DNA from: Pseudogymnoascus verrucosus
Lineage: Eukaryota
Reading direction: 5' to 3' (one strand)
NCBI GenBank assembly: GCA_001662655.1
Contig: KV460236.1
DNA length: 57,901 nt
Within the stretch, counting starts at the first letter, position 1. Every line of letters starts with the position of its first letter. A program made the position numbers and the translations under genes. The notes beneath the pieces are model-generated. The model worked only from the letters and a program-made list of their open reading frames with translations. It ran no database searches and had not been told where the DNA came from. Below are positions 1 through 57,901 of the stretch, one piece after another.

Positions 1-521
1 GCGAAGCGACAGGATCTAGTTGTGAGATTCAAAAAGATGGCAGACGGTGTCTACGTCGAGGCAAAGCGCAGTGCAATCGGCGGCGTGACACAAGTCCCGC
101 TGTACTTCTGGGCCTTAATGGTTGCTCTTGGGTGGAATGAGATTGTGGCTGGTAAGTTCACACTGTATCCCCTCTCCATATCCGCAAAACTAACGCACCC
201 GTAGTCATCCGCAATCCGATCTACTTCATCTTCCTCATTCTCGCCGGCATCGGCGCCTACGTGACATACACGCTCAACCTCTGGGGTCCGATCATCAAGA
301 TGTCCAATGCGGCAGCGCAGCAGGCGTTGGACATTGGCAAGGAGCGCCTGCGCGATTTCCTGGAGTCGAATGATGCGGGGAGGCAGGCGCTGAATATGGC
401 GTCGGCGAAGGAGGATAGTGATAATATTAGCATGCAGTCTTTGGATAGCAGGGGGAGGAGGAAGGCGAGGATGGCGAGGGGGAAGGGGGAGGATGATAGT
501 GAGGAGGAGAGGGACTTGTAA
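1..521 (+). CDS. SEY1: Sey1/RHD3 dynamin-like ER-fusion GTPase, 3' end (partial; intron ~152-204)
   Basis: C-terminal [63 protein letters not shown] hairpin transmembrane segment typical of Sey1. GTAAGT donor, CTAAC branch point and TAG acceptor are present. Confidence 0.93.
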
Positions 522-883
522 AGGTTTTGGGATGGGGGTATGAAGGTATGAAGTAATGATGGATGGGATGGGAGGGGCGGCTGGGGGAGGGGTGGAATTG
601 TATGTAGTGGGGTAGATTAGGGTCGTGATATAGTACATGTTTTAACTTAGATGAAGAGACATCTAGTTTATACTGGGTTACTGATATTTATGTCTGTCTA
701 TACAGTTATTATTCCTACTTCTGATCAACCTTGGATCCCGTGAGTAACCGTGACCGTCCAGGAACCAGGCATATCCTACTGTAAATTCCGTATATATGTA
801 TTCAACCAAAACGCCGCCATCCAATCCCTTAGTCCAACGCCAGTAGGAAAGTCATTTACCCATACACATCTCAAACCTCCTTC

Positions 884-2080
884 TCAGAATGCTTCCACAC
901 CAGCCTTCCTACCGAACCAATTGCCAAGTTCATCATCCGCCTTCTGCTCCTTCCCACTATCAGCACTGAAATAATCAGTAACCCGATGCGTCTCCTCATC
1001 CTCCTCCGCAGGCCAATCCACAGTAACCGCCATAGCCTTGTTATCCTCCAACAAATCCTTAGTCGTCGACCAGGAAAAGCGGCATTCAGGACCCCAGCCA
1101 AAAACCGGATCGATATTGCGCTTCAGCCAGGTCGAGCAACGTGCATCTGATGGATAGCCGGATCCCCAGTCTGCTTCGGGCGCTGGTGCGTCCTCGGAGT
1201 CACCCATTGTAACGTCTTCTTTGCCTGCCGCATCCTCGTTGGAGCCGCCATACGCCTCATAGAGCACCTCTAGCGCCCTATCTCTCGTGACCTTCGCGCA
1301 GACACTGGCCGCGCTGACACAGGGATACAAACTATCCGCCTTCTTCGCCACGGTGATAGAGGCGGTAGGGAATATGCGTTCGAGCTTCTTCTGGTACGGG
1401 CCAGGTTGGCCAATGGTATCGATGTAGATTTCCCTCACATTAACGCCCATCTCGTATACCGTCTTGATGAGGTGGATAGTTGCGTCCATGGCCTGCTCGT
1501 TCAAGTTGTACGTCGCGGGCCTCATCATATTGGCGGAGATCGCTCGTGCGGAGAGGACCGAGACGGCCCATCCGCAGTTATCGTAGAGGCTGCTTGGGTC
1601 GGGGGATGTGGCGGGGGCGGGCGGCACGGTTGGCGTGCAGAGCGTCTCCATTAACTGGGCGCGGAAGCCGGCGGTGAGGACTTTGGAGTCGTCGAAGTGG
1701 TGGGTTTTGGAGAGGAGAGGCGTGGAGAGGGGGATGGGGAGGTAGAATGCGCCGTAGACCATGGGGCCGAGGACGGGACCCCGCCCTGCTTCGTCAACGC
1801 CGAGAGCGCATGGTGGACCGGCGGGTGGTTTGGGTAGCGGAGTTGAGGATGGGGCGGCGGGTGCTGCTGATGGTTCTTTTGGAGGAGGAGACGAGGATGA
1901 GGGAGCAGGTGGTGACGGTGCGATTGGAAGGAGGGATGGCGGGACTGGGGAGAAATGCGTGTATGATTCGCCGGAGAAAAGTGTGGAGTGGATGACTGAG
2001 GGAGGTGTGAAGATAGTCGATTGCGAGGGCGCCTCATTTTCCATGTCTACATCAGTCTCGTTTTGGGATTCGTTGGCCAT
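884..2080 (-). CDS. RNH201: Ribonuclease H2 catalytic subunit A
   Basis: GVDEAGRGPVLGPMVY, DDSK, IDT, KADSLYPCVSAASVCAKVTRD and GSGYPSD motifs in a single 398-aa ORF. Confidence 0.96.
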   Translation of the reverse strand: MANESQNETDVDMENEAPSQSTIFTPPSVIHSTLFSGESYTHFSPVPPSLLPIAPSPPAPSSSSPPPKEPSAAPAAPSSTPLPKPPAGPPCALGVDEAGRGPVLGPMVYGAFYLPIPLSTPLLSKTHHFDDSKVLTAGFRAQLMETLCTPTVPPAPATSPDPSSLYDNCGWAVSVLSARAISANMMRPATYNLNEQAMDATIHLIKTVYEMGVNVREIYIDTIGQPGPYQKKLERIFPTASITVAKKADSLYPCVSAASVCAKVTRDRALEVLYEAYGGSNEDAAGKEDVTMGDSEDAPAPEADWGSGYPSDARCSTWLKRNIDPVFGWGPECRFSWSTTKDLLEDNKAMAVTVDWPAEEDEETHRVTDYFSADSGKEQKADDELGNWFGRKAGVEAF

Positions 2081-2682
2081 GTTTGGTTGTTGTGGTAGAG
2101 TATTTCCTGGGTGGCTTTTCGATATATTTATTGAGTACCTGGATTGTCCCCCGTCGCACCTTTCAAGATAAAACCGGGGTGACGCGCTTTGGACGACGCG
2201 ACGAGCTGTGTGGCTGCATGACAGCCTCGTCGCAATCCATGCGAACGTTCAGTCACATATCACAAAGCCACAGCAAGATTTAACACCCAAATCAAGAATA
2301 CAATAGTTATTTAGTTTAACTGAAAGAAATTCAACTGCACTGCTTAATACACTGCTTTATCTTCTGTGGTGGGTTTCAATTGGGTTGTTTACACTAGATG
2401 GTCTTTTTTGGTCATGGTGCCTGGAATGTGAGGTTTGTACCCTGTCGAGGCCATTGTTATTAACTGGCTCATGAGCTTATGACATGCGACAACACTCCCC
2501 GCCAAATAGTTTCATTTCACGATTACACTTTGGCAATCCATCGTGGGCCAGTACGAACACGGCGCATATAGGCTATTAGCTATAAAAGTTAATATATCAA
2601 CAAAATAACCAACAAAAGCTCGCGCTTCATAGCACCATCGCCACCAGTATTCAATCAACGCGCATCACGACGCGCCGGCACC

Positions 2683-4520
2683 ATGCCTCCAAAACGAACG
2701 GCGGCGGCGCCGCGACACAAACCGCGCGAGAACATGTATTTTGAGCCAGGTGTTCGTGGAAGGCAAGTCCGATCTACCGGCCTTTAAAATAAATATGCTA
2801 ACGTTTTACAGGAAAACCGGATTGACCGTCCCAGATAGTGGCATTCGCGACGAGTATGGAATCGAACCAATGGACGAATTATTTTCGTCGCCCGCGAAAC
2901 TACAGCCCTTATCTAGCTCGACCAGGAAGTCCGCGATGAAGAAAAGCGCAAACACGACCTTGACGAGCGAGGAGGATATGGATGTTGGGCAAAGCACAAT
3001 CCCAGAGCCAAGCGCCGTACTCACAGAGAGGAAAAGAGTTAGCATGCGCATGCCGCCTCCGCGGTCAAAATCTCCGGTGAAAACATTTCTGCAGTCGCCG
3101 GCAAGGCGGCACCCTTCCTTGGGCCCGGTATCGTCTCCAACGCGCGGCTCGGTCGTATCGCCATCTCGAGTACGGTCTCAACCCCAGGTTGCGCGCCGGC
3201 TTGACTTCTCAACTGATGATTTGGATGGAAATGCACCACAAAGGCTTGCCCATGTTTCGCCGAAAAGGACGTCGCAACGGAATCTAGTATCCTCTAGCCC
3301 GGCGAAACGACCCACCGGCGGAAGTTCCGCAAAAAAGTCACTGAAGCCCGCTTTTCAGTCCCAGGAAGAGTCGGAAGAGGTGCAGGGAAGCCGCCTATTT
3401 GACCTCAGTTCGTCGCGTGATGTCGAAGACGATTATGAACCCATAAATGTCGACCAAGCCATAGGCTCGCCAGAGCCAGAGAGAGAGGAGACACCACGAG
3501 AGCCTACACCTCCACCCTCTAAGAAGAGAGGACGCCCACCGAAACAGAACAAACCTGAGCCATCTAAGGATGCGGATGTTGACGAAGACCAAGACGAGCG
3601 GCCCGCAAAGAAGCAGCGTGGCCGCCCTACAAAGGAGGCAGCTCAAAAGGCGCAACCTAAGCCAAAACCAAAGCAAGCAACTAGATTACAAAAACAACCA
3701 GCAGCCGATTCTTCGCCAGCGCAAATACAACGGGGACCACCGAGACCTAGACAGAACGGACTCTTTATCCTTCGACGGGAAACACCTGAACTTGGAAATT
3801 TTGCGACAACTCGATCTGGTAGGGCTTCCATAAAGCCGGTTGCTTACTGGAAGAATGAGACTATTGTGTATGGCGAAGACGATACCGCAGATGCCGATGC
3901 AAGCTTCCTTCTCCCAACAATTAAGGAGGTCATTCGCCACGACGATGTAGAAAAGGAGACATCGAAAAGGGGCAAAAAGAGGGGCCCGAGGGCCCACAAG
4001 AGAGAAGAAGAGGAGGAGGATGCGTCTGAACCGTGGGAATCTGAACCAGGGCGGATATATGGCGCTATTAGGGCCTGGAACCCCGACGATCCAACGGGCG
4101 CAGAGTCTGCTGATGTCGAGGACGAAATTGCGTTCTCTAATGCTGCTATTATAACTAGGGAAATCTCTGGTTCTACTGTCAAGTTTGCCAAGATCCTCAC
4201 ATTGCCCTTCTTTGGATGTGGCATGGTTGACCTGCCGCCTGGTGCTGTTAAGAAACCGAAGAACGCCAGAAAGATGCAGATGGTATTTTTTGTACATAAG
4301 GGGAGGGTAGTCGTCACTGTCGGCGATAATGATCCGTTTCGAATTGGGACGGGAGGGATGTGGCAGGTTCCGAGAGGTGAGATTCCATACCCGGTTATAC
4401 TATTTTTGAGACGGCCACTGACTTCTTTTTCCAGGAAATTTATATAGTATTGAAAATGACTCCGACAAGACGGCACGCGTCTTCTTCTCCCAAGGGTGCG
4501 AGGTGGAAGAAGTGGAGTAG
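2683..4520 (+). CDS. MIF2: Inner kinetochore protein CENP-C/Mif2 (3 exons; first intron is GC-AG, 2763-2811)
   Basis: N-terminal GVRGRKTG..DEYGIEPMDELFSSP, AT-hook-like RGRP motifs, CENP-C motif TRSGRASIKPVAYWKNE, and C-terminal cupin (WQVPRGNLYSIEN..ARVFFSQG). Confidence 0.93.
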
Positions 4521-4866
4521 AGCAGATATGCAACGGAATCAGGAGTCATTGTTTGCGTCTTTCTAATATATGGGTCTGTTACGGCTGGCTCAAAGCGAGG
4601 AGTTGTGGATGGGAATGGGAAGGTGGCACCAATACCAAATTTGGCCACACTTACTTTTTGGTGGCATATTATTTGTTTTTTGGTAGTTCTGCTACGAAGC
4701 AAAAACAGCGCATGGAACCTGCAGGTCTCCTATTTGATGCTGTACTTTCATGAATGAAACCATTGTGGATTCCTGCTTGATAACTCTATTCTACACCTGT
4801 CTCCCATTCTCTCTCTACGGTTTAACTGCGCCTTAATTCGTAGTAGTAGCCGGCCATTGCGCGGGT

Positions 4867-6066
4867 TTATTTTCCATATTTCTTGTTCAGTCTTTCCATT
4901 ATGGCGAGCGCGCGAGACCTATACCCTCCGCCGAAAATAGCATTGTGATTAAGGTGATGATATCTATTACATGTCAGCCCCAACACTATCTGCACAAGGT
5001 AGAGATGGAAAACCACTTACAGCTCGTACAACTCCACTCTATCGTCATATTCCTCCTTTGGTAGATCTTCCGGCTTTAACTCACGATACTCCTCCAACAC
5101 GCCACCAAAACCACCGAACATCTTCATAATTCCCATCTCGAACTCGCTGTGCGCGTATGCCGAACTAGGATCATACACAACTTGCTCAACAGGCCCATCA
5201 TTAATGCTCCCTATGCCGTGGTTCCCACTCCACAGGTCCCCATGCACCACAACCGGCGCAATCGGGGTCCCATAATGAGACTTGAGATGTCCGTCTTTGA
5301 GCAAGCGCGGCACAACAACAGACGCCGTCTGCTCAATCAGCTTACTAAGTTCCTCATCCTTGCCATTGGCCTTCTCACAGGCTTTGGAAATAGCTCTCAA
5401 GCGTTGGTTTGCGTAGAAGTCACTCCAAGAACTAGTGAAGTCATTGGGCTGCTCTGTGTTGCCACAGCATGTGGGCACAGAGAAGCCGAATTGGGGGCTT
5501 GAATGGCCATCAGGAACTGGAGCTGACGTACGGTGTAGCTTTTCTAGTTTCTGGGCGAATGAAAGACCGGATGGTTTGGCTTTTGAGGAGCCTAGATTGA
5601 GGAAGTCGGTGACGAGGAAGTAGCCTCCGGTAGAGAGGGCGCCGTGACCATAGCTTTGAGGACAGAAGGACGGCACTGCGTTATGGATGGCATTCAAAGA
5701 GGCATGCTCGCCTATGTAGAGTTTAGTGGAGTCTCAAACTGGGCGGGAAAACGCAGTCTCAATCATCAGAAAATCCCACTGTTGATGGGATGTGGCATGA
5801 TAATTGCCGGATTCTCTCAAAAAGAGAGCCCCAAACGACGCCGTTCTCAACACTTAAGAGTCCTCTCTTAGCCAAGGACACTTACCAGCAAACATTGTTT
5901 TCGAACTAGGGCCGCCCGTTTTTACAAAGTAGGTTTTCGTCTCGCCGTCCACTTTGCTCGTTATCTTGTAGGTGGATGAAAAGCCAGAGCCACCAAGCAC
6001 CTCCATTTCTGGCAAGGGCTCTTCCAGTGAAAGAGCCTTAGCAATGGCAGAGTCCATGGCGGGCAT
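4867..6066 (-). CDS. Fructosamine/ribulosamine 3-kinase family protein (3 exons)
   Basis: YFVKTG..MFAGEHASLNAI, FGFSVPTCCG, HGDLWSGN, YDPSSAYAHSEFEMGIMKMFGGF and YHHLNH..IFGGGY motifs. Confidence 0.92.
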
Positions 6067-6499
6067 TTTGAGTAGCAGTTGTCGGAAGTTAATGTGTGTG
6101 TATTGCTTGGATATTGTTATCTAAATACCCACCAAGGTAATTCATGAGTGTAGTGTGACGTCGCATTAACCACCACCAAGGGTCTTGTGCTCTAGCTGAG
6201 ATGGCTGTACCAACACAAAGGGCAAAACAAGCATTTAACGGGGTATTATTCAAGTACATATATCAGTCTACGAAGTAAAGAAAGTAGCGTGTCACTTTTT
6301 GGTAGTTTAAGCAAGTTGAATCGTAACTTGAAAATCTCGTATTAAGCCCCCGAATATGTATCTGAGGGTGAACATGCGCGCGCGCTGCTCTATTGTAATG
6401 TACATATCGATATTCTTCGAGCCAATCCCAGGATCATAAGAATGAATGATGCCGTAGCGCCTTGTTTAGACCTCCGTTTTCGACTGTCTATCCACTCTG

Positions 6500-8545
6500 C
6501 TAGGCCACGGTAGGTTTTGGTTTTGGTCCCTCCAACCATGCGTAAGTCCGCTGCAATGTTTTCTTCTCTCTCCCATCATTCTCCAATACAGCAAGGAAGT
6601 CCCGGAGCTGCACCAGGCGACCTCCATCTTTGTCCTCGCGAAAACCGCCCATTCTGTTCTTTCCATCTGCCGTGAGCCTCACCTTCTCGACGACCCCTCC
6701 GCCAATGCCACCAGGCGTACCTGGAGCCTGCATGCTTGTTCGCCCGGGTGTGCTTGCCCCACTGCCACCGCCCGAGTCCATCCAGCTGTACTTATTCTTC
6801 TTCTTGCCGCCAAAGAGGAATGTCGCCGTAGTGGCGTTTGCCTGAGCATGGCTATCAACCAAGTTTTGCTTCCCTTTATCCTGCTTCTCTCTCTCTTTCT
6901 TCGTGAGTGGTTTTGTGGAGGGCTCTGGGGCCACGGTTCCGGGTGTTCCTGGAGCAGCAGAACCGCTGCGAGCAACCGTACCATCCGTAGGGCGCCCTTG
7001 ACGCTTGGCCAGACGTTTTTCCTCGAAGTTGCGCTCCACATTTGCGGCTTCACGGAGAGATTTTATCAACTCGTTGGTCATAGTGACAGTGCCCGTTGGA
7101 GTCTTGGTGCCTTCCGAAACAGGAGTAGGAAGTCGACCAGCTGCAGATGCAGGATCTGTAAACATTAGCAGGTTTCATAAACCAAGAGATATCTGCAACT
7201 TACCATTAGTTGGGTTTGTGCCTGGGCTGACTGCACTTTCCCAGCCAGTGCGAGGAGCTCCTTCAGGAACGACTGTGCCCGCTGCGCTGGTAGACGATGC
7301 TGCAACGTCAGACCATTCAGATGGGATGACTCCATGAGAGCCAACCCTCCGGCTCTTGACAATGGCAATAGTTTCCTCAAGAAGAATCCTGATCCTCTGG
7401 TTCGTTGCGAGGGACATCAAGGCCAACTGGTCCGCAAGAGCTGTGTCTTGTGGAAGAAATGTGGTGTTCGCCACAACCAGCGCTCCATCAGGACCAGTCC
7501 TGGTTTCAATTTTGATTTCCGAAGGAAACTCGGACGGCAGTTTCAACTGCGGCATCTTGCCATTATCCGTATTCAACACCAATCCGTTCTCCTTTGCAAT
7601 TTTGTCCATCTTATTCCATAATGCGCCGACATGCACGTGGGGATGCTTAAGCTCATGTTGTCTGGACATTGCCAACTTGTATGCTGCATCAGCCCAAGCC
7701 TGATCTGCTGTCTTCTTTTGAATCTGATCTTGGGTAGCTTTATCGATAGGAGCGCCAGGTTGATTGGCAGGGCCACTTCCGTAAAAAGAACCGGCATCTC
7801 CAGGTCCAAATTGGGTGAAGCCATGACCGGTGGCATTTAGACCAGCCTGGTTGAACGCAGGTTGAGAGTTGAACGATCCAGTGTGAAAGCTCATCGCAAA
7901 GCTTTCCTCAGCACGCAAATCTACACCAGCATTCGCTAGCACATCCATCTGATCATCGTTGACGTTATCCCTTTCCGCTGGTTTAGACGGGGGCCCCATG
8001 GCTCCAGCTCCATGCTGTTGATGCTGCTGTTGCTGCTGCTGCTGCTGTTGTGGTGGCATGCTGTAGTTATTCGGAAATTGGTTGCTCGTAGGGACGTTCG
8101 TTGGGTGAGGTGGATGAGGTTGATGAGGGCTATGCGACGGCATGGCATGTACGTTGCTAACTGGAGGAGCATTTGGGTTGTAGGTGGGAGGTTGACTATA
8201 AGGCGACGGGTGGCTCAAAGCGGGTGTGGTATGGCCGTTTGAGTATGGCCCTTGATATGTAGGTGGCTGAGATATGTTTGCAAAATGGCTCGAATGCGCG
8301 GGAGGTAGTGATGAAGGCGGTGCAGCTGTAGATGGGGTCGGCCCATATGGTGATTGTGTATAAGGTGAGGTTGGCTGTGATCTTGGATCTGGAGACAAAC
8401 GTTGCCGCTTCGCCGCTGGCTGATAGAATGCCTGGGCTCCAGGAGACGGTGCTGCCTGAGCGGGCGAGGAAGGTCCCACTGGCCCCGGCATTTGCACAGG
8501 CAACTGCGCCGGCATCTGGTATTGGGGTTGCTGTTGTTGCGCCAT
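6500..8545 (-). CDS. TAF4: TFIID subunit 4 (TAF4) with Q/P-rich N-terminus (intron ~7150-7203)
   Basis: DVLANAGVDLRAEE motif, histone-fold-like region, ANATTATFLFGGKKKNKYSWM, and C-terminal VQLRDFLAVLEND characteristic of fungal Taf4. Confidence 0.85.
8013..8050 (-). repeat. CAG/CAA microsatellite encoding poly-Q in TAF4
   Basis: Interrupted (tgc/tgt)n run on the + strand, translating as PPQQQQQQQQQHQQH. Confidence 0.85.
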
Positions 8546-9027
8546 CGTGAATGAGGTTGTCGTGAGAAAGTTCATCCAGTTCGCGCGTTGACCAGAACAA
8601 CTTGCGCGACAGTAGCAGCGGCGACCCACTCATGCAAGGCTGGTCATGTGACCACTCACGTAGGAGAGTGACCCAGACCACCTCACCGTAAATTCAGGCA
8701 TCAACAGTAATTTCAGGCATCCACATACCTCTAGGGTCTCTATCTTTATTTCGCGATACCCAAGAGTGCCGCGCCGACATTGAACTGCGACAACCTTGTT
8801 CTTATCTCCCTTCTCACTCCTACCACCAGATCGCGCTACTAATTAAGTTTATTTCTGTTTATTTATTCTCAGCCAAAAGACAGAATAATAACAACATCAA
8901 AGACGGCCTAGATTTCTTGAGGTCCCACTGAGGACATGATCTAGTCGTGATTCTCACCTGCGAACTGCCCAATTGGCCTTGGAGAGCCTCTTCATAATAC
9001 ATTGAACCATACCTGCGAGATCACAAA

Positions 9028-12000
9028 ATGGCTTCTAAACGCAAAGCTGGCGCAATGTCGCCAATGGTCGAAGAACCTGTGGACCCGAACGATGAGCTCA
9101 TGTTCTTGTGCTTGGGAGGTGGAAACGAAGTGGGGAGGTCGTGCCATATCATTCAATACAAGGGCAAGACTGTCATGGTAAGAGCTTCATTGCGGCGGTT
9201 TCTAAAGACGATCAGTTGCTAATTTTCACATCAGCTCGACGCCGGTATGCACCCCGCTTTCGACGGTCTTTCAGCTCTACCGTTCTACGATGATTTCGAT
9301 TTGAGCACCGTCGACGTGCTTCTGATCAGCCAGTAAGCCCGTTTTTCCTACACAGCAACTTTCAAACATACAATTTTTCATGGGGCGAGCTTTTCCTTTT
9401 CTCCTTTGTGGTGACTATCTGTTAAACGATCGTTGGTATTTCCTATACTACATGTTGCATGTATATCAGAGATCAATACAATACATTACCTATCCAGATG
9501 CTTGTTTGATCGCACGAAGATGAACCTGTGCACTCATGCATAGGGACGAAGACAATATAAAAATACCTTTGTGCCTATACGACCATGCATTTTGTCCACT
9601 TCGCATTGCATTGACATGTCAGTAGTCCATGTAGCTGACAAGTCCATAGTTTCCATATCGACCATGCTGCTTCACTACCATATGTTCTGGCAAAGACAAA
9701 TTTCAAGGGCAGGGTTTTCATGACCCATCCGACGAAGGCGATCTACAAGTGGCTTATACAAGATTCCGTTCGTGTGTCGTCCAACTCTAGTTCGAGTGAG
9801 CAATCGTCGACACCATATACAGAAGCAGACCATGCGAGCACATTTCCTATGATTGAAGCCATTGACTATCACACCACGCACACCATCTCATCAATCCGCA
9901 TCACACCCCTTCCGGCTGGACATGTGCTCGGCGCTGCGATGTTCTTAATTTCGATTTCCGGGCTCACCATACTTTTCACGGGCGACTACAGCATCGAGCC
10001 TGATCGCCACTTAATTTCAGCATCTGTCCCGGCAAACGTCAAAGTCGATGTGCTGATCACAGAGAGTACATATGGTGTCGCGTCGCATGTCCCTCGTCTA
10101 GAGCGTGAGCAGGCCCTAATGAAGTCTATTACGGGAATCTTAAACCGTGGGGGTAGAGTCTTGATGCCCGTATTCGCATTAGGCAGAGCCCAAGAGTTAT
10201 TATTGATTCTGGATGAGTATTGGTCACGGCACAAGGACCTGCAAAATATACCCATCTACTATGCATCGAACTTGGCTCGAAAGTGTATGCTCGTTTACCA
10301 AACATACGTTGGGGCCATGAATGAAAATATCAAGCGCCTGTTCAGGGAGAGGATGGCTGAATCCGAAGCTGGGGGCACCAACGGAGGGCCGTGGGATTTC
10401 AAATATATTCGCAGTCTAAAAAGCTTGGAGCGTTTCGACGATGTTGGAAGCTGTGTAATGCTTGCAAGTCCGGGTATGATGCAGAATGGAGTTAGCAGGG
10501 AGTTGCTTGAGCGCTGGGCACCAAGTGACAAGAATGGCGTGGTTATTACAGGTTATAGCGTGGAAGGGACAATGGCGAAGTCTATTATGCAAGAACCAGA
10601 TCAGATCCAAGCTATTATGTCACGAAACGGGGCAAATAGAAGAGCAGGAAGAGGAGGCGAGGACGGAGAAAAGGTCATGGTTCCAAGGCGTTGCAGTGTT
10701 CAGGAGTTCAGTTTTGCTGCTCATGTTGATGGTGTTGAGAACCGAGAATTCATTGAAAAGGTTGCCGCGCCTGTCGTTGTAAGTATTCCATGTCCCCAGC
10801 CTCAATCAAATATGTTTTTCACGTCTCTAACTGGGGTAGATTCTCGTCCATGGCGAGCAACATAATATGATGCGATTAAAATCGAAGCTTCTTTCTCTTA
10901 ACGCCAATCTCGCCGAGTCCAAGAAGGTTAAGGTTTACTCGCCACGTAACTGCGAAGAAGTGCGTATCCCATTCAAAGCCGACAAAATTGCGAAAGTTGT
11001 TGGAAAGCTAGCAAACCTATCTCCTCCAACGCTATTGACCAGCGGGGAAGGCGGTGAATTGCAGTTTGATGATGGAGGTAAGATCATCAGCGGCGTTCTT
11101 GTGGAGAACGATTTCAAGCTCTCCCTCATGGCGCCTGAGGATCTCCGTGAATATGCCGGTTTAACTACTACGGTGGTTATGTGCAAGCAGCGAATACGAC
11201 TAAGTGCTGCAGGGATTGACCTAATTAGGTGGGCATTGGAAGGAACATTTGGTTCTATCGAAGTCATATCCCAGGCGACAGACGAGGAGCCTGTAAAAGA
11301 CGAGAATGGTGATACCCATATGAACGGCAACGGATCTGTGGAGAAGGCAGACGAAGAAGTTACGCGATCAAGCACCACAACGTATCTGGTCATGGGATGC
11401 GTGACCGTGAGGTATAGAAGCAATGGCGAAGTGGATATTGAGTGGGAAGGCAATATCCTGAACGATGGTATTGCCGACGCTGTTATGGCCGTCTTATTTT
11501 CGGTCGAGAGCAGCCCAGCAGCCGTCAAACGTAAGCAACAGCCTCCCACCCCGGATTGCCTTCATTTTGTCATTTTAAACGTTATGTCGTATGTTTACTA
11601 ACTTGGAATAGAATCTTCAAGCAAGCACGCTCATAACCACGGTCATGATCACGGCCATTCCCTGCCGGATCGCAACCCGCACGCAGATGTTTCCCCAGCG
11701 GAGAGACTGGAGCGGTTATTCTTGTTTCTCGAGGCACAGTTCGGTTCAGATGCACTGAACCCGATCGAAATACCAAAACTGCCTAAACTACTTCCCGAAG
11801 AGGCCGGAGCTGATGGCAATGAAGACGAAGATGAAACAAGGGAAGCAGAGAAAATCGAACTAGAGAGGCTGCATAAGGCAGGCATTCCTGTCCCCGGCGT
11901 GGAAATTAAGGTCGATAAGATGGTGGCAAAGGTTTGGCTTGAAAATCTAGAGGTTGAATGTGCAAACCGGGTATTTGGTGACAGAGTTCGGGCAGTTGTC

Positions 12001-12039
12001 GAGCGGGCAGTTGAAATCGTGGCGCCGCTTTGGGGATAG
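9028..12039 (+). CDS. YSH1: mRNA 3'-end processing endonuclease Ysh1/CPSF73 (5 exons)
   Basis: [12 protein letters not shown], metallo-beta-lactamase HFHIDH (split by the intron at 9333-9649), [10 protein letters not shown], beta-CASP domain, SFAAHVD, LVHGE and CPSF73 C-terminal domain. Confidence 0.96.
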
Positions 12040-12312
12040 TTTCAATTATGATCTGGGGTTGTCGAATATGGCAGGGCTATCGAATAATAGATCCTGATGT
12101 CTATGTATGTATAATATAGGGGCATTTGTCCGCACGAGAGAATGACAGGCACCTTATAAAGGGGTGGACTATGCAAATAGGCAACACAACAGCTCAAATT
12201 ATGTCTCTAGAAATCTATCAATGTGCTAAATTACTCGCGGATTTGGTATTATCAAGCAGAGGTTTAAGTAAATTTAGTATGACAAGTGCTCAAGATCTCA
12301 TCCATAAGCCAG

Positions 12313-13337
12313 TTAGTATATATCACTACACCCTCCTGGTCAGCAAACATTGGCCCATTTAAACAGAATAGTGCCATAACTTACTTCCTTCTGAGAAGAG
12401 GCACCTCTCTCCTGACCTTGCTAACAAGGTCTAAATCAATATCCGCAATAGCTATTTCCGGCTTATCCCCATCTCCAGTGAGTTCTGCCACGATCTTGCC
12501 CCAGGGATCGACAATCATTGAATGTCCATAGCTCGTGCGTTTCTCATTGTGTTGCCCAACCTGTGCCGCGGCAATTACGTAGGATTGCGTTTCTATTGCT
12601 CTTGCTCGGAGGAGTATTTCCCAGTGGGCCTTTCCAGTGGGCACTGTAAATGCGGAAGGGTAAGTGATAATATGTGCGTTTTGACGGTGGAGCGCTATTC
12701 CGATTTCAGGGAACCTCAGCTGTCAAATATACATCTCAGTAATTGAACGGCATTGCAATCCTGAGTGACACCTACATCAAAGCATATTGTCAAGCCAACC
12801 CGGCCAACGGCAGTTTCAAACGGAGGAAGAATACTCATGCCTTTCTCGACGCTATTACTCTCCTTCAGGACAGGACCTCCTGCAATATCGACATCGAACA
12901 AGTGGATCTTTTGGTATCGCTGCGTAATCTGTCCCTGCTCTATCCAAATAGACGCATTCTTCAATTTCTTTCCAGATTCGCCAACCTCATGAATTCCAAC
13001 ATTGATAGCAATATCTGCTTCCTTACTGGCAGCTTGTACGCCTTGGACGAATATGCTATCCTCGACGGATCTTGCCAACGCAAGGGACTCCTCGGTAGAG
13101 GAAGCGATATAATCACTAGCCTCTGGAAGAAACAAGGCCTAACAAGCTCAGATATATTTTTGCAAAGATGTTTTCATATCTGACCTTTGCTCCTGCGGCC
13201 GAAGCCTGATCAACGAGGTCCTTTACAAGCCGAAGGTTGTGAGCCATGGAGGCTTTGGAACAGAGCTGTCCCACCGCCTATATTACTTTAGCAAGGGAGT
13301 TTTAACAGAACCACAAGTCACTCACTACGATTGCCAT
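12313..13337 (-). CDS. NIT2: Nitrilase-family (carbon-nitrogen hydrolase) Nit1-type deaminated glutathione amidase (multi-exon)
   Basis: Catalytic Glu-Lys-Cys context [18 protein letters not shown] and GLTICFD, plus [28 protein letters not shown] and [12 protein letters not shown]. Confidence 0.88.
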
Positions 13338-13655
13338 CTTTAATTTATCTTTAAAGTCTTTAAAGAGTCGTTCACACTGTTCCAACAGGAGCCAACTTGA
13401 CGCGATATCACGTGGCTTGCATACAAAACGTGGTGTGCTTTCAGACGTACCTGGCCTGCCAATGATGACGTCTGCTGAACCGAAACCTGGGGAAATAGTG
13501 CCTGGAAACCCGGGAACGGGAAGAACTCTGGGAACCTCACCCAGAACCACATCTCACTCATTTGACAGCCCCCTTCAACTTTTTTCGCGCGAGTATGCAT
13601 ACGCAACGGGGGATCGTATAGCTTTATTGACATGGTAAACTGACCCACGTTGGAT

Positions 13656-14697
13656 ATGTCAAATGGCGGCCAACCTCGGTCGTCGCCTGGTAAGAGACGC
13701 CGCCTCCCAGGAATCCAAAAGATAACAACCCACTAACCATCCCACCACAGTCTTTCATTTCACAGCTGGCCTAGGCTCCGGCGTCCTATCAGCCGTTCTT
13801 CTCCAACCCGCCGACCTCCTCAAGACGCGTGTCCAACAATCCGGCTCCAGCTCTCTCAGCGCCTCCTTCCGCGAAATTTTAGCTGGCCCAAAAGCCATCT
13901 GGGGATTCTGGCGCGGAACCGCGCCGTCTGCTCTGCGAACCGGGTTGGGATCCGCTTTGTACTTTACCAGTCTTAATGCACTTCGACAACATGTTGCGCG
14001 CTCGACTTTGCTCCAGAATATAGGCGTCGTCGATGGGTCGAAGGTGCAGCCTTCGACGTCGTCTGCGCTGCCGAAGCTCTCGAACTTGGCGAACCTCACG
14101 ACGGGCGCGATAGCGAGGACATCAGCGGGGTTTGTGCTGATGCCTATAACGGTGATCAAAGTGCGCTATGAATCGAATATGTACGCCTACCACTCTATCA
14201 TTGGCGCGAGCAAGGATATCTTGAAGACGGACGGTATTAGAGGGTTTTTTGCTGGGTTTGGCGCAACTGCGGTCCGCGACGCTCCGTATGCGGGGTTGTA
14301 TGTATTATTTTATGAGCAGTTTAAAAAGAGGATGAGTCGGATGGCTCAGAATGTTGGGGTTCCTGGCGCTCCAGAGATGGCCATGGCGGGAGGGACTTCA
14401 GCGTCTATCAACTTCGGGTCTGGGGTTGTAGCTGCGGGGCTTGCGACGGCGATTACGAATCCTTTCGATTCGATCAAGACGAGGATTCAATTACGGCCGA
14501 GGGAATACCGGAATATGGTGCAGGCGTCGAGGAAAATGATCGCGGAGGATGGGTTCAGGAGTTTGTTTGATGGGCTGGCGATACGGATGGCGAGGAAGGC
14601 TATGAGTTCGGCGCTGGCTTGGACACTTTATGAAGAACTCATTAGAAGAGCAGAGCTTCCTTGGAAAGAGAAAGAGAAGGAGAAAAGCCTCTCGTAA
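13656..14697 (+). CDS. HEM25: Mitochondrial glycine carrier (SLC25A38/Hem25)
   Basis: [54 protein letters not shown] and [17 protein letters not shown]: three mitochondrial carrier repeats with Hem25-type motifs. Confidence 0.9.
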
Positions 14698-14990
14698 GGG
14701 CAGGGCCCTTTGTTAGAATGTAACTCTACTCAGTGTATGATGCGAACGGCTGTATCAACAACATTTTTACTCTATACTACTCACGAACTTTGGTCACCAT
14801 CTCTGGGACACTATTCACATTTTTGCTCTCCATATATGATTTAATGATTTGGTATAAAAGCTAGTGTTGCTATATTTGAGAGGCGTCAAAACCACCAGAA
14901 ACATCAGAAGTAGATAAAAAAGATTCCAGACCCCGCGCAAAACAAAACATCATGCTATCATCCAATCATCACCCCAGCCTTCTTCATCTC

Positions 14991-16308
14991 TCATCTCTTA
15001 CCACCGGCGAGGAAGGTTATCAAGCCAGGGGACTTGTCTCTCTTCCTCTCCTTCTTCTTCACAAACTCGTATTGCACATCACCATGACCGTGGTGATGGT
15101 GGTGTCCCCCGGCCTGCTCAATCTGCAACACCGTCGTGTTCGTAGTACTGGTGACAGCGCGGCGCCTCTCGCGGAGCTCTCTCGTGTGCTCCCACAAGAA
15201 ATCCTGCTCATGCTCTGGCACCCATCTCTTGATAAGAATGTACTCGGGATCCTGCGAACAAAAAAAAAATGTATCAGTCTCTAGAAATCTATGCCCATCT
15301 GGGTTTGCGTACCTGGTCAATGGTGTAGTCTATGCGGAATGCATTCAGCGTCTCGTAGGAAAGATAGCGCCGCGCCATTTTGGTGTACATGGGGCGAGTC
15401 CCAGCGGCGACGTCGACTTTCTCCTTCTTGAGCACGGCAGCAATTTGCGCATCGGTCAAACCCGACTTCCTCATGTCGTCTTCTATACGCTCCTTGTACT
15501 CCTTCTCGCGCTGCTTCTTCTCCTTCTCATCCTTAGCGGCCTTCTCGGCCTGCTTGCGCTGGAAATCCTTCACAGCTGCCTCGGCCGCCTTTTTCGCGGC
15601 CTCCTTCTCCTCCTCCTCCTTCTTCTGTTTCTGCAGCTGCTTGAGTTCAAACTCCTTCTTCAGTAACTTCTCATCCTCGATGCGCTGCTGCTCGAGCTTG
15701 AACTTGTGCAGCTCCTTTCGAGTTCGCTCCAGTTCGTAATCCTCCTTGGTCATATAGTCATGCTTAGGCTTCTCTTCCTCCTTCTCCTTCTCCTTCTTAG
15801 AAGCTCTCCTGTTGGCCTCATACTGGGCCCTTCTCAAGTCCTCAATCTCGCGCCGCGCCATCTCGAGTTCGTATTCTTCCTTAGTCATGAACTGCTTTTC
15901 CTGCTTTTCCTGCGACCTGCGTCTGTGGCGAGAGCGAGAGCGCGACCGTGAGCGCGACGACGACCGGGAGCGACGGCGACGGCCATGGCGAGATCGAGAT
16001 CTCTCGCGATGTGCTGGTGCCGGTGCCACCATTTGGAACTGCACTGGGGCGGGGCGGGGCGGCTCGGGATAGTCTTCGTCATGGTTGTAGATCCGGTTGT
16101 TTATGATAACAGGCTGAGGCTGCGGAGAAGGAACCCTGGGGGACGGGCGCCTGTCGTAACGACCGCCGGCGCGGACGTCGAGGCGTTCGTCGACGTAGTA
16201 GGTTGGGCGTGGTGGGGGTGGCTCATAACGTGGCTCGGCCCGGCCACGGTGGTGGAAGCGGATATCGATATCGTCCCTATCGTCGTAACGACCGCCGCCG
16301 TAACTCAT
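14991..16308 (-). CDS. Uncharacterised fungal protein with RS-rich region, coiled coil and conserved-looking C-terminal domain (intron ~15254-15313)
   Basis: Spliced ORF reading RPMYTKMARRYLSYETLNAFRIDYTIDQ|DPEYILIKRWVPEHEQDFLWEHTR, with RS dipeptide and E/K-rich coiled-coil segments. Confidence 0.75.
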
Positions 16309-17925
16309 CGTGAATTAGATAGCGGTAAACGCAACTTTGTTGTGGGTACAGATGGAGATGAAACAAAGATACTCGAGAAACTGTGCAATACAGTCTCCGA
16401 TAATATCGTTTGCGGAAACTCTGACTGGTGAGCAGATGACAGTTGGTACTTGGCAGGTGACCAGCGACTCCTCACTCTGAGACAACGAGGCACAAGGCGG
16501 GTGCGATAAGAGAGGGGTTGGATTATCGTCGTCGTCTGTTTACCCCTCAGCAAGTTTTTGAAGCTCGCGAGCAGCTTATATGTCTCTCCACAACAACTAG
16601 TGTCTTGACTCTTGATGTTGGATGAAGGAGAAAAAAACCAACCAGACGAAGAAAGTGTGCTCAAGACTGGGAATTGGGCTGAAGGTGAGGGGCGGGGCGG
16701 GGTGGTCGGGAAGTGTGTGGCCTCAAGTCCATTGTATCAGCGCGTGCATGGCGTAGGAAGGGCCCGCATGGGCTATCGCGACATCACAATCATGATTGGG
16801 CACACGACGAATCCATGGGATCCGTGGGGCTGAAAATGTTCAAGTTTAGTACCAAGTAGACCATTTCGGTGTGTTAGGCTGCAGCACATGCATGGGGGGG
16901 CTCAGCGGCACAAGAAACACACCACAAGGTGGAGCTTAGCGGACAGCGACTCGCAAGGATGATCAACAGAGTAATTTTGGCCAGAGCGGGGTTGCAACAC
17001 CAAGCATTTGGCATATTCCAGCCATCGCTGAAACGTCTGGTCGACCCGCGCGTCTCGACAAGTTTCATCTGAGTATCCGCGCGCCTTTGACAATGATCGC
17101 CTTGAATCCGAGCGAACTTGTCATGTGGAGAGAGTAGGGAAATAAGTCATCGCGAACGAGACTCGGAGGCTATTTGTAACGATAACAGAGTAATCAATGT
17201 AGGGCATGTGTGCATGTCACTTGTGGAAGCTGAGTGAGTGCGAGAAGGATCATGCATGTCAGCCGTGCCAGGGTCCACGAAAGCAATGTCATAATAACTG
17301 TGAAACGCATTTTGCCTTCTCGTGCATTGCCGTCCGAATACCATGAAAGTAGCCGGTATATATGCTTTGCACAGCTTTGTTTCCTTAGCTTTGAATTATT
17401 CAGATTCGATTTGATTCCCATTTTTGGCAGGTGAAGGAGCGTGTTTCTGTAAACTGTAGGGCTGTGTTTAACTCCACAATATCTGAATCCACAACAGGCC
17501 ACAGAAACGTGTCTGGACCTGATCTAATACTGCGCTATAAAACAAAGTGTGTTTCGGGTATGCCATGCGGCCATGACAAGTAACCTTAGTTTGGCCGCCA
17601 AAGTATGTTTGAGAGGATTAAGCGCAATAGTCCGCGCCTGGCGAAGCGCCCCGACAAGCGCCTAGAGGCCCTTCATATGCGGCGCTCGACCTCTTCATTT
17701 TCCATCTGGGAAAGTTGAGCCGTCCGATGTCTTGATAGTAGAGACTACGCGCCCAGCGAGCGTATCCTCCCGCACCCTCCTGACTCGCGCAAACGGCAAC
17801 AATAGCGACACTCCAACAACACGCCCTCCTCTCATTTTACTAACAAGAGGATATTGGCTGCACTTCTCACACTGCGCTTGAGTCTCTCCATCCCGCGCGA
17901 GCTCTCTGTTTTTGTTTGGACCTTC

Positions 17926-18471
17926 TTATGCGCGGCCCCCGCTCTTGAAGATCTGCTCCATATGTTCACGGCTATTTTTGTATGTTGTCTCGAGGTAGTG
18001 TAGTTTCTTGTTCAGTGACTCGACGTCGGTCTTGAGCCCGGCAGTTTCCGATGTCAATCTTTTATCAACCTCGCTCGTAGGGCTAAAAACGAACCTATTC
18101 GTGTTGTGTTAGCAGATGAGGTTTATTCGGTCTCGTGATCCACGTTTTGATTTTAGGGGTTCTGAGGATTGCCCACGGGACTCCTTCCGGAGGCTTGACT
18201 TACATCTTGCCAACCCCCTCGTATATATTTGTATTTTCTGGTAGCGTAGACACCTCGCTCGAGGTCAGCTGCAGGAGTCGCATGTCGCGCTGCTTCACTG
18301 CTATTTGTGACTTGACGACATTGATCTGCTGTTGTGCCTGAATGGCCTGCGTCTCGATCTCCTGCACGAGCTATTGTCACAGAGATTAGCATGAGCCGTA
18401 TGTATTCCGAATAGAGAAGAGATAATTTGTTCGCTGCGTACCTTTTGGAGAGCTTCGTTCGAAATGGACAT
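17926..18471 (-). CDS. PFD1: Prefoldin subunit 1 (exons 18471-18442, 18370-18204, 18094-17926)
   Basis: Manual splicing gives MSISNEALQK|LVQEIETQAIQAQQQINVVKSQ...ENTNIYEGVGKM|FVFSPTSEVDKRL...KKLHYLETTYKNSREHMEQIFKSGGRA*. It has the beta-prefoldin YEGVGKMF motif, canonical GT-AG junctions and CTAAT/CTAAC branch sites. Confidence 0.92.
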
Positions 18472-19599
18472 TTTCCTCAAGGGATAGTATATATACAGAG
18501 GGACAAAGCTGGACGGGTTTGGTAGTTGAAGTCTCGCTGTGCGCTCTGAACTGCGGAACCAAAGTTCTACGATCCAAGGTATGAATATGGAGGTCTTGTA
18601 GTAGACAATAACGTGGCCTTGAACTGTTCGGTGCTTTCGTGGTGGGGTTGAGCTTGTGTTCTACCCAGGGTTCGTTGAAGCTCATGTTCTCAACCGCGAC
18701 GTTGTTCGCAGTGGGTCCTTTTCGTCAACCGTAACAATATAATTCCCCGCCCAAGCTTGTGATAAGTGATATCTTTGGCTGTATATAGTTTTGAGTTTTT
18801 TTTATTTTTCTAGTATTCTATTGTTACAGCAAAATGAAAGACTAAAGTTATAGAGAGAGGCTGATTATTAGAAGTAATGCCTTTGCTGTGATCAAATTGC
18901 TACTCTGGATAACCATCCGTAGCAAAAGCATCAGCGATTTTTGTGTCTCACAAGGCTATTTCCGTGAAGTTTTGTTATCGATCTGGTGGCTCAGTCTTTA
19001 GTTGTGCTACATACACAAAGTCGTTAGTGAACTCTCTTTCTATAAACCTCTTCCGGAACAGATTAAGGAAATTAAGAAGATGAAATAAACTAGATCAGTT
19101 GTCCGCCTCAAGCAGCCTCGACCTTATAATATGATCCACAATGTTTAAACCGTTTCCGTTGATCCGAGCGTGTGCGATGACGTCTGTTCAGACCTCAGAC
19201 CATTCATGGTACCCAGAGGTACTCGCCATCCCACTTCATTCCGAAGCTCCCAGGCACAAACTACCCCTCCCAACAGCGCCGACAGCGAAAGTCGGAGGCA
19301 TTCATTGGCAATAGCTGCCCGGCCTCGGGGGCCGCCCGCTAAGACATCGTATGTACTCCTTGGTACCATTTCTAGAACCAAAAGAGGCAGGCACACGCAA
19401 GCACCACTCATGTGAAGATCCAAAACCTTTTGCCTCCTCTATCTTTCTTCTCTGCTCATCACACATCATTGTATATCATTGCCATTCCAATCCGCGCTCT
19501 GCATCTTATCCGTATTTTTACTTTGGAGGATAGGATCTCAGACGCTGTAATCTTTATCGTCCGCGGAGGCCACCTGGAGATCCAGGATAGTAAGAGGCT

Positions 19600-20814
19600 A
19601 TGACGGTCAACTCGTCGACAACAATGAAATCGGGTCACTCAGAAACGGGCGCTCGATGGCTGCCCGCCATTGACTATCCCAGCGGTTCCAAGCATGGCTT
19701 TTGGTATCCCCAAACAAGCACAATAAACTGGTGCGAGGAGGTATGGCATGCTATATCTCTGTTGCAAATGTCAGAGTGGCACTGACATGACTCGTAGGAC
19801 TATTATGCGACTATATACGCAGCGGAAATTGTCAACACGTTGACAAACCTTCTATTCATGTATCTTGGCATCAAAGGAGTCCGAAACTGTCTAAAACATG
19901 GGCATGACACGGTCTTCATGATAACCTTTCTGGGATACCTGGCTGTGGGGACTGGAAGCTTTATGTTTCATAGCACCCTGAAGTGTAAGTTAGCGAGTCA
20001 GCTAAATTTGTCGTATATTAACGGACATATAGATCCATGGCAGCTAGTTGACGAGCTCTCCATGATATACACGACATGCCTGATGTGCTATGCATGCTTC
20101 TCATTCAACCAAACCCGCCGATTCTGCCAGGGTCTGGCTGCTGGACTGACAAGTCTCTGTATATTTATAACAGTAAGCTCACATGTCCCTTTGAATGTAT
20201 GGATCGCTCTCTAACAACATCAAGGGTTATTATCATTATCTTCAGGATCCCACGTTCCATCAGAATGCGTATGCGATCCTTACAGCCATCGTGGTGTTCC
20301 GGAGCATGTATGTGATGGAGATCAACATTCGGCCATCACTCCGGGCCAAATATGGCCAAGCATCCCCAAATGGCAAAGTGAGCGCCGAAGATGCCAAGAG
20401 AGACAAACAAATCCTTCGGGATATGTGGCTGATGATTGGCCTGGGGCTTACCGTATTCCTTGGAGGTTTTGGTATATGGAACTTGGATAATTATTATTGT
20501 TCGACCGTTCGACGTTGGAGGCACGATATTGGCCTGCCCTGGGGTATATTGTTGGAAGGCCATGGCTGGTGGTAAGCAATACATGAAACCGTCGAGGACA
20601 TAATTCGAAGCTAACAAATATCTATAGGCATCTGATGACGGGAACTGGAGCCTACATGTCTCTCGTGTGGGGCATTTGGCTTCGTCACTGCCTTAATGAG
20701 CGCCAAGATGAGTATGAACTGTCCTGGCCAAGGACGTTCACGTCTTTACCTGAAATTGTTCGCGCCAATCCAGAGAAGTGGAAGGGGGCCGCAGAATCGA
20801 AGAAAAGGCTTTGA
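19600..20814 (+). CDS. Alkaline (phyto/dihydro)ceramidase, Ypc1/Ydc1 family (5 exons)
   Basis: GFWYPQTSTINWCEE|DYY..AEIVNTLTN, GSFMFHSTLK, QLVDELSMIY and LLEGHGWWHLMTG (CREST-family His motifs). Confidence 0.92.
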
Positions 20815-21461
20815 GTCGTTGGATACTGGAAAACCGAAAGGTTGAGGACTTTTAGAATTGCACGCTAGAGTAAATATGAATCCATACTGCCAATCCAGTT
20901 TGCCTGAGATCGCATACAAAAATAATTTGTAGAAGAATGTATTCGTAGAAATGAGAACAGTCGTTGGCCGTCAACTGCTCATTGAGCCTAGGCTCCCGTC
21001 GCCAAGAACCGGCGCGCGGAGCGCGGAGTCGAAACTCGTCAGCTAAATCTTACGCGCGGTTCGAGTACTTCGTACCTTTTGGACAGCACTCCACAGCTGT
21101 GGGCGGTAATCTCCAAGTGGTCAAATCTTAGCCTTTGAGCTTTCCTGTTAACCTGAACACCTTGTATCCCCCACAATTGGAATCTGGCCAATCTATATTT
21201 ATTCTTACCATCGTTAAATTTAATAATTGGCTCCCCCCACAGCCTGTCGTTCGTTGCACACTACCCTAGTTGAAGGATTCCAGGACCCTGGCGCCTTTCG
21301 GATACGAGCATCATCGTCAGCTGTCAGTTACCGTGATGGACTCGTAGCTAGCAGAAGAACGCTATTGAGCCGCGACCCCAACGATTGCCTATGACGCCCT
21401 ATGCGAAGAACCTCAGGTCGAATTCAGACGGTAGTGAAATACAGCCCTCGACTGTAATATA

Positions 21462-24111
21462 ATGACGACCCCTGCGAAGCAATCGTCCCGCTGGGGCTCG
21501 TTCTTGTCGCAGGCCGTCGCGGGGATTGAATCGAATCTGGACAATATACTCTCTGGAGACGATGTGCCCCAGACGAAACCGGCGGCGGTAGTACCCCCCG
21601 CTGCGCTGAAGGTCGAGAATGGTATGCCCAGCCTCATCACTACAATTTCAGGAGCAGATGTTAACAAGACCCGCTAGCTCCATCTCGAAGCTCATCTGCG
21701 AACCCGACGTCGAACGACCGCTTGCAGGAACGACTCGCGAGAGCTGTTGCAGCGAAGAAGATGGCGGCGCAGAATGGCGGCGCACAAACACCTATATCGA
21801 ATGCTTCCTCGAGAGTTGCAAGCCCGGCCCCTGCTTCGGATAGTCCTAGGCCCAGTCTAGATGTGGCTCCACGGGCAAGCGAAGAGGGAGGTAGTGGAAC
21901 GAAAGCGGATGCAGATACTGAGGAGAAGGTTGTTCCTCAGGTTAATATCGGGAGTGCGGATACGGACACGGCCGTGGACAAGGACGCGCAGGCAGAAGGA
22001 CGACCAAGTGGAGATCTCGGAAACAAAACCAAGGATGATACTGCGCGGGTGTCTACAGACTCAGCTCCTGCTAGACGGAGTACCGAGTCCCAGTCAACAA
22101 CAGAGCCGAAAGCTAAAACAAATGGAAATACGGCTGTCGACGAACCCGGTACAACCGAGAAGCGGTCTGTGGCAGATGCAGACCGTGAGGAGGAAATACA
22201 TGGCTATATTGAACGAATCGATGCATTGCAAGCGAAGCTACAATATCTCGCCAAGGAGTCTTCCGAGAATGCGAGGAAAGCCGCCGCAGCTGCGCCAGCA
22301 GATAGCTTTGAAAAGAAGTTGGCGGATAAAGATCAACAGATTGCATTGCTTATGGAGGAGGGCCAGAAGCTCTCCAACACTGAGCTAAAGCACATGACTC
22401 TCATCAAGAAATTGCGAGCGAAGGGCTTTGAATCCGAGAAGGCAGCGGGCGAGGTTAATAAGACGCTAGAAAAAATGACGAAGGAGAAAGCTACACTGAA
22501 TGAGCGCCTAAAGCGAGCCGATGGGATCGAGAGACAGTTGAACGAGAGGCATAAACAGGTATCACAGATGCAGAAGGACATGGAGGCTGTCAAGGCAGAA
22601 CGAGATGCTAAGGAAGCGCAAATTGGACAACTAAAAGCCCAATTATCCGAATCTGCTTCTCAGGCGAAGGCAGATGAGGTGAAGAACATCCAGGGCCAGC
22701 TAGACGCCGAGAAGAAACGGGCCAGCAACTTAGACGAAGAAGTGTCCTCACTCAAGATCGAGAAGGAACTGGCAGAGGACAAATTAAGAGCTCAGATTAA
22801 AGAACTAGAGTCGAAAGCAGAGCGGGAAGTCGAGCGTGCACGAGCCGCTGAGCTAGAGCAGAAGGGAGAAATCCAACTGCTGGAGAGCCGGTTGGAGGTC
22901 ATGCGCACCAGGGCCGAAGAAATATCATCGGGTGCTACGGGGGATGCACAGGCAAAATTCTTGAGGCAAATCGAGACGTTGCAGACGCAATATTCGATTG
23001 CTAGTGAGAATTGGCAGGGGATTCAGACGTCATTAACCTCGCAAGTGACGAATCTGCAAAAGGAGAGAGATGAAGCTTTCCGTCGCGAGAGCGATATCAG
23101 GAAAAAGGCCCGAGAAATGGTAAGCACTCTACCGTACCCCTTTACTGATTTAATTGCTAACTTTTTATCTAGACACTAAGAGCGAAATCCAACGAAGACG
23201 AAGCCGAGAGTTTGCAAACGCAGATCAACGACTTGCAGCAAGCCGTAACATCACAGAAGACACAACTTGTACAACTACAGCAAAAAGTAGACGAAGCAGA
23301 GGCAGCTCTCCAAAAAGCTAGTAATGCATTTGAACTTGAAAAGCAAACATGGACGTCCGAATTGCAACAACGCCTCGAGGAAGAGCGTAATAAATGGAAG
23401 GAAGAGGCCCCTAGGTCGCAATACAACTTCGATCGAGCTGTATCACCAGTGGCTTCGTCGAGAATGGGTCTCACGGCAGAATATCTGGGTCTCCAAAACT
23501 TGCAGACAAGACGCGCTGGTTCGTCCAGAGATATGCTGGATGATCTCCCCGGGGTGGAGCGACGAATGAGCCGACCTTCCTCTTCGAGACTCCCTCGCTC
23601 ATCGGGACATGTCACGCCAAAGCGCCAGGATTCAGCTACCCTGTTCAGCCCTGGTGCAGACGCATCAGATGCGCCCTTCATCACTATGGATCCTGATGAG
23701 TATTTCGAGAACACAGCCTCGCCGGTTGACCACCACCACACTATGAACGATATCATGTCCGTCTCGACAGCCGGGGCCGGACCATCCGTCCAGCTCGTCG
23801 AGAGAATGAGCGCCGCAGTGCGCCGCCTAGAGAACGAGAAGATCTCCTCAAAAGAAGAGCTTGTCCGTCTAGCAAGCCAGCGCGATGAGGCGCGTGCGGA
23901 GATCGTCTCGTTAATGCAGGAAGTTGAGGCGAAGAGGGCTGACAACGCCAGGGTCTCGGAGCTGGAGAAGGAGGTTGATGCGATTAATGCCCGGTATCAG
24001 ACTACGCTGGAGATGCTGGGGGAGAAGAGCGAGATGGTGGAGGAGCTCAAGGCAGATGTACAGGATGTCAAGGCGATGTATAGGGAGTTGGTGGAGAATA
24101 CTGTTAAGTAA
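21462..24111 (+). CDS. SGM1: Golgin Sgm1/TMF1 (TATA element modulatory factor) coiled-coil protein (3 exons)
   Basis: WGSFLSQAVAGIESNLDNIL N-terminus, IALLMEEGQKLS, LQTQYSIASENWQGI, and C-terminal SVQLVERMSAAVRRLE..LEMLGEKSEMVEELKADVQDVKAMYR. Confidence 0.88.
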
Positions 24112-24210
24112 CTAGGTGTAGCTATGGATCAAATATTGTTCTACATACTACTGCACTGTAATGTAGTGATTGCGTCAATTGCTAGTTGTGTCTGTGATTG
24201 ATTGCAAGGC

Positions 24211-25319
24211 CTAGCTGCTGGTTGTGATTTCTATCCCCTCACGCTCGACGCTCTCCAGTATGAACTTGCGGATCTAGATCTATTAGAACTGCACGTCATG
24301 CGGTAGGCGAGTGAGAGAAACATACCTTTCCATCCGGAGCAAGGTCGATGGCAAGAAAGCCGTCGACGTCCTTCTTATCCGACTCTGCCCCAGCCTTGAG
24401 GAGGGCAAGCGCAGTATCACCTGGTAAAGTCAAATGGCGAATCGTTGGGGGCTATCTGATAACCTACCATGGCCCTCAGCAATTGCGTGATGTAGCGGCG
24501 TATATCCTGCTGAATCCGTGGCGTTCAGTGGGCTCCTGTTTTTCAATAGCAGCTCCACCAACGGCACGCTACCGATGGACGCAGCTCTGTGGATGGGGTA
24601 TTGGCCACGCTTGTCCTTCACTCTCACTGATGCTGGCGGCTTGTTGGCCAGGAGGGTTTTGGTAACGTCAAGGTTATTCTTTGAGGTGGCGAAGAAGATT
24701 GCGGTCTATTTCTTGTTAGCTTTAAACCCATGGGGCGGACTGTATATTGACAGACCTGGCCGTTGTTATCTGTAAAATAGTCAGTTGTGATCTTTTTCAT
24801 GGGTATCAAACTTACTTGTCTCGCTCACATCTGCTCCTTTACCCAACAAGAGTTTGACGATATCTTCACCCTCTTTGAGGCTGACTGCTATCATCAAAGG
24901 GGTCCAACCAGCACCATCCTAGCTAGAGGTCAGTCACGGGACAACGGATGTCAAGCTGATGTGCTGGAGCGTTCGAAAGGTCTGGTCTGAGTGAGGTTAC
25001 CTTGGCATCTGGATCGAAATCCTTCCTTTGGGCCAGAATTGATACTACATCAAGATGTCCTTGCGCAACAGCCCAGTGCAAAGGCAGGCGGTCGTCATCG
25101 TCTTTCAGAGTAGCCAGTTTTGAATTTGCCTGTAATTATCCCTTTAGCTCCGCAATCCACAGAGATGTGGTCTGGCGTGCGTCCTACATTCAGGAGACTT
25201 TCGACCACGTTTGCTGTAGAGATGTTAGCTATTTCTCATGCGAAATAGTATGAGGGGTAGCTACTTCGCCCATTCCTGGCAGCTTCATGGATCTCAAATT
25301 TGTTGGCCTTATCCGCCAT
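24211..25319 (-). CDS. NAS6: Proteasome assembly chaperone Nas6/gankyrin (ankyrin repeats, many short exons)
   Basis: MADKANKFEIHEAARNGR start, DDDRLPLHWA, GWTPLMIA, GQYPIHRAASIGS and GYTPLHHAIAEGHG ankyrin repeats. Confidence 0.85.
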
Positions 25320-25648
25320 AATGCCGGTGATTTTATTGTAAAAATCTGTAAGTACTAAGCCTAACGAAGTTCATAAATAGTAAAAGAAAACAATCGTCAT
25401 GCACTGATGCCTTTCTGATAAATTCTTAGAAGCAGATGCGTGATTACGCATCAGGTAGCTGCCCATCGATAACTGCAACTAATTAGGCCTAGCGCGCCTC
25501 CCCCACAAGGCTCAAAGCCGAAAAGTTGCTAGAGCGTCACGACGCGAAGGGTTCCACGAGCCTCGTTCCATGAGCCGCCTCACCAAACATTTCCAACGAC
25601 TCCCGAAGCAAAACCCAAACTCACAATTCGTGAGCCACGTACATCAAA

Positions 25649-26981
25649 ATGGCGGCAGCCACCGACGGCGATTCTGCGTACCTACGACAACTCCTCCTCC
25701 AAAACTCCAAGAAGACGCGAGCGCTTTTCGCGGGCGGCGTCGTCCCAGATGCTCCAGTGATACAGACTTCGATTCCGGAGAGGAAGCGCAAGGCCGATGC
25801 GACTAGCACACAACTGGTGCAAGTGAAGAGGGCAGATCAGAAGAGGGCTGCGGCGTCTCCTGGGGGGGCAGGGGCACCAGGGACGCAGCTATCATCAGTG
25901 CTTTCTACCGATAATACCAGGAGGATCCAGGTCGCCCAGCAGGCGAAACCAGAATGGCATGCGCCATGGAAGCTGATGCGTGTTATATCCGGCCATCTGG
26001 GCTGGGTGCGGAGCTTGGCTGTTGAACCGAATAACCAATGGTTCGCTAGTGGTGCGGGGGACAGGACGATCAAGATCTGGGATCTGGCGACTGGAGGGCT
26101 GAAGCTCACGCTGACGGGACATATTTCCACGGTCAGAGGTCTGGCTGTTTCGCCGAGACACCCGTATCTGTTCTCGTGTGGTGAGGATAAGATGGTAAAG
26201 TGCTGGGATTTGGAAACCAACAAGGTCATTCGACACTACCACGGACATTTGAGCGGCGTCTATACACTGGCTCTGCATCCGACACTCGATGTCTTGGTTA
26301 CGGGTGGACGTGATGGTGTTGCGCGTGTGTGGGATATGCGGACACGAAGCAACATCCACGTTTTGGCGGGTCACAAGGGAACGGTTGCGGATGTTAAATG
26401 TCAAGAGGTGGATCCGCAGGTCATAACTGGCTCTCTCGATTCTACCGTCCGCCTGTGGGATTTGGCTGCCGGTAAGACGATGGGAGTTCTAACGCACCAC
26501 AAGAAGGGTGTAAGGGCTCTTGCAACTCATCCAAAGGAGTTTACGTTTGCGTCTGGTAGCACTGGCAGTATCAAGCAGTGGAAGTGCCCCGAGGGAGCGT
26601 TCATGCAGAACTTTGAGGGGCAGAATGCCATTATCAATACACTGAGCGTCAACGAAGATAATGTGTTGTTCTCGGGAGGTGATAATGGATCGATGGGCTT
26701 TTGGGATTGGAAGACGGGACATCTCTACCAGTCGCTGGATACGACGGCTCAGCCGGGTTCTTTGGACGCGGAGGCTGGAATAATGAGCTCGACGTTTGAT
26801 AAGACTGGATTGAGATTGATTTGTGGAGAGGCAGACAAGACTAGTAAGTTGAGCTCGCAGCATTATGTTTGTACCAGTGCTAACGACGATATTAGTCAAA
26901 ATATGGAAGCAGGATGACCAAGCGACACCAGAGTCGCACCCCTTAGATTGGAAGCCAACTCTGGGACGCCAAAAATACTGA
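25649..26981 (+). CDS. PRP46: Pre-mRNA splicing factor Prp46/PLRG1 (WD40)
   Basis: [25 protein letters not shown] repeats, [38 protein letters not shown]. Confidence 0.96.
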
Positions 26982-27210
26982 TTGTAGGATGGGCAAAGCT
27001 TGGAAATCGGCTCAGGAAAGCGAAAGGTGTTGTAAACATGGACGGGCAATGGCATGGCAGGGCGAATGTGTATATCAGCATATCACGAGGGGCGTTGCGG
27101 GAAATCTGGACTAGCGATATCACCCAGAAAACGGCGTTGGAAAAGGCGGCAGATTAGGCTCGCACTTTTTTTTATTTATACAAATTATGGGTATCTTGTA
27201 GATCTAATAA

Positions 27211-29705
27211 TCAAAACCCGAGCCCTCGAGACTCGGGATCATCTTTCAATGCGAGCTTGACATCTCCCTCGCCGATACAGAGACGTACTTTGGCCACGCG
27301 GTCTCCCTTTCGAGCCTCGAATCCTATGATGCCCGCTTCCATGAGCTCTATAGCTGCCGTGCCCATAGCATGGACACGTGGAGCATCGCGTAGGTTCTCT
27401 CGGTCCAAGTGTGCCTTTCCACCACCTGCAGTTGGTGAAATTTCCGTCAACAGAAAGCCCAGCGTTTCGATATCGACGACCATTTTCGAGATCCTTTTTG
27501 CCTCCTCGATCACCTCACCAATAAAGCTCTCTCCGATGCCCGTCCGTCGAATCCTTGCTAGTAGGGAGGCAAGAAGTAGTTTAGATGCTAACGGTAGACC
27601 GCGTAGATGCTGCTGCAAGGGGCTTGTGGTAGCTTCGTTGATGGCCCGTTTTATCGTAGCTATAGTGACCTTGCCCAGCGAGGGTTTCTTAGCCACCCCA
27701 TTGGCACCAGCGGCTTTCCTGCTGGGTGTCGCTGGCACGTTTTCACCGGCTTCCGTTTCAGCAAGCTCCACGGCTCGTCTGCATATATCTAACGCGCGAC
27801 GTGCATCTCCGCTCACAGCAGCCACTTTTCTGCTGGCAAACTGAACGGCATCTGACTCCACAACACCGCCTGGCACACCCTCTAGTCTAGACTCGATAAT
27901 CTTCATCAATTGCTCGTGATTATATCCCGGGAATGTGATTCTGGTCAAACCTGTGGAGGGTTAGTCATGTGCGAAGTTTGTTGGGATCGAACTTACCAAG
28001 TCTACTGCTGATTTTGTTACTGAGCGTCCTCTCAGGTAAGTCCATAGTATTAGCCACCGCAAGGACGATAAGTCTGCTGTGTCTCAACCCTGGCCAGTTG
28101 AAAAAATTGTACATCACGCTCTGGTTTTTGGTGACAAGTTGGTCGAGCTCGTCCATCAATACCACACACGGAATTCGTCGCGGACTTGGATGGTTGAACT
28201 CTCTCTCCAAGAGGTCTAGGGCCTGCGATGGGCTGACTCTATCTCCCTTCAATGCTTCCCACAAGAGCGAGTAAGATTGGTGAGGGTCTGTCACTTTCAT
28301 GCCGTTGATTTCAACGAATATGAAATCATCCAGCTCTTCGGCTACAACCGAGGCGTTTAACTGCGAGACAACTTCCCGAACTGTTGCTGTTTTCCCCGTC
28401 CCAGGCGTACCCGAGATATAAATACATGCCCCTGAGCCATCTGTAATCGCCGACTCGAGATGTGAATAAACTTCAGTGAACTCATTCTCTCTGCAGGGAA
28501 GAGTGGCGGGAACAGCCGCGACGTGAAGTTTGGATCGTGCCAATTGAAAAGGCGAAGCGTAGATCTTGCCTGGCGAGATAACCCGAGTTCCCAATGGTGT
28601 AAATTCAAGGGGCTTCTTCACAACGATCCTGGGATATTATTAGCTTTGCGGTGCAACTTCAGGGATGAACACGTACCTCTTGTGACTCGGCGTGAGTAGT
28701 AGCTTGCTAGGTGTCCGAGGTTTCTTTGGAGTTAAGGCTACAGAAGTCTTGCGCTTCTTCCTCGGGGTACCGAAGTCATCTCCATGGTCATCCCCATCAT
28801 CTACACTCAGGAACTCCTGCTCTTGTTTGCGCTTTTCTGCCTGTAGTTCTCCACGTCGTTTTCTGGTGGCCTTTGTTTCGTTCTTGACCCTCTCGATAAG
28901 ATTAAAAATATCTTCATCAGTCCCATGGAAAATATCTTCCCAGATAAACTCGTCCGTATAAGTTGCTGTTCTGGTATTGCAGCCGCGTCGGCAGATAAAG
29001 CTTTTACCATGATCTTTTGAGTTCCTAGGTATTCGGCCACTGGGATACTTTGCCAAAAATGTCTTGACTGACGAAACTGTGGCCTTGCCGTTGATGGACG
29101 CTATAGGGTTAACATCCCATGAGGGGGATATGTAAAGTTCATTCTGAAAAGAGTTAGTTTCAACCCAGTGAGGCGTGTTATCCAGCTCGTACCTGCATGA
29201 AATCCGTTCGTTTCTTCTCCTTATTTCGGATTTCCTTCTCTGTTGCGAACCACATGAAATTTGCTGCCATCTCGCCGTCATCCTCCTCAATAAACTCGCA
29301 GATCACGCCCACCCATGCTTCATTGGTTCCTTCGGCTTTGAGCAGCACACAGTCTCCAACTTTGCACTCAAAATCCCCCATTCTTGCACCAATTATCTTC
29401 CGTTGCGCACCTTGTCCTACCTTCCTGGCTACCTTCCTCTTGCGTCCAGCATGAGCTGGTGACGTTGTGGCCTCTGCATTCAGAAGATCCGCGATATTGT
29501 CTTCGTTATCGGTCCCATCATTGTCTTCATCTGCCTTTCCCGGATTGTCGTATATCCATTCCCAAGGGTGGTCGTCCAGCCCCAGCTCGTCGTCCGAGTC
29601 TTCCCTCGCAATGCCGACGCCAGTAAGGTATTGCTTCGCTCTTTCTACCTTCGCAGCATTGGACCGCTGCAGCTTATTAGGCTGAGATTCTGGCCTTTGA
29701 CGCAT
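27211..29705 (-). CDS. ORC1: Origin recognition complex subunit 1 (BAH + AAA+; 4 exons)
   Basis: N-terminal BAH domain (VGDCVLL..NELYISP..FICRRG), Walker A GTPGTGKT, Walker B LMDELD, VANTMDLPER and GDARRALDICRRA. Confidence 0.96.
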
Positions 29706-30513
29706 TTTGGTTGCTTGTTCACACAGGTGTTATTGAACGAGGACATCAAATGTGGAGACTTCGGCCTCGTCATGGCTTGTTCTGCCACAGGTACTATCAA
29801 TTCCCGTCGCGTCCCTACGCGAATTTTCGTGACAAACTGTTTGCTGTCCCTGAAACTTGGTTGCGTCAGCACGTGATGCTAATTGCATTGACGACGACCT
29901 TTCCCTTTCACAGGAGATGCCAAATACGTACAGCCATAGAAGTCGTCAGTCGTCCTACAGTAACAAAATATTTTATATCCGAGACAGCATTGCCACAAGT
30001 CAAAGGCATGGAGCCCAAAAAATAGGTGAGAAGGGACCGATTAAATATGGGATTTTTTTCCTTTGGTATTGCTTTGTTTATCATCTTCACCCTATATATA
30101 AGTTATGACGCGCCCGTTCCTTCCAATGACATATAGCAATATGTCCATTCCAACCGCGTTTTGTATTTAAGTTCTGTGGCTGTTATTTTTCTCTGCTGCT
30201 TGGGTTTTACTAGGTGAGCAGCTCATATGGTCCTGGACAGTATAGTTTCTCTTTTTCAGTATTTCCATATATCAATATTTATCTTTGGATGCTGCCAAAA
30301 GCATGCTGCCAAAGGCATTAGCGGCCTAGCGCCAACTTTTTATATCCGAGCTACACCTTGAGGGATAGTCATCCTCCAACTGTTTTAATTCTAGTTACTT
30401 GGTAGAATCAATCAAAACATTCAGGTATTGCTTGGTCCCACACAGCTTGTAACAACATATGCACTTGAGATCCTATATATAACACTAGGCCCGTGACTTC
30501 ACTCTCATAGAGT

Positions 30514-32607
30514 ATGGACAACGAGATTCCAGAGATCGACACGGGTCGGGGAGGTAATTGAAAGTTCAACCTGCGTGTGTGTATGGTTGGTTGACAGTGA
30601 TCACAGAATGGGACGAAGACTATCAGGCAAAGGTTCTGGAGACAAAGGCCCTGGAGACAAAGGCCTTGGAGACAAAGACCTTGGAGGCAAAGACTGGTCC
30701 GGATGCTGGGCCACAGCGCGCAGCTACTCAGCCCCTGCGTCCTGCTGTTGCCACAAACCTGCATAACAAAGCTCCACCGCATGATGGTCTCGGGGCACGC
30801 GAGATTCTGGCGAAAGATAGCCTGCCAGTGAATCACCTCGGGGTCCCATCATCTTCAGCTAACAATGGGCTTGCTCGTAGGGCTTCAGAGTCGGTCCCAA
30901 GCAAGGCTCCCGCATGGATGATCAAGAAATTCACTGAGACCAAGAAGTCTAAGCAAGGTTGGGCAGAGCACCCTGGGCTCATCACAACAAGAAAGGGCAA
31001 CCAGATAGCCTTGGATGCAGCCACTAACAAGTATCTAGGCCCTATTCCAGAGAACACTGACTTCAACTGCACGGTAATAGTAACCATTATTAGTACAAAA
31101 TCAAAACTGACGGGTCTAGGGGTACTTCGGTCATTGTGATCCCGATCTCATTGCGAGTCAGAACGTAGACAAAGCATGGGATCGTATCCGCATTGCATAC
31201 CGTGTCTATATAGCCCTTGATGCTGAAAATAAAACCATTGTTGTTGAGGCCGAGACGGATGAAGATTGCGTAACAGCTCTTGGCCGCATCAGAATCACCC
31301 TGTTTCACGCAGAGGCTAACGAGCGAACCTGTCGTGCTCGTTATATTGTTGAGCCGCCTTCGGCATCATCCATGCGCAAAGAAGTCCTTGGTGTAGAGTT
31401 AGCGGATTCAAAGGACAAACTCGACAAGTGTGTGAAACTAGCTGGCCCTGGGCTAGGTCCAAAAGAGGTGAAGGAATGGGAGCAGAAGAGGAAGGAACTT
31501 ATGGCCTTGAACGAGAAAGTATTTGCAGACCACTTGGGCAATGCTTTTATCAATCTGTGTGCGTTGAACAGCAGCATGAGAATGAGAGTGCAATTTGGCA
31601 ACATAATTCTGAGACGCTACCGTGCTGAGATGGCGAAGTCAGGGTTTGCATTCGAGAAATTTGTCGATATGATGGGTCAGTCTCGGACGGGTGCTGTGTT
31701 CGAAAAGACGTGAGTTTTACCCTAATCTTTCAGCCATGCTTTAATTAATCCCGCATCTGATAGGATCGGTGGGAATGAGTTGGGCTTCCAACTTATTCGC
31801 AAAATCCATCAATCTACTGATTTGTTTTGTCCTTTGGACAACCTGATCGGAAACATGTCCGACATCAAGCCCAAGCAGAGACTTGTATACAGAAAATGCG
31901 GAACTGTCGGCTTCCGCCTCGAGGCAGATATCGATATATCGGCGAGGGGCGGCGAATACCAACTTGGAGAAAATTCGCTTTATAAAGAGGATAGTGCTCT
32001 GAAGAAGCGACTTGACATTGGGTTTCTCGGCTTTGACAGGTACGTAACCGCATGCCGTCCTCAGGCAAAAATTGTCTTGCTAATATTCAACAGCAAGTTC
32101 CATTGGGCTCTCGAGATTATGACCCAGGAGAGGCTGTCCTCCAACAGCGTCTCCATCCAAGCCACGGCACAGGAACTTCTCTCATCTGCCAAAGTCGAGG
32201 AAGACATCATGGGCTTTCCTTACCCATCCGCTGGTCCCAATAGACGTTTGAATGGCAACGACACGGCAAACATTCACACTATCTTTCAATACAAACTCAT
32301 GGGCACTCCCTACGTGGTGCAAATTCTACTGTCCAGAGGAATTTGCTCAGACACTGTTGGTTACTGCGGAGCCTCCATGTACTCGACGAATTGGGACGAC
32401 CACATGGGACCGAATGAAGGAGAAATCTGTGAACGCTGGAAGCTGGGATCTGATCTTCGGGTGCTGTTTCCTCCACCTCCGTCACCAAAGCCATCTTCAT
32501 TTGCAGCTGGCGGTCAAGTCATTGACAAGCATGAAGGATTCCGTGCGTTTCTCGCTGCTGTTGCGAAGGTTCAATCTTTTCTGAGTGAAGCTGCATCTGG
32601 CAATTAG
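30514..32607 (+). CDS. Uncharacterised fungal protein (multi-exon; start and exon boundaries approximate)
   Basis: Chain of + strand ORFs joined by GT-AG introns (~30554-30600, ~31073-31119, ~31710-31762, ~32041-32094). No catalytic motif recognised. Confidence 0.65.
30628..30692 (+). repeat. 15-bp coding tandem repeat, ~4 copies (LETKA)n
   Basis: ctggagacaaaggcc-ctggagacaaaggcc-ttggagacaaagacc-ttggaggcaaag. Confidence 0.85.
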
Positions 32608-32792
32608 TTGACAGGTTGGGGGGGTTATAGATGGATGGACTCGTGGGAAACCACATTGTGTTGCAAATGTACTCAATCCAGCAGCGGTAAATAGCAGTAA
32701 GACAGGGACAGGGACAAGTACTCGTTTTCACAATGTGGGAAACAGAGAATAGCAAGACAATGAGACAAAGATCAACCAATAAATATGTAATT

Positions 32793-33479
32793 TTATTCCG
32801 CGGCTGGTGCACCAGCATTTCCACTGAGAACCTTCTGTCGTAAAACTAGGGACAACATGTTAGCCCGGCTGAGATTCAATATTTCGGCTCTGCTTACCAT
32901 CCTCGACCACCCTCAAGTTGTTCGATTTTCCTTGCACTATGCTCTCCAGGTCCTTCAGATTTGTTTGGAGCTCATCGACCTTGGCAGTATAAAACTTGGC
33001 AGCGTCCTTTGTTGACTGTAACGTGTTAATCAGCAACCACTCCACAATGACCCCCCAATAACCCTACCTTCTCAACATAATACCCAGTCCCAACATCAAC
33101 AATCACATTTTCGGCATCTGCTAGGGTCCCTGGCACATAAAGCGAGCTCGTCAAAGGCACCAGTATAGTTTTCCCTATCCAAACAAATTAAGCGACAATA
33201 TTCTTCAACCAAGCCAAGAGCTACGCACCCTCCACTTTAGGAGATACACCGGTCGCTATCGAATTCAGACACTCGCGGAACTTCGCCTGGGCCGCGCGCA
33301 GCTGGGTGAACGAGCTGGTGAGGTGCTCGAGCTCTTCGTCAAGCTGTTTCTTGACCTGGCTCAATTGCTGGGTTGAGAGGCCGCCGAGGTCAACTGTGGC
33401 GGGGATATATGTCAGCGGGCTCCCCATGAGGGGGTTCGAGAGGGAGTAACGCACCGGTCTGGCCACCTTGAGACGACAT
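32793..33479 (-). CDS. GIM5: Prefoldin subunit 5 (alpha type; multi-exon)
   Basis: [65 protein letters not shown] and VLRQKVL. Confidence 0.93.
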
Positions 33480-33850
33480 GATGGATGGGTTTGTGGTCTG
33501 GTAGAGCTGTGAGCTTGATGTCGTTGATAGCTCAGCCCTGCCTTTCTACTAGTGGTAGCCTTGTGGGGTCCAAGCGGGTTAGCGCCACTTTCCTGTGGAG
33601 GGGTAGTCGAAGTTTACATGCGCACATGAACAAAATCATTTACTGTTCCAAGAAATAACTATGAATACTAAATCAGGTTTATTAGGGCGTGCTGTTATTA
33701 AATCACTCATGTATAAATATTATCCGAGTTTATTTGAACAGGAGAGGTATTTTTTGTTTGTTCGAGATATTTCAAATATTGTTTGTGAATATCTTTATAA
33801 TTCTACAACCCAAATATAATTTACAAATATACTACATTTATTAATATATC

Positions 33851-36123
33851 CTACAATTGCACAAGAAGCTTGTCAATGTGAGCGGCCAAACCATCCAAAG
33901 GCACTTCCTCCTTTGTGCCTAGCCTCCTGCATTGGACTTCGCAAGACTTGCTGTTCTTCCACCCTCGACCGACGACTACGATGATCGGATAGCCAACCAA
34001 ATCAGCATCCTGCATCTTCCAAGGAAAAGAGTTGGTCCTGTCATCTAGAACAACATCAAGAGCATCTCCCGAATTCGACCGACCGCCTGCTAGTGCATCA
34101 TACACATCCACAGCCCCTTCTTCTTGTCCTCTGGCGGGGATAACGACCGCTTCGTATGGAGCAATAACACGCGGCCAGTTGAGCCCCTTTTCGTCTGCAA
34201 GCGTTTCTGCAACAGCGCCTATCAGGCGGGAGACGCCAATACCGTAGCAACCCATCTGCATCTGGACTTGTTGAGCTGATTTTAGAGGGACAGAAGCCTG
34301 TGCAGTGCCCTCTGTCGCTTCTGGCTCAATGTAGCCAGCTGGGAGCGTAACAACAGCCTTCATTGGGTCGCTGTATCTTGCGCCCAAATAAAAGGCATGT
34401 CCCAATTCAATAGCTTTCTCAATCTTTAATGTGCCGTCGTTGCATCTTGGGCATGCATCGCCTTCGCTTATCCGTAATAGATTAAGAGGCTGGCCATCTG
34501 AAGTATTTTCAGCGGTTGTTGAGATCGTAATCCCAAGGGAAGAAGGGAGCGGCGAGTTTGTCCACAAGGGGTCGATCTCGCCTGATTGGATGGTTGTAGT
34601 AAGAGACGGCGGCAGTCGATAATCCACGAGATTGATTATCTTGGAACCTCCAGGCGAAGCCTCCTGCCCCTCAAGAATGTTCTTCTCTATGGCCTGTGCC
34701 CATAGTAGTGCTGCATTCTCAACCCCTGGATCAAGGTCTGCGACGATGTTTTTGACAGCGTGAGTGTTGACCTCCGACCCGCCTTGAAACCCTTCTCTCG
34801 GACTATACCAGACGTTGATCAACGTGCTTCTGTCTCGCGAAACCCCTCGCCAGACAGTGAACGTATTTTTGGCAGAGGTGGCTTCGGGATTTGAAACAAA
34901 TGACCAAGTTGCCCCGGAATCGTGAGTAGCTGGAGGCAGTGCGGACTCGGCAAGCTCTTCGTTGGCTACGTAATCACAACTTCGGCAACTGATGATATGA
35001 TCTTCTCCCATCGAAGTAGGAAAATGGTACTCATGGCTGAGGTCACCGCCTATATCTCCAGAATCCGCCTCGGCAACAAGGTAACGAACTTTTAGTTCAT
35101 CAAAAAGGCGAACATAAGCATCCCGAACCTGGTTGTACGTCACCATAGCTAGAGCTGGGCTGAGATCGAAAGTGTAAAGGTCTTTCATGGAGAATTCACG
35201 GGAGCGTAGAAGGCCATGCCGAGGACGAAGCTCATCGCGATATTTGCGAGCTAAATTGTCAGCAAAGATCAGGGATGGAAGATAGGCACCTTACATATCT
35301 GATACAACCGAACAGGCAACTCTTTGTATGATTTAATAGTATTTGCCACAAGAGAAGTGATCTCCTCTTCATGCGTAGGAGCTAAAAGATAGCCAGCCTC
35401 TTTCCTGTCCTTAAATCGAAATAACTGCTCATAGTGTCAGTGTTTTACTTCGACATAGAGTGGGAAGACCATACCTCTGCATTGATAGCATTTAAGCGGC
35501 CGCTCATAGTCCATAGCTCCTCGGATGAAATGCTTGATAAGTCAAGTTTTGAAGCACCTGCAGTAAGGAGTCAGTTGGGGTCCGGCGAATGTTAAACCCC
35601 CGGAGACCTCACCTATGCTGGACATGTGCTTGTCGAGAAGTTTCTCAACTTTAGTTTGAACGCGGAGACCTAGAGGGAGCATATGAAAGATTCCAGAATG
35701 AGCCTGTCTCCAATTAGCTAGCGCCCCTTTCTTCGGGAAGAAATTACGCACCTGCCGCAGAAAACCAGCTCTCACAAGCTTCGAATGGGCGTCTAGGTAA
35801 TATATTAGAAACCGAAGCTACAGTAAAGGGTACTGGCATTTAAACCTTCATTGTCACCTGGTGCAATTCCTCCCGTAGGCGTCCATGCTTTAGAGAGTCT
35901 CGACCTCTGATCCAACTGCAAGATGATCAGCTTCTGTGTCACGTGGAGGGAGTTGGATATAACGAAATGGTCTAGTAGGACATACGTGAGGGATACCTGA
36001 AACAACTCTTACTCCGCCCCAATAGTTTGCCCGATATGGGCTTTGGAGACCGGCATAGCGGCGCTCGATGATACTCGATGGCCTACCACAGCGGGCAAAC
36101 AATTGGCTGCATTGAGTGTTCAT
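33851..36123 (-). CDS. AIM10: Mitochondrial (bacterial-type) prolyl-tRNA synthetase (multi-exon)
   Basis: [81 protein letters not shown] and an anticodon-binding domain. Start codon approximate. Confidence 0.92.
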
Positions 36124-36447
36124 GCTGAATGAGTGTAACACGCCCCGAAGGCCTCAAAATATTCAATCCTAGGGGTTTAAATGCCCTCTGCTCATAATAG
36201 ATAAGCCATTGACCAATATTCGTAGTGTTTTGAATGCCTTATAGCAACTGATGGACATACATGCTTCACGAGGCTGGACAGCGACTTTAGTTGCCGCATC
36301 TGGCCCCACATTTTGACAGGGCAACTTTTACCGGGGTCTCGGGAAAATTCCGCCGATTTGAACTTTTTACCTTATCAACTCCAAGCTTGCCCAAGGAGAT
36401 TTTTATACAGCGCAAGCTGAAAAGCTTGAGGAAACAAAGATATTACC

Positions 36448-39400
36448 ATGGGCAAACATGGTGCCAACACTGGCAAGGCCTCTAAAAAGGTCAAGCCCAA
36501 CACACCAAGCAAGAATACCTCAGCGCAAAGCCTGCCGTCGTTTGACGAAAGCGCATTGAGTGCTCTCACAGACAAGATTGAGAAGGGATTCAACAAGGGA
36601 GCGAGCTCCGATTCAGCACAGAAACCTGCGAAGAAAGACAAGAGCAAGCCGAATGGAGCGTCTCACTCGAAAGATACCGCTCCAGGAAAGAAGCGCGACG
36701 CTGAGGGCAATGTGAAAACACCTACCAAGTCGAACAAGGCTACGGATCGCAAGCCAAAGCAGGCTGAAGGTGGTGCAGCGGCAGAAGGTTCGGCTAGGGA
36801 TATCCTTCTGCAAGAAATCCTTGCTCTTGGAGGAACCGAGGAGGACTTGGATCTACTCGACGGCGTTGAGTCGGACGACGAAGATGTGGAATTCACCCAG
36901 CCCAAGGTGGATGATCCTAAATTCGCAAAAGAGTTCTCGAAGTTCGTTGCTGGGCTCGGAATTGAAGGCCAAACCCAGGTTGATGCCAGCGACTCTGAAG
37001 TTGAGGCAGACGAAGTGGATGAAGACTCAGATGAGTGGGAAGAGGAGCCTGATACGCCAAAAAAAGCGCCCAAGAAGGCTGAAGAGCCAGTCCCACAGCT
37101 AGTCCAGGCGCAAGATAATAAACAAGACAAAAAGACTAAAGATGTCAACCGCCTAGTCAGTTCTTTCCATAGCAACAATTAAAACCCCAGTCGACTGACA
37201 GAGACGTAGATATTCGAGGCGCGGCCAGACTGGCATTCGGCACCATTGGGCGATCTTCCAACTCCTGAACTTTCCGACGTACCTGCACACAGAGCCATCA
37301 TCGAAGAGCTCAAGAAATATGCGAAGTCTTTACTGGAAGCCGACAGCAACCTCTACGCCTCTAAGCATCTCTCATCAACATCGTCTCACCGCTTTCTTGC
37401 CACTATCATGGCTTCCGGTACATTGGACGATAAGGTTTCGGCCTTAACGTTGGTGATTCAAGAGTCTCCTATACATACCACCAAGTCCTTTGAGAGCCTT
37501 CTTGGCCTGGCGAAGAAGCGCAGCAGAGGCCAGGCTGTCACAGCGTTAGGCGCCTTGAAGGATTTGCTTGGTGTGGGCGTTGTGCTGCCAGCTGATCGCC
37601 GATTGAGGACCTTTGCCAACCAGCCTGGACTTCTCGGCACTCTTCAGACCGAGTTCGTATCAAACTGGAGAAGCCAAGATCCGCTCCCTGGCAACATCAC
37701 CAAGGCCCATTTAATTTCATGGGCATATGAGGATTGGTTGAAGGAGATCTACTTCGAAATTCTGCAAGTTCTTGAAGGATGGTGTGCTGACGAGGTCGAG
37801 TTCGCTCGAGGACGTGCGATAACCTACGTCTACGAGCTATTGAAGGAGAAGCCCGAGCAAGAATCCAACTTACTCCGCCTCTTGGTCAACAAGCTGGGAG
37901 ATCCAGACAAGAAGCTTGCGTCTAGAACGTCGTACCTTATCCTACAACTGCAGACGACGCATCCTCTCATGAAGCCAATCATCGTCTCTTCTATTGAGAC
38001 CGAGCTTTTGTTGCGCCCGCATCAAAGCACCCACTCAAAGTACTACGCCATCAACACTCTGAACCAGACCATCCTTAGCGGCAAAGAGGAGGGAGTGGCC
38101 CAGAGGCTTCTGAAGATTTACTTCGACCTCTTCGTCACCCTCCTGAAAAAGCCACTGCCACCATCTGATGCACCTGGCCCTGTCATGAACAAGAAGGGTC
38201 AAGTCCAAGGTGGGGGTGGGCAAAAGGGAAAGAAGGCAATGGAGAAGGTGACCAAAGAGGAGCAGGCAAAGTTAAGCAGTGAGGAGACGACCGAGAAAAT
38301 GATCTCTGCTGTCTTGACTGGTGTCAACCGTGCCCTCCCATTCTCCAAATCAGACGACGTCACTCTGGAGAAGCACATGGATTTGCTGTTCAAGATCACC
38401 CATTCTTCTAACTTCAATACGAGCATCCAGGCCCTGATGCTCATCCAGCAACTCTCATCCACAAAGACTATTGCTGTGGAGCGCTTTTACCGAACCCTGT
38501 ACGAATCGCTGCTGGATCCTCGACTGATCATGTCGTCAAAGCATGCGCTCTACCTCAACCTCCTGTTCCGCGCCCTGAAGTCCGATTTAGATGTCAGGCG
38601 CGTAAAGGCGTTTGCAAAGAGACTCCTCCAAATCATCACACTACACCAACCGCCATTTATCTGTGGTGTCCTCTACCTGCTTAGGGAGCTGGAGGCTACT
38701 TTCCCAGGCCTCACCACGATGATAACTGAACCAGAGGTATCTGATGACATGGACGAAGAAGTGTTCAAGGATGTTCCCGAGACCGAGACGGCCGCCGCCG
38801 AGGCTGCAACCCTTCACGAGAACCTTATGCACCCCGACAGAATCCCGAAACCTGCACCAAAGCAAGGCTTATACGACGGACGGAAGAGAGACCCTGAGCA
38901 CAGCAACGCTGACAAGAGCTGTCTTTGGGAATTGGTAAGCTCTTTTGTTCTCACATATTTATTCTTTTCTAATAAAAACCACAGACACCGTTTATTACCC
39001 ACTTCCACCCCTCGGTGGCTATGTTCGCTGACCGTCTTTTGACATCAGCCGTGATGCCCGCCAAGCCCGATCTCGCCTCCCACTCCTTAATATCCTTCCT
39101 CGACAGATTCGTCTACCGCAATGCCAAGGCATCCGCGGGTGGCCTCAGGGGTAGTTCTATCATGCAGCCTCTCGCTGGCGGAGAGAGCAGCGGAGTCCTG
39201 GTTGCCAACCGCGCCACGGCACAGGCTCACCAGCCAGTCAACTCCGAAGCCTTCTGGCGCAAGAAGGCCGAGGATGTTGCTGTTGACGAAGTGTTCTTCC
39301 ACAAGTACTTCAACCAAATCGGCAAGGGCAAGGTGTCTAAGAAGGGCAAGCCCGCCAAGGCTGCAGGAGATGGAAGCGATGACGAAGACGAGAATGAGGA

Positions 39401-39827
39401 TGAGATCTGGCAGGCTCTGGTCGACTCTAGGCCTGAGGTTGAAGGTCCTAGCGACGATGAGAGCGATCTTGAGATGCTTGACTTGGACGATTCTGGTGAT
39501 GAGGGCTCTGAGGGTAGTGATGCCATGTGGGAGGACGATGATGAGGTGGATGTCGAGGGCACGGACGAGGAAGAGCAGGGATCTGAAGGTGAAGAGGAGC
39601 CAAGCCCATTCTTGGATGAGGATGAGCTGGATGAGGGTGAGGATGAAGATGAGGATGATCTGTTCAACAAGGAGCTAGAGACCAACCAGAAGAACCCAGA
39701 GGCGAAGGTTGATGGTACGGAGACGGGCAGGGCCAAGAAGAAGAAGATGAAGAGCCTGCCAATGTTTGCTTCGGTGGATGACTATGCTGATATGATGGGA
39801 GGAGACGAGGATGAGGATATGGGTTAA
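36448..39827 (+). CDS. MAK21: Ribosome biogenesis protein Mak21/Noc1 (CBF domain; 3 exons)
   Basis: SGTLDDKVSALTL, KPEQESNLLRLLVNKLGD, LTGVNRALPF, YDGRKRDP, HFHPSV, acidic tail and LPMFASVDDYA. Confidence 0.95.
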
Positions 39828-40828
39828 GTTGTGGCGGAGAGCGTTATCAAAAGTATAGAATCTATACAATAGAAGCATGTACAAATAAATGCTATGTGCT
39901 ACATATATATTCAATTTTATGTGATCTGATTCTATGTGGCTGTCAAAGCTTGAACGAATGAGAACCAGGGCCCACGGAGAGAATTAGACTGTCGTTCTGA
40001 GGACCGTAGAGGGTAATTAGCATGCTGGTGCGGCGTTTATTGCCTGTTGGTCCTGTTGTCGTTATACTCTGCTGCTGTCACCAACCCCCCACCGTTACCC
40101 TTCCACCATTACCCTTTTATGACACAATCCTCCAAACCATGGGCCGATGCAGAACCCTCCTACCCTCCCCAGCAACTTCGAAATGGCTAAACTCTGAGAG
40201 TGTATATGTAATGAGAACGTTGACGAGTTTGCCATTCGCCATTTGCGCACCGAATTTATATATTCAATTTCCAACCGCCTATTACCCATGCCATTTAATT
40301 ATGCCCGCCGATAAACCATAGTGATACTGCGTTGAAGAGGAGTGAGGCACTGTAGGGACGGACTATTTTACCTCTTTAATCCTTGGCAATATTTTGTATT
40401 ATTAAGGCTCCAATCTAACAGAGCTATGTTTTTCTGTGCTGGAGCCTGTTGTTGAAACCCGACGGAATTCAAACGAAAGAGAAGCTTATATCGTAACCTT
40501 GTGGTTTAATTGGTGCTTATCAGAAGTTTCATATTTCCAAACCCCGTGCTGCGCCTGGGCAAAAGTCGGAGCGGCAAAGATTTTGCCGCCGATGCTCGGC
40601 CTGTTAGTCGCCGCCACACCGACCGATTCTAACCAGCCTAGCGATTCAAGCCGAGGCTCTTTCGTCGCGTCCCTGCATATTGGCCACGCAATTCGGGTTT
40701 CCCCTTGCCTCAACGTTCTATATCGAATTCTTCAACAGAACGACCCACTCTACCGCCAATCCTATCGCTAGGAATAGTTCTTATCACCACCTTCCGTTCT
40801 GTTGGTGCTGCCTAGCGTGCTTGTTTCA

Positions 40829-41785
40829 ATGTCGGTCATTATGCGACTGCCGGGTGGGCGGAACAAGATATTGTTGAGCCTCTCAAAGACTCACTTAAGT
40901 GCAAAGCCTGCTGCTGCCAAACCCAATTTCTTTCCTCGCCCAAGCTCTCGTACATTCACAAACACAGCGTATAGGAGAACTGCTGCAGGTAATTGCCTCC
41001 ACTTCAATGCACACGAGCTGTACTGATTGAAGCTGGTAGAATCCATACCCGCCCCCGCCAAAAAATCACTCCCGCTCCGAATCCTTTACTTCACCGCACT
41101 CGCAGTCGGATTCACCTCAGCAGGTTTCCTAATGGCGGCCGCACCAGCAATCTCCACGGCGAAGGAGTTCCTCAACGTGCCTTCCGACGAGGAGACCCTG
41201 TCGTTATACACCCCTGAGGATGCCAAAGCTCAAGAAGTCGAGGACTTCATCAACAACCACCACCTAGCGCGCGAGCTTAGGAGCAAGCCGGAATATAGAG
41301 AGTCGAGGCCACATCTTAAGATCCCCAAAGGAGTCCGCGAGCAGAGCCTCACAGGCGGAACCCTGACCGGCCCCAACCGCGTCGTTGTCCCGCCGTTTGC
41401 CTGGAACGAAGAGGGCGGAAAGTCAATGGTCGTCATCTCATACCTCGGCCGTGATCTGTGCGGTCACCCTGGCATCATCCACGGCGGCTTCCTCGCTACT
41501 ATGCTCGATGAGGGCCTGGCTCGCTGCTGCTTTGAGGCCCTCCCGAACAAGGTCGGCATGACAGCGAACCTAAACATCAACTACCGCAGCCCGGCGCCGG
41601 CGGATACCTTCGTTGCGCTGCGAGCTAAGACAATTAAGGTTGAGGGGAGGAAAGCATGGGTGGAAGGTCACATCGAGACCTTGGTTGGCGATGGAGAGAC
41701 GCCTGTGGTGCTGGCAGAGGCTACCGCGTTGTTCATTGAGCCACGCCAAGCTGCGCGTTTGAAGGCGCTGAACCCTACCAAATAA
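40829..41785 (+). CDS. PaaI/hotdog-fold thioesterase, probably mitochondrial (Fmp10-like; intron ~40989-41032)
   Basis: Arg/Ser-rich presequence-like N-terminus, TM segment, LCGHPGIIHGGFLATMLDEGLA and TANLNINYRSP. Confidence 0.88.
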
Positions 41786-42091
41786 GGGACGTGTGTCATA
41801 TTGCGCATATCTACCTGGCATGAATACGGCTACATACAGCTTTGAGAGCTGGTGGTCTGTTCTGTGGAGGGGAAATGGAAGGAGGGTGTTCCCGTTTTTA
41901 GAATAAAGCAGGATCTAGATTTAAATGGCTAGAGAGAGGATACTATATTACAAGAGGAGGGGATTAAGGCTTGATATAGAACATAATGAAGTACCGAATG
42001 AAATGAAGTCCAACCAATAATCCCGAATAGCAAAAAAAAAGAAAATAACAAAAAAAACATATTCTGAACCATGAGCTCAGAGAAGAATAAA

Positions 42092-42173
42092 CTCTCTGAC
42101 GGGGAGTCGAACCCCGGTCTCCCGCGCTTTGTCGAATGACAAGCGGAAATCATGACCGTTAGACCATCAAAGA
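42092..42173 (-). tRNA. tRNA-Asp(GTC) with 10-nt intron
   Basis: Reverse complement TCTTTGATGGTCTAACGGTCATGATTTCCGCTTGTCA[TTCGACAAAG]CGCGGGAGACCGGGGTTCGACTCCCCGTCAGAGAG. Acceptor stem TCTTTGA/TCAGAGA, A and B boxes, intron after position 37, and T-rich tracts downstream. Confidence 0.95.
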
Positions 42174-42512
42174 TTGTTGACCGAAAAGGCATAACGGGAA
42201 ACAAGTACCAGAGACGCTTTTCGTGAGTTTTTCAGGGGCTACTAGTTGATGCCTGGCTTCAGAGTCGGGTTTTGTCATTCTCCGATTGCTGAGCCTAGTT
42301 TCTCGCTAGCACAAAAGACTGTTTTTAGAATTATGCACAACACGGCTTCGATTTCTCGAACCTCGGCGAATTATGCCTTAAATCCGGGGCCATTTCAGGT
42401 CACAAGGGGGAGTCAGGTGACATGATTAATCAGCAACAGGTGAGCTTGGTTTTAAGTTCCTGAACATTCTAAATATATGTAGTATAGTAGTTAATTGCTC
42501 GAAAATCTTCCC

Positions 42513-45500
42513 TTAACTAGATGTCTTAGCAAATAAGAGCTTTGTAAGAATCTTCTCGCAGAAGGACGTTAAAGACGTAGCAGTCATAATGTCCAAAGTC
42601 GTTACAAGGCAGCCTAACTCCGTCCTCACCCAGTTACGGATCTCGACGGCAGCTAAGGAGTCTGTCCCGTAGACGCTGATCGGTCTCTCCGGATCCATTG
42701 GCTCCTCAAGCCGCAAAATACGCATAAAGCATCCGTTAATAACATCGATAACGGCTTTCAGTCTCGAGGCGGGATCTGCTGACTCAGTGCGCAGTAAAAG
42801 GAAGAGCGTTTGGATATCAGCGTTAGCATTCTCTCCGCTAGATTTCAGATCCTTAGACCCCTCGTTGTTACTGAAGAGAGGCGAGAAGCGCGCATCAGAC
42901 TTTAGGGCCGAGTCGTCAGGCTGCGGGAAGGTCAAGCCCGTTATCAATGGACTAAATGCCAGCTCGCTGGCAGAGCTGATATCGCTTGCCGCTGGAGAAA
43001 TCTTCTGTTGGAGCATCGCGAAGTAGAGGATCTTGCGCAGTTGACCTTCGTTGAGGCTACGGAACATTCCCTTTTCGGTCGAACTCTGAAGCTTGGCGCT
43101 CTCGGCGATCACACCGGAGTCTTCACTAATACCCAAGTCAATAGAGCACGCTGGCAATCCGCGGGCCCGGCGCCAGGCGGCGAAAGCGTCTAGGAAGACG
43201 TTTCCAGCAGCGTAGTTTGCTTGGGCAACGTGTCCGATGATACCGGAAAGAGACGAAAGCATCGTGAATGAATCGAGCTTCAGTTGGAGGGACTCGGAGG
43301 CATTGTGCAGGTTCCAAGTTCCACGGATCTTGCACTGCAAAGCTTCGTGATACTCGGTAAGTGTCATAGACTCAAAAGGACGATCCTATAGCACGTTGGT
43401 CAGCCGATGTGTGGTATGTAGGTAAGAAATGTCTTCTTAATGTGACTGGTATTGACTAAATCGGGCACTTGGACTTACCCGAAGAACCATGGCACCCTGG
43501 ATGATACCGACAATGGGAACGGTTGTTTGCTTCATGGCCTTAGTGACGGCGTTTGCATCTGTCACATCTGCTATCAGGAGATCGATATGACAGCCGAGCG
43601 CATTGATCTGTTTGATCGCATGTCTTGATTTCTCGTCCGCATAACCGCTCCGCGACATGACCGCGAGATGTTTTGCGCCTTGCTGAGCTAGATAGATCGC
43701 AAGACCTCCACAGAGACCGCGGAGACTGCTGACGATGAGATAGCAACCATTGGTGCTGAGGTTGAGACTCTTTGGCGCTCGTCGAATCTGTACATTGGCT
43801 TAAGTTAACAAACCTGTATTTAACACGATCTCGGGGAGGATTGTTTCTTGAGCAGAAAGGCTTACCGGAGCTTCTATCCCACTATCTTGTGTGAGCACAA
43901 CCTTTCCAATGTGGGTTCCTGGTCGTAGGAATTGGAATGCAGCGGGAATATCGGTCCACGCAAATTTATGGACTGGTGCGATAGGCTTGATGGAGCCTAC
44001 CTCAATGAGCTCAAACAGCTTCGACATCAACCTCGCCACGAGAGAATCGGCCGCCTTCTCAGGGGAGATATCGATGGCTCTGAAGGAGCTGTTGCGATCG
44101 AAAGGAGCCCATGGCAAGCTGTTCCGATCCAAAACGTCTCTTTTACCAAGCTCTACCATGATGCCTCCATCCGCGAGGACTCGGAACGACTCATCCAGCA
44201 CGTCTCCGGTCAAGGAGTTAAGAATGGCGTCCATCCCTCTGCCATTCGTAGCTGACAGGATCTGGTCGCCAAAATCGGTATTGCGCGAGTGGAAGATGCG
44301 ATCATCGGCCAGACCAAAGGCAGACTTAAGGAATTCCTTCTTTTCGGGCGTGCCAACAGTGGCATAAACTTCTGCGCCCACGGACTGCGCGATCTGGATG
44401 GCGGCAATACCTACGCCACCAGCGGCCGAGTGAATGAGGACGCTCTTGCCAATGGACAAGCTGGCATGGTCTAAGAGGGCGTGGATAGCAGTGATGTAGG
44501 CGGTCGGAATCGTCGCTGCCTCCTCAAAGGTCATATAATCGGGAATGCGGTGGAGACGACCAGGTCTGGTGTGAATGCGATTCGCAAAGCATCCTTTGTC
44601 AAAAACCACAACATGATCCCCAACCGAGAGTCCCGATACGCCCTGAGCCACTTTGGTGACTACACCGGCGGCTTCGTGGCCCAAGGCGTTTTCGTCCCCA
44701 GGAGCAGTGCCAACTGTGACATCGTTAGTGTTAATACACATCACTAATACAGTAGACCTGGAGATTCAAGTGTTGCTTACGAGTGACGACTACATCCTTA
44801 TAACTGATACCAGCCGCATGGATTTCAACCTCGACCATACCATCGGCCAAAGGAGACGGCTCCGCATTCACCTCACCAAAGTGCACGGAGTCGAGGTTGC
44901 CTAGTTTCTCGCAGCGCGCTTTGATCATGGTATCACTCTCGTGGAGATCCACGATGTCGGTCTTCCTGTCGCTGGGATGGGTGCTCTGACCGAATGTGAG
45001 ACCACTGTCTCTATAAACGCGGCTGACGTGGACGATACTTCCACGCTCCACAAAGTCGTAGTCAGTGCTTGCACGTGGATCAAACGTCTTTGCGGATGTC
45101 ATGTCCCATATCCGCCCAAGACAGGCCGAGATAGCATCGGTCATTGTACTGCCAGTGCTAGCTTCGACATCGAGCGTGAAAAACGGCACCTGTTCCTCGG
45201 CACGGATCGTAGCAAGGAATCCAACGGCGGCAGCTCGCGTGGGGTCTGTACTTCTGCTCGTTACCCAGAGCAGGGGGCGTTGCACTTTGGAAAGATGCTG
45301 AAGCAGCTCCCATTGCTTCGCATCGATGGTCTCCATGACAGAGGAGAAGAGCTCGTCCAGAACAATCACAATACTGGTGTTGGAGGTAATATCTTCCAGC
45401 GGGTTGGAAGAGTGCTCAAGGAGCCATTTCTGGGTCGCGAGACCGTCACACACCTTCGACACTTCCTCCGAGATGGAGTCTTGGGCAGCCGCGTTCAAAA

Positions 45501-48500
45501 TGCTGACCCGAGTCACGTTCCTTGGGGGAACCTCTGCGTCCCCGTTGATTGGCAAGGCGGTTTTCGTCAGCTTTTCTACACGGCAGATGCTGACGCCATT
45601 GCTTAGATGGATGGTCTTCCCAAGCGAGTCGATGTTGGCAAACCCGTTTGATACGATAAATCCTCGGTCACGGACAGTCAGAGCCAGACTCTGAAGGAAT
45701 CCATCCACCTCTACCATCTCGTCCTGTCCGGGGTTGATGATCACCAGATCAATACTGTCTTCTTTGGTAATCGTCATAGGCTTGGTGACATCCATGACCA
45801 GGTGGAATTGCGGGCTGATGGAACGCGAGTTGAATCTTTCCTGGGCCTGGATCAAGGTCTTGGGATCCCGAACGGCAAAGTTGTACTGCGAGCAGCCAGC
45901 TCGAACGGGATTGTCGGTCTTGTCCTTGCCTTGCTCCAACCAGAGATTCGAGCCATTTAGCAGACTCAAATTGACCTCCAAGACGCTCAGTTCCGGGTTC
46001 TTGTGCGCGATCAAATCGATGACCTGCTGCACTGTCTTGGATCCTAGCCATGTCGTGCTTAAAGTCGACTCGCCTTCCATAAGCATGTCAATGTCAGCGT
46101 TCCAGTTCACGTGCATGAACTGGTGAGGGATCTTCTCCGCGTCGCTCGTCTCCATCTCGGCCCATGCGAGGCCCTTCAGCTGGAACAACAATGAACCATC
46201 CTGAGGGTCGTGCAGATCGACGTTTGTGCTGTAGTTGCGCGCACTCTCAGCGTCTCCGGTGCCCAGGTAGTTTGCAGACGCATAGGCAACGCCTTCGGTT
46301 AGAACACTCGATTTGCGCGCACTTCCGGATTCAATGAGCACGCTGTCAATAGCCTTAGGCACGAGGGCTGGATCACCAGCCTGGGGCAGTTGGCCTTTCC
46401 AGAGAGAAGGTGTTGTAGCTTGAAAGCACCCATCTAACACAGCTGGATGAAGGGGGTACCAAGACTGACCCTCCGGCTGAGATGGAGGAGGCTCCAGGTT
46501 GACGGTTGATCGATTGTATCGCTGGCCCATTGTCGATTCAACCGATATATGTTTCTGAAAGGATGGTCCGAAATTATAGCCCATTTCTGCCATAGTCTTG
46601 TACCACAGCCGTGCGCTTGTGGCGAGCTCTAGTGGCTCGACTGATTTAAGAGTATCTTGGTAGTCGGTCTCCACGCAGACCATGCCGGTACTGTGGACGA
46701 TGTCTACATCAACTCCTTCTTGCTCCGAACACATCTGATACTCATACCACGATGCAGTTGAGCCTCCTCTAACTGGAGTTAGTGCCAAGGAGACTGTAGT
46801 CTCTCTCTCCTCAGTGAGGACTAGGGCGCGAAGGAACTTCACGTCACGAAGCCTGAAGCGGTAGCGTGCTGGAGCTATGTGCTTCCATTTAGTGACCATT
46901 GCCGTCTGATACATGGCTTCCACCGCCATGGCGAGATAAGCAGTAGCCTAAAAGGGTGCATAAAGTCAGCGAACAAGCAACTGATTGAGTATTGCCAGGA
47001 TAGACAGAGTTAAACGTACCGGAAACACGACATCAGTGCCCAATCTATGGTCTCTCAGCCACGGCAAGTACGCGAGCTTGATATTAGCTCTGAAGATAGG
47101 AGCATTCCATCCCACGGAGTTGACCTTGGAACCGATCAAGTCATGGTGGATGAATTTTTTGAACCGCCATTCCTTGCTCGCGCGAGTCTCATGCCAATAA
47201 CGTGTTGAATGATTCCAGACGTAATTCGGCATATCAACAATGACATTCGACGTCTGCGCGTTTACCCGATTGACCTTGGCTAGACTGACTTGTTGGTCGC
47301 CCGCTAGAAACAGTCGGGCTGCGGCATCGTACATAGGCATGGTCGAGTCATCGTTTCGCTTGAGAGCCGACGCATACTGGGCGTTCTTGCCCGTGGCTTT
47401 CTTGATTTGGGCGATCGGGCCCGCCAGTGCGTTGCTAGGACCCAGTTCAATGAGGAAATCGGCGTTACTCTGCTTGAGAAGCTCTGCCGTGGCAGTCGCA
47501 AATCGCACGGGCGAAACCATGTTCTGCTTCCAATATGCGGCATCGAGAGCCGTGTTTGGATCGACTACCGCGCTTGTCACCGAGCTAAACATGGCAACGG
47601 CCTTGCTCGTCTTAGGTCGATGCGTAGGCGACTTCTGGAACAGACCGTCTTCGTGCAGCATAGCCTCATATACCTCACCAATCTCTGCCATGTAGCTGGA
47701 ATGGTATGCAAGATCTACAAGGAGTAGCCGCGCGAAATGACCGTCAGCCTGGATCCGGTCACGCAGCTCCTCGAGCTCCGACACAAGTCCGGACAGAGTC
47801 AAACTATTAGGGCTGTTGTAGCAGGCCACTTGAATCTTGTTTTCCTTCTGCTCGAGCAGATATGCCGCAAGCGTGGCTTCGTCAATGCCAGCAGCAAGCA
47901 TGCCCACGGGATCACTGGATTCTATTTTCTTGGACGATTGACCGCGGTAGTAGGCGACCTTGATGGCATCGGAGGAGCTCAAGAGGTTGGCAGCGTAGGC
48001 CGCCGCGATTTCTCCGGACGAATGGCCGACGACGGCCTCGGGAGAGATTCCCCATTCTTCCAGAACTCGGAGGAGGGCAATCTGCAAAGCCGTGACCAAA
48101 GGCTGGGAGAACTCAGGCAGCCGCAACGCCTCAACACTCCGTGTGGCCGTCAACTCCTCCAAGAGCGACCACTTCGGTGGACTTGGCAAGCTCTGAAGAA
48201 CGCTGTCGAGGTACTCAACTGTGCTCTTGGCTAACGGGAAATCCCTGATCAAATTGGCACCCATTGTTGGCCACTGGGCACCTTGACCGGTGAAGACAAA
48301 GGCAACGCGAGGTACTGTCGACATCCGTTTGCCGCGGATCAAGGTGTCCTGGTTGATGAACTGCGGAGTGGAACGGGTGATAGCCACCGCGCCCTGATAA
48401 TGTCTGCTTCGCCGCTCAGAGAGGGTGTAAGCCAAGTCACCGAGCTCAAGTGAAACCAAAGGATTCTGCAGGTGTGAGTTGAATTTCTTAATGTATGTGT

Positions 48501-50178
48501 CCAGCGAGGATTGATCGTTGGCCGAAAAGAATAGCAATGTTGGAGCGGCTTGTGTTTTATTGTCCTGCTCCTCGCCAAAGTCGTCGTCATCATCATCATC
48601 GAAGAAATCGGTTGACACCTGCTTGTACGAGGAGACGTGCCGGGATAACTCTTGAGCATCATTCTCAACCACGGCATGAGCGTTGGCACCTGGTCTGTCA
48701 GCGGTATACCACTATTTCAGGAGCATAATACATACCTCCATACCCGAAAGAGTTTACGCCTGCTCGTCGAATGTTGTCTGCATCTACCTTTGGCCAGGGC
48801 ATCGACATTCGGCTGGCCTTTAGACGCAGGCTTTTCCAGTCAATGTTCGGGTTTGGGTTGAAGAATGTCGGGGTCCCCGGAATGACGCCCTTTTCCACCG
48901 CCATGGTGGCTTTCAGGAGACCCGAAAGCCCTGCTGATGGTTCGGAATGGCCAATATTACTTTTAATCGACCCAATGATAAGCTCTTGGTTATCTTCACG
49001 TCCCTTGCTGAAAACAGATGCTGCGCCCTTGGCCTCGATCGGGTCGCCCGCGAGAGTGCCTGTGCCATGAGCTTCAAGGAACCGCGTCTTTGAGAAATCT
49101 TCCTCCTTGATGTTTGCATTCTTTAGGGCCTGTCTTGTAACAGCAGCCTGTGCCTCTGAGCTGGGATTCGCAATACCGTTGGTTCGTCCCGATGCATTCA
49201 CTGCTGTGCCGCGGATGATTGCTCGAATCGGGTCCCCGTTTCGCACCGCATCGTCTAGTCTCTTCAAGAAAAAACAATTCACTCCTTCTGCTTTGACATA
49301 GCCATCTGCTGATGCGTCGAAACTTTTCGATAGTCCTGAGCCAGACTGTGTCACATGCATCATGCCAATCTCCTCATTGTGCTCTGGGCTGAGCCACAAG
49401 TTGGCTGATCCAACTAACACTGCATCCGCCTGGAAGGTGTCAAGATAGCGACATCCTACGTCTAATGACACAAGTCCCGCTGAGCACGCTGTGTCCACGG
49501 TCATGCTTGGGCCATGTATGTTGAGAAAGTGACTGATACGATTGCTGAGAAGAGCGGGAGCCAGCCCGATCATAACCGATTCGGCTCTATTCTCTGGATC
49601 TCGGTGCTGAATGGCACCATAATCTTGGGAGAAAACCTTAGCAAACATGGCTTTTGAACAAAAATGCTGTCCATACCTATAAAATTGGTTCCAACAATCA
49701 CACCTGTGTTAGTGCCACTGAGAGTCTCCATAGGTATACCACTATTTTCGAGGCACTCATATGCCACCTCGAGCATCTGCCGTTGCTGTGGGTCCATAGC
49801 AATGCACTCTGTACGACTGATGTTGAAGAACTGGCCGTCAAACAAAGCCGGATCCACGTCTTCCATGAACATGCCACCAGGTGACTTCATGGTCCTAGGG
49901 CGTTGGGGATTCTCCTTGTCATAGTGACCAGCCAAGGAAAACCTTGAAGATGGTGGTTCATTCTTAGCCACCCCCCCTCGCTCAAGCAATTCCCATAAGG
50001 CAGTTGGCGAGTTACTGTGACCTGGAAGACGGCATCCCATTCCAACAATCGCAATGGGCACCTGTGTCCTGTGACCCAGCCCTGATATTACCTCATCGTC
50101 GCTGGAGCATCTCTCGCTGTTGCCCGAAGTAGCAACATTATCGAAACTTTCTGAGGAAAGGCTAGATGAAAATGTCAT
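42513..50178 (-). CDS. Highly reducing iterative type I polyketide synthase KS-AT-DH-(pseudo-MT)-ER-KR-ACP, ~2400 aa, 7 exons
   Basis: [101 protein letters not shown]. Six GT-AG introns splice in frame. Confidence 0.95.
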
Positions 50179-50414
50179 TGTGCCGTGTAGTGTACAAGTC
50201 GTTCGGATGAGAGATTGGTCTGACTTCAGAACGTGAGGAGACAGGTGAAAGAGAACTATTCTTTTATCACTTCTCGAGTAGACGTTTATTTCTCAGTGAG
50301 GAATACCAGTCCCATACACTCACTCACATGTTACTACCATAATGGTGGGGCCATATGCTTATCTGTTCCCCTGTAAGCTATATCTTTTCATTTGCACCCG
50401 GATCACGATGGTGG

Positions 50415-50436
50415 CTTACATGCATGTGCATGTAAG
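50415..50436. promoter_or_regulatory. Perfect inverted repeat CTTACATGCA-TG-TGCATGTAAG in the PKS/hydrolase divergent promoter; candidate TF site
   Basis: 10-bp perfect arms with a 2-bp spacer. The same half-site recurs at 52155-52181 and 56163-56170. Confidence 0.5.
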
Positions 50437-50642
50437 TAGACTTGGCAATGGCAAGAAATGATAATGCTTACAACCTCAACTCACCCGTAGTAGCAATCCA
50501 TAATTTGTGTCACCATTCGACGCCGTTCTGTTGCCAACTCGAGGCCTCCTTTGTTCTTTTAGTTCAGCTACATCTGTGCTCCCCGTATTCGAAGTGCAGT
50601 ACATTTGTCGATATCTCGCATACACCGACTAATCTCATCACA

Positions 50643-51578
50643 ATGGATTCCATTCGCAAAGAAGATGTTGAATTTAAAACGCTGGACGGGCTCACGCTTC
50701 GTGGCTGGCTCTTTGCAGGTCCTCCAAACGGACCCGCCATTATAATGACCCCAGGATTCAATCTCACCAAGGACATGATCATTTTCGAAGCTGGTCAATA
50801 TCTGAATGCAGCTGGTTTTACTGTCTTGGGCTATGATCCAAGGTGTATTGGAATGAGCGACGGCAAACCGCGCAATGACACTCAGCCTATGAAGAATGTG
50901 GAAGACTATCATGATGCCCTCACTTACCTCAAGGTGCACAGGCGAGACTTGGTTGATCCTAACAGAATCGCATTCTGGGGTTACTCGTTTAGTGGTGCTA
51001 TTGCTTTATGTGCAGCCGCCCTCGACAAACGGGCCAAAGCCGTCATAGCCTGTGCGGCTACCACCACCTGGGAATTCACGAAGTGGAAACAGGTTCTAAG
51101 CAAGGCGATGAAAGATCGGGAGTCGCAATTAGCTGGAAACGAGGGCATGTACTTACCACTGCTCACCGAGACTGGTGAACAACCTGCTGGCTTGGGCACC
51201 GGCTACCAGAAGGAGGATGTCCTGGGTATCATCAAGCGTCACGCCTCCATCGAACCAAGCTTCATACCTCGAACTACACTGCAGACCTACTATAACATTG
51301 CCGCGTTTCGTCCTATGGCGCTCATGTGTTTCGTGGATCCTACTCCAGCTTTACTCATGACGGGCGAGAACGATGAAATATCGCCACCAGAGATGCAAAG
51401 GAAGCTGATCTATGATGCGATCACAGGACCAAAAGAGTTTGTGACAATAAAGAACAGGGCACATATGGATATCCTGACTGGTGACGGATCTTTGGAGGTT
51501 TTTGAGAAGCAGGCGGACTTTCTAAATCGTATGATGCCAGCTCAAAAGGGTACCAATGGCATTCACAAAATCAGATGA
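50643..51578 (+). CDS. Alpha/beta-hydrolase of the polyketide thiohydrolase/transferase family (Bref-TH/DcsB/Fma-AT type)
   Basis: DVEFKTLDGLTLRGWLF, IMTPGFN, YDPRCIGMSDGKPRND, nucleophile elbow WGYSFSG, Asp (GENDEIS) and His (RAHMD). Intronless and head-to-head with the PKS. Confidence 0.88.
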   Translation: MDSIRKEDVEFKTLDGLTLRGWLFAGPPNGPAIIMTPGFNLTKDMIIFEAGQYLNAAGFTVLGYDPRCIGMSDGKPRNDTQPMKNVEDYHDALTYLKVHRRDLVDPNRIAFWGYSFSGAIALCAAALDKRAKAVIACAATTTWEFTKWKQVLSKAMKDRESQLAGNEGMYLPLLTETGEQPAGLGTGYQKEDVLGIIKRHASIEPSFIPRTTLQTYYNIAAFRPMALMCFVDPTPALLMTGENDEISPPEMQRKLIYDAITGPKEFVTIKNRAHMDILTGDGSLEVFEKQADFLNRMMPAQKGTNGIHKIR

Positions 51579-52340
51579 GTGACGAATGGTCCGTTGGTTT
51601 TGTCTCTTTCTCTGTTTATAGACGAGATAATATAGAACTTGACGGAAGCTGGATATTTTGAATCAAGTCTCTTGCGGATCTACCATATCTATGAAGATGT
51701 GATCAGAAGCTCTTGTGCAGATCTTCTTGTGCAGAACCCCTGGTGCAAAAACGTCATTGCCATCTTGTCACTCGAGCCCATGGTCTACTGTACAAGAAAC
51801 CGCATTCTACCAATTGACATTGGATACATGGTCTCACCATCTACGGCTGGCTCCCAAAAAGCTACTGCTTGCTTCGCCATAAAGGCGGCTAACAAACGAA
51901 GAGTATTTGTAAACTAACGTACCTCAGAATTGCTCTGCTTCAGATACTTGCTGAATGTCGTCACCCAGGAGTTTCAGGACAATTTCAATGCCAACGCCTG
52001 ACGTGCCCCGTCGCACCCAGTGTCCAGCTTTGAGTGGTCGTAATCACAAAGACGAAGATAGCTTTGTAAAGATTTCACATGGAATCACGGGACAGGCATT
52101 TTGCGTCGGGTTGAATCAATACTAGTTTGGGTACGTGAGTTAGCAGGACATTATCTTACGTGCGCCATATATGCATGTAAGAAACTTCCAAATCTGCAAA
52201 TCAGATACACGAGAGCTTAGCGCCGATCTCTCACCGATACAGATCTGGGTGGATCGTATGTACCATAGGGGCTATCAGATAGAGCACATGCGAGCTTACC
52301 GACGATCTCCCGCGTATAGAGTCTAGTGGATCCTATGCGC

Positions 52341-52455
52341 TAAGGGTGGGAGATAGTCCGTATCCGTGCGGATTGTATGTGCTACGGGGTGGGTTAGGGA
52401 GTGGAAGATAGTCCGTGGATTGCCTGCGTGTCTTAAGGGTGGGAGATAGTCCGTA
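52341..52455 (+). repeat. Direct repeats TAAGGGTGGGAGATAGTCCGTA (52341-52362, 52434-52455) with a degenerate middle copy (~52395-52416)
   Basis: Two identical 22-mers flanking TAGGGAGTGGAAGATAGTCCGT. Confidence 0.8.
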
Positions 52456-52848
52456 CTTTGATTATAAACACACTGTAGTTTGTAATAACGTTGTAATAAC
52501 GGGTGTGGCGTGGCATTTTCATCCTTGTGATAAACGTGCACACATATCCATGCATATTACAGTACCGACCACCTTTCGTAAACTTGCTCATACCTGTTGT
52601 GAAACTGGAAGCCAAGGTTAGACTTAAATCTAACTATAACCTTGTTTTAGTCAACGTGTTCTTCAACTGGTCGTCTAATACGTCAATCAGAGATAGCAGG
52701 TATCAGCCTATAAAGATAATCTCAGCCATAAATTCAAGCTTTTCAGTTATATAAGCCCGGCAGTTAAAAACGTATTTCACATGCGGGTGGGCTGCACAGG
52801 CGGGTAAGTGGGATATGATAGTGGTACAGCACAATTCTTATTATTCAG

Positions 52849-53955
52849 CTAACCCCCTGTTATCCTTGGCTCCAACGCGTCCAACAATATTTCCACAATC
52901 TCCTCATGTCCCTGCTTTACTGCAAAGTGCAGGGCATCCAACCCATGTTTATCTACAGCCTTGGGATCAGCTCCGTGCTTCATGAGAGTTTCTACCATCT
53001 CTTCATCGCCAGACTGCACGGCGACATGGAGGGCTGTGCGGCCATCGCTGTCCTGCTCGTTGATGGTAGACACCCCGCGGCGGAGTAACAGACGGATCAT
53101 GGACTTTTTCCGGGTGCGGATTGCCACGTGCAGGAGTGGGATCCTCGTTGGGGAGGTTTGGTACGAGATGTCTGAAGGCTGTGTTGCGAATAATTGTCCC
53201 ATGCTGCTCGTGCGGCTGATGGATGAGCTGCCACCTGGAGAATAGGAGTTGGCGGGAGAGGGGTAGGGTGGGGAGAGAGATGCCGAAGAAGGCGTGTTTA
53301 CAGCCGGAGGAGTTGCTGCCCCACTTGGAAGTAACCGCCGCTGATACATAGCCAAGGCGCCGTCGTTCGATTCCGCCCAAAAAGCCACTGGCTGCGGGCA
53401 GTAACGTTGGTGAGACTCGGCGTCCGTTAAATCTGAATCGAAGAGTCCCTCAAACGTGATATCTAGATATGAAGGGTTTGGTATTATATTGTTCTCCAGC
53501 ATTGCGTCAAATGTATATGGTACCTGAGGCGACGAGGTTCCGGAAGAGGCGGAAGGCGTACGCCACTGAAATGAGGCGTCATCCAAGCTCCACAACGAAG
53601 ATGCCAGACCCTCACAGTTCGGGAGGAGTTCGGATTCTTGCTGATAGTACAGGTCCTCGCCGTGCGCAGTATCCACAGTATCCACAGCTTCCATAGCATC
53701 CACAGCGCCCGCAGCATCGAGATCGTTGGAAGTAGCGGCGTCGGGTTGGTCTGCGCTTGTAGTAGCATTGGTTTTCTGCCGCTCTACCATGAAATGTCAG
53801 ATACTCGTCCATTGACCAATGTTCACGGGCCGAGGGCCAGGGGGGGCTTCACCTCTATATCTTCGCTGTGCGGCACGGTTTTGCAGTCTTCTCTGGGCAG
53901 ACACTGTACGTTTTTGTTCGACGCCAAAAATGCTGTTATGTTCTACACCCGACAT
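52849..53955 (-). CDS. bANK transcription factor (bZIP-type basic region + C-terminal ankyrin repeats; ToxE-like architecture); exons 53955-53853 and 53783-52849
   Basis: Exon 1 MSGVEHNSIFGVEQKRTVSAQRRLQNRAAQRRYR splices (GTGAAG..CTGAC..TAG) in frame to ERQK. No leucine zipper follows. C-terminal ankyrins PLLHVAI, GRTALHVAV and GLDALHFAV. Confidence 0.85.
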
Positions 53956-54254
53956 TTTGTTTTTCTACCAATTCTACTACTCTATCTCCCTCTTATTAAC
54001 ATAATTTGGAGTGGGCTGACGCATAAACGTTAGAGTCTTTGTAAGCGATGTTGCCATCAAGATATAGCCAAAGAGTGTTGCGGACCTTCTCCTTTTAGAT
54101 GCTCGAATAAGCTTGCGCTATAAGCTTGCACTAGGGACTCAGCAGGGGGGTGCTATTGTATTCTTATATCCCGTAGAGGAAGCATTTATCTACCGTACAG
54201 TAAAACATAACATTGCCACGGTAGGATAACTGTCCGAGACAGTCCATCAGCTTA

Positions 54255-55828
54255 CTATTGAAGCTTGAAGTACCCCTTCCATAGATGTGATAGCTTGGCC
54301 TGTGGATCGTATTTCCGCGCGATACTCACTAGTCTCGCGTAGTTCTCCTTTCCATAACCCTTTTGTACCTCCTGTTTGATATCCGCATAGTTCATATACA
54401 CAAATGGCGTGTGTACCTTGTACTCAATGGCCTTTGCTTCGATATCGGCAATCAATTTACGCGTGGCGCTGTACGCAAGCTCATCATTCTTTGCCTCTGT
54501 CCAGGACGTTGGGAAGGAGATCATTATCAAGGCTCCGTTTGAAGGCTTTAGACCCATTGCGTTCCCGCCATTCTTTTGCATTGCCTCGATAAGGTTCACG
54601 GGAATGGGCTGGAAAAGTGCAGTTAGAGAGATGTCGTCTCCCCCCTCATTCTGAAGCAAGGCAACATTGTGACTTTCGAAGAGAGACATGATCTCGGTAA
54701 TGAATTTTCCTGGGAAGGAAGCAGAAACGACGACATTGCCCCACGTCCACCGGCGGCCGTATGGCGTCGCGATGCTTGTGATGAAATTCGAGACCGTGCC
54801 TGTGATGGTTGAGTTGGCAGTTGCTGAGGGTACCTTTTGGAATGGCTCGAAGACTGCGGGTATACTCCCTGGAGATGAAGGTACCGTAGCATGCACAAGG
54901 CCTACATCAGCCGAGTATCCGCCGGTAGAGGAGTGGTAGTTGATGCCAACAAAGCCAGTTGCGCCTTTGTCCGAGGGCATCCCGTGAATTGTAAGGTTCT
55001 GGAAGTGGGAGATGACTGTCGCGTTTGAGCTGCCCGGAAAGCTGAGGCCATTTTCCCAGACTTCTCCTTGGTCGAAAATGACAAGGTCGAAACGAGTCAC
55101 GATGCCAAAGTTAGAACCACCCCCACCCCGCAAGGCCCAGTACAGGTCCTTGTTCTCAGTTGGAGTTGCATTGACAATCCGGCCAGAGGCGAGCACGACT
55201 TCGTACCGACGTACGTTGTCGCAAGCCCATCCGTACATTCCTGAAAAAAACGAGATGCCGCCACCGAGGGTCAGCCCGCTTACTCCAACGTTCATGTCGC
55301 GCCCTCCCACAACACCAAGGCCCATGGGATCGAGAATTTCGGTAACATTGATCCAGCGGTTGCCTGGACCGACGGATACCGACCGTCGATCAGAGGAAAC
55401 CTTGATATCGTTGAGATGCACCAGATCAATCGTCACGCCGTTTTCAATGCTGGAACCACCGGAGAAAGGCATATGGCCGCCTCCTTTCACTGTAAATGGC
55501 CAATCTCCTTCTGTCAAGACTCTGAGAATGGTCGAAACCTCTTTGGTGCTCTTGGGGGCCACAAAACATCGTGGCTGAGTCTCGAGCTGTTGTAGAGACC
55601 AGTAATCCGCTGATTGAAGGTAAGATGTGGTGTTCGGGTAGGCAACATCTCCTGCCAAGGCAGCCGCTAGAGCTCTACACTGAAATACACATTATTAACA
55701 CGAATCTATGGGGGAGTTGAGTGGCATACAGCATCGTCTCGTGCATGCAGAGGATTCTTAGCGGCAAGTGTTATCCCACTAACACTGCACAACAGTGCAA
55801 TCCCAAGAGTTCCGAAGATCACAACCAT
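54255..55828 (-). CDS. Secreted FAD-linked oxidoreductase (berberine-bridge-enzyme/VAO-like; 2 exons)
   Basis: Signal peptide MVVIFGTLGIALLCSVSG, VKGGGH (covalent-flavin His), GVSGLTLGGG, ALRGGGGSNFGIVT and BBE-type YMNYA..YGKENYARL..KYDP. Confidence 0.92.
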
Positions 55829-56721
55829 GTTGGCCGGGCGTGTTGAGTGATATTATGGCTGTATGCTGTCTATCTGTGAGAAGGAAGCTGTTCATATGAG
55901 GCAGCAGATACATTTCTTGTCTAGACAGTCTGGTTTTATATATATCCCGCAATGTTCGACGCCGCTTATGCATAGTCATCTTCCCCTGGTATGAAAAAAA
56001 GTCACCTTGACCATCTAGAACTGTGCTTCTTGGGCACTCCAAAGTTTCTTTGCTTGCCGCAAAGTGGCGCCCATGCCTGCTTATGGAGACCCCTGCCCGA
56101 AGGAAGGCAGTGGGGACGAAAATAGGCATGCGAAATTTAGCTGACCTCGTTCCGTCGTTTAGGCACGTAATCTTTCAGCCCCCCGGGATTTCCCCACCTT
56201 TCTTGTTTTGTATATCCTACCTGTTCCTGACGGCCAGCAACGCAGTAATCTAATATGGACCCCATTTCAAGCGTTGTGTGAGTATACTATAGTCGAGAAG
56301 TGGATTCGTGCAGAACCACACGGCAAACACATGGCTTAGTCCCATTCCACAACTCTCACCGCCACACCCGCACGATGCAGGCAATTTTGCAATTTCGACT
56401 CTCTACGAGCCATTTATAGAGCAGCCGTCCAGAAAAAATATACTAGTTATCACATATGCTCGACCGAAGTATCGTGAAAAATTGTTGGACGGAAGAAAGC
56501 CTCACACGCGAAAGTAGAGCTTGGAAAATGACCTAATTTTGAGAATGAATACGGGGTCGTGTTCACCACAAGAAGAATTTGGATATGAAATACGAAGATG
56601 GCAAGGCACACATATCAAAAATCACTATGAGCGGGCACTCCGTGCGAAAAACAATGGTAAGAGTCGCAAAGCAAGATTGTATTCTTCTGTTTACGCTGAC
56701 CGTAGACCATATCGCCAGTTT

Positions 56722-57675
56722 TTACCAAGGGATCTCTTCACGCGTGTCAACATCGATGAACTTCCCTGAAAGAGTCTCCCGTGTTGCCGAGCTAATGAGA
56801 TCAATGATATTCTTGGCACTCTCCTCGCCCTTGGTGACGGGCAGGTCGATGCCAGCACCAGTGGCTGCCGCGATTCCCATGTCTGTCAAGACGAATCTGT
56901 GCGGTGAACAATAAATGTCAGCGCTGTTCTTTAATCCCCGACACAATTTTCCCCCTTTTCTGGAACGACTTACCCCGGATGAATAGCAAAAGCGGTAAGA
57001 GACGCGTTCGAAACATGGAGAGTCCTGCAAACAGTGTTAGTCGCAGCCTATTGACGGACTATTATTGGTTGAGCCTACTGTGAAAACCAGTTGAGAGAGG
57101 CTTTTGACATGCAATAAGCAGCCGCGTACGAGTACCAAGGCAGTGGAGCGGCGGTGGAACCGCCACGGCTCGAGACTGTAACCCACTTCGGGGCGCTTGA
57201 CTTTGTGAGCAGCTTGTTCACTGCCTGGAATAGCACAACGCTGGACAAGACGTTGATGTTGAAACTATCAACGAAGGCCTTGGGATCAGCGGTTTCTAGG
57301 GGACCGGCGCCAATGGAGACACCAGAGTTGGCGATGACGATATCGATATGATCGACTCCGGCAACCTCAATGCTCTCGACGGCGCTCTTCGGATCCGTAA
57401 GGCTCGTGTTTTCGATACCGACAAGGAGGATACGTGAGCCGCTTCCTGCGGGCAAACTCTTGAGTTCCTCCGCCTGCGGAGCCTTGGGATCACGAACAGT
57501 CCCAATGACAATGTGATCCGGCTGCAAGAGATAGGCAGCTGCTAGAGACTTTCCGATGCCTACCATTCAACGATGTCAGGATGGTGAGAATGGCGGAAAA
57601 GGGATCATTCCCGAAAATGATGTGGGACATACCTCTGCCGGCGCCGGTGATGAGAACGACAGTTTGAGGAGCCAT
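56722..57675 (-). CDS. Short-chain dehydrogenase/ketoreductase, Nor-1-like (4 exons)
   Basis: VLITGAGRG|IGKSL (TGxxxGxG), IANSG, VSSRGGS, catalytic YCMSK, IHPG|FVLTDMG and C-terminal GKFIDVDTREEIPW. Confidence 0.9.
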
Positions 57676-57813
57676 GATGATGTAAATTCGTTTGATTACT
57701 TTCGTTTGCTTACTGCTTTCTAACTTCGAGATAGTGGCCGCAATATAAGGAGGCTTCGTGTGGAAATTGGTCAGCAATTCAAACGTGGAGATACTCGTCT
57801 GTGTGGTAATAAG

Positions 57814-57890
57814 GCAAGTTTGATTTCAAATCGAACCCTCCTCGAACCCCTCCTTGGTCAAGGAGGGGTTCGATTTGAAATCAAACTTGC
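57814..57890. repeat. Inverted repeat/hairpin with internal partial duplication, followed by poly-T at window end
   Basis: GCAAGTTTGATTTCAAATCGAACCC...GGGTTCGATTTGAAATCAAACTTGC outer arms, plus inner CGAACCCCTCCTTG-GT-CAAGGAGGGGTTCG. Confidence 0.85.
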
Positions 57891-57901
57891 TTTTTTTTTT
57901 T

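Follow-up and report, generated by a model that had tools for sequence, protein, structure and literature searches.

Macrosphelides are fungal antibiotics and, in structure, 16-membered macrotriolides; macrosphelide A has enoate units with gamma hydroxyls, and neither macrosphelide A nor B requires enoyl reduction. Genes for a closely similar compound were expressed in the HEx study of 2018, reportedly the work of Harvey et al. According to that paper (PMC5895447), the PKS1 cluster from Coniothyrium sporulosum comprises a PKS, a hydrolase, a P450, a flavin enzyme, and an SDR and gave in yeast a macrosphelide-like macrotriolide, built from a diketide and a pair of triketides, linear oligoesters also being seen; compound 9 was termed “closely resembling” the macrosphelides, not identical to them. 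The same paper states that a second cluster, PKS2, from this species was also used, that genome mining drew on GenBank as of July 2015, and that macrosphelide clusters had in 2018 yet to be elucidated (PMC5895447). The label “HEx-pks1 polyketide” serves as a reference cluster in the antiSMASH tables of genome papers. Pseudogymnoascus VKM F-4518 and VKM F-4519 are reported, at second hand, to produce macrosphelides A and B, and macrosphelide A is the main antifungal substance of Paraphaeosphaeria minitans, a commercial biocontrol fungus.

Among trans-acting hydrolases, GrgF joins two different chains from one PKS through a C-C bond, and DcsB, the decarestrictine thioesterase, and Bref-TH release or cyclise a single chain. 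The A26771B/berkeleylactone pathway (BerkA to BerkF) also combines an HR-PKS, a trans thioesterase, a P450, a secreted flavin oxidase, and a cytosolic SDR acting on a gamma-keto-enoate, and its product is a single-chain macrolide, whereas we propose a trimer below. The FAD enzyme BeklD, 96% identical to BerkD, is bicovalent (His and Cys). No further examples of the alcohol/ketone self-protection cycle were available to a 2022 review.

The locus analysed here lies in a stretch of 57,901 nucleotides from Pseudogymnoascus verrucosus (the window). The five genes of the original prediction were all confirmed, with open spliced frames (Table 1), and a sixth that it had missed, encoding a P450, lies on a second contig, C29, giving the order PKS-HYD-bANK-OX-SDR-P450 with all six frames intact. 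The contig with the first five genes (C31) stops where the window stops, with no further C31 sequence downstream; the last 17 bases of the terminal hairpin are the first 17 of C29, and contigs from runs X2 and X3 continue beyond position 57890 into C29 sequence. The P450 is 86% identical to that of locus L005, the next best being weaker matches of 27 to 51%. It was across this contig gap that the P450 required by the macrosphelide hypothesis turned up. Past the P450, repeats intervene before the next C29 genes, which encode a copper amine oxidase, an amino acid permease, and an ABC transporter and were left out of the cluster.

Table 1. Features of the cluster and its borders (positions in the window, or on contig C29 where so prefixed)
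Feature	Position	Strand	Remarks
tRNA gene with intron	42092..42173	-	inside multi-copy DNA; Rfam RF00005, 44 bits; left border of cluster
HR-PKS, iterative, 2418 aa, 7 exons	42513..50178	-	KS-AT-DH-(dead CMeT)-ER-KR-ACP; Pfam; no internal stop
PKS exons	50178-49677, 49623-48736, 48689-47020, 46947-44781, 44713-43866, 43787-43479, 43385-42513	-
22-bp palindrome, two CTTACATGC half-sites	50415..50436	.	divergent PKS/hydrolase promoter; candidate regulator box
Alpha/beta thiohydrolase, intronless, 311 aa	50643..51578	+	triad Ser115-Asp244-His274; 464 bp from PKS start
Third CTTACATGC site	52173..52181	-	weakly conserved non-coding block 3' of hydrolase; same place in L005
bANK-type regulator, 345 aa	52849..53955	-	exons 53955-53853, 53783-52849 (intron modelled); Pfam ankyrin
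FAD oxidase, 507 aa	54255..55828	-	FAD_binding_4 and BBE (Pfam); His102 for FAD attachment
Short-chain reductase (SDR), 249 aa, 4 exons	56722..57675	-	TGxxxGIG and YxxxK motifs
Hairpin, 25-bp perfect arms	57814..57890	.	point where assembly broke
Fourth CTTACATGC site	C29:164-172		on P450 contig
P450, 527 aa, one intron	C29:647-2279	+	divergent from SDR; across C31/C29 assembly break

The spliced PKS model is letter for letter the same as an independently annotated protein (P0411) and has its active-site residues (KS C214/H353/H393; AT S687 and YHS; DH H1011/D1192; ACP S2371). Its description as methyltransferase-less stood in that Pfam matched no methyltransferase family in the PKS, and required qualification in that a degenerate methyltransferase-like stretch (LEVNL) persists, which we take to stand where the glycine-rich SAM motif would be. 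Identity of the PKS to its counterparts reaches 99.8% in VKM F-4518 and 99.4% in F-4519, with 85.4% in Paraphaeosphaeria sporulosa (OAG05545.1), 84.7% in P. minitans, and 76% or less in the remaining aligned rows. The PKSs of the window, P. sporulosa, and the reported producers formed one clade (10 of the 32 rows, SH-like support 100), which a second tree recovered (6/11 rows, support 100/100), and the producers sharing it come from two fungal classes. Orthologues have consecutive accessions in both F-4518 (V500_01683/01682/01681) and F-4519 (V501_03180/03181/03182), with 97.9 to 99.8% identity to the window's proteins. Those of P. minitans are KAF9733995/996/999, so that PKS, hydrolase, and oxidase orthologues were found in all three sequenced producers named in the literature examined (P. 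minitans, VKM F-4518, and VKM F-4519).

P. sporulosa, which is Coniothyrium sporulosum, carries an orthologous block (OAG05545/44/41 for PKS/hydrolase/oxidase), whose hydrolase (OAG05544.1) and oxidase (OAG05541.1) are 90.0% and 75.3% identical to those of the window. HEx PKS1 has the same five enzyme types as the window plus the C29 P450, and we infer that the OAG05541-45 block is HEx PKS1 on the match in species and gene types. Against this count the second HEx cluster (PKS2) from that species and the OAG accessions, which are presumably later than July 2015. PKS adjoins hydrolase in both the block and the window; the order in P. sporulosa is apparently PKS-HYD-(two genes, OAG05542/43)-OX, in contrast to that found here, with no space for a regulator within. 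In L005, a P450 and an SDR fill the two slots after the hydrolase. Reading the product from the genes alone, we consider this very probably a macrosphelide cluster and an orthologue of HEx PKS1. The view that it was uncharacterised was overturned by this match, and the expectation of no near-identity to a characterised cluster largely fell with it. As the cluster closely matches one already expressed in yeast, it adds a further instance of a known pathway, not new chemistry.

The hydrolase shares its fold, Ser nucleophile elbow, and triad with DcsB (PDB 7D78/7D79) and Bref-TH, likewise partners of PKSs without methyltransferase, and none of the 16 aligned relatives departs from S115/D244/H274. 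Its best PDB matches are GrgF (6LZH, E = 1.1e-60) and DcsB (7D78), both at E of about 1e-60, with 35 to 37% identity to these structures in Foldseek (37% for GrgF), although the GrgF nucleophile is Cys (GLCFGG) and here it is Ser115. The trans-acting thiohydrolase originally proposed was borne out, as a member of the DcsB/GrgF group, as were the Ser-Asp-His triad and the head-to-head arrangement with the PKS across about 460 bp. The protein is 99.0% identical to that of F-4518/F-4519. Whereas DcsB and Bref-TH (about 35% identity) handle one chain, the Ser hydrolase here would join three, acting as both chain-joining and cyclising enzyme. Its structure model has a mean pLDDT of 65.8, and ring-size control is unreadable from it because the lid (residues 142 to 231, pLDDT below 50) could not be modelled.

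The lactone product of an unmethylated HR-PKS put forward in the original prediction was upheld, and the medium or large single chain gave way to a trimer of short chains as the probable product. A single-chain lactone like decarestrictine or A26771B, from an uncharacterised cluster, would fit DcsB being among the closest solved structures and a gene set that is that of A26771B minus the acyltransferase (BerkF), for which none of the six genes is a counterpart. We regard it as very improbable, given the far higher hydrolase identity to P. sporulosa (90% against 35% for DcsB) and the triolide and oligoesters that HEx obtained from a P. sporulosa cluster of the same gene content.

The ER domain of the PKS is intact and as conserved (85.1%) as AT and DH (85.0% and 82.6%), which sits oddly with a macrosphelide A/B product. 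The same enzymes and oligomerising logic could instead yield a macrodiolide or, by using the ER, a triolide containing saturated units, the macrosphelides coming from another cluster; the unreadable lid and a P. sporulosa PKS that is 85% identical, not near 100%, would be compatible with this. Such an outcome is improbable in view of the near-identity of the PKS to those of two reported producers and the presence of producers from two fungal classes in its clade. Moreover, genome G000 holds no second close thiohydrolase, the other four of its five matches being partial and 27 to 35% identical.

For the macrosphelide reading, the PKS would supply two short unmethylated units, 3-hydroxybutyryl (diketide, C4) and 5-hydroxyhex-2-enoyl (triketide, C6), with domain content taken from the window and the 2 + 1 composition from HEx PKS1. 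The Ser hydrolase would take them off the ACP, esterify them head to tail, and close the trimer (6 + 6 + 4 = 16 ring atoms), after which gamma-hydroxylation of the enoates by the P450 would lead to macrosphelide A. By analogy with A26771B, the oxidase and SDR probably interconvert alcohol and ketone forms; we lean slightly towards a cycle in which, as for BerkD and BerkC, the oxidase would work outside the cell, converting the gamma alcohol to the ketone of macrosphelide B, with the reverse step carried out inside by the SDR. A hydrophobic N-terminus and six sequons (crude hydropathy) suggest that the oxidase is probably secreted. It has His102 for FAD attachment but Asp161 where bicovalent relatives carry Cys, and is analogous, probably not orthologous, to BerkD. 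The redox switch anticipated earlier is plausible on the A26771B precedent, with an oxidase that lacks the BerkD-type Cys.

The regulator has a basic region at about residues 20 to 38 (read by eye, without a Pfam match) and no leucine zipper, with one leucine in the following 40 residues and no heptad leucines. Its ankyrin part (Pfam Ank_2, E = 4.9e-32) has three C-terminal repeats counted by eye. ToxE, Aps2, and Apf2 likewise combine an N-terminal basic region without zipper and C-terminal ankyrin repeats, although ToxE and Apf2 have four repeats and these factors belong to cyclic tetrapeptide NRPS clusters, not to a PKS cluster as here. The protein is 98% identical to the corresponding part of the F-4518/F-4519 models, and an ESM Atlas search with it returned generic ankyrin clusters alone. 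Several NCBI models (795 to 845 aa) fuse oxidase and regulator, which for this window we rejected as an annotation artefact because of the stop codon at 54255 and the 299 bp before the regulator start. A bANK gene also occurs in locus L007, whose PKS is 57% identical and whose six genes have the same order, so the regulator is not unique to this combination.

As the box of the bANK protein, we propose the conserved CTTACATGC palindrome as a candidate; its 22-bp pattern occurs once in G000, and the corresponding promoters of L005, L006, and L008 also contain the half-sites. No CTTACATGC site was found upstream of the oxidase or regulator, and neither Tox-box nor Api-box was present in four cluster promoters. 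Tentatively, the bANK protein might switch the genes on, perhaps through these sites, although we would not favour this over its contrary.

Taken as one, these proposals would make the PKS and the 311-aa Ser hydrolase a programmed hetero-trimeriser that selects a pair of triketides and a single diketide in a set order before closing them into an asymmetric ring, add a second, convergent A26771B-type redox switch (macrosphelides A and B being interchanged by an SDR and a monocovalent oxidase), place a bANK factor on a new box, and invoke horizontal transfer between Pleosporales and Leotiomycetes. That all of this holds together is doubtful; for its steps we found no published test in the literature searched. 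Since neither the class of chemistry nor the set of genes is new, the result is useful to the specialist, not surprising, with smaller additions in the conserved candidate regulator box, the oxidase without BerkD-type Cys, and a hint of cluster transfer between fungal classes. It names probable macrosphelide genes in natural producers, including the biocontrol fungus P. minitans. Two questions can now be put to a direct test, namely by what means a thioesterase acting in trans counts unlike chains and sets their order, and whether self-protection by an alcohol/ketone cycle is a general phenomenon. A search that reached a minority of subscription journals found no knock-out or enzyme study of macrosphelide clusters after HEx 2018.

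Repeats flank the cluster on either side. The segment 42040-42430 has 13 matches in G000, and housekeeping genes (Pfam) lie beyond the tRNA at the left border. The tRNA anticodon read by eye is GTC (Asp) and Rfam confirms a tRNA, so the Phe identity given by ARAGORN with introns allowed was set aside; without introns, ARAGORN called no tRNA at this border. Four of the 24 listed sequencing runs were compared, of which three behaved as DNA and one as RNA. In the latter, 5 of 30 bins were covered, corresponding to just the SDR plus two short stretches of the oxidase; absent cover on PKS, hydrolase, and regulator in that single run carries no weight as evidence. The flanking repeats and this limited cover would suit a recently acquired, largely silent island without product in this fungus, an extremely improbable reading with six intact frames and near-identical strains that are reported producers. 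It is also at odds with an RNA contig (X16) from a near-identical organism, in which all three SDR introns are spliced out.

All five genes of the original prediction, an HR-PKS, a thiohydrolase, a BBE-like oxidase, an SDR, and a bANK regulator, were present and intact, and the anatomy described there stands. The splice model of the PKS is identical to an independently annotated database protein (P0411), and a Pfam domain search returned KS, AT, DH, ER, KR, and ACP with no methyltransferase match, in agreement with the claim of a methyltransferase-less enzyme. The hydrolase starts 464 bp from the PKS on the opposite strand, carries S115, D244, and H274, and among solved structures is closest to DcsB and GrgF (for background on Bref-TH, see PMC9055631). 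All three predicted introns of the SDR are absent from one RNA contig. Several NCBI gene models join the oxidase and the regulator as a single protein of 795 to 845 aa, which is probably an annotation error. The nucleotide-binding loop of the KR reads SSLRGLC, not the glycine-rich motif, in 12 of the 14 PKSs checked; the Apiospora PKS has GGLRGIC, and the remaining row did not match the pattern.

Features of the cluster and its surroundings (window coordinates unless another sequence is named)
Feature	Position	Strand	Remarks
PKS	50178-42513	minus	2418 aa; seven exons; spliced frame without stop
KR nucleotide-binding loop	43677-43700		
Regulator, oxidase, SDR	after hydrolase	minus	
Oxidase and regulator joined in NCBI models	52849-55828		
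Hairpin	57814-57890		perfect 25-bp arms; SDR/P450 promoter; assembly break point
Dispersed repeat	42040-42430		13 matches in assembly
Dispersed repeat	G000:C29:2660-3060		23 matches in assembly
Blocks 3' of hydrolase	51600-52270		compared with L005 2316-2900
Direct repeats, hydrolase-regulator gap	52343-52456		three, imperfect, ca. 20 bases each
HxxxD-like-motif gene, then ABC transporter	L014:8990-9998 and L015:2-526		G000:C29, about 9-10.5 kb

The window ends where its contig (C31) ends. A metagenome scan confirmed 4 loci out of 162 pattern matches. In the related locus L005 the gene order is hydrolase, P450, SDR, and its P450, used as a query against the P. verrucosus assembly (G000), gave an 86% match at the extreme start of another contig, C29, the other 33 matches being far weaker. 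The first 17 bases of that contig (C29:1-17) overlap the end of C31 within a hairpin, of which no second copy was found in the assembly, and the two contigs can be joined at this point. Contigs from sequencing runs X2, possibly made from the source organism, and X3, from a separate study, continue beyond 57890 into C29 sequence, and those from X2, X3, and X8 reach 2.4 kb further, enough room for the P450 gene. Its product has 527 aa and the haem cysteine, giving the cluster order PKS, hydrolase, bANK, oxidase, SDR, P450.

The 90% cluster of the hydrolase has 29 members, and among the 15 listed were Pseudogymnoascus strains, Paraphaeosphaeria minitans, Paraphaeosphaeria sporulosa, Lachnellula occidentalis, and Paraphoma. 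The same organisms came out on top when the oxidase or a PKS exon served as query, and their accessions were neighbours. In global alignment the PKS is 99.8% identical to that of VKM F-4518 and 99.4% to that of VKM F-4519; the value for Lachnellula is 91%, for P. sporulosa 85.4%, for P. minitans 84.7%, and for Paraphoma 81.8%, with all further rows at 76% at most. These relationships place the window in a Pseudogymnoascus-type fungus. Strains VKM F-4518 and F-4519 are reported to produce macrosphelides A and B, 16-membered trilactones (PMC12917493, citing Antipova 2023; PMC13427916), and macrosphelide A is the main antifungal substance of P. minitans (PMC7200069).

In P. sporulosa the orthologues fall within a run of five consecutive accessions, OAG05541-45 (three of the five were looked up). 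This species, as Coniothyrium sporulosum, is the source of the HEx cluster PKS1, which comprises a PKS, a hydrolase, a P450, a flavin-dependent enzyme, and an SDR; its products were oligoesters and a macrotriolide built from two triketides and one diketide (PMC5895447). PMC11766614 and PMC12488377 also use "HEx-pks1" to label a reference; the match in PMC12422055 was to HEx-pks15 and is irrelevant. From the agreement in species, gene count, and gene types we infer that the P. sporulosa block is HEx PKS1. The description of the cluster as uncharacterised does not hold, and the genes very probably represent a further macrosphelide cluster of an already known type. The dates of the OAG accessions are presumably hard to reconcile with the July 2015 data cut-off of HEx. 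That cut-off is given in PMC5895447, according to which HEx also took PKS2 from P. sporulosa, and both points count against the identification. Our search of a literature collection with few subscription journals found no gene-level study of macrosphelide or macrotriolide biosynthesis beyond HEx, and supplements may already make the link.

Domains, catalytic residues, six-gene order, and orthology were established here, and the two-plus-one triolide is published for HEx PKS1 (PMC5895447). In the proposed pathway, the PKS would supply 3-hydroxybutyryl and 5-hydroxyhex-2-enoyl units, the hydrolase would join and close them (6 + 6 + 4 atoms, a 16-membered ring), the P450 would install the gamma-hydroxyls, and the oxidase and SDR would interconvert alcohol and ketone. 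Macrosphelide A is a diol and macrosphelide B a ketone, and enoyl reduction is unnecessary for either. The PKS ER is nevertheless intact and 85% conserved, which counts against the macrosphelide reading. The compounds are listed in PMC10671944. A26771B provides a precedent for the redox pair (PMC9854587, PMC9134587, PMC12710036, PMC11375781). Unlike BeklD, a 96% relative of the A26771B secreted oxidase BerkD (PMC11375781), our oxidase has Asp161 at the position of the Cys in bicovalent relatives, and thus any role shared with BerkD would be convergent.

The regulator fits the bANK layout of PMC4109984, but with three repeats versus four. Such a regulator is not confined to this cluster, since the same six-gene order occurs in L007 (9956-19285 of that locus), a distant cluster with a PKS 57% identical and a Cys-bearing oxidase of another subfamily, only 32% alike over 180 residues. 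In Paraphaeosphaeria, Lachnellula, and Paraphoma, the blocks of five accessions have no slot for a regulator between the hydrolase and the oxidase. Four copies of the 9-mer CTTACATGC lie in 17.6 kb of cluster and none in 60.2 kb of flank; in the window, three were seen versus 0.39 expected, a number reached in 2 of 100 shuffles, although the motif was picked post hoc, which inflates the figure. L005 carries it at all three matching places, and it was not found in L007. As judged from sequence, CTTACATGC is a candidate box whose link to the bANK regulator is only hypothetical, because it is absent upstream of the oxidase and of the regulator, and no regulator lies within the stretch of L005 analysed.

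The window PKS and those of Pseudogymnoascus, Lachnellula, Paraphaeosphaeria, and Paraphoma formed one clade in two trees (10 of 32 rows; 6 of 11 rows, support 100/100). The PKSs from Leotiomycetes (Pseudogymnoascus, Lachnellula) thus cluster with those from Paraphaeosphaeria and Paraphoma, and the PKS of Pseudopithomyces, which belongs to the family of Paraphaeosphaeria, falls outside. The AU test rejected a grouping of the four Pleosporales PKSs as a clade (p 1.75e-90; 11 of the 32 rows, group chosen after viewing the first tree). This pattern points to a possible transfer of the cluster between fungal classes, and hidden paralogy may also lie behind the grouping. In one Pseudogymnoascus strain there is an additional copy of the oxidase (P0145), 81% identical, which groups with the orthologue from Lachnellula and possibly derives from a second or relict cluster.

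On the left side there are a tRNA gene, repeats, and housekeeping genes, and the cluster has the look of an island surrounded by the latter; dispersed repeats were seen on both sides. The three blocks shared with L005 have 68 to 71% DNA identity and frames with stops, and represent either non-coding DNA that has been conserved or the remains of a gene. The direct repeats in the hydrolase-regulator gap were recognized by eye. The gene with the HxxxD-like motif had no Pfam match; it and the ABC transporter, 7 to 16 kb past the P450, are probably unrelated to the cluster.
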